A stretch of 64,000 nucleotides of DNA, from the NCBI GenBank assembly GCA_947475205.1, contig CANJNG010000001.1, forward strand, positions 679 through 64,678. The letters run 5' to 3'. Below are positions 1-64,000 of this stretch, piece after piece (position 1 is the stretch's first letter; every line of letters starts with the position of its first letter). The DNA comes from Bacteroidota bacterium. Lineage in GTDB: Bacteria; Bacteroidota; Bacteroidia; JAIBAJ01. The notes under the pieces were generated by a model. It was not told the origin of the DNA and searched no databases. It saw only the letters and a list, made by a program, of their open reading frames with translations. Position numbers and translations under genes: made by a program.

Positions 1-986
1 GGAAAAGAATACCCTATTACTACTAATATATTTGTGCCTTTTGCTGCCTCTATTGCTTTTTGATAATTTTCATTTTTACTAATCTCATTTTCCTCAAATG
101 CAAATCTAATATCTGATGAATCTTTATAAACCCCTTTTTTAAAAGAAAATTTTAGAAAAGCTCTACTTGATTCTAAATATGACTCAAAGGAATCTAAACC
201 ATATATTCCCGAAATGTCAGATTTTTTTTCATTTTTATCGGGTCTATAGCGACAAAGCCCATTCAAATGAATAGGCAATAGTGAACTTAAAGAACTATTT
301 TGGGATACGGCTGAACTTTTGATTTTATTAATTGGGAATATTTTAGTGTGAGGTTCAATGTAATCCATTAATGCTAATTCCATTTGAATATCATAGTTCC
401 AGGTTAAAACATTAATATTACTTGGAAATTTATCTGAAAAATCATCATATATAGTTGTAATGAAACTCCTATAGCGTTTATCAGATTCTCTTTCTGAAGA
501 ATATTCAAATCTTTCTTCATACGTTGAATAGTCCTTGTGGCCACCGTAAGTTAATGGAAATGGATTTGCTATGCAATCTAAATTATAAACTAATTGTTTA
601 AAAACCAGGTATTGTTCGAATATAAGTTTTTTTTCATAAAACCAAAGCTTGTCTTTATAGAATAAATATTTAAAATAAGTATCAATAGTCAAGAAGGAAC
701 TTGATTCTCTGCCTAAAGCCTCAACACTGATAATAAAGTTATGTAGTTGATTGTATCTATCTTTGTTTCCATTTAGATTGGCTAATCCTGTAAAATCGGT
801 ATATGTATTTACAACAGTACTAAAATTATTTAATTCTTCAGATAGAGAGTCATAACGCTTTAAAATTTTTACAAAGTGTTTTGGATTCTCTTCTGTTGCT
901 ACCTCTTCCTCTTGAAACCTTTCTTTAACTAATGGCAACACCCCTACGCTTGCACCTGCTCCTAATAAATATGTTATTTTTGGCAT
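1..986 (-). CDS. SIR2_2-like (SIR2 superfamily) protein, C-terminally truncated by the window edge; candidate defence-type NADase
   Basis: ATG at 984-986 on the minus strand. The frame was checked codon by codon down to position 3 and has no stop, so the gene runs off the window. The translation starts MPKITYLLGAGASVGVLPLV (GAGxS NAD-binding motif) and later shows TWNYD (the TTNYD-like motif), PIHLNG and VVIGYSF (the GYS motif), in the order seen in Pfam SIR2_2-type proteins. The region is ~30% GC against ~47% for the flanks. It is missing from the ORF track because it has no in-window stop. Confidence 0.5.
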   Translation of the reverse strand, partial: MPKITYLLGAGASVGVLPLVKERFQEEEVATEENPKHFVKILKRYDSLSEELNNFSTVVNTYTDFTGLANLNGNKDRYNQLHNFIISVEALGRESSSFLTIDTYFKYLFYKDKLWFYEKKLIFEQYLVFKQLVYNLDCIANPFPLTYGGHKDYSTYEERFEYSSERESDKRYRSFITTIYDDFSDKFPSNINVLTWNYDIQMELALMDYIEPHTKIFPINKIKSSAVSQNSSLSSLLPIHLNGLCRYRPDKNEKKSDISGIYGLDSFESYLESSRAFLKFSFKKGVYKDSSDIRFAFEENEISKNENYQKAIEAAKGTNILVVIGYSF

Positions 987-1191
987 ATCGTATATATTGG
1001 GTGTAAATATATTAGAATAATAGTTCTAGTATTAGATATCAAATAGAACATTTTCTGAAATTCGAACTTACTAAATATAGGGATTCTTTGATTCTAACAT
1101 GGAAATTCAATCAATCACGGCACCTACAAGTAGTAGCGTGAAAACACTTCCAACATTTATGCTAAAGGTTGCAAATGGTCCCCCTCCACCC

Positions 1192-2202
1192 CTACATCTT
1201 CACCTTCCTCAATTTATGAAAGAAAGCACTTTCTTTATCGCCAATATCCATCAGTAGGTTCGCAATAGATTTAAAATCCTCGTTTCCGGCTTGTCGTCCT
1301 TTGCATATCCGTCCGGCCGAGAACGCAAAATCTCGCCATTGGTCGCCTATGCCGGTCATTTCTTTCGAGAGTAAAGATAGTTCCGGGTTATCCAATCGCT
1401 TGGCGGCCTGTTGCAAGAAAGCGGCATAAATAAACCGAAATCCCGCACCGCCTGTGCCTATTTCTTCCTGCATCCGCACAATGTTTCCCAAGAACAAAAT
1501 AGCTTTTCGTTCATCCATGGCCGTGGGGTATTTAGCTACTTTATTGGCCATATAGTTGATGGCCCGGCTACCAAAAAAGGGCAAAAAGGGCGGAGTCATA
1601 ATATTTTCGAAACCACTCCAGCGTATCGCCTTTTTAATGGCCGGATTAAAATCCACCTTCTCGGGAACCGACACCGGATAATACATCCTTCCGTTCGGAG
1701 CCAAAACACCTTTCGGAAAACGAGCCCGCTCTAAATCCTTCGGCGAAATGGTGGTGGTGAAATCCAATACCGGATCGCTTACCAAATACTCCCCGTTTTG
1801 CTTTCCGTAAATCAATAAATTATGAGCATTAAAATGAAACCGGAAAGCCTTAGGCAAATAGGGCAGATAGTAAACCGAGGTGAGCATCCCAACGGGAAAA
1901 CCCCGGTCTAAGACCCTATCCAGTTCATCCATTCCCTTTTGGCGGTTGTTTCCAAAGCTTTCGGCCTGAAAGTTTATGCCCAACCTATTGGTTAGTCGCT
2001 TCGAAATCAATCCCGGCATCACGCGATAGGTGGTTCCGGGTATTCCGTTAAGTTTCAAAAAAGGCATGTGGGCAAAAAATATCCCCGAGCCAATTCCAAA
2101 CGCCATTGGCTCGCTTATGTCAAGCCCGTGAAACCTTAGTAAATTGCTTATGGTGCCGCTTTCGCAATGGGCTGCCTGGCGGTGTGTGTAATTTATGCTC
2201 AA
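1192..2202 (-). CDS. BtrH_N (papain-like) / DUF4872 domain protein
   Basis: 336-aa ORF. The N-terminal HCESGTISNLLRFHGLDISEPMAFGIGSGIFF segment matches the BtrH N-terminal family signature (Cys/His papain-like), with a DUF4872-like remainder. Confidence 0.6.
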   Translation of the reverse strand: MSINYTHRQAAHCESGTISNLLRFHGLDISEPMAFGIGSGIFFAHMPFLKLNGIPGTTYRVMPGLISKRLTNRLGINFQAESFGNNRQKGMDELDRVLDRGFPVGMLTSVYYLPYLPKAFRFHFNAHNLLIYGKQNGEYLVSDPVLDFTTTISPKDLERARFPKGVLAPNGRMYYPVSVPEKVDFNPAIKKAIRWSGFENIMTPPFLPFFGSRAINYMANKVAKYPTAMDERKAILFLGNIVRMQEEIGTGGAGFRFIYAAFLQQAAKRLDNPELSLLSKEMTGIGDQWRDFAFSAGRICKGRQAGNEDFKSIANLLMDIGDKESAFFHKLRKVKM

Positions 2203-2211
2203 TGTAAAATT

Positions 2212-2640
2212 TTATTCCGCTCTCAACAGTTCGTTTAGGTCAATGTTTAACACTTCGGCATATTTTTCTTTGGTAGCAGCGGGCAAGGCAGCAAAGGCCG
2301 CCGGGTTATACAGATGTTCCTTCACCTTGGCTTTCGACATATCCATGTATTCCGAAAGCATGGCCTCGTTCATCATGCACTTAGTGCTGTGATAAGCAAG
2401 GGTGCTCCACTGTCCGGCTTTCACCTTTTCCAATGCTTCCTTTGCCTGCTCGTTCACTTCGTCCCAAGCTTGGCTCAGCACCGTTATTTCGGCATCCCAA
2501 CCTATGGATTGCACTTCCACATAATTGCCATTTTCGTCGGTTGCATATTTCAACCCGGTGAATTTTCCACCAATAACGCCACTGTCGTCCTGTGGCACTT
2601 CGTTTGCTTTCATTTGTGTTAATAGAGGCAAATTATCCAT
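2212..2640 (-). CDS. hypothetical protein (142 aa), co-operonic with the BtrH_N gene
   Basis: ORF on the same strand with normal coding composition. Its stop lies 9 nt before the downstream gene's start. No family was recognised. Confidence 0.5.
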   Translation of the reverse strand: MDNLPLLTQMKANEVPQDDSGVIGGKFTGLKYATDENGNYVEVQSIGWDAEITVLSQAWDEVNEQAKEALEKVKAGQWSTLAYHSTKCMMNEAMLSEYMDMSKAKVKEHLYNPAAFAALPAATKEKYAEVLNIDLNELLRAE

Positions 2641-2820
2641 ATCAATACGGATAGATTTTGCGATTCAAAAATAGTGGTTCTGGCTTTAGGGTGGCCTATT
2701 TAATTCTTTTCCCAATTTTTTGGTATTAACTTTAAACAGTAAACCTCAAACTTTAAACCCCTTTAGTATCCCTTTTTTTATCATTTTTGCACCCTCAATT
2801 TTATCCCCGTATTTTTTGAA

Positions 2821-3072
2821 ATGGATTCACTGCTAAGCCGCGTAAATAAAGCTTTAGAACAATTGCGGCCCTTTCTGCAAAACGATGGCGGCGATATAGA
2901 ATTGGTGGAAATTACGCCCAATAAAATAGCCCGAATCAAACTTTTGGGGGCTTGTTCTGTTTGTAGTATGAGCGAAATGACCATGAAGGCAGGCGTAGAA
3001 GAAGCCATTTTAAAGGCTGTTCCCGAAATTAAGGGAGTGGAACCTGTGGTGGACGATGTATTTTTAATTTGA
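2821..3072 (+). CDS. NifU-like Fe-S cluster assembly domain protein
   Basis: 83 aa. The GGDIELVEI...LGACSVCSMS sequence has the CxxC pattern of the NifU C-terminal domain. Confidence 0.8.
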   Translation: MDSLLSRVNKALEQLRPFLQNDGGDIELVEITPNKIARIKLLGACSVCSMSEMTMKAGVEEAILKAVPEIKGVEPVVDDVFLI

Positions 3073-3087
3073 TTTTGAAATTTAGTT

Positions 3088-4947
3088 TTGATGAACAAAA
3101 CCACTGAGATTAAGAAAGATGTTACGATTTTGTTTGCCGGCGACAGTGGCGATGGAATTCAACTCACCGGAACCCAGTTTACAAACACCAATGCCCTTTT
3201 TGGCAACGATTTAAGCACTTTCCCTAATTTCCCTGCCGAGATACGGGCCCCCCAAGGCACTTTGGCCGGAGTGTCGGGCTTTCAATTGCATTTTGGAAGC
3301 GAACAAATTTATACTCCCGGCGATGAATGCGATGTGTTGGTGGTAATGAATGCGGCTGCCCTAAAAGCGAATCTTAAAAACCTAAAAGCCGGAGGAAGCA
3401 TTATTGCAAACACGGACGGTTTCGACCCCAAGAATTTGAAATTGGCTAAATATCCCGATGGAGTTCAGCCACTCGAAGATCATTCGCTCGATAAATTCAA
3501 ACTCTATACCATCGATGTTACCAAAATGACCAAAACGGCTTTGGCCGATAGTGGTTTGGGTACAAAAGAGATTGACCGCACAAAGAATATGTTTGTGCTT
3601 GGTTTCATTTGTTGGATGTATAACCGTTCGCTCGAAACCAGCGTCAATTATGTAAAAGAACAGTTTCGCAAAAAGCCCGAAATTGTTGAAGCCAACACCA
3701 AGGTTTTGAAAGCCGGTTACCATTTTGGCGAAACCAGCGAAACCTTCACCACCCGCTATCAGGTGGAGAAGGCTGCGATGCCTCCCGGAGTGTATCGCAA
3801 TATAATGGGCAACCAGGCAACAGCTTTGGGTTTATTGGCTGCTTCAAAACTATCGGGCTTGGAAATGTTCTTTGGAACCTATCCCATTACGCCCGCGTCC
3901 GACATATTGCACGAGCTATCGAAATACAAGAATTTTGGGGTGAAAACCTTTCAGGCCGAAGACGAAATAGCAGCCATTACTTCAGCTATTGGAGCAAGTT
4001 TTGGCGGAGCATTGGGTGTTACATCATCATCCGGCCCCGGCATTGCCTTAAAAGGCGAAGCTATTGGTTTGGCTTTGATGCTCGAATTGCCTTTGCTCAT
4101 CGTAAACGTTCAGCGGGGCGGCCCTTCCACCGGATTGCCCACCAAAACCGAACAAGCCGATTTGATGCAAGCAATTTATGGCCGAAATGGTGAAAGTCCG
4201 GTTCCCGTGATAGCAGCTTATTCGCCTTCCAACTGTTTCGATACGGTGATAGAAGCGGCCCGTTTAGCTGTTGAATTTATGACTCCCGTTTTCTTCCTTT
4301 CCGATGGATATATTGCCAATGGTGCCGAACCATGGCGTTTCCCTAAGGAAGCCGATTTGCCTAAGATTACCCCGGTGTTCGCCACCATTAATTCTAAAAC
4401 CGAAGATGGCAAGTTTCTTCCCTACAAACGTAACGAAAAGCTAAGTCGCGAATGGGCAATTCCGGGCACAAAAGGATTGGAACATCGCATCGGAGGCTTA
4501 GAAAAAGAACACGAAACCGGAAACATTAGCTACGACCCCGCCAACCATGAGTTTATGGTGAAAATGCGTCAGGCCAAAGTGGATAAAATTGCCGACTATA
4601 TCCCCTTGCAGAAATTGGAATCAGGCCCTGAAAAAGGAAAACTCTTGATTGTGGGCTGGGGGAGCACTTACGGTTCTATCACCGCAGCCGCAAAGCAGGC
4701 CGTTGCCGAAGGGATTGAAGTATCGCATGTTCATTTACGTTATCTGAATCCTTTACCTAAAAACTTAGGTGAAATCCTTTCCAACTTCGAACGGATTATT
4801 GTTCCTGAAATGAATAATGGCCAGTTGGTGCGTATTCTGCGTGACAAATACTTAGTGCCTGCTGAAGGATTTAATAAAATTAAAGGAGAACCATTTTCAA
4901 CGAAAGAAATTTTAGGGAAGATTAGAGAAGCTGTTTTAGTTAGTTAA
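3088..4947 (+). CDS. korA: 2-oxoglutarate/2-oxoacid:ferredoxin oxidoreductase subunit alpha
   Basis: 619 aa with a KorA-like domain order (gamma/alpha region). It sits 16 nt after the NifU gene and directly before the TPP-binding beta subunit. Confidence 0.85.
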   Translation: MMNKTTEIKKDVTILFAGDSGDGIQLTGTQFTNTNALFGNDLSTFPNFPAEIRAPQGTLAGVSGFQLHFGSEQIYTPGDECDVLVVMNAAALKANLKNLKAGGSIIANTDGFDPKNLKLAKYPDGVQPLEDHSLDKFKLYTIDVTKMTKTALADSGLGTKEIDRTKNMFVLGFICWMYNRSLETSVNYVKEQFRKKPEIVEANTKVLKAGYHFGETSETFTTRYQVEKAAMPPGVYRNIMGNQATALGLLAASKLSGLEMFFGTYPITPASDILHELSKYKNFGVKTFQAEDEIAAITSAIGASFGGALGVTSSSGPGIALKGEAIGLALMLELPLLIVNVQRGGPSTGLPTKTEQADLMQAIYGRNGESPVPVIAAYSPSNCFDTVIEAARLAVEFMTPVFFLSDGYIANGAEPWRFPKEADLPKITPVFATINSKTEDGKFLPYKRNEKLSREWAIPGTKGLEHRIGGLEKEHETGNISYDPANHEFMVKMRQAKVDKIADYIPLQKLESGPEKGKLLIVGWGSTYGSITAAAKQAVAEGIEVSHVHLRYLNPLPKNLGEILSNFERIIVPEMNNGQLVRILRDKYLVPAEGFNKIKGEPFSTKEILGKIREAVLVS

Positions 4948-5009
4948 TAGATTAACATTAATCTCCCATCTCAAGTCTGATATCTAAAATCTAATGTCTA
5001 AAATCTAAA

Positions 5010-6020
5010 ATGACCACTACATATACAGCCAAAGACCTCGTTACCGACCAAGATGTGCGTTGGTGTCCGGGTTGCGGCGACTATTCTATCTTAAAACAGG
5101 TTCAAACCGTTATTCCTGAATTGGGAATTGAAAAAGAAAAGCTTGTTTTTATCTCCGGCATCGGCTGTTCAAGCAGATTCCCTTATTACATGGATACTTT
5201 CGGCATGCATAGCATCCACGGAAGAGCAACAGCTATTGCCAGTGGCTTGAAAGCTACCCGACCCGATTTAAGCGTTTGGATTGTTACCGGCGATGGCGAC
5301 TCTATGTCGATTGGCGGCAATCATCTCATTCACCTGCTTCGCCGCAATTTTGATGTGAATATTTTATTATTCAACAATGAAATCTATGGCTTAACCAAAG
5401 GACAATATTCTCCTACATCGGAACGAGGCAAAATAACCAAATCCACGCCTATGGGTTCGGTAGACCATCCATTTAATCCTTTGGCCTTATGCTTGGGTGC
5501 CGATTCTACTTTTATTGCCCGCACAATGGACAGAGACCCGGTTCATTTACGCACAACCTTAAAGCGGGCTCACCAACATAAAGGAACTTCTTTGTTGGAA
5601 ATATACCAAAACTGCAATGTGTTTAATGATGGTGCTTTTGAATTATTCACCGAAAAATCATCGAAACCCGAAGAGGCTTTGTTTTTGGAACACGGCCAAC
5701 CTTTAGTTTTTGGTATCAATAAAAATAAAGGCATCAAATTAGATGGCTTCAAACCCGTGGTGGTTGAATTGGAAGGCAATTCATTGAACGACCTTTGGAT
5801 TCACGATGAATCTGACCGCATGAAGGCATCATTGCTTACCCGTTTCTTTGGCGAAATGGGTGCAGAAAACCATTTACCACGGCCCTTTGGTGTGTTTTAT
5901 CAGGAAAATCGCTACACCTACGAAGATGCTATGCTGGAACAACTTGAAGAGGCTACCTCAAAAGGTATTGGCAATTTAGATGCAATGATTCAGGGAAAGA
6001 ATACCTGGGTGGTGGAATAA
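5010..6020 (+). CDS. korB: 2-oxoacid:ferredoxin oxidoreductase subunit beta (TPP-binding)
   Basis: 336 aa with the GDGD TPP motif (VTGDGDSMSIGGNH). Confidence 0.85.
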   Translation: MTTTYTAKDLVTDQDVRWCPGCGDYSILKQVQTVIPELGIEKEKLVFISGIGCSSRFPYYMDTFGMHSIHGRATAIASGLKATRPDLSVWIVTGDGDSMSIGGNHLIHLLRRNFDVNILLFNNEIYGLTKGQYSPTSERGKITKSTPMGSVDHPFNPLALCLGADSTFIARTMDRDPVHLRTTLKRAHQHKGTSLLEIYQNCNVFNDGAFELFTEKSSKPEEALFLEHGQPLVFGINKNKGIKLDGFKPVVVELEGNSLNDLWIHDESDRMKASLLTRFFGEMGAENHLPRPFGVFYQENRYTYEDAMLEQLEEATSKGIGNLDAMIQGKNTWVVE

Positions 6021-6153
6021 TTAATTATTCCTATAAAGTTATAAAGGGTAACATCTGCGTTCCTTTCTGTAGATAAGGCTTTACGAATATTGATGGATTA
6101 GAGACCATAAACTGTTTGTTTCATACAAACGATTTTATCCTGAAATTCGCTCC

Positions 6154-7023
6154 GTGCCTAAATTCTCATTTCGCAGTCTGTTTTCTTCCTCCGAAAAGGA
6201 ATCAACTTCAGCCAAGCCCGTAGATGTTGGTGAATTTTACAATCAAACCACCGATAAGTTCTTAGCCGTTTATGGTGAGATAATTCAGGCATTTCGCACC
6301 AATGATGTAACGAAGTATTTAGATTACACAGCTCAAAGTGCAAGGCTTGCCGATGGAATGACGGTAATAGATGCCGGATGCGGTGTGTGCGGTCCGGCTT
6401 TACATTTTGCCGATAAGTATCCTACTATAAAAATTGAAGCCTGCACGGTTTCTTCCGTTCAGGTGGAAAAGGCTAATGAGAGAATAGCGGCCGCCGGCAA
6501 ACAAAATCAAATAGCAGTTACCGAAGGGGATTATCATAAGCTCAATAAAACATACCCCAACAGCCATTTCGACAGGGTGTATTTTTTGGAGTCCTTTGGT
6601 CATTCAAACGATAAACGAACATTGCTTAATGGGGTTTGGGATGTGCTGAAACCCGGCGGAATGGTTTACATTAAAGATTTGTTTCGCCGCATATCGTCTG
6701 ATGAGTGGGAACAACTGCACATCGACCACATTTGCGGTCAGATAAATAAGGCATACTGTTATCATATTGCCGACCTCAACGCCATTTTAGATATTCTACG
6801 GAGCAAGGGTTATATACTTCATTTCGTGAAAATTCCCGAGGTAGAAGTTTCGGAGTTTGAGCATTTGAGTATCTCCAACGACTTTCAGAATTTATTTGAT
6901 ATTGGCAAAATAGAATCGTGGAATGACTATGTTTTTCCAATAGATTTTTTTGAGATACTGGCCGAGAAGCCTCGCTTTAATACTGAGGCCGAGAAACATT
7001 TATACTTTATGAATCGGAAGTAG
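6154..7023 (+). CDS. class I SAM-dependent methyltransferase
   Basis: VIDAGCGVCGP SAM-binding motif I. The true start may lie downstream of the listed Met. Confidence 0.7.
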   Translation: MPKFSFRSLFSSSEKESTSAKPVDVGEFYNQTTDKFLAVYGEIIQAFRTNDVTKYLDYTAQSARLADGMTVIDAGCGVCGPALHFADKYPTIKIEACTVSSVQVEKANERIAAAGKQNQIAVTEGDYHKLNKTYPNSHFDRVYFLESFGHSNDKRTLLNGVWDVLKPGGMVYIKDLFRRISSDEWEQLHIDHICGQINKAYCYHIADLNAILDILRSKGYILHFVKIPEVEVSEFEHLSISNDFQNLFDIGKIESWNDYVFPIDFFEILAEKPRFNTEAEKHLYFMNRK

Positions 7024-7030
7024 TTGGAGG

Positions 7031-9370
7031 TTACACCCGCACTCCCATCACCAAAATATCGTCTACTTGCACTTTATTGCCTTTAAACTCTTCGAGGTAG
7101 TTGCGAAGGAAGTTTCCCTGTTCAAACATGGGTGTATCTTGCATAGATAAAACAAGTTCTTTAAACCGCCGTTTGGTGAGTTTACGTTCGGGTTCGCCAC
7201 CAAACTGGTCGGCATAACCATCGCTGAACACATAAATGCTATCACCTTTTTCCAATTGAATGGTATGGTTTGTAAAAGGTAGCGAAGCATCATCGTATTT
7301 TCCAACCCCTTGATTATTCCCTTTTACTTCAATAAGCTCTCCTTTTCTTACAATCCAAAGTGGGTTGTTTGCTCCTGCCCATTGCAGCATATTGGTTTCT
7401 GGGTTAAACAGGCATAGCGAAGCATCCATCCCGTCGGAGATTTCATTTTCGCTTTTCGAGAAATTCTCTACCACTATCTCTGACACTTTATCTAATATTT
7501 TAGCTGGTTCGGTAATGCCAAATTCGCGTACCGCTCTGTTCAATGCATTATTGCACACCACCGAAACCATAGCCCCCGATACTCCGTGGCCTGTGCAGTC
7601 GCAGGCAGCGAACAATACAGATCCTTCCCAGCCACCAAGCCCCTCTCCATCTCTCCCCAAAGGGGAGAGGGCAAATGCCGTATCCTCGTTATGCGTTAGC
7701 CGCATTAACTCCTCCCCCTTTGGGGGAGGCTGGGAGGGGGCCTCCATCCAATAAAAATCCCCGGCAATAATATCTTTAGGCATATAAAGAACAAAGGAGT
7801 TTTGCAGATATTGCTTCACAATTTTGGTGGGTGGCAGTATGGCATTTTGTACCCGCAATGCACAGTTGATGGATTCGAGAATCTGAACGTTTTTGAATTC
7901 TACAATCTCTTTTTGGGTGATTACTTCTAAGCGTTGTTGTTCGATGGTATCGCGTTGCCGCAGGGTGATTTTGTATCGATTATAAACAAAAGCTATAAAA
8001 AGTGCGAGCACAATAAGCCCCACAATCAAGCCAATTCGGACGTTCTTTTGGTTTTTGATAACCAATTCCTGATTCTCTTTTTCTGTATTTAGTAGTTTTA
8101 TTTGTGCTTCCTTTTTTTCAGATTGATACTTCCCATCAAGTTCCTGAATTAGCTGAGCGTTGTTTTGCTGAGCTAGGCTATCGGTATAGTACACACAATC
8201 TTCATAATATTCATATGCCGCTTTGTAATCTCCGGCTTTATATTTTAAGGATGCTAAAGAACGCAGTGCATCGCACATCTTCACTAACCGCTTTTCCTCG
8301 TGGGTTTCGGCTATTTTAAGGGCAGTTTCGAGATATTCTCCCGCTTTGTCATATTGCTTCAATCGTCCATATATTTTGCCATAATATCGGTTAATGTTGA
8401 AATCAAATTGATTGATGTTATGCTCTTTCCCAATGGCTACCGCTTTATCTAAAAAGGATAAAGCCTTGGGAGAGTTATCGTCATAAATATAGAAATGGCT
8501 AAGGTTTACGATATACATAATCTGGCTAGCATAATCGTTTTGCTGTTCGGCAATTTGCACGGCTTTGGACAAATACTCTACTTCTTGGGCGTAGTTTTCC
8601 ATTTGCGAATACATATCTGCGGCCAGGGATAAGCCCTCGGCTTCGAGGCTCAAATCCTTAATTTCCTTAGCCAATCGTATCATTCTTTCATAGTATTCTA
8701 ACGATTGCTCATAGTTTTTTATGCGTTTGAACACCGAACCAACAAAATGCAGCAACTGCCCATAATCGGCTGTCATTATGTGATGCTTTTCATAAATATC
8801 TTGCGACTGCTGCATAAAATGCAAGGCAGTTGTATAGTCTTCCTTGTCGTAATAGTTTCGGCCTTTATCGCGAAGCAGCTTAGCTTCAAAGGCTATGTTT
8901 CCGGCCGGGAGATAGTCAAAAGCACTATCGTTATACATTAGGGCTTTTGAAGGCGAAAACTGAATTGCCCAACAGTGCGACATCAGGTAATAAAGCTCTG
9001 AAAGATATTTGGTGCTCTTAGTCTTTCGGGCTTCATCAATGCCGATTTGTATTGTAGGAAGAGCTTCTTCGGCCTGGTCAGCATCTAACCAGCCACGGCC
9101 AATTTTGAGGCAGCTGCGTTGTTTGTGATCTGAGTTCGTTTCTTTGGCAATATCGGCAAGCAGTTCCTGGGTTAAATGCTTTGCGGCCACCCTATCGGTA
9201 ATTACAAAATGGCGGAATATTCTGATTTTGGTGTTAATCCGTTCGGTATCGGATTTGGCTGCTGCAAGGGCTTTTTGAAGCGAATCGAGATTTGCTTTTT
9301 GGGAATAGGTTTTGGAATATCCCAAACAAAAGATGAGCAGGAAGCTCAAAACCCGAAATAAGTTTTTCAA
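7031..9370 (-). CDS. TPR-repeat sensor with a SpoIIE/PP2C-type serine phosphatase domain
   Basis: 779 aa. It has a signal peptide, multiple TPR-like repeats, one TM helix, and a C-terminal PP2C signature (GDFYW..., CDCTGHGVSGAMVS, FSDGYADQFGG). Confidence 0.8.
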   Translation of the reverse strand: MKNLFRVLSFLLIFCLGYSKTYSQKANLDSLQKALAAAKSDTERINTKIRIFRHFVITDRVAAKHLTQELLADIAKETNSDHKQRSCLKIGRGWLDADQAEEALPTIQIGIDEARKTKSTKYLSELYYLMSHCWAIQFSPSKALMYNDSAFDYLPAGNIAFEAKLLRDKGRNYYDKEDYTTALHFMQQSQDIYEKHHIMTADYGQLLHFVGSVFKRIKNYEQSLEYYERMIRLAKEIKDLSLEAEGLSLAADMYSQMENYAQEVEYLSKAVQIAEQQNDYASQIMYIVNLSHFYIYDDNSPKALSFLDKAVAIGKEHNINQFDFNINRYYGKIYGRLKQYDKAGEYLETALKIAETHEEKRLVKMCDALRSLASLKYKAGDYKAAYEYYEDCVYYTDSLAQQNNAQLIQELDGKYQSEKKEAQIKLLNTEKENQELVIKNQKNVRIGLIVGLIVLALFIAFVYNRYKITLRQRDTIEQQRLEVITQKEIVEFKNVQILESINCALRVQNAILPPTKIVKQYLQNSFVLYMPKDIIAGDFYWMEAPSQPPPKGEELMRLTHNEDTAFALSPLGRDGEGLGGWEGSVLFAACDCTGHGVSGAMVSVVCNNALNRAVREFGITEPAKILDKVSEIVVENFSKSENEISDGMDASLCLFNPETNMLQWAGANNPLWIVRKGELIEVKGNNQGVGKYDDASLPFTNHTIQLEKGDSIYVFSDGYADQFGGEPERKLTKRRFKELVLSMQDTPMFEQGNFLRNYLEEFKGNKVQVDDILVMGVRV

Positions 9371-9470
9371 AGCGTATATTTTGATGGCCGAAATTAATGC
9401 AATTTAAGAGCGAATGTTAAAATTCAGATGGAGGTAATTGTTCAATAAATTTCATTAGAAAGGAAAGCTA

Positions 9471-9511
9471 TACACAATATATTTATTGATAATCAATAAA
9501 TATATTGTGTA
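9471..9511. promoter_or_regulatory. perfect 41-bp palindrome (20-bp arms), candidate operator for the downstream XRE regulator
   Basis: TACACAATATATTTATTGAT-A-ATCAATAAATATATTGTGTA, with arms that are exact reverse complements. It lies in the divergent intergenic region, 39 bp upstream of the DUF2975 start. Confidence 0.5.
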
Positions 9512-9549
9512 ATTCAATGAATTCGATTTACATTTGCCGCCAATACTAA

Positions 9550-10338
9550 TTGTCATTTATGAAAAACTCATCACCCCTAAGCTTTATAAAAGGAATGTTT
9601 TGGTTCTTTCGGATTGGATTTTGGCTTCAATTGGTAATAATCTTTATTCAACTCTTTTTTAATTATGTAATGTATGACAGCGAGCAGGGTTTATACTTTA
9701 CAGTGCGGGGGAATATTTACGCCCATACTACACAGCCGCATCTTCCCAATTTACACCCTTTAGATTCAGTTATTCATAAAACACCCGCAACCTCCGTAAG
9801 TCGCAGCAAATATGGCGTAACAACATTGGATACAATTGGGAGCAAAACTATTTATATGTTCAACGGCCAGCAGTTTGGATTTTTGCGGGTTGATTACACT
9901 GAATTCACCAAGGCATTTACGGTTACAAATATGCTTTGGTTCTTGGCCGATATTTCATTTTTTCTGCTTTGGCTTATCATTACTTATCAGATTATGAAGA
10001 TACTTCAATCCATTAAGGATGAGGCTGTTTTTATTCAGCAGAATATAAAACGAATTACCTTCATCGGTTGGGCTTTTATTCTTATGACTTTTGTTGAAAT
10101 TGTAAAAGATCAGGTTTTTTTCTTAGTTGCAAAGCAGCACTTGCAGGATACAGGTCTTACCCTAATTTCAAATGTAAATTGGTATGATTTGGTTCCAATT
10201 TCATTGTATTCTGTTTCTTACGACACCATGAATCATTCCCGATTTCAAGGCATAGCTTTGGGCTTGATAATCCTGGTAATTGCTCAGATATTTAAAAACG
10301 GGTTTGAATTACAAAAAGAAAAGGACTTAACCATTTAA
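9550..10338 (+). CDS. DUF2975-like multi-pass membrane protein
   Basis: Hydrophobic protein with 4-5 TM helices. It sits 4 nt upstream of a short XRE HTH gene, which is the classic DUF2975/XRE pairing. The listed start may be too far upstream. Confidence 0.5.
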   Translation: MSFMKNSSPLSFIKGMFWFFRIGFWLQLVIIFIQLFFNYVMYDSEQGLYFTVRGNIYAHTTQPHLPNLHPLDSVIHKTPATSVSRSKYGVTTLDTIGSKTIYMFNGQQFGFLRVDYTEFTKAFTVTNMLWFLADISFFLLWLIITYQIMKILQSIKDEAVFIQQNIKRITFIGWAFILMTFVEIVKDQVFFLVAKQHLQDTGLTLISNVNWYDLVPISLYSVSYDTMNHSRFQGIALGLIILVIAQIFKNGFELQKEKDLTI

Positions 10339-10341
10339 GCT

Positions 10342-10548
10342 ATGCCTATAATTGTAAATCTTGATGTAATGATGGCGAAACGGAAAATGAGCCTTAATGA
10401 GCTATCTGAAAAAGTAGATATTACGCTATCTAATCTTTCCATTCTAAAAACAGGAAAAGCAAAAGCTATTCGTTTTAGTACGCTTGAAGCCCTTTGCAAA
10501 GCCTTAGACAGTCAGCCTTCGGATATTTTGGAATATAGGGAAGAGTGA
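10342..10548 (+). CDS. XRE-family (Cro/C1-type HTH) transcriptional regulator
   Basis: 68 aa. The MSLNELSEKVDITLSNLSILKTGKAKAIRFSTLEALCKAL sequence is a typical HTH_XRE. Confidence 0.85.
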   Translation: MPIIVNLDVMMAKRKMSLNELSEKVDITLSNLSILKTGKAKAIRFSTLEALCKALDSQPSDILEYREE

Positions 10549-10681
10549 TGCTGAAGGACATTATAGGTATGAAGACACGAAGCACCTCGAAACAGTCCCT
10601 ACAATTTATCCTCCAAGAAAGTAACAACAGCTATCTGTTCTATTTTGGAATTGGAAAGTAAGGCTAACTATACCATTGGCA

Positions 10682-11527
10682 TTACACAGCCACACCAAAA
10701 TCCCTCAAAGCGTCATTCAGCGATGTTTTGAGATCGGTAGAAGGTTTGCGTTTCCCAATTATCAAGGCACATGGCACTTGATATGTTCCGGCAGGAAACT
10801 CTTTTGTGTATGAACCGGGGATTACCACCGAGCGTTCCGGCACAAAACTTTTGTAATGAATGGGTTCTTCTTTTGTAACGTCAATTATTTTGGTGGAAGC
10901 AGTTAATACCACATTGGCTCCAAGTACGGCTTCCTTTCCAACCCTCACACCTTCTACCACAATGCAACGCGAACCGATAAAACAACCCTCTTCCACTATC
11001 ACCGGTGATGCCTGAACAGGCTCTAACACGCCACCAATTCCTACCCCTCCACTTAGATGTACGTTTTTTCCAATTTGGGCACAAGACCCTACTGTGGCCC
11101 AAGTGTCCACCATAGTTCCGCTATCTACATAGGCCCCAATATTGGTGTAAGAAGGCATTAATATTACGCCCGGAGCGAGGTAAGCTCCATAGCGAGCCAC
11201 AGCATGAGGCACTACTCTAACACCAAGTTTTGCGTAATCGGTTTTGAGTTGCATTTTGTCGTGAAACTCCATTGGGCCTGCCATCAACGTTTCCATTTTG
11301 CGAATACCAAAATACATCAGAACGGCTTTCTTCACCCATTCATTTACTTGCCAACCATCGGCAATGGGTTCTGCTACACGAAGTGTTCCGGCATCTAAAA
11401 GTGCTATGGCCGCTTCTATTGCTTGGCGGGTTTCGGGTGCTTCGAGAAGGATACGATTATCCCAAGCTTGTTCAATAAGGTTTTTCAATTTTGCTGATAA
11501 TATATTGCTTAGAGGTTTTTCGGTCAA
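10682..11527 (-). CDS. dapD: 2,3,4,5-tetrahydropyridine-2,6-dicarboxylate N-succinyltransferase
   Basis: 281 aa with hexapeptide-repeat (LbH) C-terminal region and a DapD-like N-terminus. Confidence 0.8.
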   Translation of the reverse strand: MTEKPLSNILSAKLKNLIEQAWDNRILLEAPETRQAIEAAIALLDAGTLRVAEPIADGWQVNEWVKKAVLMYFGIRKMETLMAGPMEFHDKMQLKTDYAKLGVRVVPHAVARYGAYLAPGVILMPSYTNIGAYVDSGTMVDTWATVGSCAQIGKNVHLSGGVGIGGVLEPVQASPVIVEEGCFIGSRCIVVEGVRVGKEAVLGANVVLTASTKIIDVTKEEPIHYKSFVPERSVVIPGSYTKEFPAGTYQVPCALIIGKRKPSTDLKTSLNDALRDFGVAV

Positions 11528-11529
11528 TT

Positions 11530-12699
11530 TTAATTCGCCTCAAATTTCTTTAGCGTTGCGTCCAAATCAGTGATGTCATCACCCGCTTTCTTGGCTAATT
11601 CAATAGCTTTTTTCTCCATTTCAATGGCCAAAACTTTGTTGGCTCTCTTCATCAGAATATTTGCATAAGTGTCTAAATTGTATTGATTTTCTTTAATTTC
11701 TACCGAACGTTTTGCCCAACGTTCTATTACAGCTAGTTGTTTATTGTTTGAGCTATTTTCAAAAATTGCCCAACTCACGTTATTTAAAAAATCAGCGTCT
11801 TGCCCTTTGTATCGATCCACTAAGTTTGAGGCTGCTCTGATATACTTTTCATAGTCCTTGCTCACTTCTGCCGATTCTAAATCTATCATAAAGTTTAGCT
11901 CATCTGCCCTTTCAAAGCCCGTGTTTACTATCTTTTCTTTGTAAAGGTCAATTTTTTCAACATTAGCATTTTCTTTGTGTGTAAGGGTGTTGGCTTCAGC
12001 TAAATACACATCATAAATCTTGGTGTTAACGCTATCGGCTGTATATTTTTCGCCAAATGCTTTTCGGGTTTTAACCAAATAGTCGAACACATTTGATTCG
12101 GTGGACGACAGGTAGCGTTTAATCACTTTCCAATTATCGGGCAATATTAAATCGTCTTCCTTTACAGCAGAAAAGTAGGTTTTAAGGGCTTCGTCGGTTG
12201 AAAGGCAACTTTCTGAAAGGGTTTTCAGATAATCTAAATTAAACTCAATAGTGTTTTTGCCTTTTTCAAATTGAGCTTTTCGGGAAGCGAAAGTTTTGGC
12301 AGGAGTTAAGGCTGTTTTACCAAGTTCGATAAACGCTTCCGGTTTGTGAAATCCTGCTGCCTGGTGCACTAATTTTCCTTCGCCATCAATAAATAGCAGG
12401 TTTGGGTAACAGCTTACCTGATACTCCTTGGCCAATTCAATTCCTTCACCTTTCTCCATATCTATCTTTACATTAATAAACTTTTCGTTAAAAAGCTTCA
12501 CAACCTCTGCATCGGCAAACGTATTCTTAGCCATTGCTTTGCACGGGCCGCACCAAGTGGTAAATGCATCCACAAAAATTAGTTTTCGTTTTGATTTGGC
12601 TTTTGCTTTAACCTCTGTCCAGGTTCCGGTTTCAAAGGTTATTTCTTGGGCATTTAGCGTTGAACCCCAAAAGGTTATTAACAGAAAAAGATATTTCAT
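11530..12699 (-). CDS. secreted thioredoxin-fold protein (WCGPC) with a C-terminal helical domain
   Basis: Signal peptide followed by the WCGPCK thioredoxin active site. Confidence 0.75.
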   Translation of the reverse strand: MKYLFLLITFWGSTLNAQEITFETGTWTEVKAKAKSKRKLIFVDAFTTWCGPCKAMAKNTFADAEVVKLFNEKFINVKIDMEKGEGIELAKEYQVSCYPNLLFIDGEGKLVHQAAGFHKPEAFIELGKTALTPAKTFASRKAQFEKGKNTIEFNLDYLKTLSESCLSTDEALKTYFSAVKEDDLILPDNWKVIKRYLSSTESNVFDYLVKTRKAFGEKYTADSVNTKIYDVYLAEANTLTHKENANVEKIDLYKEKIVNTGFERADELNFMIDLESAEVSKDYEKYIRAASNLVDRYKGQDADFLNNVSWAIFENSSNNKQLAVIERWAKRSVEIKENQYNLDTYANILMKRANKVLAIEMEKKAIELAKKAGDDITDLDATLKKFEAN

Positions 12700-12950
12700 T
12701 TTATGAATAAGTATGTTCGTGAGGGAGTAAAATTAGTGCAATATTGCATAGACATTGTTTGGGCAGACTACAATTTTTATTTCTCTTTCGGGTAATTGGT
12801 TAATTAAAGGCAACAATTTGCCTGATGCCGACCATTAGCAATGAAACTCAATTATCGTTGGGGATGAATGCCATTTCGCACAAAATATCTCCTTAAAAAC
12901 CTATCGCTAAACCATTACTTTTGCCACCGAAATTTTAAAACCTTAAACCA

Positions 12951-14090
12951 ATGCTTTTCGAACTTACCGAAGAACAAAAAATGATAAAACAGGCAGCACG
13001 CGATTTTGCCCAAAACGAGTTGTTGCCGGGCGTAATTGAGCGTGACGACAAGATGATATTCGCCAAAGATCAAATTAAGAAGATGGGCGAATTGGGGTTC
13101 TTGGGTTTAATGGTTGACCAAAAATATGGCGGCGCCGGAATGGATACCGTTTCTTATGTGTTGGCGATGGAAGAAATATCGAAAGTGGATAATTCCTGTT
13201 CGGTGTGTATGAGCGTGAACAATTCTTTGGTTTGCTGGGGTTTGGAAACCTACGGAACTGAAGAACAAAAGCAAAAATATTTAGTACCATTGGCCAAAGG
13301 CGAAATAATTGGTGCTTTTTGTCTTAGCGAACCCGAGGCTGGAAGCGATGCCACTTCGCAACGCACCACCGGACAAGACATGGGCGACCATTATCTAGTG
13401 AATGGAACCAAAAACTGGATTACCAACGGGGGCAAAGCATCGGTGTATTTGGTAATGGTGCAAACCAACCCCGAAAAAGGTTCAAAGGGCATCAACTGCC
13501 TAATTGTGGAGAAAGGACAGGAAGGCTTTATTGTGGGTGCTAAAGAAAACAAATTAGGCATTCGCTCTTCCGACACCCACACCCTAATGTTTCAGGATGT
13601 GAAAGTGCCGAAGGCTAATCGTATTGGTGATGACGGTTTCGGATTTACCTTCGCTATGAAAACCCTTGCTGGTGGACGTATCGGTATTGCGGCTCAAGCA
13701 TTGGGAATTGCCGCAGGTGCTTATGAATTAGCATTGGCTTATTCCAAGGAGCGGAAAGCCTTCGGGAAATTGATTAACGAACACCAGGCCATTAGTTTTA
13801 AATTGGCTGATATGGCTACCGAAATTGAAGCAGCCCGCCTGATGGTTTACAAAGCCGCCTGGCACAAAGACCAACATTTAGATTACACCCAAAGCGGAGC
13901 AATGGCCAAGCTTTATGCCTCGTCTGTGGCGATGAAACACACCGTGGAAGCAGTTCAAATTCACGGTGGATATGGTTTTGTGAAAGAATACCATGTGGAA
14001 CGGTTGATGCGTGATGCTAAAATCACTCAGATATATGAAGGCACTAGCGAGGTTCAGAAGATTGTAATTTCGAGAGGGCTTTTGAAATAA
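12951..14090 (+). CDS. acyl-CoA dehydrogenase (short/medium-chain type)
   Basis: 379 aa. Full-length ACAD signature including the C-terminal YEGTSEVQ motif. Confidence 0.9.
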   Translation: MLFELTEEQKMIKQAARDFAQNELLPGVIERDDKMIFAKDQIKKMGELGFLGLMVDQKYGGAGMDTVSYVLAMEEISKVDNSCSVCMSVNNSLVCWGLETYGTEEQKQKYLVPLAKGEIIGAFCLSEPEAGSDATSQRTTGQDMGDHYLVNGTKNWITNGGKASVYLVMVQTNPEKGSKGINCLIVEKGQEGFIVGAKENKLGIRSSDTHTLMFQDVKVPKANRIGDDGFGFTFAMKTLAGGRIGIAAQALGIAAGAYELALAYSKERKAFGKLINEHQAISFKLADMATEIEAARLMVYKAAWHKDQHLDYTQSGAMAKLYASSVAMKHTVEAVQIHGGYGFVKEYHVERLMRDAKITQIYEGTSEVQKIVISRGLLK

Positions 14091-14099
14091 TACTCCCCA

Positions 14100-14148
14100 A
14101 AAACAACAAGCCCCCTGCTTTTCTTAAAAGCAGGGGGCTTGTTGTTTC
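14100..14148. terminator. bidirectional rho-independent terminator between the convergent acd and bcp genes
   Basis: AACAACAAGCCCCCTGCTTTT-CTT-AAAAGCAGGGGGCTTGTTGTT. Long perfect stem with U-rich 3' ends on both strands. Confidence 0.7.
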
Positions 14149-14165
14149 CAGTAATCTATAAAACC

Positions 14166-14627
14166 TTAACCCAATGCAGCTAAGATTTGCTGAGTGTGGT
14201 TGCCTGTTTCCACTTTGGAAAATATTTTTTGAATAGCTCCGGTTTCGTCTATAACAAAAGTGTAGCGGTTCATTCCCATATATTTTCGCCCCATAAACTT
14301 TTTTTCGCCCCAAGTGCCATAAGCATTGGCCACCACTTTGTCCACATCTGAAATAAGGGGAAAAGGAAGTTGGTATTTGGTGATAAACTTTTGGTGCGAT
14401 TTTTCACCATCGGCACTTACCCCGAGCACCGCAAACCCTTTTTCAAGCAAGGCTTCGTAGTTGTCGCGAAGGTTGCACGATTCTGCTGTACAGCCGGGCG
14501 TGTCGTCTTTGGGGTAGAAATATAGAATTAGTTTTTTTTCTGCAAAATCAGACAATTTCACGGTGTTGCCATTTTGGTCTTTTGCTTCAAATTCAGGGGC
14601 TTTTTGCCCTTCGGTTAGTTCTGACAT
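14166..14627 (-). CDS. bcp: thioredoxin-dependent thiol peroxidase (peroxiredoxin Bcp)
   Basis: 153 aa with the PKDDTPGCTAESC active-site motif. Confidence 0.9.
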   Translation of the reverse strand: MSELTEGQKAPEFEAKDQNGNTVKLSDFAEKKLILYFYPKDDTPGCTAESCNLRDNYEALLEKGFAVLGVSADGEKSHQKFITKYQLPFPLISDVDKVVANAYGTWGEKKFMGRKYMGMNRYTFVIDETGAIQKIFSKVETGNHTQQILAALG

Positions 14628-14746
14628 TTTTTTTGAGGTTTAAATTAAGGCCTTTTTAGTGTTAGGGGCAAAAATATACACTGAAAACCATTCAGGGCAG
14701 GGAATGTTTATATTTAGAATTGCCAATCCCAATCTACATTAGTATC

Positions 14747-15307
14747 TCACCCATTAAACTGGTTCATCGTGTGATTTATCCCGATGCTGCAAAAGGCTTT
14801 CACGGCATCAGCGGCTTTAGTTACATGCTCGGTCAATAGTTTCTTTTCATCTGTATTCCATTTTCCTAAGACATATTCCACCTGTCTGCCTTGAGAAAAA
14901 TTGTTACCAACACCAAATCGCAGTCGAGGATAATTTGGTGTCATCAACAGTTCCTGAATACTTTTTAGTCCGTTGTGGCCGCCATCGCTTCCTTTGCCTT
15001 TTATGCGGATTGTGCCAAATGGCAAAGCAATGTCATCGGTAACTACCAAAAGATTTTCCAACGGAATCTTTTCAAAGTTCAACCAATATTGCACGGATTT
15101 TCCACTCAAATTCATATAGGTAGATGGTTTCAGGAGGATAAGCGTGCGGCCTTTTACTTTTATATTGCACACCGAACCCAACCGATCGTTTGCAAACCGC
15201 ACCCCTTCGGTATTGGCTAAATGTTCCAACACGGTAAACCCAATGTTATGACGGGTGTTTTCGTATTCTTCGCCTATGTTGCCCAGACCGGCTATAAGGT
15301 ATTTCAT
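14747..15307 (-). CDS. pth: peptidyl-tRNA hydrolase
   Basis: 186 aa. The MKYLIAGLGNIGEEYENTRHNIGF sequence is the Pth N-terminal signature. Confidence 0.9.
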   Translation of the reverse strand: MKYLIAGLGNIGEEYENTRHNIGFTVLEHLANTEGVRFANDRLGSVCNIKVKGRTLILLKPSTYMNLSGKSVQYWLNFEKIPLENLLVVTDDIALPFGTIRIKGKGSDGGHNGLKSIQELLMTPNYPRLRFGVGNNFSQGRQVEYVLGKWNTDEKKLLTEHVTKAADAVKAFCSIGINHTMNQFNG

Positions 15308-15323
15308 TGTTGGTCGTTTGTAC

Positions 15324-17000
15324 TTACTTATTTATCAACTTCAAAATTGCTTCCCGTTCCGCCACACGGGGTATTTGCTTTGTCAAGGCTGCTTTATACA
15401 TCGTTTGGGCTTTGGCCATTTCTTTGTTCCTAGTATAAAAATCTCCGGCTAACCAATAACTTTGATAGAGTTCGGGGTTAGTAGCAACTAATACTTCGGC
15501 TTCATTTTGAGAAAAATCGCCTCTGCCTCTCAGGTATGATTGCAATTTTAGTTTCAATTGATGAAAAGTCTGATAATCTTTAAATTCCTTAGATACCAAA
15601 AAAGTATCGGCTTCAATAGTAAGGCTATCCACCACGGCATTCGTATAGCTTCCAGTAGCGGGTTTATCAAAGATTTTCTTCAAATCATAACAAATATATT
15701 TACCCAACTGAAAGGGCTGGGTAGAAACCCAAACTAATTGTTGTTGCGGTTTAAAAATTACTGAATGATGACAAAGCAGTTGGTTGATTGCCTTTTCGTT
15801 TCCGTACCCGAAAAAAGCATCATTTAGTCCCTTTTGGCTCCGAAGAATAGCCGCCGTTTGGGTTTCATTTAGTTTAGGCTTTTGCGAAAGCAGTTCATTT
15901 ACCCGTTTAAACCTATAGGCTGATGTGGTGGCATTGGCTTCACTCATATTCAGCGTGTCCGAATTAAATTCAGGACTTTGGTAATGGTTGGAGCACACAA
16001 TTTTATTTTCCTTCGGATAAACAATAGCCGTTCGTTTTGGCGACTTTTCAATAATGGCCGTTTTACCGTCTGCCGCCGAACCTATCATTATGCTTTCGGC
16101 CACAAAAGTTTTTCGTTTTTGAGCAATGGCGAAAGCTTCGTCAATGGTTTGAGCAAATTGCAAAATCTCTCTTGCCAACAAAGAAATGGGTGTAGCCGCA
16201 TAGGTCGGGAAATTGCTTTTAGCGGCATTCAGCGTAACAGTTAGCCCTTTTTCATTCATTCCTGATGTTGCCCCGATAAATCCCCCCCAGGTAACGGTCA
16301 TAAATCCATAGCCCGAATAGGGACGGGTAAACATCACTATTTTGTCTTTGGCAAAATCATCGCCGGTATAAAAATCGAAGTTGCGACCAATTATCAATGA
16401 ACCGTCTTCCGATTTATCGCCCCAAACCGAAAAGGACGTGCAACCCACCACCAATCCCATTTCCTGCAAAGCGTGACCAATATCGTGAGCCGCATGATAG
16501 TTGAGATTTCGTTCGTAGTTGCTACCGATAAAGTTGAATTTGGGGGAGAAGGAGTGCGAAATCCCGAAAATCTCTTCCTGATAATCGAGCCGGACATAAT
16601 TGGGCATATTTCGATTAAACCACACCGTGAAGTATTTCAAAAACTTTAAATAATTTTCGCTGGGAATAAGGTTTTTGATACTGGAAACGAAATATTCTTC
16701 CTGATTTTGAACAAGTTCGGTGGCCAACTTTCCGTTTATTACACCACGTTCAAAGGGTTTACCTTCCACATACATTTCCCATACTCCGCTTGTGTTTTTC
16801 AGCAACCAGTTATTCCCAATCTTGAAATGATTATCTGAAACTACTTCCCGTTTCAAGTTTAGTGACGTTTGATCTTGAACAGCGGGAGGCGAGAATTTAA
16901 CTATAAATTGATAGTATGCTGTAAGAAGCAATATCAACACGAATAAAGGCAGAACAAGCCATTTCAGAAAGCCTTTCAGAAACTTTTTTAACACGGACAA
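15324..17000 (-). CDS. C45-family (acyl-CoA:6-APA acyltransferase-like) peptidase/hydrolase with a C-terminal TPR
   Basis: 558 aa with an N-terminal TM helix. GCTSFSVWGDKSEDGSLIIGRNFDF is the Ntn Cys nucleophile region of peptidase C45. Confidence 0.65.
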   Translation of the reverse strand: MSVLKKFLKGFLKWLVLPLFVLILLLTAYYQFIVKFSPPAVQDQTSLNLKREVVSDNHFKIGNNWLLKNTSGVWEMYVEGKPFERGVINGKLATELVQNQEEYFVSSIKNLIPSENYLKFLKYFTVWFNRNMPNYVRLDYQEEIFGISHSFSPKFNFIGSNYERNLNYHAAHDIGHALQEMGLVVGCTSFSVWGDKSEDGSLIIGRNFDFYTGDDFAKDKIVMFTRPYSGYGFMTVTWGGFIGATSGMNEKGLTVTLNAAKSNFPTYAATPISLLAREILQFAQTIDEAFAIAQKRKTFVAESIMIGSAADGKTAIIEKSPKRTAIVYPKENKIVCSNHYQSPEFNSDTLNMSEANATTSAYRFKRVNELLSQKPKLNETQTAAILRSQKGLNDAFFGYGNEKAINQLLCHHSVIFKPQQQLVWVSTQPFQLGKYICYDLKKIFDKPATGSYTNAVVDSLTIEADTFLVSKEFKDYQTFHQLKLKLQSYLRGRGDFSQNEAEVLVATNPELYQSYWLAGDFYTRNKEMAKAQTMYKAALTKQIPRVAEREAILKLINK

Positions 17001-17027
17001 AAGTAGGTGTTAGCCCAAAATGAGGTT

Positions 17028-17714
17028 CTAAAAAACCAAACCCAATTCTTTGATTTCGGTTTCGGCCTTTTCTTTCAAAATGCCACTGGCCATTTGATAC
17101 TTCAACACTAGTCTGTAACTGGAATAGGTAACCAAAGGGGCAATTAAAATGTCGATAGAGTAATGAACATGTTGAACTGCTAAGCAGCCCATAAGTATAA
17201 TGCTGCATATACCCGTGTAAAGCCTAAAATTGCGGGTAGAGGAAAACAAAAAAGTAATGGTAATTACTGCCGAATGTCCCGAAAAGAACAAATCGCGGCT
17301 GAGGATATTACTATTGGGAATAAGCACATTTACCATTGGGTCCACCATAGGAATATAACCTGCGGGAGGGTCTAATGGAGTTAAATAAATGGCCATACTC
17401 CTGAAAACATACATTAGCAAAAAAGTTTGCACACCAAGCACAAGCAATATAGGTTTATTTGCAAGCTGATATATAGCCATTACGAGGCATGAATATAAAA
17501 TTGTGAATACAATCCAAGATAAGTCAGCTGCAGGTATGATGTTTAGCAATGGGTCCGGAAGCACAATGCCCTGCCGTTTTTCGATATTTAAAATGAAAGA
17601 ACCATAAGTAAATAGAAACAACGTGAGTAAAGCAGTAGTGCCGATAGTTTGGCGGCGAAACTCGGGCATCGAAAGATGCGATTTCCAAATATTGCTTATT
17701 GACGAGGACGACAT
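17028..17714 (-). CDS. PAP2 (phosphatidic acid phosphatase type 2) family membrane protein
   Basis: 228-aa polytopic membrane protein. It carries PAP2 motifs 2 and 3 (SGHS...; HYSIDIL with His/Asp). Confidence 0.65.
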   Translation of the reverse strand: MSSSSISNIWKSHLSMPEFRRQTIGTTALLTLFLFTYGSFILNIEKRQGIVLPDPLLNIIPAADLSWIVFTILYSCLVMAIYQLANKPILLVLGVQTFLLMYVFRSMAIYLTPLDPPAGYIPMVDPMVNVLIPNSNILSRDLFFSGHSAVITITFLFSSTRNFRLYTGICSIILMGCLAVQHVHYSIDILIAPLVTYSSYRLVLKYQMASGILKEKAETEIKELGLVF

Positions 17715-18088
17715 TAAATACTAAACTGGCGGCAAAAGTAAAAAAATCTCGTACTCGAAAGATAACGATATTTCATTGGGGTTTTTACACCACACATGGA
17801 ATAAATCAGGGCCTTCGATTTCTACATCCAATGCCATTAAGTTAAAGAAAATGTCTGAGAAAATAGGCCGTTCATTGCGAGGTACTCGGAAGCAACCTGC
17901 GAAGCTGCTCTTGGATTCCATATAAAAACAAAATACTATTCCAAAATCTCTAACTGCATTTAGGTAGAGATTTTGGATGTAGCAATTGTTATTACCATCC
18001 AAGAGCTAAAGGTTGCTTCGGTGGAATACCACCTACCATTGACGTATTTTGCAAACACATAATTTACAATAAATTAAAAAATCATTTT

Positions 18089-18181
18089 CCTATGTGAACA
18101 TCTATGTGAACTATGTGCCTATGTCGTTCAAAAATATTAAAAACCACATAGAATCATAGAGAACATAGGGTTTCACATAGT
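18089..18181. promoter_or_regulatory. iteron-like dyad: 4 direct CTATGTG repeats plus 4 inverted CACATAG copies flanking an AT-rich spacer
   Basis: Direct CTATGTG/CTATGTC copies sit at 18090, 18102, 18111 and 18119. Inverted (CA)CATAG copies sit at 18145, 18154, 18163 and 18174. Spacing is 8-12 bp around the central TTCAAAAATATTAAAAAC. Confidence 0.45.
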
Positions 18182-18272
18182 TTTCTGTTCTAACGTCATT
18201 ACATATTGCTTTATTTGAAAAATATAGAAACTCGCAAAGACGCAACGTGAACGACGAAGTCCCCACCGAAGG

Positions 18273-18666
18273 TAATTAACGTGAGTTATGGATTAGATAT
18301 AGGAATTATCAGCCTAAATCCAGAGAATCTCCAAATGGCTTTGCCCCCGTAACCGACCACATGGAGCTCTTAGTTTCCTTAATATTCAAAACACTAAAAC
18401 TAAAAACTTCCCAGCAATAGCGGCGGACAAAGCGAAGCGTAAGCAAGTGCGATGTGGGCTTTGCCCGTCCGCGGTTTCCCCTTCGCCCCAAGGCGTTGGG
18501 GAAATTGCCTTGAACCTACCGAAGGGAGCTCACGTTTACGTAAAGTTTCCATGGTTTTTTGCTCACTTTTTGCCAAAACAAAAAGTGAGATAGGAGGAAA
18601 AATGAATTCAAGAAAAAGATAATCAACAAAATACAGGTTTTGCTAATCCATAACTCACGGTAATTA
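18273..18666. mobile_element. MITE-like non-coding element bounded by 24-bp terminal inverted repeats (23/24 identical)
   Basis: Left repeat at 18273-18296 is TAATTAACGTGAGTTATGGATTAG. The right repeat at 18643-18666 reverse-complements to TAATTACCGTGAGTTATGGATTAG. The ~350-bp interior is GC-rich, hairpin-rich and has no credible ORF. No clear target-site duplication was seen. Confidence 0.4.
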
Positions 18667-18708
18667 TGAAAAAATCTAAAGGAATACAGATAATTTCCGA
18701 GTTCTCTG

Positions 18709-18744
18709 AAACAAAAAAGAGTCTCGGTAACCACACCGAGACTC
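18709..18744 (-). terminator. rho-independent terminator of the EEP-family gene
   Basis: On the minus strand, GAGTCTCGGT-GTGGTT-ACCGAGACTC followed by TTTTTTGT. Confidence 0.7.
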
Positions 18745-18845
18745 CCAAACCCAATGAAAAATAAACGATATTTTACTATCGAAGTAGTCTAACTACGTTT
18801 TGAAACAAGGGTTTCAAAAAAATGCGTTTTAGAAATTAATTCCGA

Positions 18846-19721
18846 TTAAAAACGTACTTCGGCCTCAACTGCATAATGGTCGCTAAGGTCTTTGTGTTTT
18901 CTATGCCATGGCGATTCAAAGATGCGAACTCGTCGAATGGTTTCCAGAATAGATTTACCATTGTCACGAATCAAGATATAATCAAGCACTTTTCGATTTT
19001 TGTTATCAGGTTCTAAATCGTTATTCCCATTTATGTCCTTAGTGTAACATATATCGCCGGAAAGCAATCCGTTTTGAGCTTTACAACAGGCTAACATACG
19101 GTTTTGGGCATTGGTGTCTAAATCAGAAAGGTTAAAATCTCCACATAGTAGCTGAGGAACTCCATCCTTTTTGTTGGGAATTACAAGTTTCTCTGACAAT
19201 TCGGCCACTTGGCGAAGCTTTAGTTCTTTATCGCCTGCCGCTTGAATGTGGGTTCCCAAAACTTGTATTTTTTGGCCATTCCAATCGGTTTCTACCATCA
19301 AAGCACCTTTGCGAGCCTGACAATCGGAAAATCCATAGCATTCAGTAAATTTAATGCTGCCTAATTTGGTAATAGGGGTTTTGCTCAAAATCCATACTCC
19401 ACTACTTGTTTTGAATGAGCCCGCAATACGATTGGCAGGACCGATAGCATAAGGATAAATACTTTTCAGGCCCTTCAATATTCGGCGTCTGGCACCGCTG
19501 TGAAAGGCTTCTTGGAAAACAATCATATCATAGCTTTCCTTTGTTAACACCTCGGCTATTTTATTTGCACGCGACATTTTTCCCGTAAACTTAATGAGAG
19601 GAGGAAGCATATAAATGTTCCAGGATAGCACCTTAAACGATTGGTTTAGGTGTACAGAAGGCTGAGAATAGCTATGCTGAAAAAGAATAATAGCAATTAG
19701 GAAGAGGAAGAGGTGTTTCAT
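18846..19721 (-). CDS. secreted endonuclease/exonuclease/phosphatase (EEP) family protein, sphingomyelinase-like
   Basis: 291 aa with a signal peptide. EEP motifs are present (LSWNIY..., VFQEA, GTHI, CGDFN, SDHYAV). Confidence 0.7.
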   Translation of the reverse strand: MKHLFLFLIAIILFQHSYSQPSVHLNQSFKVLSWNIYMLPPLIKFTGKMSRANKIAEVLTKESYDMIVFQEAFHSGARRRILKGLKSIYPYAIGPANRIAGSFKTSSGVWILSKTPITKLGSIKFTECYGFSDCQARKGALMVETDWNGQKIQVLGTHIQAAGDKELKLRQVAELSEKLVIPNKKDGVPQLLCGDFNLSDLDTNAQNRMLACCKAQNGLLSGDICYTKDINGNNDLEPDNKNRKVLDYILIRDNGKSILETIRRVRIFESPWHRKHKDLSDHYAVEAEVRF

Positions 19722-20674
19722 TATTCCGTAAGTGATGCGGCTGAAATCTCTTCACCACTCAGTTTTACCGATGAAATAAAAATCTCATTCATGGAGGGGA
19801 CAATTTCCCGAAATAAAGAAACATTGCCTGTTTCTACCAAAAGCCGAAGCAAATCGTTGGCGTTGTTTTCGCCCAAAAGTCGAATCTTCGCCTTGATTGA
19901 ATTCCCTTCTACTCCCTTATTTTCTATAATTTCATAACCTGTCCATAAATTATTGGAGAGTTTTATAGAATTGGTGTCGCTCAATCCAACCTCGTAAATT
20001 TGGCTGCTGTGCTGCTTTTGAATATCGGAAACCGAACCCTCTAAAATCACTTTAGCCCGGTGGATTAAAGCTATATGGCTGCACATTTCCTCTACCGATG
20101 ACATATTATGGGTAGAGAAAATGATAGTTGTTCCTTTTTGTTGAAGTTCAAGAATTTCGTTTTTAATCAGATTGGCATTTATTGGGTCGAAGCCGCTAAA
20201 AGGCTCATCTAAAATCAAAAGTTTAGGCTCATGCAACACGGTAACAATGAACTGAATTTTCTGAGCCATCCCCTTGGAGAGTTCTTCTACTTTCTTCTTC
20301 CACCAGCCCTGAATCTCAAATTTCTCGAACCAATATTTTAGCTTTTGCATAGCATCGGCTCGGCTCAACCCTTTTAAACGTGCCAAATAAAGAGCCTGCT
20401 CGCCCACTTCCATCTTTTTGTAAAGCCCCCGTTCTTCGGGCAAATAGCCAATTTGTGACGTGTGTTTTTGTTGTAAGGGTTCCCCATTAAACAGAATCTG
20501 TCCTTCGTCTGGGCCCGTAATTTGATTGATTATTCGAATGAGGGAAGTTTTACCGGCTCCATTTGGGCCAAGCAACCCAAAAACACTTCCTTCAAGCACG
20601 TTTATGCTCACATCATCGAGAGCTGTGTGGCCATGATACCGCTTTACGATATGTTGAGCGTTAAGAATATACAT
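19721..20674 (-). CDS. ABC transporter ATP-binding protein
   Basis: 317 aa with Walker A GPNGAGKTS, an LSKGMAQK signature region and Walker B LILDEP. Confidence 0.85.
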   Translation of the reverse strand: MYILNAQHIVKRYHGHTALDDVSINVLEGSVFGLLGPNGAGKTSLIRIINQITGPDEGQILFNGEPLQQKHTSQIGYLPEERGLYKKMEVGEQALYLARLKGLSRADAMQKLKYWFEKFEIQGWWKKKVEELSKGMAQKIQFIVTVLHEPKLLILDEPFSGFDPINANLIKNEILELQQKGTTIIFSTHNMSSVEEMCSHIALIHRAKVILEGSVSDIQKQHSSQIYEVGLSDTNSIKLSNNLWTGYEIIENKGVEGNSIKAKIRLLGENNANDLLRLLVETGNVSLFREIVPSMNEIFISSVKLSGEEISAASLTE

Positions 20675-20878
20675 AGGGCAAAGGTGGGGAAAAGTTTATT
20701 TGTTTGGGATAGAATAATAATTGATGATTAATCTATTTACTTTAATCTCTTGAATTCAACAGCTTTGGAACCTGAATAAGCAATAGTGCAAATGCAATTG
20801 TCCAATTTTTCCTTGCATTCAATATTCAACTCTCAAAAACTATACTTTCGCACCTCAATAGCATATTGAACATTTAGC

Positions 20879-22312
20879 ATGATTACAGCACTACTTATAT
20901 TAATCCCATTCCTTGGTGGACTTGCCGCATTAGCCATAGGCGGAAAAACTGCCCGAATTATTGCCATAGCCGCATCAATAATCACCCTTGGTTTGGCCAA
21001 ATATGCCGTTTGGACTTTCGATTCACAAGCTGGTAAACAGTTTGCCACTAATCTCCCATGGATAAAATCTCTTGGGGTTAATTTTCATGTGGGTATGGAT
21101 GGTATTTCCATACTATTAGTGGTTCTTACAGCTTTTCTTGTTCCAATTATTCTTATTTCTGTAAAAGAAAATACCTATTCAAACCCGGCACTTTTTTATG
21201 GCTTGACTTTAATAATGGAGAGTGCCTTAATTGGAGTTTTCACAGCCTACGATGCTTTTCTTTTCTATGTTTTCTGGGAATTAGCTCTTATCCCCATTTA
21301 CTTTATTTGTATGCTTTTCGGTGGAGAAGGCCGTTTCCGTATAACGCTCAAGTTTTTTGTTTACACCTTGGCTGGTTCATTGCTAATGTTGATTGGCATA
21401 ATCTATCTCCGTCAAATCAACCCGGAAGGCAGTTTTGAGATTTCATCTTTCTATAAAATTACCCTTAGCGGCAGCCAACAATCTTGGTTGTTTTGGTTGT
21501 TTTTAATCGCCTTTGCCATTAAAATGCCAATTTTCCCTTTCCATACTTGGCAACCTGACACCTACACCAATGCACCGGCACAAGGCACAATGCTCTTGGG
21601 TGGAATTATGAGCAAAATGGGCGTGTATGGTTTAATTCGGTTCATTATTCCCCTGTTTCCTTCCGCTTTGCACGAATGGGGAAATGTAGTTATCGTTCTT
21701 TCCATAATTGGTATAGTTTACGGTTCATTGATGGCTTGGGTGCAAACCGACATAAAACGCCTGATTGCTTATTCATCTTTTGCTCACATTGGGCTAATTG
21801 CTGCCGGAGTTTTGGCCAATAACCAACAGGGAATGGACGGTGCAATGGTGCAAATGATTGCACATGGTATTAATGCTGTGGGACTTTTCTTGATTGTTGA
21901 TTATATTGAACGTACGTCTGGCACTCGATTGATTTCAGCTTTGGGAGGAATAAGAACAATTGCCCCCGTGGTAGCTACCTTGTTTTTGCTCATTTTGCTT
22001 GGAAGTGTTGGATTGCCTTTAACCAATGGTTTTGTTGGAGAGTATCTTCTACTTACAGGAATATTCCAATTTAAAGCAGGTGCTGCACTATTTGCCGGAC
22101 TAACAATGATTCTTGGGGCGGTGTATATGCTCAATGTTTACCAAAAAACTATGCTGGGAAATTCAGGGACAGCTTCCGCAATATTTGCCGATGTGAAAGG
22201 CTCAGACCTCTATCTATTGGCCTTAGTTGCCGGACTTGTTATCATTTCCGGAATATTCCCAACCTTCATTACCAACATATCGGGACCGGCGGTTGAAATG
22301 CTTCTGAAATAG
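20879..22312 (+). CDS. NuoM/ND4-family proton-conducting membrane subunit (complex I subunit M-like), stand-alone
   Basis: 477-aa polytopic protein with the full NuoM-like signature (WLPDAxxGPTP-like region, FPFHTWQPDTY). Confidence 0.75.
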   Translation: MITALLILIPFLGGLAALAIGGKTARIIAIAASIITLGLAKYAVWTFDSQAGKQFATNLPWIKSLGVNFHVGMDGISILLVVLTAFLVPIILISVKENTYSNPALFYGLTLIMESALIGVFTAYDAFLFYVFWELALIPIYFICMLFGGEGRFRITLKFFVYTLAGSLLMLIGIIYLRQINPEGSFEISSFYKITLSGSQQSWLFWLFLIAFAIKMPIFPFHTWQPDTYTNAPAQGTMLLGGIMSKMGVYGLIRFIIPLFPSALHEWGNVVIVLSIIGIVYGSLMAWVQTDIKRLIAYSSFAHIGLIAAGVLANNQQGMDGAMVQMIAHGINAVGLFLIVDYIERTSGTRLISALGGIRTIAPVVATLFLLILLGSVGLPLTNGFVGEYLLLTGIFQFKAGAALFAGLTMILGAVYMLNVYQKTMLGNSGTASAIFADVKGSDLYLLALVAGLVIISGIFPTFITNISGPAVEMLLK

Positions 22313-22413
22313 TAGAATAGCTGCACATCAAGGCATTCAACCTCGGATTTATTTCCTTACCCATCCTTAATATAAAAATTAAGCCCGTTTAATCCATTCC
22401 ACGTTCACCGTGC

Positions 22414-22421
22414 TACCTTTG
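22414..22421 (+). promoter_or_regulatory. Bacteroidota-type -7 promoter box (TAnnTTTG) upstream of pyk
   Basis: TACCTTTG lies 18 nt before the pyk ATG. The same octamer precedes the ABC permease (25777-25784) and dnaN (56901-56908). Confidence 0.35.
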
Positions 22422-22438
22422 CACAAAGAATTAATGAA

Positions 22439-23866
22439 ATGGAAAACAGCGTAAAGCGGACGAAGATTGTGGCTACGATTGGCCCGGCATCGTCGAGTAT
22501 GGAAATGCTTGAAAAGATGATGCAAGCCGGAATGGATGTGTGCCGGATAAATTTTTCGCACAGCAGCTACGAACAGCACAAGCGAGTGATTGAAAATGTA
22601 AGAGCTTTGAATCTAAAACACGGACTATTTGTACCAATATTAGCCGATTTGCAAGGTCCTAAACTTAGGATTGGAGAGGTAGAAGGCGGTTCGGTGGAGA
22701 TTGTGGAAGGCAATAGCATTTTATTCACCACCGAAAAATGTATCGGAACAGCCGAGAAAGTATATATGACCTATCAGCAATTTCCGAAGGATGTAAATCC
22801 GGGAGAAATTATATTGGTGGACGATGGCAAATTGGTTTTCAAGGTGCTTGAAACTAATGGAAAAGATAATGTTAAAGCCAGGATTGAACACGGCGGACGC
22901 TTATCTTCCAAAAAGGGAGTGAATCTACCCAACACCAAAGTTTCATTACCTTCTTTAACTGAGAAAGATTTATATGATTTAGATTTTGCCTTAGAAAATG
23001 ATGTGGAATGGATTGGACTAAGCTTTGTGCGATCGGCGGCAGATATAATAGAGCTGAAACACCGCATTGATGCTGCTGGAAAGCGGGCAAAAATCATTGC
23101 TAAGGTAGAAAAGCCCGAAGCCGTTGAAGACCTCGATGCCATTATAGCCGAAACCGATGGAGTGATGGTAGCTCGTGGCGATTTGGGCGTAGAAGTTCCT
23201 ATGCAGAAAGTACCCGGCATTCAAAAAACGATTGTTCGGAAATGTCTAAAAGCCTCGAAACCCGTAATTATCGCCACCCAAATGATGGAAAGTATGATTA
23301 CCAGCGTGCAACCCAGCCGAGCAGAGGTAAACGATGTAGCCAATTCGGTAATTGATGGTGCCGATGCCTTAATGCTAAGTGGCGAAACCAGCGTAGGCGA
23401 CCATCCTGATAAAGTGATAGAAGCCATGCATAAAATCATTTTGCAAATCGAAGCTACCGAAAGCGTTTACCACAAAGAAAACCCACCATCGGCCGATTCC
23501 CCTCGGTTTTTGTCGGAATCTATTTGCTACACCGCCACTACATTAGCCCGACAAAGCGGAGCAACAGCCATTATCACCATGACCAATTCGGGTTTCACCG
23601 CTTTTCAGGTATCGGCAAACCGCCCGGAAGCCAATATTTTCGTTTTTACCGATAACCGCCCAATTTTAAATACCCTCAATTTAGTGTGGGGGGTGAAATG
23701 TTTTTACTACGATAAATATGTAAGCACCGACCACACAATTGCCGACATTAAACACAAACTCAAAAAGGACGGATTAGTTCATGCCGGCGAACGAATCATC
23801 AATATTGCCAGTATGCCAATTTCCGACAAAGGCGGCTCAAATATGCTGAAATTAAGTGAGGTGTAG
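22439..23866 (+). CDS. pyk: pyruvate kinase
   Basis: 475 aa with a canonical PK signature (MGDVCRINFSHSSYEQHK, ...MVARGDLGVE...). Confidence 0.9.
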   Translation: MENSVKRTKIVATIGPASSSMEMLEKMMQAGMDVCRINFSHSSYEQHKRVIENVRALNLKHGLFVPILADLQGPKLRIGEVEGGSVEIVEGNSILFTTEKCIGTAEKVYMTYQQFPKDVNPGEIILVDDGKLVFKVLETNGKDNVKARIEHGGRLSSKKGVNLPNTKVSLPSLTEKDLYDLDFALENDVEWIGLSFVRSAADIIELKHRIDAAGKRAKIIAKVEKPEAVEDLDAIIAETDGVMVARGDLGVEVPMQKVPGIQKTIVRKCLKASKPVIIATQMMESMITSVQPSRAEVNDVANSVIDGADALMLSGETSVGDHPDKVIEAMHKIILQIEATESVYHKENPPSADSPRFLSESICYTATTLARQSGATAIITMTNSGFTAFQVSANRPEANIFVFTDNRPILNTLNLVWGVKCFYYDKYVSTDHTIADIKHKLKKDGLVHAGERIINIASMPISDKGGSNMLKLSEV

Positions 23867-23948
23867 TTGTAAATTGAGGTTTATCGTTTTCAAAATTTGT
23901 GATTATTTGCTCAATTAGCGTTATTAGCGTTCCCATTTCTTCGCCTAA

Positions 23949-24911
23949 ATGAAGCCATCTAAATCCCGATTCCTTCCCGTTTTTTATCTTCTGCTGGCCT
24001 ACCTTCTGCTCCAGTTTTCGTGGTGGGCATATAGCATTGCCCAGCTCAATGCCGAAATCATTTCCCTAAAAATAGAACTTGCCCAAACCAATGGAGCAGC
24101 CCCCGAAAAGATATCCGAAATAAACAATACGCTCGACAAAAAACTATGGATGGTAAGCGGCGAAGGCACCGTATTCCTCATCTTGCTATTGGCCGGAGCC
24201 TTCTATATCCGCCGGAGTTTTAAAAAGGAAATTTTGCTCCGCAATCAGCAAAAGAACTTTATGCTATCCGTTACCCACGAACTCAAATCCCCGCTTTCTT
24301 CCATAAAATTGTATTTACAAACCCTTATCAAACGCGACCTTCCTCCCGAAAAACAAAAAGAAATCACCCGCCACGCCCTCGCAGATAGCGATCGTCTTGC
24401 CATCTTAATCGATAACATCCTCACCGCCTCTCGCATCGAAAGCGGAAGATTCGAGCTTCATCCCCAAAAAGAAAACCTCGGAATATTTGTCCAAAAATTA
24501 GCCCTCCAACACTTCCAACCCGGACTAGGCACCCATAAACTCTACACCGAAATAGCATCCGACATCGAGCTAAAATTCGATTCAATGGCCCTCTCCATCA
24601 TCATCGGCAACCTCCTCGACAACGCCACCAAATATTCCCCCCAGCAAACAACCATCAGCGTTTTACTTAAAAAAACAGCCACCGAAACAACCCTCCAAAT
24701 AGCCGACCAAGGCAACGGAATCCCCGCCGCAGAACGCCAAAAAATCTTCGACAAATTTTACCGCATCGGCAACGAAGACACCCGCAAAGCAAAAGGCACC
24801 GGACTCGGCCTCTACATCGTCAAAACCCTTGCCGATTTAAGCCGAATCACCATATCCGTTGCCGATAACGAAAAAGGCGGCTCCACATTTACCCTTCACT
24901 TTCAGCAGTAA
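23949..24911 (+). CDS. sensor histidine kinase (HisKA + HATPase_c) with an N-terminal TM segment
   Basis: H-box HELKSPLSSIKLYLQTL. N, G1 and G2 boxes are present (DNATKYSP, DQGNGIP, GTGLGL). Confidence 0.85.
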   Translation: MKPSKSRFLPVFYLLLAYLLLQFSWWAYSIAQLNAEIISLKIELAQTNGAAPEKISEINNTLDKKLWMVSGEGTVFLILLLAGAFYIRRSFKKEILLRNQQKNFMLSVTHELKSPLSSIKLYLQTLIKRDLPPEKQKEITRHALADSDRLAILIDNILTASRIESGRFELHPQKENLGIFVQKLALQHFQPGLGTHKLYTEIASDIELKFDSMALSIIIGNLLDNATKYSPQQTTISVLLKKTATETTLQIADQGNGIPAAERQKIFDKFYRIGNEDTRKAKGTGLGLYIVKTLADLSRITISVADNEKGGSTFTLHFQQ

Positions 24912-24923
24912 AACCCAACCACA

Positions 24924-25130
24924 ATGGACATCACCCGCGGCCACTGGATTTTCGCCCTCCTCTTCACCATCGGCTTCATCATCATGATGTTTTTCGCCTA
25001 CCGCGACGACATCAAAGCCAACCCCCAATACTTCAAAGGCTCCTGGAAAATCACCCTCATAATCGTCGGCTCCATCATGGTTCTCGTAGTCATAAAAATC
25101 CTCTTTCGGTTTTCAGGATATACCCTTTAA
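24924..25130 (+). CDS. small two-TM membrane protein (68 aa)
   Basis: Starts 13 nt after the HK stop and has two clear hydrophobic helices. Confidence 0.45.
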   Translation: MDITRGHWIFALLFTIGFIIMMFFAYRDDIKANPQYFKGSWKITLIIVGSIMVLVVIKILFRFSGYTL

Positions 25131-25385
25131 ATTCTTTTTTGGAGCAGAACCTTTGGCATTTCAAGCCAACGTTTGGGTCCCGCTATCCGTTCCAAGTCCG
25201 CCAGCCCCACAAGCCAAACCCACTTCGGGCTTTCCACTCCTATCGGGGCTAAACCGAAAGGACCGTATTTCAAACTAACGGTTGCTAAAATACCCTTCGG
25301 CGGCTTTAATTACCCTTACCCTTCTACTCACCCCCTTCAATACACTTCACAAGCTTATCGTCACTATACTCACGTCAATAACTAC

Positions 25386-25595
25386 GTTTCGCATGCCCAC
25401 CTCTACCGTACTCGCGTCCATCACGATGCTTCGCACATCTAACACTACGGTACTCACGACTATCACGATGCTTCGCACGTCTATCACTACTGTACTCGCG
25501 ACTATCACGATGCTTCGCACGTCTATCACTACTGTACTCGCGTCCATAACGATGCTTCGCACATCTATCACTACTGTACTCGAGTTCAACACTAC
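25386..25595. repeat. 42-bp tandem repeat, about 5 copies (consensus CTATCACGATGCTTCGCACGTCTATCACTACTGTACTCGCGA)
   Basis: Units at 25386, 25428, 25470, 25512 and 25554 with >90% identity between the middle copies. The array sits in a 660-bp non-coding, strand-asymmetric region that is C-rich on the top strand. Confidence 0.85.
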
Positions 25596-25789
25596 GACCC
25601 TCACTTAATACATGTTTTGAAAAATAATGCCATGAATGATTAAATTCTTTAGCCTAGTAGCAAAAATACACCCATCAATTTTCCTCTAAATTAAAAGTTG
25701 TACCACAATTATTTCAAGGCATTCAAATCAAATTTATAGCCCCTAACATAACCATTCTCCCCTTCTAATTCCCCATTACCTTTGCCCCA

Positions 25790-27040
25790 ATGTTCATCTA
25801 CCTAAAACTTGTAAGCGAAAGTTTTATTATGGCTGCCGGTGCCATGATGGCCAATAAACTCCGAACCTTCCTCTCTCTTCTTGGCATTTCAATAGGCATA
25901 TTAGCCATTATTTCAGTCTTCACAGTTGTCGATGGAATGAAAGACTACGTCCACAAAAGCGTACAAAGCCTTGGCGACGATATAATCTACATCGGCAAAT
26001 GGCCCTGGGAGTTCGGCGGCGATTACCCTTGGTGGAAATACTGGCAACGCCCTGTCCCCAGCATCGACGAAGCAATCCAGCTAAAACGCAAACTCAAAAA
26101 TGCCGAAGGAGTATGTTTCAGAGCCGGAACAAAAAAGACAGTAACTTTCCTTAACAACTCCGTGCAAAGTGTCGACGTAAACTGCGTCTCCCACGACTGG
26201 GAACGCATCCGCGATTTAGAACTCACCGAAGGCCGCTATTTCACACCCGCCGAAAGTGCCTCAGGCCGAAACGTTGGAGTCGTAGGTTACGCCATTTCGC
26301 AAGCCCTCTTTGGCGGCCTAAACCCGGTGGGCAAAGTCGTGAAAATGAACGGCCGAAAAATCACCATTGTAGGCGAAATTGCCAAAGATGGCGAAAGCAT
26401 TTTCGGTAACAACAAAGACAACTATTTGGTGATACCTGTAAATTTTGCCCGAAACATGTTCGATCTCCGCAAAGAAAATCTTGACCCATTGATTCTTGTT
26501 AAAGCCAAAGACGGCATTAGCAACATCGAAATGAAAGAAGAACTTTCAGGCATGATGCGAGGTATTCGTCGCCTGAAACCCACCGCCGACGACAACTTCT
26601 CCCTCAACGAAACCAGCCTTATCTCCAAAGGCTTCGACGGCCTTTTTATTTTGCTCAATGTGGCCGGATGGTTTATCGGAGGTTTCTCCATTTTGGTTGG
26701 CGGCTTCGGAATTGCCAACATTATGTTTGTCTCAGTCAGAGAACGAACTAACCAAATCGGAATCCAAAAGTCATTGGGAGCCAAGAATTACTTTATTCTT
26801 TTCCAATTCCTTTTCGAAGCTGTACTTCTTTGCCTAATTGGTGGTGTTGCCGGATTAGTCGTTGTCTTTATCTTAGTTCAGATTGCAAATGCAGTATTAG
26901 ATATGGAAATGGCTTTGACCCTATTTAACATTCTTCGAGGTGTTCTAATATCAGTGGTGATTGGGCTTGTGGCAGGCATTATCCCTGCCTGGAGTGCCTC
27001 TCGCCTCGACCCCGTAGAAGCGATTCGCAGCAATGGTTAA
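25790..27040 (+). CDS. ABC transporter permease (FtsX/MacB-like)
   Basis: 416 aa with an N-terminal TM helix, a large periplasmic domain and a C-terminal FtsX 3-TM bundle. The true start is probably an internal Met (for example MMANKLRTF). Confidence 0.8.
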   Translation: MFIYLKLVSESFIMAAGAMMANKLRTFLSLLGISIGILAIISVFTVVDGMKDYVHKSVQSLGDDIIYIGKWPWEFGGDYPWWKYWQRPVPSIDEAIQLKRKLKNAEGVCFRAGTKKTVTFLNNSVQSVDVNCVSHDWERIRDLELTEGRYFTPAESASGRNVGVVGYAISQALFGGLNPVGKVVKMNGRKITIVGEIAKDGESIFGNNKDNYLVIPVNFARNMFDLRKENLDPLILVKAKDGISNIEMKEELSGMMRGIRRLKPTADDNFSLNETSLISKGFDGLFILLNVAGWFIGGFSILVGGFGIANIMFVSVRERTNQIGIQKSLGAKNYFILFQFLFEAVLLCLIGGVAGLVVVFILVQIANAVLDMEMALTLFNILRGVLISVVIGLVAGIIPAWSASRLDPVEAIRSNG

Positions 27041-27070
27041 AACCAAATTAAATTACCTTCGCCCTTTACA

Positions 27071-28024
27071 ATGAACTATCTAGATTTCGAAAAACCAATA
27101 GCCGAACTGGCCGATCAGATTGAGAAGCAGAAACAAATAGCCGAGAAAAACAAGGTAGATGCTTCGCAAACAATCCTCCAACTCGAAGACAAATTAGAAC
27201 AAACACGTAAAGAGATTTACGGCAATCTCACTCCTTGGCAGCGTGTTCAGGTTAGCCGCCATCCCGATAGACCCTATACTCTTGCTTATATAAATCATAT
27301 CACCGATGGCACATTCACAGAGTTGCACGGCGACCGCACCGTGAAAGACGATAAAGCAATGGTGGGTGGTTTTGGAAGTATTGATGGCAGAACGGTTATG
27401 TTCATTGGTCAGCAAAAGGGCATAAACTTAAAGATGCGACAACTTCGTAATTTCGGAATGCCAAACCCCGAAGGCTATCGAAAAGCTCTCCGCTTGATGA
27501 AGTTAGCCGAAAAGTTCAATAAACCCATTGTTACCATAATTGACACCCCTGGAGCTTTCCCCGGTATAGAGGCCGAAGAACGTGGTCAAGGAGAGGCTAT
27601 TGCTCGCAACCTTTTTGAAATGACCCTTTTAAAAGTACCTGTAATTTGTATAATCATAGGCGAAGGTGCATCGGGCGGAGCTTTAGGCATTGGCATTGGC
27701 GATAGAGTTTTGATGTTGGAAAACACTTGGTATAGTGTAATTTCTCCCGAAAGTTGCTCTTCAATCCTTTGGCGTAGCTGGGATCATAAAGAAACCGCTG
27801 CAAGTGCCTTGAAACTCACCCCAAATGATATGTTAGGAAATGGGCTAATTGACGGCATTATTAAAGAACCCATCGGCGGAGCACACACCAATCAGGAAGA
27901 AACATTTTGCCGAGTAAAAAAAGAAATACTGAAAAACCTAACTGAACTCGACAAGCTAAGTTCCGATGCACGTGTAATCCATCGAATTGAGAAGTTCAGC
28001 AATATGGGTGTAGTGGTCGAGTAA
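27071..28024 (+). CDS. accA: acetyl-CoA carboxylase carboxyltransferase subunit alpha
   Basis: 317 aa with an AccA signature ([27 protein letters not shown]). Confidence 0.9.
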
Positions 28025-28138
28025 TTGTGGGAACACAAACCACTGAGACCGCAGAGTGAATATTCACAGAGCTCGCAAGTCTTAAACTTTGGGTTCCTTG
28101 TGTGTAATTACTTTGGGTTCTCTGTGGTAAAATGGAAA

Positions 28139-28651
28139 TTACTCCTTTTTCCGAAAAGCTAAATATTGAGCTAAAAATAACAATATTAGCGTTGAAAGCG
28201 AACTCAGAATTACCCTTAAAAGTGTATAGAAGAACTCCGAAAGCCGGAACACTTCTATATAAAACAATAAAGTGTGATGGAGCAAAACCAATATTCCTGA
28301 ATAAGCAAAGAACCACGGGATACCAAAGAAATCAATTGTGGGGCGCGCCCCAAATTCATAACCTTCACGGGGCGAAAGAAATTTCAAGACTCCCGGACGG
28401 CAAAAAGCAATGAATAGCGTTGCAATCGTATGCATCCCATAAGTATTGGAAAAAGCATCAATGATAATTCCTGTGATAAACCCAAGCGAAAGGAGAAGCC
28501 AGCCCGGAGTTTGCAGTGGCAACATCAAAATAAAGTAAACATAAAACCACGGATTTATGTAACCGCCAAGCCTCAGTTCATTCAAGATGAACACCTGCAA
28601 GGCAATTGCAACTACAAACCTGATGGAATTACTTATTACTTCCTGAAACAT
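28139..28651 (-). CDS. mreD: rod shape-determining protein MreD
   Basis: 170-aa hydrophobic protein at the end of the mreBC operon. Confidence 0.7.
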   Translation of the reverse strand: MFQEVISNSIRFVVAIALQVFILNELRLGGYINPWFYVYFILMLPLQTPGWLLLSLGFITGIIIDAFSNTYGMHTIATLFIAFCRPGVLKFLSPREGYEFGARPTIDFFGIPWFFAYSGILVLLHHTLLFYIEVFRLSEFFYTLLRVILSSLSTLILLFLAQYLAFRKKE

Positions 28652-29493
28652 TATTGTTCTTCTTCTTTTTGGCCAACGGCTTCAAGGTTTTCCTGCTCTG
28701 CTTTCATCATATTCCTAACCACATACACATAGGTTACCCGCTGAAAATTAGTGTTTAGCCGTATTTTAATGTCGTAAAAGTTGTTGCCGGGCTTCAAATC
28801 AAAGCTCTGAATAATTCCTACTGTAATCCCTTCGGGGAATAATTTGGAATAGGAAGAGGTAATAATCGTGTCACCAATGTGAACTTCGGCGTGGCTTGGA
28901 ATATCGTTTAGCATGGCCTCTTTTGGGTTGCCGCCTTCCCAATAGCAGGTGCCGAAATAGTCTCCGTTTTTAATTTTGGCCGAAATGCTACATTTTTTAT
29001 TGAGAAACGAAATAACTGATGAAAAATTAGGCGAAACATCTTTCACTATTCCTACAATTCCTTCACCATTCACCACAGCCATATCGGGTTTTATTCCATG
29101 TAATAAACCCCGGTTTAGGGTGATGAAGTTGTTGCGTTTTCCGGTAGAATTATTAATAGCTTTGGCTGGAATATATACATACTGCTGACGATAAACGGTG
29201 TCGTTTACCGTAATCTGATCGGCTTTTTTGTAAAGAAAATAGCTCTGTTTTAAATCGCTGCGAAGTCCTGAGTTTTCGTAGGCCAATTGCTGATTGATTG
29301 ACTTTAGCCTGAAATACTCAAAAAACTGGTCATACCCATCTTGAATTCGGGCAGTTTGTTCCGATAGTTTGCTGTAATATCCCGACTCGTGGTATTCGTT
29401 ATTATCCACCAACAGCCCAACCGAAAAGCCTTCTAAAATTAGAAAGAGGAAGAAGAAATAGTAACGCCAGATGAAAATCAGGACATTTTTCAT
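28651..29493 (-). CDS. mreC: rod shape-determining protein MreC
   Basis: 280 aa with an N-terminal TM and coiled-coil region, directly downstream of mreB. Confidence 0.8.
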   Translation of the reverse strand: MKNVLIFIWRYYFFFLFLILEGFSVGLLVDNNEYHESGYYSKLSEQTARIQDGYDQFFEYFRLKSINQQLAYENSGLRSDLKQSYFLYKKADQITVNDTVYRQQYVYIPAKAINNSTGKRNNFITLNRGLLHGIKPDMAVVNGEGIVGIVKDVSPNFSSVISFLNKKCSISAKIKNGDYFGTCYWEGGNPKEAMLNDIPSHAEVHIGDTIITSSYSKLFPEGITVGIIQSFDLKPGNNFYDIKIRLNTNFQRVTYVYVVRNMMKAEQENLEAVGQKEEEQ

Positions 29494-29501
29494 TTAAGCT
29501 T

Positions 29502-30524
29502 TTATTTCATCAGGAATGGGAATTTCCCAACATTTTTCAAGGCAATACCGGTTCCGCGAGCCACTGCACGAAGTGGATCTTCGGCTATGTGAACAGGCAG
29601 TTTTGTTTTTTGTGAAATACGTTTATCTAAACCTCGCAACATAGAACCTCCACCGGCTAAATATATTCCGGTGCGAAATATGTCAGCAGAAAGTTCCGGC
29701 GGAGTCATTTCTAAAGCGTTCAAGATAGCTGCTTCAATTTTTGAAATAGATTTATCAAGGGCATGAGCAATCTCAATATAGGAAACCGTGATTTCTTTCG
29801 GAATCCCGGTCATTAAGTCGCGGCCTTGTACGGCGTAGTCTGGTGGGGGATTGTCGAGTTCTGTAGTGGCCGCACCTACTTCTATTTTGATTCGTTCGGC
29901 GGTGCGTTCCCCCACCAAAATATTGTGCTGTCTTCGCATATAATCTTCAATATCGGAAGTGAAATCATCACCCGCCACACGAATACTTTTATCGCAGACA
30001 ATACCGCCTAAGGCTATAACCGCAATTTCGGAGGTTCCGCCCCCAATGTCGATAATCATATTCCCCATCGGCTCTTCCACATCGATACCAATCCCGATTG
30101 CCGCCGCCATCGGCTCCTGAATCAAATATACTTCCTTTGCTCCAGCATGTTCGGCACTGTCTTTAACGGCTCGTTTTTCCACCTCGGTGATACCACTTGG
30201 AATACAGATTACCATTTTAAGTGAAGGTTGAAAGAAGTGCTTCCCGGGATTAATCATCTTTATCATTTCCCGAATCATCTGTTCTGCAGCATGAAAATCG
30301 GCAATAACTCCATCCCGTAAAGGTCGAATAGTCTTAATGTCTTCGTGGGTTTTTCCGTGCATTTGCATTGCCCGTTTACCCACTGCCATTACCCGCCCAT
30401 CGCGACGATTGATGGCTACAATCGAAGGCTCATCCACTACCACCTTGTCGTTGTGAATGATAAGTGTATTTGCTGTGCCAAGGTCAATCGCTATTTCTTG
30501 GGTAAAAAAGTTGAATAATCCCAT
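29502..30524 (-). CDS. mreB: rod shape-determining protein MreB
   Basis: 340-aa actin-like ATPase (IDLGTANTLI, DIGGGTSEIAV). Confidence 0.9.
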   Translation of the reverse strand: MGLFNFFTQEIAIDLGTANTLIIHNDKVVVDEPSIVAINRRDGRVMAVGKRAMQMHGKTHEDIKTIRPLRDGVIADFHAAEQMIREMIKMINPGKHFFQPSLKMVICIPSGITEVEKRAVKDSAEHAGAKEVYLIQEPMAAAIGIGIDVEEPMGNMIIDIGGGTSEIAVIALGGIVCDKSIRVAGDDFTSDIEDYMRRQHNILVGERTAERIKIEVGAATTELDNPPPDYAVQGRDLMTGIPKEITVSYIEIAHALDKSISKIEAAILNALEMTPPELSADIFRTGIYLAGGGSMLRGLDKRISQKTKLPVHIAEDPLRAVARGTGIALKNVGKFPFLMK

Positions 30525-30710
30525 ATTTTTCGAAGTATTTCGGTAAAACGCTATTTGTTAAATCTCTCTATTTGAATATGCAAAAGTGCGTATTTCTATC
30601 GATAGAAATTTGCCAAAGATTGCAAGTTTTCAGATACTTGATTTCACTGTAATAAAATATTCTAAACCGTTAATTGTTGAATACCTAAGCAGGGAATTTA
30701 GGGACAGACT

Positions 30711-30754
30711 AAAAACAAAAAAGGCCGACAAAATGTCGACCTTTTTTGTTTTGT
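30711..30754 (-). terminator. rho-independent terminator downstream of Cys-rich lipoprotein gene 2
   Basis: Minus-strand RNA AAGGUCGACAUUUUGUCGGCCUU followed by UUUUGUUUUU. Confidence 0.6.
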
Positions 30755-30766
30755 TAGAATGGAAAA

Positions 30767-30964
30767 TTAGTCTGAGACCCAAGTTCCACCACCCAAACTA
30801 CAAAGAGTTTTAGACAAATCGTAAGCCTCTTGACTATCTTTGTCGCACAGTTTTGGAATAGTAGTGGCTCCGCTACTATTTTCGCAGTGGCCACATTTTT
30901 TACAAGAAGAAAAAGTGCTAACACATAGTGTGGCTATTGATAAAAATAGCAATGCTTTTTTCAT
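30767..30964 (-). CDS. small Cys-rich lipoprotein (CKKCGHC...GGGTWVSD), paralog 2
   Basis: 65 aa. Signal peptide with a lipobox (FSSC), then 4 further Cys, and a C-terminal motif shared with the neighbouring paralog. Confidence 0.6.
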   Translation of the reverse strand: MKKALLFLSIATLCVSTFSSCKKCGHCENSSGATTIPKLCDKDSQEAYDLSKTLCSLGGGTWVSD

Positions 30965-31002
30965 TTTTTGAAATTTAGTTAAAAAGGCAATTTATAAAAA
31001 CG

Positions 31003-31034
31003 AAAAAGGCCGACAATATGCCAGCCTTTTTTGT
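31003..31034 (-). terminator. rho-independent terminator downstream of Cys-rich lipoprotein gene 1
   Basis: Minus-strand hairpin AAGGCUGGCA-UAUU-GUCGGCCUU followed by UUUCGUUUUU. Confidence 0.5.
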
Positions 31035-31048
31035 CTTAAGGATTAAGA

Positions 31049-31264
31049 TTAGTCTTTTACCCAAGTACCGCCACCTACAGAGCAAGATGTTTCGTAAGCG
31101 TTGTAATAGGCTTTTCCTAATGTTCCATTGTCGCAAACTGATGGTTCAGCTGTAGACCCTGGGTATGTACAGTGTCCACACTTTTTGCAAGAGGCTAAAG
31201 AACCGATAGCTAATAAAGCTACAGCAGCAATTGATAATACTTTTTTCATTTGTTTAAAAATCAT
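31049..31264 (-). CDS. small Cys-rich lipoprotein (CKKCGHC...GGGTWVKD), paralog 1
   Basis: 71-aa ORF whose likely start is the internal MKKVLSIAAVALLAIGSLASC. It has a lipobox (LASC) and the same Cys spacing as paralog 2. Confidence 0.6.
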   Translation of the reverse strand: MIFKQMKKVLSIAAVALLAIGSLASCKKCGHCTYPGSTAEPSVCDNGTLGKAYYNAYETSCSVGGGTWVKD

Positions 31265-31329
31265 TATATAGGATTAAATTACCATTTAAAGCATCATTTT
31301 ACCTTTCTAAACCTAAGCCTTTCCTACTT

Positions 31330-33120
31330 TTGACCTCAACTATTGATAGCCAAATGCACTATAAAATTCACTACGAAAACCCGCAAACCCGTTTCGTTTC
31401 CTTGGAATTTTCGGTTGAGAAGGAGTATTTCAACGAATCGGGAATACTGCTTTTTCAGTTGCCCGATTGGAGGCCGGGCCGATATGAGTTAGGTAATTTT
31501 GCTAAGAATATTCAGCGTTGGCAAGCGTTTAACGAAAAGGGAGAGACTCTTTCTTTTGAAAAAACGGGTAAAGCAACATGGGAGGTCAAAACAAAGGACG
31601 CCGAAGCCGTAACAATAAAATACAAATATTATGCAGCTTTACTTGATGCAGGAAACTGTTGGATAGACGAAAGGCAATTGTATGTAAATCCGGTTCACTG
31701 CTGCTTATTCATTCCCGGCTTAGAAAACGTGCCTTGTTCCCTCGAATTGGAATTGCCCCATCATTTTAAGGTAGCCACCTCATTGTCGCGGGTTTTCCCG
31801 AATAACGCGAAGCAAAGCAATCGTACTGCAAAAGGTGAATTGTTCTTTGCTGCTGATTTTCACGAACTGGTAGATAGTCCGTTTATAGCTTCGTCTTCAT
31901 TGAAGCACAACCACTATGAAGTGGGAGGAACGAAATTTCACCTGTGGTTTCAAGGAGAATGCAAACCGGAATGGGAGCGGATTATCCCCGATTTTGATGC
32001 CTTCACTAGAAAGCAGATGGAGGTGATGGGTGGATTCCCGGTGGAGGAATATCATTTTTTATTTCAGATTGTAACTAATCATTTTTATCATGGTGTGGAA
32101 CATTTGAAATCTACAGTTATTGTTCTTGGGCCAAGTTATGATTTGATGAAACCAGTATTGTACCCCGAACTATTGGGCATTAGCAGCCATGAGTTGTATC
32201 ATAGCTGGAATATAAAAGCAATTCGTCCGGCGGAAATGCAACCGTATAACTATAGCAAAGAAAATTTCAGCAAAATGGGCTATGTGGCCGAAGGAATCAC
32301 CACCTACTACGGTGATTTATTCCTTCGACGCAGTGGCGCTTTCAGCACTTATGAAATGATGAAAGAGCTTACCCGTCACCTGCAAAAGCATCTGGATAAT
32401 TACGGAAGATTCAATTTGTCGGTAGCTGCTTCGAGCTGGGATACTTGGCTTGATGGTTATGTGGAGGGTATTCCGCACCGCAAAGTTTCTATTTATACCG
32501 AAGGGGCATTGTGTGCTTTTATGTTGGATATTTTGATTCGGAAGCAAACCAAGAACACACGAAGTATTGATGATGTGATGCGTGAAATGTATAACCGATT
32601 CGGGAAAACAGGTATTGGTTATACTGAAAACGACTATCAAGATGTATTGGAAAGTATTTCCGGCATTGATTTAACTTGGTTTTTTGAGAAATATTACAAC
32701 GGCGTTACCGATTACGAACCGCTTTTGGCCGAATGCTTAGAATACATTGGTTACAAAATCATCAAAATACGATCAAGAATGTATTTTGAAAACAGGTTTG
32801 GATTTAAGGTGAAGGCGGATGCAAATGGTAGTGTGCGGATTACAACTGTTGCTCCAGGTTCATTGTCAGAGGCCGCCGGACTATCGAAAGACGATTTAAT
32901 AACGGGTATCAATGGGATAAAACTGGAACATAACCTCAAAGAATGGACGAAGTATTTTCAAGAAGAGGCAATTGAGCTGGATATTTATTCTCAAAACAAA
33001 TTCAGGCAGGTTATGCTTACCCCAACCGATACGGAGAGGTATTATGAATTGGTGAATTTACAGCCTATAGAAAATGTGGATGTGGAGCAGAAGAATAATT
33101 TAAGTGCTTGGACGAACTAA
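31330..33120 (+). CDS. M61-family (glycyl aminopeptidase-like) metallopeptidase with a C-terminal PDZ domain
   Basis: 596 aa with HELYHSWN (HExxH), then a PDZ-like GLSKDDLITGINGIKL segment. Confidence 0.75.
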   Translation: MTSTIDSQMHYKIHYENPQTRFVSLEFSVEKEYFNESGILLFQLPDWRPGRYELGNFAKNIQRWQAFNEKGETLSFEKTGKATWEVKTKDAEAVTIKYKYYAALLDAGNCWIDERQLYVNPVHCCLFIPGLENVPCSLELELPHHFKVATSLSRVFPNNAKQSNRTAKGELFFAADFHELVDSPFIASSSLKHNHYEVGGTKFHLWFQGECKPEWERIIPDFDAFTRKQMEVMGGFPVEEYHFLFQIVTNHFYHGVEHLKSTVIVLGPSYDLMKPVLYPELLGISSHELYHSWNIKAIRPAEMQPYNYSKENFSKMGYVAEGITTYYGDLFLRRSGAFSTYEMMKELTRHLQKHLDNYGRFNLSVAASSWDTWLDGYVEGIPHRKVSIYTEGALCAFMLDILIRKQTKNTRSIDDVMREMYNRFGKTGIGYTENDYQDVLESISGIDLTWFFEKYYNGVTDYEPLLAECLEYIGYKIIKIRSRMYFENRFGFKVKADANGSVRITTVAPGSLSEAAGLSKDDLITGINGIKLEHNLKEWTKYFQEEAIELDIYSQNKFRQVMLTPTDTERYYELVNLQPIENVDVEQKNNLSAWTN

Positions 33121-33151
33121 AAAGCCCCTAACTACTTTATAATCCATCAAT

Positions 33152-33388
33152 ATGCCAACTACCGAACAATTTATTCTCGAATATCTTAAGGAAGAAATAT
33201 TGGGTACAGATGTAGCCTGCGATACCGAAACTTCATTTGAAGGATTAGGGCTTGATTCTTATTCCACCATCCAAATGGTATTGGCTTTAGAAGAAAAAAC
33301 GGGAAAATCTTTGCTCGAAAATGGTTTGAAGCAAATTCATATTCAAAATGTAAGAACTTTGGCAGCCTTTGTTGATGGCATCGTATGA
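33152..33388 (+). CDS. acyl carrier protein-like (phosphopantetheine-binding) protein
   Basis: 78 aa with the LGLDSYS (DSxS) attachment motif. It is translationally coupled (ATGA overlap) to the next gene. Confidence 0.65.
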   Translation: MPTTEQFILEYLKEEILGTDVACDTETSFEGLGLDSYSTIQMVLALEEKTGKSLLENGLKQIHIQNVRTLAAFVDGIV

Positions 33389-34629
33389 GAAAAACTGTTT
33401 CCCTTTTCCTGTCTGCTATACTCTGTGTTGCTGGAATTGCTCATGGGCAAAGGGTTATTTCAGGCTCGATCATAAATTCCAAAACTAACGAGCCACTCTC
33501 CTTTGCGGCACTTTCATTAAAGAAAGCTAATTTAGGAACGGTGAGCAACGAGAATGGCGAATTCGACTTTTTGATTCCCGCCGATATAAAGGGCGATTCA
33601 TTAGTGGTGAGCTATATTGGATATAAGAGCAGAGTAATGAGTGTGGATGCAATTGAATCGCCTATTCAAATTAAACTTGAAGCTCAGAGTTTTGCCCTGT
33701 CGGAAGTCGTTGTAAGGCCGCTTCCTCCCACTTATTATATACGCGTTGCGATGCAGAGCATTGGTAAAAACTATCCCAACAAGCCGTTTCAAACTGAGGC
33801 ATATTACCGAGAGCGTGTGAAAGAGAACAAGGTTTATGTGGACGACATTGATGCTGTATTTAAGAGCTATTATCCGCACTATGTGGCTAAGACAAAGAAT
33901 CAGCATCAGTTAATGCTTTACCGAAAGGGCGATATTCATAAGTTTCAATTTATGAAGTATAAAATCGAAAAAGAGAAGTTGAAGGAAATGAAGCAGGCCA
34001 AGAAAGACGGAACTGAATATACCGATAAGGATATTGCCGGTTTGTTTGGTGGCCCCGAAAACACTCTTGATATTGATTTTATTCGTGATAAGGAGGCTTT
34101 TATGGACACCACAGCTTTCAATAAGTTCAATTATAGTTTTGGGAAACCTACTACTTATGATGGAAAAGAATTAATGGTGATTAACTTTGAATCGAAGCGG
34201 GTGGTGGATTATCAGCGGATGGTGGGGAAAGTGCTTTTGGAGCCGGGTTCGTTGGCAGTGGTGATGGTGGAATACAAATCAGATTTTGTGGTGCCGCTTT
34301 TACTGCGACCCGTTTTGTTTGCCTTGGGTTATTCGGTGGAGAACCCAAAACTCGAAAAGAAATACAGTTACCGTGAAATGGGTGGCCGGTGGTATCCGCA
34401 AAACATAGAATATGTGGTAGATGTTGGACTAACGAAGCGGCACTTGTTTAAATCAAACGAAGTGGCCGAATTTCATGTAGAGAACAGGTTTATGATTAAC
34501 AAAATCATTACTGATAAGCCCGCCACCATTGACGCTGCTAAACGATTCAATGGTGAAAAAAAATATGAAGAACAAATCTTCAACGATAGCGGGATAAGCT
34601 GGGGCGATGTGAATATAATAAAGAAGTAG
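33385..34629 (+). CDS. secreted protein with an N-terminal carboxypeptidase-regulatory-like (CarbopepD_reg) domain
   Basis: Signal peptide followed by GSIINSKTNEPLSFAALSL...GEFDF, a beta-sandwich motif. The rest is uncharacterised. Confidence 0.55.
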   Translation: MRKTVSLFLSAILCVAGIAHGQRVISGSIINSKTNEPLSFAALSLKKANLGTVSNENGEFDFLIPADIKGDSLVVSYIGYKSRVMSVDAIESPIQIKLEAQSFALSEVVVRPLPPTYYIRVAMQSIGKNYPNKPFQTEAYYRERVKENKVYVDDIDAVFKSYYPHYVAKTKNQHQLMLYRKGDIHKFQFMKYKIEKEKLKEMKQAKKDGTEYTDKDIAGLFGGPENTLDIDFIRDKEAFMDTTAFNKFNYSFGKPTTYDGKELMVINFESKRVVDYQRMVGKVLLEPGSLAVVMVEYKSDFVVPLLLRPVLFALGYSVENPKLEKKYSYREMGGRWYPQNIEYVVDVGLTKRHLFKSNEVAEFHVENRFMINKIITDKPATIDAAKRFNGEKKYEEQIFNDSGISWGDVNIIKK

Positions 34630-34634
34630 CTTTC

Positions 34635-35513
34635 TTATCCCAACACAAAGCTCCGCATACTTATGCTCGACACCTGAAGTTCTTCAAAAATGGTATTTAG
34701 CTTTTCTCCTTTATCCGCAGCCCCCAAAGTATATAGTAAAGGCAGATAATGGTCGTGAGTAGGGTGAGCTTTGATGGCTAAATTAGCGTTCTGTTGGAAG
34801 TTTACTAATTGCATGTAGTCGCCAGATTCGAGGTTTTTCTTTACAAAAGAGTCAAACTCTACAGTATAATCATAAGGGGCGGGATTTGGAGAGTTGAAAT
34901 TTACTTCCCTAAGATTATGCACCACATTTCCACTTCCCATAATCAATACTCCTTTTTCGCGAAGCTTTTTAAGCTGGGCGGCCAATTCAAAATGCTTGGC
35001 CGGCGGAGCAGCATAATCAATGGAAAGCTGAAAGCAGGGAACGTCTGCCTTAGGGAAAATATGTTTCAGAATGGTCCACGCTCCATGGTCGAGGCCCTGT
35101 TCGTGGTTTTCATGAATTTTGATGGAAGATACCATCGCTGCAGTCTCACGAGCCAAAACCGGATGGCCGGGTGCAGGATATTTTACCTGCGATAATGCCG
35201 GAGGGAACCCTCCAAAATCGTAAATAGTCTCTGGGTTAGGATTTACTGATATTTTGGTGTTGTGCATCGTAATCCAATGTGCTGACACCATTAAAATGGC
35301 TTGTGGCTTTTCTATGCTCTCGCCCCATTTGCGAAGCGTTTCGGTAAAGGGGTTTTGCTGAATGGCATTCATCGGGCTTCCATGCCCAATAAAAACTACG
35401 GGCAACTTGCTCGACTTAGCAAAATTTCCGGCAATAGATTCAAGGGCATTCAAACCAAAAGGTGAAGTAATACTCATAGCAGAAAGGGATTTAAGAAACT
35501 GGGAACGGGTCAT
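34635..35513 (-). CDS. 4,5-DOPA dioxygenase extradiol-like (class III extradiol dioxygenase, YgiD family)
   Basis: 292 aa with the VFIGHGSPMNA motif and conserved His residues. Confidence 0.75.
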   Translation of the reverse strand: MTRSQFLKSLSAMSITSPFGLNALESIAGNFAKSSKLPVVFIGHGSPMNAIQQNPFTETLRKWGESIEKPQAILMVSAHWITMHNTKISVNPNPETIYDFGGFPPALSQVKYPAPGHPVLARETAAMVSSIKIHENHEQGLDHGAWTILKHIFPKADVPCFQLSIDYAAPPAKHFELAAQLKKLREKGVLIMGSGNVVHNLREVNFNSPNPAPYDYTVEFDSFVKKNLESGDYMQLVNFQQNANLAIKAHPTHDHYLPLLYTLGAADKGEKLNTIFEELQVSSISMRSFVLG

Positions 35514-35588
35514 TGGGAATCAAAAGTATTCAACTTTACTCTAATATACTATAATTCCTCGATAATAGAGTGTACCTTAATTGTTGAT

Positions 35589-37247
35589 CTAGTTTTTCAC
35601 TAAAACTGCTCTATATGTTTGAGTTTGGCTAGTGGACAGCACATTATAAATGCCGGCAACAATGCCAGAGATATTTATGGTTTCTTGGCCATTCTGCGTG
35701 TCTTGTGACAGCACGGTTTGCCCTAGACTGTTAATAATACTTATGGTTCTTGATTGCGGTTTGTCGAATGTAAGGGTGATGGTTTCCTTACTAGGGTTAG
35801 GGAATAGTGCAAGCCTTGGCAAAGTAGCCTCATTTATATCTGTTAAGTTGCTAAGCTTTATCACCCAATAATCAGAACCTCCGTGATTGTTTGTTACCTC
35901 TCCGTTATTAGAAACCGTATATCCAGCAACTATATATCCTCCATCGGTGGTTTGCTGAATGGAAGTCCCAAAATCACTTTCCGTTCCGCCTAGACATTTT
36001 TGCCACTTTATAGCTCCTGCTGTATCGAGCTTCACCACCCAATAATCATAGCCGCCATGGTTGCCGCTTACATCCCCGTCGTTGGAAGAGGTAGAACCGG
36101 CAACTATATAACCTCCGTCGGTGGACTGCTGGATGAAATAGCCTGGCTCTGCTTGGGTGCCGCCGAGGCATTTTTGCCATTGAATGGTTCCGCTTGAATT
36201 GATTTTCACCACCCAAGTATCAATTTCTGGCGACTGGCTGTGATTGTCGCTTACATTCCCGTTATTGGAAGACGAGTATCCTACCAGAATATATCCCCCA
36301 TCATTGGTTTGTTGAATATAAGTACCTGTTTCTTCATGTGAGCCGCCATAGCTTTTTTGCCATTGTATTGCTCCGGAAGTATCGAGTTTTACCACCCAAT
36401 AGTCAGACCCTCCATGGTTGCCGGTTACATCCCCACTATTGGAGGAGGATGCCCCTATAGCTGCATATCCTCCATCGGTGGTTTGGATTACGGAACCTAC
36501 GAATTCACCACTATATCCACCAAGGCATTTTTGCCATTGTATTGTGCCGGCAGTATTGAGCTTCACGACCCAATAATCAGTTCCACCATGAAAGCCGCTT
36601 ACATCTCCGTCATTAGCACTTGCAATTCCTCCAACAATATATCCTCCATCGCTGGTTTGATTTATGGAATTTAAGTAATCATCGCCTGTGCTACCGAAGC
36701 TTTTTTGCCATTGTATTGCTCCTGTGGCATTGAGTTTTACTACCCAATAATCCCATCCTCCGTGATTGTTGGTCACATCGCCATCGGTGGATGAAATATA
36801 TCCGGCTACTATATATCCACCGTCGCTGGTTTGCTTAACATTACCTGCATATTCATCGTTTGTGCCGCCAAGGCATTTTTGCCACTCAATAGCACCCGTG
36901 GCGTCTTGCTTTACAACCCAGATGTCGGAATAAGAATACCAAGTGGAATCTGTATAAAGATAATTGCCATCAAAATCATAAATATCTTCATAAGTGTACC
37001 CTCCGTTAAAATGCAAGCCACTTACATCGTTGTCGGTTGACGCGGCAATTCCTACAAAAATATAACCTCCATCAGAGGTTGGTTGAATGAATCCTCCTGA
37101 ACCTTCACGATCTGTACCTCCAAGGCATGTTTGCCATTCAATATCTGGATCTTGTGCTTGGCAATGGGTTGTTGATAATTGGAAATTAATAAGGAGCAGA
37201 AAGAAGAGAGATAGTTTATTCATTTTAAACAAGGCAATTATTTGCAA
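35589..37247 (-). CDS. T9SS type A sorting-domain (Por C-terminal domain) cargo protein with about 8 tandem ~47-aa repeats
   Basis: Repeats of the form TSDGGYIVAGY...GDV(S/T)xNHGG.DYWVVKL...G.IQWQKCLGG. The C-terminus has a Por_Secre_tail-like ALFPNPSKETITL...YRAVLVKN. Confidence 0.75.
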   Translation of the reverse strand: MQIIALFKMNKLSLFFLLLINFQLSTTHCQAQDPDIEWQTCLGGTDREGSGGFIQPTSDGGYIFVGIAASTDNDVSGLHFNGGYTYEDIYDFDGNYLYTDSTWYSYSDIWVVKQDATGAIEWQKCLGGTNDEYAGNVKQTSDGGYIVAGYISSTDGDVTNNHGGWDYWVVKLNATGAIQWQKSFGSTGDDYLNSINQTSDGGYIVGGIASANDGDVSGFHGGTDYWVVKLNTAGTIQWQKCLGGYSGEFVGSVIQTTDGGYAAIGASSSNSGDVTGNHGGSDYWVVKLDTSGAIQWQKSYGGSHEETGTYIQQTNDGGYILVGYSSSNNGNVSDNHSQSPEIDTWVVKINSSGTIQWQKCLGGTQAEPGYFIQQSTDGGYIVAGSTSSNDGDVSGNHGGYDYWVVKLDTAGAIKWQKCLGGTESDFGTSIQQTTDGGYIVAGYTVSNNGEVTNNHGGSDYWVIKLSNLTDINEATLPRLALFPNPSKETITLTFDKPQSRTISIINSLGQTVLSQDTQNGQETINISGIVAGIYNVLSTSQTQTYRAVLVKN

Positions 37248-37418
37248 AGTTACACCCTTTACACGCGAATAAACATGTTTTTCGTTGATAACATTGACGG
37301 TTCTAAGGGCAAGGTTATCTTAATCTATGTATAAATTTAGTCTGTATTCTTTAAAAACACGGATTTCATTTCCTTGCATATTTTTATGACCCATCCCCCT
37401 TACTTTTGCCCTTATACA

Positions 37419-39146
37419 ATGACACCAGAAATTACCAAAAAAGCTCAACAGTGGCTCAGTTCAGATTATGATGAAGCCACCCGCAATGCAGTAAAGCACC
37501 TTCTTGATTCCGACCCAAAGGAACTTACCGACTCCTTCTACACCCAGTTAGAATTTGGCACCGGCGGCCTGCGGGGGCTGATGGGAGTGGGCACAAACAG
37601 GATGAACAACTACACCGTGATGATGGCTACTCAGGGATTGGCCACTTATATCAATCAGCAATTTCCAAACGGGAAAAGCAAGGTGGCTATTGCTTATGAT
37701 AGCCGCAATAACAGTCCGCTATTTGCACGAAAAGCCGCTGAAGTATTAGCTGCAAACGGGATTGAAGCCCACGTTTTCGCTGAACTTAGGCCTACGCCTT
37801 TGCTTTCATTTGCTGTGCGTCAATTGGGCTGTCAGGCAGGAATAGTGGTTACGGCATCGCACAATCCCAAGGAATATAATGGCTACAAAGTGTATTGGGA
37901 CGATGGCGGGCAAATACTCCCTCCCCACGATAAAAATATTATTTGGGAAGTGGAGAAGATTAAAGGCATTGCCGATGTGAAGAAAAATTTTGATTCCTCC
38001 CTGATTAAAACTATTGGACCCGAGGTGGAGGAATTGTATCTTCAAAAAGTAAAAGCCCTTTCGTTGGCTGCCGATGCCGTGAAACGCCAAGAGAATCTCA
38101 AAACAGTTTACACCCCCATTCACGGAACGGGCATAACGCTTTTGCCTAAATGCCTCGAGAATTTTGGTTTCAAAAATGTTACCATTATTCGGGAACAGGC
38201 CACACCAGATGGCAACTTCCCGACCGTTGTGTCGCCAAACCCCGAAGAAAAAGCTGCAATGGATATGGCCATGAAAAAAGCAGATGAAATTGATGCCGAT
38301 TTGGTGCTGGCCACCGACCCCGACAGCGACAGGGTGGGTATTGCCATTCGCAACGATAAAGGCGAACTTGTCTTGCTCAACGGCAACCAAACGGCTATTC
38401 TATTGATTAATTTTCTTATCCAAAAGAACAAAGAAAACGGCACGCTGAAACCCAACCATTATGTGGGGAAGACCATTGTTACCACCTATATGCTGGACCA
38501 CATGGCTACCCAAAACGGCTTGAAGGTTTACAATACGCTGACCGGGTTTAAGTATATCGCTGAACTTATCCGCAACCTCGAAGGGCAGGAAGTATTCCTC
38601 GGTGGCGGCGAAGAAAGTTATGGCTACCTGGCCGGAGAGTTTGTTCGCGATAAAGATGCCATCCTTTCCGCAACCCTCATTGCCGAAATGTGTGCATGGG
38701 CTGCCGATAAAGGGCTATCGCTTTATTCGATGCTGAAAGGTTTGTATGTGGACTATGGTTTTTATAAAGAAAGCCTGATTTCCGTTACCAAAAAAGGGAT
38801 GGACGGTTTGGCTGAAATAACCGCCCTGATGGATAAATTTAGAAACACACCACCGCAAAGCCTTAACGAAACAGCAGTATTGCGGATTAAAGACTATAAA
38901 ACCCAGAAGATACAGGACACTGCAGGCACTATACTTGGTCATACCCAAATGCCCAAAAGCAACGTACTTCAATACGAACTGGCCGATGGTTCTCTGGTTA
39001 CTATCCGCCCCAGCGGCACCGAACCTAAGATAAAATATTACTTTTCGGTGAATGTAGATTTGAAGAGTTTGGGAGAATATGAAGCGGTGAATGCAGTCTT
39101 AGAAGCCCGGTTGCGGAAATTGGAAGAGGAAATGAAGGGGTTTTGA
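37419..39146 (+). CDS. phospho-sugar mutase (phosphoglucomutase/phosphomannomutase family)
   Basis: Active-site TASHNPKEYNGYK plus the metal-binding DPDSDR. The start was chosen at MTPEITKK, 15 codons downstream of the listed Met. Confidence 0.85.
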   Translation: MTPEITKKAQQWLSSDYDEATRNAVKHLLDSDPKELTDSFYTQLEFGTGGLRGLMGVGTNRMNNYTVMMATQGLATYINQQFPNGKSKVAIAYDSRNNSPLFARKAAEVLAANGIEAHVFAELRPTPLLSFAVRQLGCQAGIVVTASHNPKEYNGYKVYWDDGGQILPPHDKNIIWEVEKIKGIADVKKNFDSSLIKTIGPEVEELYLQKVKALSLAADAVKRQENLKTVYTPIHGTGITLLPKCLENFGFKNVTIIREQATPDGNFPTVVSPNPEEKAAMDMAMKKADEIDADLVLATDPDSDRVGIAIRNDKGELVLLNGNQTAILLINFLIQKNKENGTLKPNHYVGKTIVTTYMLDHMATQNGLKVYNTLTGFKYIAELIRNLEGQEVFLGGGEESYGYLAGEFVRDKDAILSATLIAEMCAWAADKGLSLYSMLKGLYVDYGFYKESLISVTKKGMDGLAEITALMDKFRNTPPQSLNETAVLRIKDYKTQKIQDTAGTILGHTQMPKSNVLQYELADGSLVTIRPSGTEPKIKYYFSVNVDLKSLGEYEAVNAVLEARLRKLEEEMKGF

Positions 39147-39176
39147 TTAGGCTAAATTAAATTCCCTATTAAACAC

Positions 39177-39968
39177 TTGCTAATGCTTAAACACATCACC
39201 CAAATACTTCTTGCCTGGCTTGTGTTCGTATTGCTGAATTCCTTTTCAAAAATTCACTCTCCCCGCAGTTTCTCCAATCCGGTAGGAGACAGCGATGAAG
39301 TATTTGTGGTGAAAGAATTTCAGGATTTTCCCGACAGCGGTTGCGTATTTAAAGGCAATTTGAAGATTGGAGAAACTACCAAACCTGAAGAATGTGGTTA
39401 TAAAAATACAATTGAAAAGGCTAAGAAAAAGGCTCGCAAAGCCGGTGGAAACATTGTAAGAATAACCAGCCTTAAAGAGCCGAATGATGGAAATGCCTGC
39501 TTTCGATTAAAAGCCGATATCTATTATAGTGAAGACCCAAAGGCAGTAATAGCAAAAATGGTTTCGGTGCAGGATTCCATCACTAAATCTAAATTTCCTG
39601 AAAATCCTCAATATGCATTGTTGTATTTGTATAACAAGAATGCAGCCTTTGGAGACTCGTTTATGGACCTAGATATATATGATGAAAATACAAAAATAGC
39701 AACGGTAAGAAACAGTTCGAAATATGCAATAAAGCTATATGAAGAAGGCGAAAGGAAGATTTGGTTCAACTCTGAAAAATCTGATTCCGTTAAGATTGAT
39801 GTAAAATTCGGACAGGAATATTTTATGGAATTTGGTTTAAGTTCAAGGGTCGGCACCGGTTTAATGTATGGCACTGTTGGAACTACTTTAATGCAATCTT
39901 CAATACTAAGATTTAGATATAAAGAAAGAGGAAGGAAGGAGTTCCAAAATTTAGAATCAAAAGAGTAA
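39177..39968 (+). CDS. hypothetical secreted protein
   Basis: 263-aa ORF with an N-terminal hydrophobic signal. No family was recognised. Confidence 0.5.
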   Translation: MLMLKHITQILLAWLVFVLLNSFSKIHSPRSFSNPVGDSDEVFVVKEFQDFPDSGCVFKGNLKIGETTKPEECGYKNTIEKAKKKARKAGGNIVRITSLKEPNDGNACFRLKADIYYSEDPKAVIAKMVSVQDSITKSKFPENPQYALLYLYNKNAAFGDSFMDLDIYDENTKIATVRNSSKYAIKLYEEGERKIWFNSEKSDSVKIDVKFGQEYFMEFGLSSRVGTGLMYGTVGTTLMQSSILRFRYKERGRKEFQNLESKE

Positions 39969-40001
39969 CAACCTTCATAGCCTTTCAACAGCACCTTCAA
40001 T

Positions 40002-41126
40002 ATGCTTAGCTACTGGGAAAGTAAAAGCTTCTTGTTTCACCCCGATGTGTTGATTGTCGGTGGGGGAATTGTGGGTTTGTCGGCGGCTTTGTGGGCCAAG
40101 AAACTAAACCCTCAAGCATCGGTATTGCTTATTGAACGCGGCAATTTGCCCTCGGGTGCCAGCACCAAAAATGCAGGGTTTGCCTGCTTTGGCAGCATTG
40201 GAGAACTAATTGATGATTTAAAAGCAAGCCCCGAAGCCGAGGTATTGGCTTTGGTTAAAAACCGTTTCGAGGGACTTAAACTTTTACGAGAAACCCTAGG
40301 CGACGAAGCCATAAACTATGTTCCCTGCGGCGGCTACGAGTTGTTTCTTGAAAACGAAAGTCGGCATTTTGCAAAATGTTCTTCACAAATTAAGGCATTC
40401 AACGAAAAGATACAACAGCTTATGCAGCTCGAAAATACCTATTCGGTGGCTTCCGACCAAATCAGGGAGTTTGGCTTTTCGGGCGTTAGGGAATTCATTT
40501 TTAACCAACACGAAGGAGCTCTTGATACCGGAAAAATGATGCGGGCATTGTGGAAGAAATGTGTGGAAATGGATGTTGTGACCCTAACCGGCATTGGAGC
40601 GGAACAATTAGAAACCGGTAATGATTCCATTATTGTGAAGCTTTCGAACGGGTATCAAATTAATGCATCAACGGTGATTGTTGCCACTAATGCTTTTGCC
40701 CGCCAACTATTACCTGCTTTGGATGTGAAACCCGCCCGTGCTCAGGTTTTGATAACCGAGCCCATAGAAAAGCTCCCCTTTTCGGGAGCGTTTCACTTTG
40801 ATAAAGGCTATTACTATTTCAGGAATATAGATAACCGAATACTGCTTGGCGGAGGGCGTAATTTGGACTTCGAAACCGAAACCACTTATGAAATGGGCCT
40901 CACCAACCTTGTTCAGGAAGAGTTGGAGCATTATCTTCATACCCTGATTCTTCCCCGCCACAATGCAAAGATTGCCCAACGCTGGAGCGGCATTATGGGT
41001 TTGGGCGAAAACAAAAAAACAATACTTGAACGCTTGGATAAAAACCTCGTGGTAGCCGTCAGGATGGGTGGCATGGGGGTTGCCTTAGGCAGTTTGGTGG
41101 GAAAAAGGGCGGCGGAGATGATATAA
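40002..41126 (+). CDS. FAD-dependent oxidoreductase (DAO family)
   Basis: N-terminal VLIVGGGIVGLSAALWA Rossmann motif. 374 aa. Confidence 0.8.
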   Translation: MLSYWESKSFLFHPDVLIVGGGIVGLSAALWAKKLNPQASVLLIERGNLPSGASTKNAGFACFGSIGELIDDLKASPEAEVLALVKNRFEGLKLLRETLGDEAINYVPCGGYELFLENESRHFAKCSSQIKAFNEKIQQLMQLENTYSVASDQIREFGFSGVREFIFNQHEGALDTGKMMRALWKKCVEMDVVTLTGIGAEQLETGNDSIIVKLSNGYQINASTVIVATNAFARQLLPALDVKPARAQVLITEPIEKLPFSGAFHFDKGYYYFRNIDNRILLGGGRNLDFETETTYEMGLTNLVQEELEHYLHTLILPRHNAKIAQRWSGIMGLGENKKTILERLDKNLVVAVRMGGMGVALGSLVGKRAAEMI

Positions 41127-41139
41127 TCCTACCCTATCA

Positions 41140-41571
41140 CTACCCTTTAATCTCCATAAAAGCCCCCTTCTTATTCAGGTTTATCACTGCCTGTAGTTTT
41201 CGAAGCACATTTGTTCCCAATACGCCATCAATAGGGTCTTTCCCCATAGAAGCATAGGATTGATTAACGTGGGACAAATCCATCAATACCATGTGGAACT
41301 TTTTTAATTTAAGGTCGCCAATTTCCAGTGATTTAAGTTTCACATAATGGCTTTGCATAGAGTTTGTGCCAAGCCCGGTAGATAGCGATTCGTTTTCCTT
41401 TGGTTTTTCGTCAGTGGAAAAGGACTTGAATCGCTCTATGTCCATAACAGAATGCGTTGCACCGGTATCCACCAAAAAACTGGCCTTTAGCCCGTTTATT
41501 TTCAGTTTAAGAAAATAATGATAGCCGTTTTTTTCGTGTTCTACCTCTACGAGCTTTAGTTTTTGCTTCAT
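41140..41571 (-). CDS. retropepsin-like (clan AA) aspartic protease
   Basis: 143 aa with the LVDTGATHSVMD DTG active site. Confidence 0.7.
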   Translation of the reverse strand: MKQKLKLVEVEHEKNGYHYFLKLKINGLKASFLVDTGATHSVMDIERFKSFSTDEKPKENESLSTGLGTNSMQSHYVKLKSLEIGDLKLKKFHMVLMDLSHVNQSYASMGKDPIDGVLGTNVLRKLQAVINLNKKGAFMEIKG

Positions 41572-42314
41572 ACGAATGATAGGAAATGGTCATACACCGG
41601 ATTAGCCGGAATAAGTTGGTCTTTAATAGTGTGGAAAAATTCGGGATGCCATTGCACCGCCACCACTTTCCCTTCTTCTGCACCCTTCCAAGTAAAGGCT
41701 TCCACCAAGCCATCAGCAGGACTTATAGCTTGCACTTTAAGGTTTTTGCCTAAATCTTTTACGCCTTGATGATGAACCGTATTTACTTGTGGTTTGGAAT
41801 ATTCGGTGAAAAGCTTCGCAAACAGTCCATCGGGCGTAAAACTCACCGGATGGCAAATCTTATCATACAATTCAGCACTGCGGTGAGCGGAAATGGTCGG
41901 AATTTGCGTTTGCAAATCTTGATACAATGTTCCTCCAAAGTATGCATTCATCAACTGAAACCCGCGGCAGATAGCAAATACCGGTTTGTTGTTCTTAATA
42001 GCGAAATCCATAATCTTCAACTCATAGCCATCCCGGTGGGCATCGCCTTTCCAACGGCCATCGAGAATGGGCGTTTCGCCGTAGGTTTCAGGTGCCAAAT
42101 CAGCTCCTCCTTGAAAAACAAAACCATCCATCTGCGAAATGAAATCGGTGAACTGCTCTTCATCATCCAAGTCGGGAATCAAAATAGGCATATACCCTTT
42201 GCGAGAAAGGTATCGCGACATATCCCGCTCAAAGTATTGCAGGGTTTTATGTCCGTGGGCGGTGCGGGCGGAATCGGGGTAAATAAAACAAGCGGAAACG
42301 CCAATAAACTTCAT
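41568..42314 (-). CDS. class I glutamine amidotransferase / gamma-glutamyl hydrolase (peptidase C26) family
   Basis: 248 aa. The catalytic Cys lies in FAICRGFQLMN. VQWHPE is the His region. Confidence 0.8.
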   Translation of the reverse strand: MKFIGVSACFIYPDSARTAHGHKTLQYFERDMSRYLSRKGYMPILIPDLDDEEQFTDFISQMDGFVFQGGADLAPETYGETPILDGRWKGDAHRDGYELKIMDFAIKNNKPVFAICRGFQLMNAYFGGTLYQDLQTQIPTISAHRSAELYDKICHPVSFTPDGLFAKLFTEYSKPQVNTVHHQGVKDLGKNLKVQAISPADGLVEAFTWKGAEEGKVVAVQWHPEFFHTIKDQLIPANPVYDHFLSFV

Positions 42315-42339
42315 TGGCCAAAGGTAGTAAAAACTGATT

Positions 42340-43068
42340 CTAACTGTAAATCCCGCCGTTTACATTTATCACCTCGGCCGTAATATAGGATGCTTCGGGA
42401 GAAGCTAAAAACCCAACTACAGCAGCTACTTCTTCGGGTTTACCAAAACGGTTCATAGGTATCATCCCCTTTAACTCAGCTTCGGGAAGTTCGGCAGTCA
42501 TATCGGTAGCAATAAAGCCCGGTGCTACTGCATTAACGGTAATATTTCGTTTAGCTAATTCTAAACCCAAGGATTTGGTAGCACCAATAATTCCGGCTTT
42601 TGCCGCAGCATAATTCACCTGGCCCGGATTACCTTTTACTCCCGCCAAAGAAACAATATTTATTATCCTACCATAGCGTTTCCTAACCATGCCTTGCAGC
42701 AAGGGCTTGGTAACATTGTAAAAACTATTCAGGTTTGTATTGATGATTTTACCCCAATCCTCCTGCTCCATTTGAACCATTAGCAAATCGCGGGTAATGC
42801 CGGCATTATTTACCAGCACCTCTACAATGTGTTCGGGGTGAGATGCTAACCAAGCCTCCAAAGTAGATTTAGTATTTTCAAAATTGGAAACATCAAACTG
42901 CAGAACTTCTCCATCTCCCCCTTCCGTTCTTATCTCGTCTAAGGTGATTTGGGCTTCATCAATTTTGGAATTAAAGTTCACCACAACATAGTAGCCCATC
43001 TTGCCCAACTTTCGGGCAACGGCTCGCCCTATGCCACGCGAAGCTCCAGTTACTAGTGCTGTTTTCAT
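42340..43068 (-). CDS. fabG: 3-oxoacyl-ACP reductase-like SDR
   Basis: 242 aa with TGASRGIGRAVA, NNAG and the YxxxK triad. Confidence 0.8.
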   Translation of the reverse strand: MKTALVTGASRGIGRAVARKLGKMGYYVVVNFNSKIDEAQITLDEIRTEGGDGEVLQFDVSNFENTKSTLEAWLASHPEHIVEVLVNNAGITRDLLMVQMEQEDWGKIINTNLNSFYNVTKPLLQGMVRKRYGRIINIVSLAGVKGNPGQVNYAAAKAGIIGATKSLGLELAKRNITVNAVAPGFIATDMTAELPEAELKGMIPMNRFGKPEEVAAVVGFLASPEASYITAEVINVNGGIYS

Positions 43069-43156
43069 ACGTGTTGATTAGGTGATTATTGGAATTTTGT
43101 TTTTAAACCCCCTCCAACTCCCCCTTTAAAAGGGGGAGAGCAGCGGAAACTCTTTC

Positions 43157-44689
43157 TTACAGCTCCAAATCGTTTTCTTTCAAATAATCGCTAAGCTTTT
43201 TAATCTCTTTGTATTTGGGCGAATCGGTAACAAATTTATCCGAAACACTTCGGATATGGTCATACACCTTTCGGGTAAGCGGCGACATCTTTTTGTCCGA
43301 TTTCAAAAAGTCAATTGCCTGAGCAATGGCCATCATCTCAATAGCCAACACATCAAAGGTGTTGTCGATTACTTTTTTGGTGATAAGGGCAGCATTAGTC
43401 CCCATGCTCACAATATCCTGATTGTCGTTATTGCAGGGAATACTGTGAACATACATTGGGTTGCTGAGTGTTTGATTTTCGGCAGTAGTGCTGGTCGCGG
43501 TAAACTGTATGCCTTGCATTCCGAAATTCAAGCCCAGTTTGCCCAAATTGACAAAGGGGGGTAAAACGTTATTCAGTTTATCGTTCACCAAAAAGTTAAG
43601 TTGACGTTCGGCCAACATGCAAGTTTTGGTAACTGCAATCTTCATTTTGTCCATCTCCAATGCCACATAATCACCGTGGAAATTTCCACCGTGATATACA
43701 TTCTCGCGTTCGGCATCTATCACTGGATTATCATTCACCGAATTCAATTCATTCACCAACACCCTTTCGGCATATTCCAAAGTGTCCCAAACGGGGCCTA
43801 AAATCTGGGGAACGCATCGAACAGAATAGTATTCCTGCACTTTTTCCTTGATAACATCCACCTCCACTTTCTTATTGTAAAGATGGTCGGGACGATGCTT
43901 AACCAATTTGCTTCCGGCCAAGAGTTTTCGCATTTCGGCAGCCACATTTGCCTGACCGTTATGGCGTTTAGTGTCGTTTAGTTCAAACGAGAAGTGGTCA
44001 TCATAAGCCTGCACAATTTCGTTTATGATAGCCGAGGCTACAATAGAATAGTGCATAGCACGGCGAGCTAGTTTCAGGTTTATAAGTCCAATACCCGTCA
44101 TGGCCGAAGTGCCGTTCATGAGAGCTAGACCCTCCCTTACATGTACCTTTAGCTGGGTAATGTTGTTAGTTGCGAATACGCCTTTTGTTTCTTGAATTTT
44201 ACCATCAAAAAGCACTTCTCCTTCGCCAATAAGCCCCAAGGCCAAGTGAGCCAATTGCACCAAATCGCCGCTGGCACCTACTCCCCCATGTTCGGGAATT
44301 GCAGGAAGGATGTTTTTGGAAAGCAATGTGGCCAACAGTTCCACTGCGTCGGTATGAATGCCCGAAAAGCCTTTTAGAAGTGTGTTGAGCCGAGCTAAAA
44401 CAACAGAGCGGAGATACAATTCAGGTAAGAAATTCCCAGCCCCTGCACTGTGACTGCGGATTAAATTATATTGAAGTTCCTCGCGGCTTTCGTCATCAAT
44501 TTTGAATTGAGCCATGGACCCGAAGCCCGTGTTGATGCCGTAAATGACTTTGTCTTGCGAAAATTTCTTTAAAAAGGCATAGCTTTTCTCCACCTTTTCC
44601 TTGGCTTCTGAAGAAATTTCTACTGTATCTCTATTTGATATTACTTGAAAAAACTGTTCTGCACCAAGTTCGCCGCTCCCTATTCTCAT
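43157..44689 (-). CDS. aromatic amino acid ammonia-lyase (HAL/PAL/TAL family, MIO cofactor)
   Basis: 510 aa. The GASGDL (Ala-Ser-Gly MIO-forming triad) sits in a conserved context. Substrate (His or Tyr) cannot be assigned from sequence alone. Confidence 0.85.
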   Translation of the reverse strand: MRIGSGELGAEQFFQVISNRDTVEISSEAKEKVEKSYAFLKKFSQDKVIYGINTGFGSMAQFKIDDESREELQYNLIRSHSAGAGNFLPELYLRSVVLARLNTLLKGFSGIHTDAVELLATLLSKNILPAIPEHGGVGASGDLVQLAHLALGLIGEGEVLFDGKIQETKGVFATNNITQLKVHVREGLALMNGTSAMTGIGLINLKLARRAMHYSIVASAIINEIVQAYDDHFSFELNDTKRHNGQANVAAEMRKLLAGSKLVKHRPDHLYNKKVEVDVIKEKVQEYYSVRCVPQILGPVWDTLEYAERVLVNELNSVNDNPVIDAERENVYHGGNFHGDYVALEMDKMKIAVTKTCMLAERQLNFLVNDKLNNVLPPFVNLGKLGLNFGMQGIQFTATSTTAENQTLSNPMYVHSIPCNNDNQDIVSMGTNAALITKKVIDNTFDVLAIEMMAIAQAIDFLKSDKKMSPLTRKVYDHIRSVSDKFVTDSPKYKEIKKLSDYLKENDLEL

Positions 44690-44977
44690 ATCTATTTGTT
44701 GACGGATATATCCGTTTATGTTTTTCTGAAAAATCTAATTCTAAATCCTTGATTTTATAGATAAGTCCTGATTTTCAGGACTATTTTTTATAAAGGCGGC
44801 AAAGATACATTTTGTGTTAAATATTGGTAACAACAGAATTAGGATTTTATCAAATTCTTACTAAAGTGTTATCAAGTGCCAATATAATTAAGAAAACCTG
44901 TACCTTTTCTAAAACAAAAACTACCTCTTAAAACGATGCTTTCGCTTTAAGGGGTAGTTAGTTACAGCAAGTATTTT

Positions 44978-45937
44978 CTAATATGCAAACACGGCATTAT
45001 TAGCTGTGCCATTGAAATCCCAAGCTACTTTATAGCCATAAGCACAACCCGATGCTGAGGCTGCTGTGCCATCTTGATTTACACCAAGGGTAAGCGTATA
45101 ATTAGCATTATTTACGTGGCAAACCAATTCACCTGATTTAAACTTCCATAACCCGCAGGTTGTGTTGGATTGGATGGGGGTATTGTAATAGGTTGTGAAA
45201 GGTTGATTTATTCGGGTTAGTCCCCAAGTGTCGGTGTTGGCAAAGCCATTAACGGTAGTATCGCCATAAGCCTTGAAGTTAATTGCACCTGTAGCTGACA
45301 CATAACTCCATTCCGACCTGCGTGCACTGTTCCATATGGCTTGGCCATTATTGTTGAATTTCACATCAACGTTGAAAGCTCGTTCTTGATAAGTAACAGG
45401 ATTTCCATAATACACTTGAAGCCAGTCTAAGCCATTCACATTCTTAAGTGTTTTAACACCGTTAAACATGATATATCTTCCGCTACTTATGTGTGTAATT
45501 TTATAATCGGTAAAGGTTTCAGTAATTACCGAACCAGCATCGTTCCATTGTTGTCCAGTTGTAAGTTGTACTTTAATATTTCCTGACCTTTTGTAGGCAG
45601 AATTCAAGCAAGTGGCCACGGCATCATTGAAGCTAAAATAAATGATTTTATCATTCGCTCCTGAAACTGAATCAATGGTACACCCGCAAATAGTTGTTGC
45701 AGCTATTTGAAAGCCTTCTTCTGTTTTGTTGAACGTTGAATTACCCCTCAAAACGCTATTAATGTCATTGTCCGCTTGGTCCATTTGGCTTTTGTAATCA
45801 TTACCATCTTTATTTTGTTGATCCACGTTAGCATCTAGGGTGGAGTCTGTAGTAGTTGTTGTTGGTTTTTTGCAAGATGTCATAACACCAAACATTAAAA
45901 CAGCCATTATAGAGGCTGAAATAACTGAAATTTTCAT
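44978..45937 (-). CDS. hypothetical lipoprotein
   Basis: 319 aa with a signal peptide and lipobox (MTSC). Ser/Thr/Asn-rich. No family was recognised. Confidence 0.5.
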   Translation of the reverse strand: MKISVISASIMAVLMFGVMTSCKKPTTTTTDSTLDANVDQQNKDGNDYKSQMDQADNDINSVLRGNSTFNKTEEGFQIAATTICGCTIDSVSGANDKIIYFSFNDAVATCLNSAYKRSGNIKVQLTTGQQWNDAGSVITETFTDYKITHISSGRYIMFNGVKTLKNVNGLDWLQVYYGNPVTYQERAFNVDVKFNNNGQAIWNSARRSEWSYVSATGAINFKAYGDTTVNGFANTDTWGLTRINQPFTTYYNTPIQSNTTCGLWKFKSGELVCHVNNANYTLTLGVNQDGTAASASGCAYGYKVAWDFNGTANNAVFAY

Positions 45938-46070
45938 TTTAAGAATTGAATTTTAATTTGATGGCAAAAGTAAAGCATTTTTTAAACACCAAGCAGGTTA
46001 TGCTATTACTTTTTATTACTCTTGCTATTTTTAGCCGCAATTGGAAAGCAGGACACCAAATTATTATGTG

Positions 46071-47210
46071 TTACGCCACTAATTCCAATTCGTAAATCTT
46101 CATTAGTTGAGCCACGGCATAATCAATTTCAGCTTTTGTGGTGAATTTAGAAAACGAAAATCGCACCGATGGCCTGTCGGGGTTGGCATTAATTCCACGC
46201 AAAACGTGCGAGCCAATTTCGGTTCCGCTACTACAGGCACTTCCGCCCGAAGCAGCCACTCCGGCAATATCTAAACTAAAAAGAAGCATTTCGGCTTTGG
46301 AGGTTGGGGGAAACGAAACATTCAAAACCGTGTAAAGCGATTTGCCTTTTGCGTCGCCGTTAAACTGCACATCGGGAATATTGGCCTCTAATTTTTCAAT
46401 CATATAGGTTTTAATTCCCTGCACATAATCAATGTGTTCCTGCATTTCACGCATGCAAATTTCGAGGGCTTTTGCCAATCCAACAATCCCATACAAATTT
46501 TCGGTACCGCCTCGCATATTGCGTTCCTGTGAGCCGCCATGAATCAATGGTGTTATGCTTACATCGGAATTTACATACAAAAACCCAACACCTTTTGGCC
46601 CATGAAATTTGTGTGCTGCCGAATTAAGAAAATGCACCTTCGTTTCTTGAAGATTAAAGCCATAATGTCCGATGGTTTGAACGGTATCGGTATGAAAAAT
46701 GGCCTTGTGCTTTTCGGCTAATTCCGAAACGGCTTTTAAATTCAGCAAATTTCCTATTTCGTTGTTGGCGTGCATCAGCGATATAAAACTTCGTTCGTTT
46801 GCGGTCAAAAGCTCTTCGAGATGAGCTAAATCTATATGCCCATCGGCCAACAATTTCACAAAACTAAGCTTTATCAATCCACGCTTTTCCATAGCTTCGA
46901 GGGTATGCACCACAGCATGATGTTCTATGGGAGAGGTGATGGCGTGGGTTATCCCTAAATCAAAAATACTGCACTGAATAGCCATGTTGTTGGCTTCGGT
47001 GCCGCCCGATGTAAAAAATATTTCGGAAGGAGAAACGTGCAAATAATTGGCTACCGTTTTGCGGGCTTGTTCAATGGCTGAGCGGGTTTTACGGCCAAAA
47101 CCGTGAATTGAGGAAGGGTTGCCAAAATGCTCGGTCATGTAGGGGAGCATCGCTTCGAGCACTTCTTTGTCGAGCGGAGTGGTGGCGGCGTTATCTAAAT
47201 AGGCTTGCAT
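46071..47210 (-). CDS. cysteine desulfurase (aminotransferase class V, IscS/NifS-like)
   Basis: 379 aa with a PLP-binding region (SAAHKFHGPKG) and a C-terminal SGGSACSSG. Confidence 0.85.
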   Translation of the reverse strand: MQAYLDNAATTPLDKEVLEAMLPYMTEHFGNPSSIHGFGRKTRSAIEQARKTVANYLHVSPSEIFFTSGGTEANNMAIQCSIFDLGITHAITSPIEHHAVVHTLEAMEKRGLIKLSFVKLLADGHIDLAHLEELLTANERSFISLMHANNEIGNLLNLKAVSELAEKHKAIFHTDTVQTIGHYGFNLQETKVHFLNSAAHKFHGPKGVGFLYVNSDVSITPLIHGGSQERNMRGGTENLYGIVGLAKALEICMREMQEHIDYVQGIKTYMIEKLEANIPDVQFNGDAKGKSLYTVLNVSFPPTSKAEMLLFSLDIAGVAASGGSACSSGTEIGSHVLRGINANPDRPSVRFSFSKFTTKAEIDYAVAQLMKIYELELVA

Positions 47211-47289
47211 TTTTAAATAGGAAGCAAAGGTAGTAATAAGAATAGAGTAGTGAGAGGTTGCCGCCGGATGGTTCTCTACCCAGACAACC

Positions 47290-47649
47290 CTACGACATTT
47301 CGGCCAACTCGGCCTTCAGCTTCTTGGTGAGCGAATCACATACTAATCTGTAGGAATCGTCAATCCATTCCCGAACCAATATGTCGGCCACCGAACCGTC
47401 AAGCATCACCGTGTTCCAGTTTTGCTTGTTCATGTGATAGCCGGGCAAAACGCAGGGATACGTTTCCCGCAACAAAATAGCTTTTTCAGGGTCGCATTTC
47501 AGATTTACCGATGGGTCAATACTATCTAATCCCGTGAGGGCAAACATTTTCCCCATCACTTTAAAAACAAGGGTTTCGGGGCCAAAGGGAAAGGTTTCTT
47601 CCACGCCCGGCTTTGCAAGGCAGAAATCACGCAGTTGTTCTAAATTCAT
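47290..47649 (-). CDS. MmcQ/YjbR-family protein
   Basis: 119 aa. The MNLEQLRDFCLAKPGVEETFPFGPETLVFKVMGKMFA sequence matches this family. Confidence 0.7.
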   Translation of the reverse strand: MNLEQLRDFCLAKPGVEETFPFGPETLVFKVMGKMFALTGLDSIDPSVNLKCDPEKAILLRETYPCVLPGYHMNKQNWNTVMLDGSVADILVREWIDDSYRLVCDSLTKKLKAELAEMS

Positions 47650-48214
47650 TTTTCAAGGCATTATCAATTTCGTTCAATTCCTTATACCAATCTTCACCAA
47701 ACTTCCGAATCAGGGGTGTTTTCAGGAATTTGAATACCTGTACATCCAATTTTTCGCCACAGTTGCATGCGGGTTTGCAAATATCCCACTCATGAAAATT
47801 CACAGCATCAAACCCCTCATATTCCGTTACCCTAACCGGATATAGATGGCAAGAAACCGGTTTCTGAAACTCAACTTTACCAGCTAACCAAGCCTTTTCT
47901 ATAGCACACGACGCTTTTCCGTCGGCTTCAAAAACAGTGTAAGCACATTCCCGTCCGGCCACAAGCGGCGTGCCCAAATCGCCATCCTTATCGGTAACCG
48001 AAGTGCCAAGTTCTTCCACTGTCTTTATGCCCTTTTCGTTCATAAAGGGTTTTACATCTTCATAAATTTCTTCTAAAACTAAGGCTTCTTTTACCGAAAG
48101 CGGTGCTCCCGAATCGCCAGCCACACAGCATGCACCTTTGCAGGCAGCGAGGTCGCACACAAACTTTTTGCTTAGAAGTTCCTGACTTACAATAGTATTT
48201 TGAATGGCAAACAT
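47627..48214 (-). CDS. DUF3109-family protein (Cys-rich)
   Basis: 195 aa with CDLAACKGACC and further conserved Cys. It overlaps the downstream MmcQ gene by 23 nt. Confidence 0.6.
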   Translation of the reverse strand: MFAIQNTIVSQELLSKKFVCDLAACKGACCVAGDSGAPLSVKEALVLEEIYEDVKPFMNEKGIKTVEELGTSVTDKDGDLGTPLVAGRECAYTVFEADGKASCAIEKAWLAGKVEFQKPVSCHLYPVRVTEYEGFDAVNFHEWDICKPACNCGEKLDVQVFKFLKTPLIRKFGEDWYKELNEIDNALKNEFRTTA

Positions 48215-48324
48215 TTGGGCAAAAATAGCCTTTTGGCAATGTTTTTTGGTTTTTTAGCGATTATTTGATGCTAATGGTAGCTACAGCGACTTAATTCCAA
48301 CTATTTTCGCCCTTCAATTTACAA

Positions 48325-49050
48325 ATGAAAAAACACCTTCTGCTCATTTTAGGCTTGTCGGCATCCTTAGTTTCGCAAGCAATTTCGCCCGATTCGCTCA
48401 CAGTTAAAAAGCCAAAAGCTAAACCACAGGCTAAAGAACGCACTTTTTTGACTTACGATTTCAATTTTCTATCCAGTTCAGGTTCGGGGATTAAAGTTTC
48501 ACCTATCCGTTCGGGAGGTGTTACTGCCGCTGTGTTTTTCGACAAACCACTTGGTCGTTCACCTATCAGCCTGGCCATTGGAGTTGGCTTTTCTTCATTC
48601 AATATCCACAGCCGTTCGGTTATTGCTTCCGACTCCGTAGGGGCAAATTATTTTATGAAGCTGCCCGATTCAATGAACATCAAACGCAACAAACTTTCTT
48701 TAAACTATGTGGAAGTTCCTTTTGAATTGCGTTTCCGCTCAAAACCGAACGCCAAGAATCAAAGTTTTAAATTTGCTGTAGGCTTCAAAGTTGGCTATAT
48801 GCTTCAAAGCCACTGGAAATTTAAAGGAGAAGATTTAAGCACCGCCGCCAAAGATGTTATCAAAACCAAATCTTTCGACATCAACAATATTTCGCCTTTC
48901 CGCTTCGGGCCAACTGTTCGCGTAGGCTACGGAATGTTTAACGTTTACGCGTTCTATTCTATGCAGGGAATTTTCAACGATGTAAATGTGTCGAAAGGCC
49001 AACCCAACCCACAAGGTTTAACATTTGGAATAGCAGTAACCCCGTATTAA
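48325..49050 (+). CDS. outer-membrane beta-barrel protein
   Basis: 241 aa with a signal peptide, alternating amphipathic strands and a C-terminal aromatic residue. Confidence 0.65.
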   Translation: MKKHLLLILGLSASLVSQAISPDSLTVKKPKAKPQAKERTFLTYDFNFLSSSGSGIKVSPIRSGGVTAAVFFDKPLGRSPISLAIGVGFSSFNIHSRSVIASDSVGANYFMKLPDSMNIKRNKLSLNYVEVPFELRFRSKPNAKNQSFKFAVGFKVGYMLQSHWKFKGEDLSTAAKDVIKTKSFDINNISPFRFGPTVRVGYGMFNVYAFYSMQGIFNDVNVSKGQPNPQGLTFGIAVTPY

Positions 49051-49071
49051 GCTTCCGAACACGATTTTTAA

Positions 49072-49119
49072 AAACCCCGAAACAAATAACATTACTGGTT
49101 ATTTGTTTCGGGTTTTTTG
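49072..49119 (+). terminator. rho-independent terminator after the OM beta-barrel gene
   Basis: CCCGAAACAAATAAC-ATTACTG-GTTATTTGTTTCGGG followed by TTTTTTG. The 15-bp stem is perfect. Confidence 0.85.
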
Positions 49120-49222
49120 TTTCCTGATAAGTTTTATTCTGCCGTCCCATTCGTTCAAATTTAGCCGTAGTGTTGCAATATTTTGAATCCTGCATACTTT
49201 TGTCTGATAAACACCCCAGCTA

Positions 49223-50176
49223 TTGCAAACACTTTCGTCAGAAAATCCTCCTGATTTCTCGGTAATAGTGCCGGTGTATAACAGTGCATCAACCCTTGAA
49301 CGGCTTTTTAAAGAAATTGATAAAACCTTCAAAAAGGAACATCAAAGCTACGAGGTAATATTTGTAGATGATTTCAGCGTGGATGGTTCATTGGCTAAAT
49401 TGAAAGAACTTCAAAATAAACACCCACATCAGCTTAATTACATCAGCCTAAGCCACAATCACGGCCAGCATATTGCTACTTTTTGTGGGATATTGCACAG
49501 CAAAGGACACTACATTATAACCCTCGACGACGATTTAGAAACCCCGCCAGCCGAAATTCAAAAACTTATTACTTGCCTTTCAGAAACTCAGGCCGACTTA
49601 GTATATGGAATGTCGGGCAAAGCAAATGGGCAGGGAAACGGAAAATTGGTTAGGGATGCTGGAGGTTTTTTATTCAAAAAGATTTTAAGCAAGGGAGCCG
49701 AAGTGAATGGCAAAGGGTCGTCGTTCCGTCTATTTAAAGGCGATTTACGGCAAAAGCTGGCCGCCATAAATTTTGAGTTTATTTTTTTGGATGAAATACT
49801 GCATTGGCACGTTTCCAAAATTCATCACACCGAAATAGAAACAGCAAAGCGGATTGCAGGCCAGTCGGGATATTCTCTCTTTAACCTGATTAGTATCTCT
49901 GCCCGAATTGTATTCAACTATTCCGATTTCCCGATAAAACTAATGATTTGGGGTGGAACATTTTCGGCAATGATATGCTTCGGCTTGGGTATTTATCATG
50001 TTTACAACAAACTGTTTAATGATGTTCAGCTTGGGTTTACATCCCTCATCACCTCCATTTTTTTTGGCACGGGTATTATTCTGTTTGCTTTAGGAATAAT
50101 AGGCGAATATCTTCGGAAAATCTATTTTCTGCAATTGGGTAAGCAAAACTTTAAAATTAAAGATTCCTCGTTTTGA
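49223..50176 (+). CDS. family 2 glycosyltransferase, GtrB/ArnC-like polyprenyl-phosphate glycosyltransferase
   Basis: FSVIVPVYN...VDDFSVDGS...DDDLETPP. It has C-terminal TM helices. Confidence 0.8.
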   Translation: MQTLSSENPPDFSVIVPVYNSASTLERLFKEIDKTFKKEHQSYEVIFVDDFSVDGSLAKLKELQNKHPHQLNYISLSHNHGQHIATFCGILHSKGHYIITLDDDLETPPAEIQKLITCLSETQADLVYGMSGKANGQGNGKLVRDAGGFLFKKILSKGAEVNGKGSSFRLFKGDLRQKLAAINFEFIFLDEILHWHVSKIHHTEIETAKRIAGQSGYSLFNLISISARIVFNYSDFPIKLMIWGGTFSAMICFGLGIYHVYNKLFNDVQLGFTSLITSIFFGTGIILFALGIIGEYLRKIYFLQLGKQNFKIKDSSF

Positions 50177-50820
50177 AGATAGTATTTCAGGGCATTTCGC
50201 TACATCTTGTCAGTCAGGAAACCTTAGAAGACTTAAGGCAAATTAGAAACCGTGCTTCTGAAATGGGTTTTATGATTGACCGAAATCCTATTAGCAGCGA
50301 AAGTCAGCAACGGTGGTATAATAATTTAGATAGAACCCTAAATTTCTTTTTCCTTATTGAATCGGGCGGCGAAAACATCGGCGTAGGACACATTACGGCT
50401 ATAAACTACCAAGCTCAAACTGCGGAATGTGGACTTTACCTCACAAACGAGCAGTATAACGGCACACAGGTTTCTGTGCTATCGTCCTTGGTGTTGCTGT
50501 TTTTAGTGTTTGAAATCTTCAAACTCGAAGAGCTAAAGGCAAAAGTTTTGGTGGAGAACACCGTTGCGAAAGCATACAATATTCGTTTGGGTTTTCAGTT
50601 TATGGGTAATATTGATGCCGATGCAATCTGGATGACGTTAAGCAAAGAGCAATACCAAAAGCAAAGCAAAAAATTACTAAGTAAATTGCTAAAAAATGGA
50701 GTAATTCAAATTGGTGATAATATGCAATCGGATAATCCTACATTATGGAAAGCCGTTGAATTATTTCAAATTAATACCGATTCGTCGCAAATCGAGCTTG
50801 AGGTTCATCAAGGTAAATAA
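50173..50820 (+). CDS. GNAT-family N-acetyltransferase
   Basis: 215 aa with ATGA start overlap to the GT2 gene and an acetyl-CoA-binding-like core. Confidence 0.6.
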   Translation: MKIVFQGISLHLVSQETLEDLRQIRNRASEMGFMIDRNPISSESQQRWYNNLDRTLNFFFLIESGGENIGVGHITAINYQAQTAECGLYLTNEQYNGTQVSVLSSLVLLFLVFEIFKLEELKAKVLVENTVAKAYNIRLGFQFMGNIDADAIWMTLSKEQYQKQSKKLLSKLLKNGVIQIGDNMQSDNPTLWKAVELFQINTDSSQIELEVHQGK

Positions 50821-51621
50821 AGCCGGGTTGTTTGCCCAATACCAATACCGCAGCGGAAAGCCCTTCTCAAAATAGGGAAACTTTTTAATATCAAACCTTT
50901 CCCAAAGTTTCGGCTTTATTTTCCGAAAGAATGTTTTACGATTGTGCCAGTATAGCTGCTTATCGCGGGGCTTGAATATTTCCATACCCAAATGAAACGT
51001 TACATCCTCATTGGGAAATAGTTTCGGATTATTGGCAAAGCAGAACAGATTATGTGCTACCGTGGCTTCCACAAAGGGAATCCCAACACAAATATCTTCC
51101 ATTTCAAACCTCTTTTGCATTCCGGACTTAAACACAAAGCAGTCGAATCCGGGATGGGTTTTGCCCTTTAGTTTATAAAGTAATGGTAAATCAGCTGCGG
51201 TGTAAGGCTTATACGGAATCCGGCGGCGGTTAATTATCAAAGTATCGTAGCCTTTCTTAATTTCGTCAAATACAAAGTTGTAAAATTCAGGCTTTAGGGC
51301 TATGTCTATATTGGTGTATATAAAGTAATCGGCCTCCAAAGTATTAAAGATGGAGAACAGTTCAGCAATAAATGGCAGTTGTTTTAAGGTTGAAAATTCG
51401 GGTTTATCTTTTACAGATTGCCTTAGCAGCGGTGCAGAAAGAAAATCAGCGGGTGTATCTATCTGTTCATTTTCAAACTTAGTGAAATAAACCTCAACCG
51501 CACCTTTCCTTGAAAATGCTGCCTTTGCCGCTTCTACTGAGGCAAATGTTAGCTTTTGCGTAATGTCGTTTTCAGAATTCGCCGCCGAAGCAAAAGGGTT
51601 TATTAAATGTATAATCTTCAT
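50761..51621 (-). CDS. hypothetical protein (286 aa)
   Basis: Convergent ORF whose 3' end overlaps the GNAT gene by 60 nt. Coding-like composition. Family unknown. Confidence 0.45.
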   Translation of the reverse strand: MKIIHLINPFASAANSENDITQKLTFASVEAAKAAFSRKGAVEVYFTKFENEQIDTPADFLSAPLLRQSVKDKPEFSTLKQLPFIAELFSIFNTLEADYFIYTNIDIALKPEFYNFVFDEIKKGYDTLIINRRRIPYKPYTAADLPLLYKLKGKTHPGFDCFVFKSGMQKRFEMEDICVGIPFVEATVAHNLFCFANNPKLFPNEDVTFHLGMEIFKPRDKQLYWHNRKTFFRKIKPKLWERFDIKKFPYFEKGFPLRYWYWANNPALFTLMNLKLDLRRIGINLK

Positions 51622-51796
51622 TTAGAATTGCAAATGTATCATTTCGGTAGGTTGGGGTTTGTTAGAATGGCGTTTTCTTAAAACAACCTTTCATTTTTAC
51701 AAAAAACATCAAAATCAATCCTCAGTCGAACATTTTTGTTTTTTCATCGTTACGATTGCCGTATTCAAAAAATCGTACATTTGTCCATTCAATTCA

Positions 51797-53908
51797 TTGA
51801 AGACTAAGGCTTACATAGTAGCATTTTTTTGCTTTTTTATCATTTCGGTAAAGGGCTATGGGCAGTTGCAAGCGGATGTATCCCAAACACCAACCGATTT
51901 AGTTCAGAATGTGCTTTTAGGAGGCGGCGTAACAGCAAGTAATATTACATATACCTGTGGTTCAACACAAATGGGTTATTTCTTTGGAAGTTCAAATTTA
52001 GGACTTTCATCTGGTATCATAATGAGTACTGGGTTTGCAATAGATATTGTAGGCCCAAATGATAATTTAGCGGTGTCCAATCTATTGTTGGGGCCGGGCG
52101 ATTTTACATTAGACGCCGTTGTAGCTCCTTTAACTACAAACGATGCTTGCGTTTTAGAGTTTGATTTTATTCCACTTACCGACACTGTAAGTTTTCGATA
52201 TGTGTTTGGTTCAGAGGAATACGCACAGTTTGTAGGTACAAGTTTTAATGATGTCTTTGGCTTTTTTATTAGTGGTCCCGGAATTCCAGTTCCAACCAAT
52301 ATTGCTATAGTGCCTGGAACAGTTTCTACTCCTGTAAGTATTAATAATGTAAATGGCACAACCAATTCAGCATATTATGTAAATAATGGAGACTTGGCGG
52401 GTGTCCCACAAGGGCAGACTGTTCAGTACAATGGGTTTACTACTGTGCTAACAGCAACCTCTACGGAAGTTACACACTGCGAAACCTATCATATTAAATT
52501 GGCCATAGCCGATGTTGGTGATGGTGCGTACGATTCCGGTGTTTTTCTTGAGGCTGGCTCATTCTCATCTGGTACAGTAAGCCTTTCTTCTCAAGCCGAT
52601 TATTCTTCTTCCTTAAACGATACTGCCCTTTTTGAGGGCTGCGGAAGTACTAAAATTATTTTTGAACGGGGCGGAAATACTTCAGAACCATTAACCATTA
52701 ACTTTAATGTTACGGGTACCGCTACTCAAGGGGTTGATTATACCCTTTCTTCTACAAGTGTTACTATCCCTGCAGGTTTCAATATTGCATCTATTGATTT
52801 GAACACGATTTATGATAATGTTTCCGAGCCACTCGGCGAAAGTGTTACAATCACTCCAGTTATTACTTTCTTATGTGCTGCCCAAACACCCCCGTCTATC
52901 ACGCTTACCCTCGCCGATCAGCCCCCATTATCTGTAACCACATCACCCGACTTCACTACTGCCTGCCCGGCACAAACCACTTTTGAGGCTTTCCCTCAGG
53001 GCGGAATTCCGGGTTATGTGTATGAATGGAAAGATAGCACGGGCACAGTTCTCAGTACGCAAAGCACCTTAACCGCTTTTCCACTTCAAACAACGCATTA
53101 TTCTTTAACTGTTACTGACACCTGCAAAAACCAACAGGCGACGGCTACAGCATCCGTAATTATTCCAGGTTATACTCCGATGCAGTTTGAATTGGCACAA
53201 GCCAGTATTTGCAAAGGCGACACTGCACGATTAGTTGTTAATGTTACCGAAGGTAAAGCTCCTTACACCTATTTATGGCCAAGCACAGGCAGTATCAATA
53301 ATTTCACTTTTGTAGCTCCATCTGTTTCGGGTAGCTTTACTGTCCAAGTAACCGATTTGTGTGGAATAGTAGATAATGCTTCTTCTCGGGTAAGTGTGGT
53401 TGGTCCCAAAGCCCAATTCTCTTCCAACCAAACCGCCGAACGCGATTTTGTGTTTACCAATCAATCGGTTGATGCCATATTTTATTATTGGAATTTTGAT
53501 GATGGCGACACTGCTCAAACATTAGATGCAGCTCACTCCTTCCCTGATTCAGGTTGGTATAATGTGTTGCTAACCGTAGAAAACAGGGAAGGCTGCTTCG
53601 ATACAGCAAGCTTACTGATTCACGCTTTCCCCGATTTGAATGTCTATATTCCCAATGCATTTACCCCTAATGGCGATGGAAAGAACGATTCATTTTATGC
53701 CGATGGTGAAGGATTCGCTACCTCGGATATGAAAATTTACGACCGCTGGGGACAGGAAGTATATCATGCCGAACATCAGGCTTGGGCTTGGAACGGACAA
53801 TCGAGAAGCGGTGTAAAATTAGAAGGGATGTATTGTTACGTTTTTGAATTCGTAACGCCGCTTGGCAATGCAGTCAAACGCATGGGGCATGTTATGGTGG
53901 TGAGGTAA
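51797..53908 (+). CDS. T9SS type B (gliding motility-associated C-terminal domain, CHU_C) cargo protein with a choice-of-anchor-L-like N-terminal domain
   Basis: The C-terminus NAFTPNGDGKNDSF...IYDRWGQEVY...WNGQ...GMYCYVF is the canonical T9SS type B sorting domain. The most plausible start is the TTG at 51797, which gives the signal peptide (M)KTKAYIVAFFCFFIISVKGYGQ. The ORF track begins at the upstream ATG at 51659. Confidence 0.75.
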   Translation: MKTKAYIVAFFCFFIISVKGYGQLQADVSQTPTDLVQNVLLGGGVTASNITYTCGSTQMGYFFGSSNLGLSSGIIMSTGFAIDIVGPNDNLAVSNLLLGPGDFTLDAVVAPLTTNDACVLEFDFIPLTDTVSFRYVFGSEEYAQFVGTSFNDVFGFFISGPGIPVPTNIAIVPGTVSTPVSINNVNGTTNSAYYVNNGDLAGVPQGQTVQYNGFTTVLTATSTEVTHCETYHIKLAIADVGDGAYDSGVFLEAGSFSSGTVSLSSQADYSSSLNDTALFEGCGSTKIIFERGGNTSEPLTINFNVTGTATQGVDYTLSSTSVTIPAGFNIASIDLNTIYDNVSEPLGESVTITPVITFLCAAQTPPSITLTLADQPPLSVTTSPDFTTACPAQTTFEAFPQGGIPGYVYEWKDSTGTVLSTQSTLTAFPLQTTHYSLTVTDTCKNQQATATASVIIPGYTPMQFELAQASICKGDTARLVVNVTEGKAPYTYLWPSTGSINNFTFVAPSVSGSFTVQVTDLCGIVDNASSRVSVVGPKAQFSSNQTAERDFVFTNQSVDAIFYYWNFDDGDTAQTLDAAHSFPDSGWYNVLLTVENREGCFDTASLLIHAFPDLNVYIPNAFTPNGDGKNDSFYADGEGFATSDMKIYDRWGQEVYHAEHQAWAWNGQSRSGVKLEGMYCYVFEFVTPLGNAVKRMGHVMVVR

Positions 53909-54051
53909 GGAATCAACAGAATTCGAACTGACGTTAAACTAATGAAAATTATTCGATTTCCATTTCCTCCAAAAGCTTCCAACTAATTAGTTGAACGCAA
54001 CCCACGAAGTGGCTCTTTGACACAAATAAAAAATAAAGCAATAGTCCAAAA

Positions 54052-54540
54052 TCCCTAAGCCCGGAACCCTCTACGGTAAATGCTTGAGAGCATTCCCTGA
54101 TCCCCGAACCCCTTCAAGCAATTGCTTGAGAGCATTCCCTAATCCCTTAATCAGTTCAAGCAATTGCTTGAGAGCAATCCCTAAGCCCGGAACCCTCTCC
54201 GGCAAATGCTTGAGAGCAATCCCTAAGCCCGGAACCCTCTCCGGTAAATGCCTGAGAGCAATCCCTAAGCCCGGAACCCTCTCCGGCAAATGCCTGAGAG
54301 CATTCCCTAAGCCCGGAACCCTTTCCGACAAATGCCTGAGAGCATTCCCTAGGCCCGGAACCCTCTCCAGCAAATGCCTGAGAGCATTCCCTAATCCCGA
54401 AACCCTCTCCGGTAAATGCTTGAGAGCAATCCCTAAGTCCCGAACCCGTTCAAGTAAATGCTTGGAAGCATTCCCTAAGCCCCTAATCCGTTCACGCAAT
54501 TGCTTGAGAGCATTCCCTAGGTCCCGAACCCGTTCTAGCT
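54052..54540. repeat. 42-bp tandem repeat array, about 12 copies (consensus TCCCTAAGCCCGGAACCCTCTCCGGCAAATGCTTGAGAGCAA)
   Basis: Units lie head-to-tail every 42 bp from 54052, with point variants only and no intervening spacers. The last unit is degenerate. Both strands keep long open frames (152 and 164 aa) only because of the periodicity. Confidence 0.9.
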
Positions 54541-54569
54541 GATTCATTTGTGAAACAAAACACAAGTTG

Positions 54570-54595
54570 ACTCAGGTTTGCAACCTGAGTTTTTA
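54570..54595 (+). terminator. terminator-like hairpin immediately downstream of the 42-bp array
   Basis: ACTCAGGTT-TGC-AACCTGAGT followed by TTTTTAGG. Confidence 0.45.
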
Positions 54596-54873
54596 GGTAT
54601 GAAGGTGCGAAACATCCTTCGAAACACCTTCCACTTTTTATTCATAGAAAATTAACAATGGGAAGCCCTTTTCTTCCATACATTTCAATTCACGGCAGGT
54701 ATATATTGGCTGCAAAATTCAAAACTCCATTTAATTTGCTCAACCCTATTGTATATGCATAGGTATGCAATCGGGGTTTTATGCTAAGAAGAACGAATAC
54801 CTGTTTTATGGGTTTTTAAACCCAATCTTTTTGTAAGCCGATGCCTTTAATGAAATAAAACTATCTTCGCCCT

Positions 54874-55818
54874 ATGGAAAAAAGCATCGAAGAACTCGAA
54901 CGCCAATTCAACGAAAAAATAGAAAAAGGCATAAAGATTGAACCCAAAGACTGGATGCCAGACCGCTACCGCAAGCAATTGCTGCGGATGATGAGCCAGC
55001 ATGCACACAGCGAAGTGGTAGGAATGTTGCCCGAAGGCAATTGGATTACCCGGGCTCCCAGCCTGAAACGCAAAACTGTTTTATTGGCCAAAGTGCAAGA
55101 CGAAGGTGGTCACGGACTCTACATTTATTGTGGAGCCGAAACCTTGGGCGTGGACAGAAGCGAAATGATTCAGCAATTGCTCGATGGAAAAGCCAAGTAT
55201 TCCAGCATTTTTAATTACCCTACCGTTTCCTGGGCCGATATTGGCACAATTGGCTGGTTGGTTGACGGGGCCGCAATTGTAAACCAAACCCTCTTAGCTA
55301 AAGGTTCCTATGGCCCATACAGTAGGGCAATGGTAAGAATTTGCAAAGAAGAAAATTTCCATCACCGTCAGGGCTACGAGCTTATTTCAACCTTAATGAG
55401 TGGCACACCCGAACAGCGAGCCATGGCTCAAGATTCGTTTAACCGCTGGTGGTGGCCTACTTTAATGATGTTTGGCCCATCCGATGCTCATTCACCAAAC
55501 AGCGGCGAGTTGCTGAAATGGAAAGTGAAACTAATGACGAATGACGAATTGCGTCAACGCTTTATTGACCGCACCATTCCGCAAGCCGAAGCACTTGGAA
55601 TTACTATTCCTGACCCCGATTTAAAGTATAACCCCGAAACCAAGCATTACGAATACGGCCAACCCAATTGGGAAGAGTTAACCAACGTAATTAATGGAAA
55701 TGGGCCTTGCAACAAGCAACGCCTCAATACCCGAATTGAAGCAGAGGCAAACGGACAATGGGTGCGTGAAGCGGCCGAAGCCTATGCTGCAAAACGTGCA
55801 ATGAAACAGGCCAGTTAA
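54874..55818 (+). CDS. paaA: 1,2-phenylacetyl-CoA epoxidase subunit A
   Basis: 314 aa with the di-iron ferritin-like PaaA signature. Confidence 0.85.
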
Positions 55819-55825
55819 CCCCACA

Positions 55826-56104
55826 ATGAAAAACAACCTTAATCTATACGAAGTTTTTATACAACCCAAGCCGGGTTTACCTCACCAACATGTTGGCAGT
55901 GTTCATGCCTCGGATTCCGAAATGGCCCTTCAAAACGCCCGTGATGTTTATACCCGCCGCGAAGAAGGTCGGAATATCTGGGTAGTGCCTTCGGTGCATA
56001 TTGCAGCCAACTCGCCCGAAGAAGATGGCTATTTCTTCGACCCGGCAAACGATAAAATCTATCGGGCACCGATGTTTTACAATACCGGAAACATTAAAAT
56101 GTAA
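55826..56104 (+). CDS. paaB: 1,2-phenylacetyl-CoA epoxidase subunit B
   Basis: 92 aa. The NLYEVFIQPKPGLPHQHVGSVHA sequence is a typical PaaB. Confidence 0.85.
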   Translation: MKNNLNLYEVFIQPKPGLPHQHVGSVHASDSEMALQNARDVYTRREEGRNIWVVPSVHIAANSPEEDGYFFDPANDKIYRAPMFYNTGNIKM

Positions 56105-56106
56105 GG

Positions 56107-56868
56107 ATGGAAGTAAAACAAAAAGCTCTTTTCGATTATCTGCTTTGGTTGGGCGACAATGGGCTTATCCTTGGACAACGCATTGCTGAATGGTGCGGCC
56201 ACGGCCCCTATTTGGAAGAAGACATAGCCCTTACTAATATTTCACTTGATTTGATTGGTCAGGCTCGTGCTTTTCTTTCCTATGCCGGAGAGTTGGAGGG
56301 AAAGGGCAGAGATGAGGACAAACTGGCTTTCTTTCGCAACGACAGGGAATTTAAAAACAATCTTTTAGTAGAAGAGCCCAATGGCGATTTTGGTAAAACC
56401 ATTTTACGGCAATACTTTTTCAGTGTTTTTGCTGAATTATTGTTTGAAAAGCTATCCGCATCAAACGATGAAAAATTAGCTGCTTTGGCTGCTAAATCTT
56501 TAAAAGAAGTAAAATACCACAAAGTGCATTCTCAAAAATGGTTACTACGCTTGGGCGATGGTACCCCTGAAAGCCATTCCAGAATGCAAGCCGCCTTGAA
56601 CGAAATGTGGCATTTAACGGGAGATTTATTTGAGAATGCAGAAAGCGACAACCTGCTTTTTTCTGAAAGGATTGCTTTTGATTTAGCCGAAACTAAACCA
56701 CATTGGAGCAAAGAAGTGATTTCCGATTTATTGGAAGCAAGCCTTCAAATTCCAACAAACGCATTTATGCTCAAAGGCGGGCGAAACGGTTTTCATTCCG
56801 AACATTTAAGCCACATTCTCACAGAGATGCAAGCACTGCCACGGGCGATACCCGAAGGAAAGTGGTGA
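56107..56868 (+). CDS. paaC: 1,2-phenylacetyl-CoA epoxidase subunit C
   Basis: 253 aa with a PaaC/PaaI-like ferritin fold. It follows paaAB with 2-nt spacing. Confidence 0.75.
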   Translation: MEVKQKALFDYLLWLGDNGLILGQRIAEWCGHGPYLEEDIALTNISLDLIGQARAFLSYAGELEGKGRDEDKLAFFRNDREFKNNLLVEEPNGDFGKTILRQYFFSVFAELLFEKLSASNDEKLAALAAKSLKEVKYHKVHSQKWLLRLGDGTPESHSRMQAALNEMWHLTGDLFENAESDNLLFSERIAFDLAETKPHWSKEVISDLLEASLQIPTNAFMLKGGRNGFHSEHLSHILTEMQALPRAIPEGKW

Positions 56869-56967
56869 GGTTGAAAACTTATTCATAATTCTGACTTATC
56901 TACCTTTGTCAAATGTAGAAACAAGGGTATTTCTGCTAATTTTGCCGCTTCTTACGAACACACACAA

Positions 56968-58089
56968 ATGAAATTTATTGTTTCCAGCAACGCACTTTTA
57001 AAGCAATTGCAATCCATTGGGGGCGTTTTGAACTCCAGCAATACAATCGCTATTTTAGATAATTTTTTATTTAAAATTGATAAAGGTGATTTAACCATTT
57101 CGGGTTCCGACCTCGAAACTACCATGACCACTACCATTCAGGTAGAATCAAAAAGCAAAGGCTCAGTAGCTATACCGGCACGTTTACTTTTAGATACATT
57201 AAAATCTTTCCCCGAGCAACCGCTTACGTTCAGTGTTAATGAAGACAACTGGGGCATTGAGATTTCGAGCGATTACGGGAAATATAAACTTTCCGGCCAA
57301 GATGCTCGCGAGTACCCTGAAATTCCAACTTTAGACAGTACTACCTCCACTACGCTTTCTTCTAAAGTATTGTCGGAAGCAATTACCAAAACGATTTTCG
57401 CAACCGGTAATGATGACCTGCGTCCTGTAATGTCGGGCGTATTCTTTCAGTTTTCACCCGAAAATGTTACATTCGTAGCTACTGATGCACACAAACTAGT
57501 TCGCTATCGTCGTTTGGATGTAAAGTCTGAGCAAGTGGCATCTTTTATCCTTCCCAAAAAGCCATTAAACTTGTTAAAAAGTACATTGGGGAATGATGAT
57601 TCGGAAGTTCAGATTATCTATAACGAGAAAAACGCCTTTTTCAAATTCAACAATTTAGAACTGATTTGTCGTTTGATTGATGGCCGCTACCCCAACTATG
57701 ATGCGGTTATTCCTTTGGAAAACCCGAATAAACTCACCATCGACCGCTTGTCATTTTTAGGGTCTATTCGCCGAGTTTCGATATTCTCAAACAAAACAAC
57801 ACATCAGGTTCGCTTAAAAATTACCGGAAACGAATTACAGGTTTCTGCCGAAGATTTGGATTTTGCAAACGAAGCCAACGAACGCCTTACCTGCCAGTAT
57901 GAAGGTACTGATATGGAAATAGGGTTTAACTCTAAGTTCTTAGCCGAAATGCTATCTAACTTACCATCAGAAAATGTTAACTTAGAAATGAGCGTTCCGA
58001 ATCGTGCCGGAATTTTACTTCCCTCCGATAGCACTTCGGAGGGCGAAGAAATTTTGATGTTGGTAATGCCAGTAATGCTTAATTATTAA
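56968..58089 (+). CDS. dnaN: DNA polymerase III subunit beta (sliding clamp)
   Basis: 373 aa. It starts MKFIVSSNALLKQLQ and ends ...LMLVMPVML. Three-domain clamp architecture. Confidence 0.85.
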   Translation: MKFIVSSNALLKQLQSIGGVLNSSNTIAILDNFLFKIDKGDLTISGSDLETTMTTTIQVESKSKGSVAIPARLLLDTLKSFPEQPLTFSVNEDNWGIEISSDYGKYKLSGQDAREYPEIPTLDSTTSTTLSSKVLSEAITKTIFATGNDDLRPVMSGVFFQFSPENVTFVATDAHKLVRYRRLDVKSEQVASFILPKKPLNLLKSTLGNDDSEVQIIYNEKNAFFKFNNLELICRLIDGRYPNYDAVIPLENPNKLTIDRLSFLGSIRRVSIFSNKTTHQVRLKITGNELQVSAEDLDFANEANERLTCQYEGTDMEIGFNSKFLAEMLSNLPSENVNLEMSVPNRAGILLPSDSTSEGEEILMLVMPVMLNY

Positions 58090-58109
58090 GCTTCGATTTT
58101 TAGGCCGCT

Positions 58110-58907
58110 TTGACCACCGTAAAACTTTCGGGCAATACCGATGTTTTCTGCTTGCATAAGCCGGAAGCATTTGTGTTAGATAGCCATGTTGAAGGCTACA
58201 TGATTAACGGAATTGACGTAAAAGATGGCAATACTGTTTTTGATGTAGGTGCAAATATTGGTGTGTTTGGAGTACGGATGTTGCAACGTGGTTCAAAGGT
58301 AAAAGTGTTTGCCTTCGAACCCATTCCCGACATTTTTGAAGTCCTTACAGCCAACAGCAAAAAGTATGATAGCAAACGCTTGATTCCATTAAATTGTGGT
58401 CTAAGCGATACTAAGGGCGAGGCCACTTTTACCTATTATCCACACGCTCCGGCACTTTCAACAAGCAAGCCCGAAATGTGGGACGACGACCCCAATATGT
58501 TTAAGAATGCCGTTGAAGGCAGCATGAAAAATGCCCCTAAAGAAATGTGGTATGCCAAATTTGTTCCATCCTTCCTTTCCGGCATTATGGCAAAATTTCT
58601 TCGGTCTGGCGGGAAAGAATTTACTTGTCAATTACGCACTATTTCATCTGTAATAGATGAATATAAAGTGGATAAAATCGACTTACTTAAAATAGACTGC
58701 GAAGGTGCTGAGCTTAGTGTTTTATTGGGTTTAGAAGACCGCCACTGGCCGCTCGTTCAGCAAATGGTTGTAGAGGTGCACAACACCGAAGGCCGTTTAG
58801 ACACCATTAAGGCAATGTGCCTAAAACATGGAATAACCAATTTAATTGCCCAACACGAAAGTGGATTTGAGGACACTAAATTGGTTAATTTGTATGCGAA
58901 GAGGTAG
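58110..58907 (+). CDS. FkbM-family methyltransferase
   Basis: 265 aa with VFDVGANIGVFG motif I and an FkbM-type layout. Confidence 0.7.
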   Translation: MTTVKLSGNTDVFCLHKPEAFVLDSHVEGYMINGIDVKDGNTVFDVGANIGVFGVRMLQRGSKVKVFAFEPIPDIFEVLTANSKKYDSKRLIPLNCGLSDTKGEATFTYYPHAPALSTSKPEMWDDDPNMFKNAVEGSMKNAPKEMWYAKFVPSFLSGIMAKFLRSGGKEFTCQLRTISSVIDEYKVDKIDLLKIDCEGAELSVLLGLEDRHWPLVQQMVVEVHNTEGRLDTIKAMCLKHGITNLIAQHESGFEDTKLVNLYAKR

Positions 58908-59031
58908 GTGTCCTTTAAGCAAAACCAAAGCCCAAAGAGGAGAATTAGTGGAATAGTCGTTACTGTTTTCCATTTTACATGAATTTCCTGCAATTCAAAA
59001 TTGAAATATCTTTGCTTAATAATTTTCAACC

Positions 59032-60171
59032 ATGCAAACCACAGAACTTTCCCCTTTAGAATTACTTCATAAAAACAATTCATCCGATTTTTTACCCCTT
59101 AAAGGCACCGACCACGTTGAGTTTTATGTGGGAAATGCCAAACAAAGTGCATACTACTATCAAGCTGGCTGGGGATTTGAACTAGTCGCTTATGCAGGTC
59201 CGGAAACCGGCCTTAAAGACCGTGCGAGTTATGTGCTGCAACAAGGTAAAGTTTGGTTGGTGCTAACCACTTCTTTCGACCCCGAAAGCGAAATTAGCCA
59301 GCATGTTCGTAAACACGGCGACGGCGTAAAAGCCCTCGCTCTTTGGGTGGATGACGCAGAAAAAGCTTTTGAAGCCACCACAAGTCGCGGTGCCGTGGCT
59401 GTTCATCCGGTTAAAACTATCAAAGACCAATGGGGCGAAGTAAAACTGGCTTCTATTAAAACATACGGCGAAACCATTCACACGTTTATAGAACGAAAGA
59501 ACTATACCGGTGCTTTTCTTCCGGGGTATCAACCGAAAGCGAGTGCTTTCAAGGCCGAAAGTGTGGGTTTGCAATTCATCGACCATTGTGTTGGAAATGT
59601 AGGCTGGGGCGAAATGAACACCTGGGTGAAGTTTTATGAAGAGGTCATGGGCTTTAAACTACTTATCACCTTCGATGATAACGACATTGGAACGGAATAC
59701 ACCGCACTAATGAGTAAAGTGGTGAGTAACGGAAACGGTTATGTAAAATTCCCGATAAATGAGCCCGCCGAAGGGAAAAAGAAAAGTCAGATTGAGGAAT
59801 ATATTGATTTCTATGGTGGAGCTGGGGTGCAGCACTTGGCATTAGCAACAGATGACATTATTAAAACCGTTACCGAACTTCGCAAACGGGGTATTGAATT
59901 TTTGCAAGTTCCCGAGACTTACTATGAAGATTTGCTTTCTCGTGTAGGGAAAATAGACGAAGACATTGCAGACCTGAAACGCTTGAATTTATTGGTAGAT
60001 AGAGATGAAGAAGGGTATTTGTTACAGCTTTTCTCAAAACCGGTAGAAGACCGCCCAACCGTTTTCTATGAAATCATCCAACGCAAAGGAGCAAAATCGT
60101 TTGGCAAAGGAAATTTCAAAGCTTTGTTTGAAGCTATTGAAAGAGAGCAAGCCTTGAGAGGAACGCTATAG
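59032..60171 (+). CDS. hppD: 4-hydroxyphenylpyruvate dioxygenase
   Basis: 379 aa with two VOC modules (HVEFYVGNAKQ..., IDHCVGNV...) and the C-terminal FGKGNFKALFEAIE. Confidence 0.9.
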   Translation: MQTTELSPLELLHKNNSSDFLPLKGTDHVEFYVGNAKQSAYYYQAGWGFELVAYAGPETGLKDRASYVLQQGKVWLVLTTSFDPESEISQHVRKHGDGVKALALWVDDAEKAFEATTSRGAVAVHPVKTIKDQWGEVKLASIKTYGETIHTFIERKNYTGAFLPGYQPKASAFKAESVGLQFIDHCVGNVGWGEMNTWVKFYEEVMGFKLLITFDDNDIGTEYTALMSKVVSNGNGYVKFPINEPAEGKKKSQIEEYIDFYGGAGVQHLALATDDIIKTVTELRKRGIEFLQVPETYYEDLLSRVGKIDEDIADLKRLNLLVDRDEEGYLLQLFSKPVEDRPTVFYEIIQRKGAKSFGKGNFKALFEAIEREQALRGTL

Positions 60172-60278
60172 AAACCACTGGATAATGTTGGGAAAAGCCA
60201 CCTCCAAACATTTTTAGTAGAAATAAAACATTTCCGCTATTTTCGCACTGGCTTGATTTTTGAAACTTTAACCAAATT

Positions 60279-60659
60279 ATGAAAACTATTCTGTTTTATG
60301 TCCTGTTTTTGGTTCAACCCATCATCGTTGGTTTTGAAATTCACGATGAAATTGCTTCCGCTATAAAATCAGGCAGCGGTGAAAGTGTTGCAAAATTTTT
60401 TTCCGGAAATGTTGACTTAACCATTATTGATAAGGAAGGAAACTATTCTAAGCAACAGGCCGGTCAAATCTTAAAGGACTTCTTCACCAAACATCCCGTT
60501 AAGGATTTCAGAATTCTGCACCGTGGTGAAGCAAAAGACGGCTCTAAGTATGCTATTGGGACGCTGAGTACAGCTAACGGCAACTTCCGTGTTTATTTCT
60601 TGGTAAAAAAACAAGGGGACAAAATGCAGATGCAACAGTTGCGTTTCGAGAACGAATAA
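60279..60659 (+). CDS. DUF4783-like small secreted protein
   Basis: 126 aa with a signal peptide. It sits immediately upstream of nadC. The family assignment is from memory and is tentative. Confidence 0.45.
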   Translation: MKTILFYVLFLVQPIIVGFEIHDEIASAIKSGSGESVAKFFSGNVDLTIIDKEGNYSKQQAGQILKDFFTKHPVKDFRILHRGEAKDGSKYAIGTLSTANGNFRVYFLVKKQGDKMQMQQLRFENE

Positions 60660-60666
60660 AATTCTT

Positions 60667-61518
60667 GTGCTTTCTCAGGACTTATCTATTGACTTAATCC
60701 GCTTAGCCATAGCTGAAGATATTGGCGATGGTGACCACAGTTCATTAGCCTGTATTCCTCTTAATGCAAAAGGTAAAGCTAAACTATTAGTTAAAGAAAA
60801 TGGCATTTTAGCTGGCATTTCGGTGGCTCAAAAAGTAGCTGAACTGATTTCAGCTGATTTAAAATTAGAAATCTGCTTAACGGATGGAGAGGAAATAAAC
60901 CCTGGCGATATAGCTTTTTGCCTTTCAGGCCCTGAGTTACAAATTTTGCAATCCGAAAGGCTTATTCTTAACTTTATGCAGCGAATGAGCGGCATTGCCA
61001 CTTTCACTAATCGATTAGTGAAAATGGTTAGCCATACTTCGGTTACGCTGCTCGATACTCGCAAAACCACGCCCGGGCTTCGATGGTTTGAGAAGGAAGC
61101 TGTACGAATTGGTGGAGGACAAAATCACCGCTTTGGCTTGTATGATATGGTGATGCTGAAAGATAACCATATTGACTTTGCCGGAGGAATAGAAAAAGCA
61201 ATCCAACTAACAAATTCCTATCTTCAAACTAAAGGTAAAGACTTGAAAATTGAAGTAGAAGTTCGCAATTTTGAGGAACTGGAAACGGTTTTAAGAACGG
61301 GTAATATCCATAGAATTATGCTGGATAACTTTTCCCCCAAAAGCATTAGAAAAGCCATAAATATTATTGACAAACGCTACGAAACTGAGGCTTCAGGCGG
61401 AATAAACGAAAGCAATTTAGAAAGCTATGCCGAAACCGGGGTCGACTATATTTCCATTGGAGCATTTACGCACCAAATTAAGTCGTTAGATTTATCCCTA
61501 AAGGCGGTGGTGGGCTGA
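60667..61518 (+). CDS. nadC: nicotinate-nucleotide diphosphorylase (carboxylating) / quinolinate phosphoribosyltransferase
   Basis: 283 aa with LLDTRKTTPGLR, MLDNFSP and GGINESNL motifs. Confidence 0.9.
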   Translation: MLSQDLSIDLIRLAIAEDIGDGDHSSLACIPLNAKGKAKLLVKENGILAGISVAQKVAELISADLKLEICLTDGEEINPGDIAFCLSGPELQILQSERLILNFMQRMSGIATFTNRLVKMVSHTSVTLLDTRKTTPGLRWFEKEAVRIGGGQNHRFGLYDMVMLKDNHIDFAGGIEKAIQLTNSYLQTKGKDLKIEVEVRNFEELETVLRTGNIHRIMLDNFSPKSIRKAINIIDKRYETEASGGINESNLESYAETGVDYISIGAFTHQIKSLDLSLKAVVG

Positions 61519-61532
61519 AAACCTTGCTAAAC

Positions 61533-61568
61533 AAAAAAGGCGATTTCTTTTAAGAAATCGCCTTTTTT
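61533..61568. terminator. bidirectional rho-independent terminator between nadC and the convergent TonB receptor gene
   Basis: AAAAAAGGCGATTTCTTTTAAGAAATCGCCTTTTTT. An A-tract and a T-tract flank a GC-containing hairpin. Confidence 0.8.
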
Positions 61569-61586
61569 GTTTATGTGAATTTGCAC

Positions 61587-64000
61587 TCAAAACTTCAAAC
61601 TATATTGCAAAGCCCAAACACGAGGCGGCATCATCACCAATGGGCGTAAGGCATATTCTCTATTAAGAAGATTGTTAACAATTAAAGACAAACGGCTGTG
61701 CTTATCAAAATCATAAGCTATGCGTAAGTCAACAACATAATCTCCATTGTTGTGATTTTTGCGATAGCGGGTTACGTTTCCAAAACCGGAACCATTGTTA
61801 TACGATTCAAATATTTTGTCAACATTCTGCATAAAACTATTGAACCGGAAACTGCCTCCCACAAGAATGCCTTTCCACTTAAACTCAAGGTCAGCCTTAA
61901 CTAAGTGCTGAAAACGATATTTCAAGATATTGTTAGTAGTGTCTGAACTTGTATTAATGTAGGTTCTATTGGCCACAGAATCATTGTCAAAAATATAATT
62001 AGGCTGCAATGCAACAGGCAGCATATAGGTATATCCGCATAAAGTATTAATTTCCACCTTACCTATTTTCCCTCCGCCTAAGAATGAAATATCAACTCCT
62101 GAAGAACGGGTATTACCTACATTAACTGAGCGAAAACCAAGCCCACTCAGCCCTCCGGTTGAGGATGTTGCTCCCCAAAAATTGAAAATAAATTCAATGT
62201 TATTTTTATACTCTTGTCTAAAGTATGCAAGATCCAAATATCCCATAAAGTTTCCAATTTTTATTCCCTGCTTTATTCCTGCTTCAGCGTTCCAACTGGT
62301 TTCCGAACCAAGAGTTTGATTAGGGTAAATACTTACTGGGCCAATATTGGTATTAATATATTTTTCTGAAATTGTTGGGAAGCGGAAGCCTTGCCCAAAG
62401 GAACTTCTTATGAAGGTATAGGTGAAAACTTTAACATTTAAGCCAGAACGGAATACTGGTTTACCTTGACTGTTCTTATTAATTGTAAAGTACTCATATC
62501 GCATACCTGCATTTATCGTTAGCCTATCCCAAAATGTTTTGTCGAGCTGTAAATAGCCAGCCAAATTACTTGCTTTGCTTTTACCTGATTTGTCCTCGTT
62601 GCCTGAATATAAACTCGCTTCAGCTATAGTATATGTCCCCATAAAGCCCGTTGTGAGTGTAAAATCCTTTACACCGTAGTCGTCAAAACGTTGCTGATAC
62701 TGATAATCGGCATAAAATAAATCTGATTTATTGGCTCTATTACCAGAGTTAGCATTATTCACATGAAACAATCTAGTACGTAATCCGTGTTTTGCTCCTT
62801 TCTTTCCAAAGTAGGTAAGAAAGGGGTCAATATTATACGTTGTTTGTTTGGTTTCTGTTACCGAGTTCGACCCAGCACGATATAACCCTGTGCTATCATT
62901 GTCCCATAGTAAAGAACCACTCGAATGGCTATACATAAAATTACCGTTTACACCAATTGAAAGACCTTCAACTTTTTTAAATCGGTAACGAAGATTCATA
63001 TTTACCCTCCCCCGACGCTCATAAGACCCTTCTTGACGAGTTAAGGTAGTATCTATTTTAGTGATTTTGCCATTTGCGTCTCTTACTTGTGTGGTGTCAA
63101 CTGCATAAGGAATGCCTAAAATGTATTTATCATTAAGGTTTGAGCCCGGCCCGATAAACCCTTGGTCATAAAATAAATTTCCGCCTAATACAAAATCCAA
63201 TTGTCCAATTTTACGAGAATGCAAAAAATTCAAATTAGATTGGATTGGGTTCACCTTTCCATAATACAAATTGTCTTTTGATTTAGGAGTATCATAAAAT
63301 CCGGTAGCAATAGAGATTTTGGTTAAAGGCACATCTCTTGGGTATGCTGTGCGGATGTTTATCACTCCATTTAAAGCAGCAGAACCGTACAATACAGAAG
63401 ACGCCCCTTTTATTACTTCAATTTGTTCTACGTTTTCTACGGGCAAAAAGCCCCAACTCGGCCGACCTGCATCACCTGAAAGCAATGGCAAATCATCAAC
63501 ACATACTAATACCCGGCTTCCCGCACCAAAGCTATATCCGCTTCCTCCTCTTATTTGTGGCTCGTTGTCTACAATAGTTACACCAGGTGTTTGTTGAACA
63601 GCCTGATCCATAGAGGTGGTGTTTTTATTCTCGATAATGTTTGGCTTAATTACCTCCATCGAAACGGTTACTTTCTCTAAGGGCTTGGCGAACTTACCTT
63701 CCGAATAAACAACCGTTCCCAATTCTTTTGAAGACGTTTCTAAGGTTATCTCCAATTCTACGGTGCCACCTTCTTTTACATCCACCGTTTTCTTTTGTTC
63801 AGCATAAGAAATATTGCTAAAAACGATAGTTTGTTTTCCCGCCGGAACTTTCATTTCAAACTGCCCATCGAGGTTGGTTGCAGTGCCCTTTGTCTTGTCT
63901 TTTTCCCAAACTACGTTCACGCCGGGTACCGTTTCTTTCGTTTTTCCGTCCTTTACTACTCCCTTTATAGTACCCGTTTGGGCGGACGCAAAAAAGTAAA
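61587..64000 (-). CDS. TonB-dependent receptor (SusC-like, with N-terminal carboxypeptidase-regulatory-like domain), 5' end beyond the window
   Basis: The C-terminal beta-barrel ends ...WALQYSLKF. The TonB-box/plug region is NPxxIEVIKGASSVLYGS. The reading frame stays open upstream of the listed GTG start through to position 64000 (...TGTIKGVVKDGKTKETVPGVNVV), so the true N-terminus is off-window. Confidence 0.85.
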   Translation of the reverse strand, partial: YFFASAQTGTIKGVVKDGKTKETVPGVNVVWEKDKTKGTATNLDGQFEMKVPAGKQTIVFSNISYAEQKKTVDVKEGGTVELEITLETSSKELGTVVYSEGKFAKPLEKVTVSMEVIKPNIIENKNTTSMDQAVQQTPGVTIVDNEPQIRGGSGYSFGAGSRVLVCVDDLPLLSGDAGRPSWGFLPVENVEQIEVIKGASSVLYGSAALNGVINIRTAYPRDVPLTKISIATGFYDTPKSKDNLYYGKVNPIQSNLNFLHSRKIGQLDFVLGGNLFYDQGFIGPGSNLNDKYILGIPYAVDTTQVRDANGKITKIDTTLTRQEGSYERRGRVNMNLRYRFKKVEGLSIGVNGNFMYSHSSGSLLWDNDSTGLYRAGSNSVTETKQTTYNIDPFLTYFGKKGAKHGLRTRLFHVNNANSGNRANKSDLFYADYQYQQRFDDYGVKDFTLTTGFMGTYTIAEASLYSGNEDKSGKSKASNLAGYLQLDKTFWDRLTINAGMRYEYFTINKNSQGKPVFRSGLNVKVFTYTFIRSSFGQGFRFPTISEKYINTNIGPVSIYPNQTLGSETSWNAEAGIKQGIKIGNFMGYLDLAYFRQEYKNNIEFIFNFWGATSSTGGLSGLGFRSVNVGNTRSSGVDISFLGGGKIGKVEINTLCGYTYMLPVALQPNYIFDNDSVANRTYINTSSDTTNNILKYRFQHLVKADLEFKWKGILVGGSFRFNSFMQNVDKIFESYNNGSGFGNVTRYRKNHNNGDYVVDLRIAYDFDKHSRLSLIVNNLLNREYALRPLVMMPPRVWALQYSLKF

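Follow-up and report, generated by a model that had tools for sequence, protein, structure and literature searches.

A strain-variable minisatellite of palindromic 42-bp units behind a T9SS cargo gene of a Bacteroidota bacterium

The MIRU-type VNTRs of Mycobacterium tuberculosis, reported by Supply and colleagues, occupy several intergenic loci, in many cases between genes that share a transcription unit, as direct tandem repeats of 40-100 bp. They reportedly lack palindromic structure, and some may be translated in overlap with flanking genes. In Escherichia coli, the 3' UTR that separates the tandem genes yjdM and yjdN contains REP325, a cluster of 12 palindromic units that acts as a leaky, partly Rho-dependent terminator and stabilises the upstream mRNA (bioRxiv 10.64898/2026.03.23.713779). 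A REP is defined in part by a tetranucleotide tag, GTAG or CGTC, left unpaired at one end of its palindrome (PMC3733652). Porphyromonas gingivalis carries BrickBuilt, a MITE with promoter activity that is present in 19 copies per genome and is built of 23-nt units and of leader and tail subunits with inverted-repeat ends (PMC4596501). TIGR arrays, part of TIGR-Tas, alternate conserved repeats of 8-12 nt with two variable 9-nt spacers per unit (PMC12045711).

We have analysed an array of 42-bp units in a 64-kb stretch of DNA from an uncultured Bacteroidota bacterium (hereafter the window). By analogy with REP325, and at a probability of roughly 0.45, we read it as a REP/BIME-like non-coding minisatellite of hairpins in the 3' UTR of a T9SS cargo gene, where it would act as a leaky terminator and mRNA stabiliser.

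Place, register and coding status of the array

Read in register, the array (Table 1) holds 11 full units (54052-54513) and a 27-nt partial unit (54514-54540) without indels, and all units run head to tail in one orientation without spacers. TRF called 54052-54531 in the window with a period of 42, 11.4 copies, 84% matches, 0% indels and a score of 568. Across the 64-kb window, a 19-nt core of the unit was counted 11 times, always within the array, against an expectation of 0.06 from shuffles. A preliminary description of about 12 copies of a 42-bp tandem repeat at 54052-54540 is borne out by these three readings, and Pfam (CHU_C, PKD_4 and PaaA_PaaC) upholds its placement between a T9SS type B cargo gene and paaA. 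C makes up 34% and G 19% of the array's + strand. The units in the centre (type I) are almost identical to each other, with variable columns that take only two or three states, and the units at both edges are of a second type (type II) carrying TTCAAGC/GCTTGA; the edges are degenerate and the centre is homogenised. An oriC or iteron idea, prompted by the nearby dnaN, was rejected, as DnaA boxes are not enriched and there is no skew switch.

Table 1. Features of the array and its surroundings (window positions)
Feature	Coordinates	Strand	Evidence or judgement
T9SS cargo gene (PKD, SprB repeat, CHU_C type B sorting domain)	51659..53908	+	Pfam CHU_C 5.9e-18, PKD_4 6.4e-12
A-rich 143-nt spacer, cargo stop codon to array	53909..54051	+	without convincing terminator
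Tandem array, 11 full 42-bp units and 27-nt partial unit	54052..54540	+	TRF, register listing, arm pairing
ORF of 164 aa through array, 14-aa repeat LGNALKHLPERVPG, ATG at 54547	54071..54565	-	judged spurious
ORF of 152 aa through array	54084..54542	+	judged spurious
Terminator-like hairpin 1, 10-bp stem, UGC loop, U run	54569..54595	+	inverted-repeat search, RNAfold
Terminator-like hairpin 2, GAAGGUG...CACCUUC (54601-54631), then U run CACUUUUUAUU	54601..54641	+	RNAfold -11.5 kcal/mol
paaA, first gene of paaABC, dnaN after	54874..55818	+	Pfam PaaA_PaaC 5.4e-87; gene order

The array is non-coding. It had been placed in a gene-free gap; the gap does contain ORFs, two of which cross the array (164 aa on the - strand and 152 aa on the + strand), but neither looks coding. 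The rival is a real - strand gene for a 158-aa protein of 14-residue repeats (LGNALKHLPERVPG). An ATG-initiated ORF on that strand covers the entire array, gene callers annotate it in some contigs, and its repeat looks amphipathic and faintly LRR-like, one match (P0010) being an LRR protein with ALEQLPESIGGLG. In other contigs, however, the callers prefer the + frame. As 42 is divisible by three, three of the six frames stay open throughout the consensus unit. The codon-usage score of the - frame, although the best of the six, is -0.11, which is 5.7 SD under that of real genes (0.35 ± 0.08, minimum 0.16). Variable sites fall 7/6/8 across its codon phases, with no third-position excess and no 3-base periodicity, and its pN/pS (0.61, compared with 0.66-0.76 in four other frames) was not taken to lie below theirs. 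A protein search with this frame returned a sole true relative (P0001), the ORF at the second locus described below, which overlaps a peptidase gene and has unrelated N- and C-termini. The + frame retrieved only P0002, an unrelated ORF of 11-aa repeats, and an HMM made from three-unit (42-aa) segments gave no matches. An exhaustive search of 1.8 billion representative proteins yielded 161 matches, all of them heterogeneous periodic proteins and none a true homologue. A repeat-protein gene was thus rejected on non-genic codon usage in six frames, absence of codon-phase signal, pN/pS, inconsistent ORF ends and strands, and lack of homologues, and we consider it highly improbable. The array does seed protein databases with spurious 'hypothetical proteins' on either strand.

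Variation among strains, the second locus and the 42-bp period

At least four alleles of the array exist among strains that are ~100% identical over tens of kb, for example with 11 versus 14 full units, and the flanks of the alleles show 0-1 mismatch over 2-16 kb. As strings of units, the window allele reads ABCDEF-GHIJK and three others read ABCDEF-LMF-GHIJK (L003), ..NOFGHIJK (L001) and ..LPLGHIJK (L004). This comparison was made on short-read assemblies, and the three-unit difference falls between two identical units with a common 67-bp identical stretch, such that the 11-versus-14 difference could conceivably be a collapse in one assembly, although the unit order of the longer allele, ..(F)LMFGHIJK, is reproduced in four independent assemblies. 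A hypervariable minisatellite, one of the options originally raised for this array, is what the alleles, their ~100% identical flanks and a second locus of the same unit family reveal: the array is a VNTR, with spacer-less head-to-tail units in the ~10-100 bp range, strain polymorphism and non-coding status, as in bacterial minisatellites generally. The locus is a strain marker for a near-clonal freshwater population. Most contigs terminate inside the array, which breaks short-read assemblies.

The second locus (L009), from the same metagenomes, has 3.5 units and begins ~95 nt after a Peptidase_M1/Por_Secre_tail gene, also a T9SS cargo gene. Its orientation relative to the gene is that seen in the window, and it likewise begins and ends in the arm of the unit designated A' below. 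Co-occurrence in four samples is the sole link of the two loci to one genome; their tetranucleotide correlation is r = 0.919, where values within the window are 0.93-0.96 and those of other low-GC Bacteroidota-like loci 0.87-0.92. The flanks of the two loci, compared for a common leader or tail, share chance matches of at most 14 nt.

Both known loci were found via called ORFs. No further unit copies occur in the 64-kb window or in ~25 kb of extensions, and no array follows another T9SS cargo gene of the window (35589-37247, - strand). A two-unit DNA pattern had 0 matches in GTDB representatives, JGI metagenomes and IMG/VR. A relaxed three-unit pattern matched 58 JGI loci, nearly all of them unrelated 42-bp arrays or coding repeats; one (L143) has a 17-nt block in common with the unit (16/17) and is a possible but doubtful distant relative, and another (L139) was dismissed as a GC-rich look-alike. 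BLAST against plasmids and phages gave no matches. The closest PaaA in GTDB genomes shares only 73% identity, which leaves no near relative for synteny comparison, and TRF on 80 PaaA loci of GTDB genomes found no related array. An Rfam search of 53000-55500 at E<=10 gave no match in the array and two chance-level matches outside it, and a whole-window scan at gathering scores found only Flavo-1 at 25172-25254. Judged by these searches, the unit family appears restricted to one lineage, which fits a young, possibly neutral element.

An unrelated array of equal period had been noted at 25386-25595, and TRF confirms it at 25403-25582 with 4.3 copies; five assemblies agree in this intergenic array at 100% identity. 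A further unrelated 42-bp unit, the third (L167, 3-118), has one copy in one strain and at least 2.8 copies in another. The species thus has three unrelated unit families that repeat every 42 bp exactly (25403-25582; 54052-54540 together with the second locus; and the third unit), two of which are polymorphic in copy number. The other two have unrelated sequences and no dyad symmetry. This recurrence is a small regularity without explanation. A process or constraint of the lineage could make and expand exact 42-bp duplications (four helical turns) 3' of genes, at C-rich intergenic sites that are unrelated to each other; the palindromic family would then be a tunable 3' UTR element on T9SS cargo genes, its copy number setting how strongly surface or secreted proteins are expressed, in the style of a contingency locus. 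We regard this proposal as doubtful.

The palindromic unit and its possible role

The unit runs from arm A' (GGAACCCTCTCCGGC) through AAAT to arm A (GCYTGAGAGCATTCC) and then CTAAGCCC. The whole unit is an imperfect palindrome of 34-38 nt in which 11-12 of the 15 positions of the two arms pair. Across units, 71.5% of cells are paired, compared with 24-47% in controls with the partners slid. Changes on both sides are seen at three pairs, and unit positions 24 and 33 form GC in 8 cases, AU in 4, GU in 4 and other combinations in 2. Covariation scores 0.148, a value that 5 of 500 shuffles reach; shuffles score 0.123 and slid pairings at most 0.073. The signal stems essentially from one split between types I and II, which common descent alone can mimic without selection. 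Both types retain their ~11-12 arm pairs via different positions. Hairpin energies per unit are -10 kcal/mol on the + strand and -13 kcal/mol on the - strand, against -4.5 ± 2.5 for shuffles; as the - strand folds slightly better, folding does not point to the functional strand.

The preliminary description had assigned small internal inverted repeats to each unit. An inverted repeat exists, and CCGG...CCGG is intact in the central units only; edge units have TCAAGC AATT GCTTGA in its place, and the account was incomplete, as the palindrome spans 34-38 nt and not just 16 nt. A model of two small hairpins based on that account pairs 78.9% of positions but was rejected, its covariation not exceeding that of shuffles.

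The dyad symmetry of the unit would also suit a platform at the DNA level, with each unit a site (GAGAG..TTCC N8 GGAA..CTCTC) at which a DNA-binding or nucleoid protein would sit as a dimer, and the sites aligned on one helix face. Four helical turns of 10.5 bp give exactly the period of 42 bp, which is common to the three unrelated arrays. Set against this, the other arrays are non-dyad, which means that any shared protein would not be sequence-specific, and the GGAA half-site is changed in 5 of 12 units (CGAA, TTAA, GAAA, CTAA). Copy number and unit sequence vary freely among clonal strains, moreover, and no regulator gene adjoins the array. Such a platform, which corresponds to the protein-binding array among the options originally raised, is neither upheld nor refuted by these observations and is quite unlikely.

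In the spacer that leads from the cargo stop codon to the array we found no terminator; it has a fold z-score of -0.6 and no hairpin with a T run, though it contains a perfect 14-nt palindrome (CAACTAATTAGTTG) at 53980-53993. Beyond the array, the reported hairpin and T-tract at 54570-54595 stood up to analysis, with nine perfect pairs (54570-54578/54582-54590), which RNAfold extends to ten (54569-54591), around a 3-nt loop; read on the - strand, it has no U run after it. A second terminator-like hairpin on the + strand (54601-54631) had been missed. Folded jointly, the two give z = -3.9, a fold matched by 0 of 200 shuffles. The start of paaA lies 333 nt from the array, with both hairpins in between. 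Transcription of the array as repetitive RNA is plausible because two + strand terminators follow it and none separates it from the cargo gene, and a 3' UTR seems likelier than a separate RNA gene.

An independent ncRNA gene would have its own promoter, end at the hairpin at 54569-54595 and be processed to 42-nt hairpin RNAs or act as a multi-site sponge for an RNA-binding protein. The units are indeed regular hairpins with terminators directly after them, and a sigma-70-like match (TTGACA-17-AATAGT, 54017-54045) ends 7 nt ahead of the array. That match is the only one in the region, however, below the 2.7 expected by chance. Bacteroidota housekeeping promoters use TTTG/TAnnTTTG, and the TAnnTTTG motif is absent from both strands of 52664-56901. 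Nor is there an Rfam match, a conserved leader common to both loci or a partner protein gene nearby, and we judge a separate RNA gene improbable.

In the preferred reading, the array would most likely be transcribed on the + strand as part of the 3' UTR of the cargo mRNA, because it is placed sense-strand between the cargo gene and two intrinsic terminators. About 11 consecutive hairpins in C-rich, G-poor RNA would block 3'-to-5' exonucleases and thereby stabilise the cargo mRNA, and the string of hairpins would let less read-through proceed to paaA. Slippage during replication, or unequal recombination of one unit with another, would grow, shrink and centrally homogenise the array, and copy number may thus be a heritable dial on expression.

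The main rival is a neutral by-product, in which a palindromic seed, such as a former hairpin 3' of a gene, was amplified by slippage and tolerated in a non-essential gap without selected function. The lineage-restricted unit family and the hypervariability of the array within an otherwise clonal population are in keeping with this, and degenerate edges with a homogenised centre are what unequal exchange alone predicts. The third 42-bp unit shows that the genome readily duplicates such units, and the cargo gene at 35589-37247 does without an array. Neutrality accounts less well for the arm pairs kept in both unit types via different positions, with GC, AU and GU at one pair, and for two loci alike in position 3' of a T9SS cargo gene, in gene-relative orientation and in boundary phase. 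Whatever its origin, a tract of 11 hairpins in a transcription unit would, to judge from REP325, almost certainly affect RNA 3' processing. A purely neutral array is possible, if on the unlikely side.

Comparison with described repeat systems

Regular repeats with internal dyad symmetry recall CRISPR, and 42 bp lies within the range of CRISPR repeat lengths. The array is not a CRISPR, as had been stated at the outset: it has no spacers, and the 64-kb window has no cas genes. The Rfam CRISPR-DR models gave only a weak match outside the array, at 17.5 bits against a gathering score of 39. TIGR arrays share units of ~36-42 nt, a spacer-poor look, 5-15 units, truncated end units and a rho-independent terminator after the array, and a stem-loop variant exists. 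TIGR spacers differ from unit to unit, however, whereas the central units here are near-identical, and TIGR arrays adjoin a Nop-domain Tas gene. TIGR-Tas was rejected, given variable columns of two or three states, a T9SS cargo gene and paaA as neighbours, and no Nop domain in the window.

BrickBuilt is closer in host, being a spacer-less, always-intergenic, multi-locus and species-restricted minisatellite of the same phylum. Its unit length differs from the 42 nt of the array, and the two loci here have no shared leader or tail; a MITE of this type was dismissed on the chance-level matches between their flanks. The MIRUs offer a further parallel: their copy number is reportedly polymorphic between near-clonal strains, and their period is said to be a multiple of three with ORFs running through, both as in the array here. 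The array differs in being palindromic, and in its unrelated sequence and phylum.

The likeness to REP and BIME elements goes furthest. The unit is a short (20-50 bp) extragenic imperfect palindrome, and the two share palindromes of 30-50 bp with conserved mismatches, up to ~12 tandem units in a 3' UTR, here a probable one, between co-directional genes, and locations and copy numbers that vary between strains. Canonical REP membership was rejected on tag and orientation. REP alternates Y and Z, whereas the units here keep one orientation head to tail, and GTAG and CGTC are absent from them; what directly precedes the palindrome on the 5' side of the - strand is TTAG in most units and CTAG or TCAG in others. 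The sequence is unrelated, the host belongs to the Bacteroidota and not the Gammaproteobacteria, and two loci are known here compared with hundreds for REP. Pfam found no RAYT (Y1/IS200-like transposase) gene among the 47 ORFs of the window.

If the proposed function is true, 3' UTR hairpin dials of the REP325 type would extend from Enterobacteria to Bacteroidota, and T9SS cargo genes followed by 3, 11 and 14 units would form a natural allelic series for relating hairpin number to mRNA stability and read-through. The array is a real bacterial minisatellite that resembles the REP clusters of E. coli, and not a new kind of system.

Composition and coding potential of the array

The gap between the T9SS cargo gene and paaA contains a non-coding, hypervariable minisatellite of palindromic units that occurs at no fewer than two loci. 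TRF returned a single strong array (window 54052-54531; period 42, 11.4 copies, 84% matches, no indels, score 568), confirming the roughly 12 copies of the preliminary description. If up to three mismatches are allowed, the 19-nt core GCYTGAGAGCAWTCCCTAR is present 11 times in the window, always inside the array; shuffles predict 0.06 occurrences. The hairpin previously noted behind the array is also real, and when folded as a pair with the second hairpin that follows it gives z = -3.9. The window also carries housekeeping genes, a Flavo-1 RNA and T9SS cargo genes, which mark its source as a Bacteroidota chromosome.

Positions of the array, its parts and other features (window coordinates unless stated)
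Feature	Position	Strand	Remarks
T9SS cargo gene (CHU_C, PKD, SprB)	51659-53908	+	upstream flank
Full units (11, in-register cut)	54052-54513
Partial unit	54514-54540		27 nt
ORF traversing the array	54071-54565	-	164 aa
ORF traversing the array	54084-54542	+	152 aa
Terminator hairpin 1	stem 54569-54591	+	10-bp stem, UGC loop, U run
Terminator hairpin 2	54601-54641	+	U run
paaA	54874-55818	+	downstream flank; then paaB, paaC, dnaN
Arm A'	unit positions 12-26		GGAACCCTCTCCGGC
Spacer between A' and A			4 nt, AAAT
Arm A	unit positions 31-42 and 1-3 of next unit		GCYTGAGAGCATTCC
Spacer after arm A			8 nt, CTAAGCCC
Other 42-bp array	25403-25582		4.3 copies, 21-bp sub-period
Flavo-1 RNA (RF01705)	25172-25254	-	46.3 bits; gathering score 42
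T9SS cargo gene (Por_Secre_tail)	35589-37247	-	no array downstream
Retropepsin-like aspartyl protease gene	41140-41571	-	143 aa; Asp_protease_2, 1.2e-15; amid metabolic genes

A period of 42 is divisible by three, which leaves three of the consensus unit's six frames open, and the two ORFs traversing the array could be taken for a real repeat-protein gene, a minor alternative. Variable columns are spread 7/6/8 over the codon phases, pN/pS is 0.61-0.76 across five frames with none standing out, and codon-usage log-odds, trained on 40 window genes (real genes 0.35 +/- 0.08, minimum 0.16), lie below zero in every one of the six frames (-0.11 to -0.53). Gene callers place the frame on the minus strand in some contigs and on the plus strand in others. 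A word-indexed search of 5.8 billion proteins recovered one true relative, P0001; such searches with the plus frame and with a unit profile found nothing, and exhaustive HMMER against 1.8 billion representatives gave 161 matches, to unrelated proteins of 7-, 8-, 14- and 24-residue periodicity. Codon usage, codon phases, pN/pS, caller disagreement and the homology searches all stand against a repeat-protein gene; the array is non-coding. Spurious 'hypothetical proteins' called over it on either strand, and likewise P0001, are now in public protein collections.

Arm A' is an imperfect reverse complement of arm A, the two pairing at 11-12 of 15 positions. Type I units (CTCTCCGGC / GCCTGAGAG) occupy the array centre, and type II units (TTCAAGC / GCTTGA) lie at both its edges and at the edges of a second-locus array; the palindrome is kept in both types via partly different pairs. 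Across 18 distinct units, a long-hairpin model leaves 71.5% of cells paired, versus 24-47% with slid partners. Three of its pairs are altered on both sides (positions 24/33 are GC in 8 units, AU in 4, GU in 4 and other in 2), and its covariation score of 0.148, against 0.123 in shuffles, was reached by 5 of 500. The two small hairpins proposed earlier for each unit are paired in 78.9% of cases, but their covariation does not exceed that of shuffles. Per-unit hairpin energy is -10 kcal/mol on the plus strand and -13 on the minus strand (shuffles -4.5 +/- 2.5), and the whole array folds with z ~ -8 on both strands. Since the units are related by descent, pairing and covariation offer moderate evidence at best for selection on the palindrome, and folding and covariation do not identify the strand.

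Allelic variation and distribution

Most contigs with an identical PaaA end inside the array. One that spans it, L003, carries 14 full units versus 11 in the window. With one letter per distinct unit, the window allele reads ABCDEF-GHIJK and that of L003 reads ABCDEF-LMF-GHIJK, the surplus being three central units (LMF) placed between two identical units. Contigs L002, L006 and L008 read ..(F)LMFGHIJK, L001 reads ..NOFGHIJK, and L004, from an NCBI MAG, reads ..LPLGHIJK. The flanks show 0-1 mismatch across 2-16 kb, and the other assemblies are 99.99-100% identical to the window. Since the flanks are near-identical and the alleles differ, the array interior is a hot spot of mutation while the array's edges stay stable, the pattern that slippage or unequal exchange would produce, and the earlier suggestion of a hypervariable minisatellite is borne out. 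The assemblies are short-read and the three-unit difference sits between units with a common 67-bp identical stretch, so one assembly may have collapsed there; four independent assemblies, however, agree on the ..(F)LMFGHIJK arrangement seen in the longer allele. The main rival to a functional reading, that the array is a neutral product of slippage, would fit this hot spot and has to be weighed against the palindrome kept in both unit types; we consider it rather unlikely. Only two other differences were seen among the near-clonal assemblies: a 1-nt indel at ~58823 in a Methyltransf_21 gene (244 aa versus 220 aa in L002/L164) and a roughly 20-bp indel at ~60082-60090 in L165, near the end of a glyoxalase-family gene.

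The other 42-bp array noticed in the preliminary description is real, and five other assemblies match its gap (24912-25789, 878 bp) at 100%, with constant copy number. The Flavo-1 RNA lies ~150 bp from it, antisense to the flanking plus-strand genes, in a gap with a strongly C-rich plus strand (C/G 2.4). Some 0.5 kb to the left of window position 1 there is yet another 42-bp unit, TTGCCAAGGTTCTATATGTAGAATGATGCCCGGACACAGGTT, unrelated to the other two. One assembly has it once (L166, ~4493-4540), and MAG GCA_947477075.1 has at least 2.8 tandem copies of it (L167 3-118), the contig ending inside the array. The window arrays and this third unit are all 42 bp, and thus the period is exactly 42 in every array seen in the species (at least 2.5 copies, period at least 15); other Bacteroidota loci (~700 kb) gave periods of 15, 18, 20, 21, 21, 21, 28, 45, 54, 90 and 95. 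Each of the three 42-bp arrays is located 3' of a gene, in a tract whose sense strand is rich in C.

P0001 is an ORF called across an array of 3.5 units at L009 480-586, whose units belong to the family found beside paaA. This array lies ~95 nt past a further T9SS cargo gene (Peptidase_M1/Por_Secre_tail) and has the same orientation relative to it as at the window locus. Both arrays start and end with arm A', and no leader or tail is common to them. The second-locus array shows no differences among seven assemblies. It borders an IS (DUF772 transposase; L009 1-480, L010 786-1166), which must be multi-copy since the contigs of seven assemblies break within it. An IS beside palindromic repeats is reminiscent of REP-targeting IS elements. 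Four samples with the second locus also contain the window locus; sequence composition does not prove that the two loci share one genome. One more T9SS cargo gene (Peptidase_S15/Por_Secre_tail; L163 11999-12973) is located ~8 kb beyond the right-hand end of the window.

Identical PaaA sequences turned up in just one NCBI MAG, GCA_947468485.1, and a few ENA/Logan metagenome assemblies. The nearest PaaA among 185,579 GTDB species representatives has 73% identity, so no close relatives are available for comparative work. A Bacteroidetes MAG with a 72% identical PaaA (L017) holds a (CA)n microsatellite of ~23 repeats (7960-8005) and, upstream of a small gene, a 21/42-bp array (8160-8360; 8.4 x 21 bp), both unrelated in sequence to the array beside paaA. 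A two-unit core pattern had no matches in GTDB representatives, JGI metagenomes or IMG/VR, and BLAST of the array against plasmids and phages found nothing. A relaxed three-unit pattern found 58 JGI loci with 42-bp arrays, among which L143 alone (contig Ga0302274_10018834) resembles ours beyond the forced core. Its array (695-1117; 42 bp x 10.1, 95% matches) begins 46 nt past a 205-aa ORF, convergent with a MarR gene; the unit matches GCWTGAGAGCAATCCCT at 16/17 and has the TTCC..GGAA dyad in common, suggesting a possible distant relative.

Predicted effects on the cargo transcript

The stretch from the cargo stop codon to the array has no terminator, and neither strand of the gap has a Bacteroidetes-type -7 box. 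Because terminators lie only after the array, the -7 box is absent and the plus strand is C-rich and G-poor (C 34%, G 19%), we infer that transcription of the cargo gene runs on through the array, which would form the 3' UTR of the cargo mRNA. The array's hairpins would there hinder 3' exonucleases and dampen read-through into paaA, and unit copy number could tune both. In E. coli, REP325, whose 12 palindromic units separate the tandem genes yjdM and yjdN, is a partly Rho-dependent leaky terminator and mRNA stabiliser, and it produces truncated transcripts that form a ladder (bioRxiv 10.64898/2026.03.23.713779). By this analogy, we tentatively favour a 3' UTR hairpin string with REP325-like effects tuned by copy number, at a probability of roughly 45%. 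Minor alternatives are a DNA-level binding platform, for which palindromic units would be suited, and an independent processed ncRNA, which might end at the hairpins and has the promoter search against it.

Comparison with known systems

The array shows every minisatellite/VNTR property tested. It would work like a REP/BIME element, yet it falls outside that class: the GTAG or CGTC tag is absent from its units, which have TTAG/CTAG instead (definition in PMC3733652), and the units run head-to-tail, whereas those of REP/BIME alternate. A CRISPR was rightly excluded at the outset because there are neither spacers nor cas genes. The array resembles TIGR-Tas in unit size, unit number and trailing terminator, but is not such a system, since it has neither variable dual spacers nor a Nop-domain gene (PMC12045711). 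BrickBuilt is a dispersed, spacer-less Bacteroidota minisatellite with 23-nt units in a MITE with leader and tail (PMC4596501); both leader and tail are absent around the array, and no Rfam family matches it. By comparison with these systems, the array is a new lineage-specific bacterial intergenic minisatellite of palindromic units that resembles a REP/BIME cluster.
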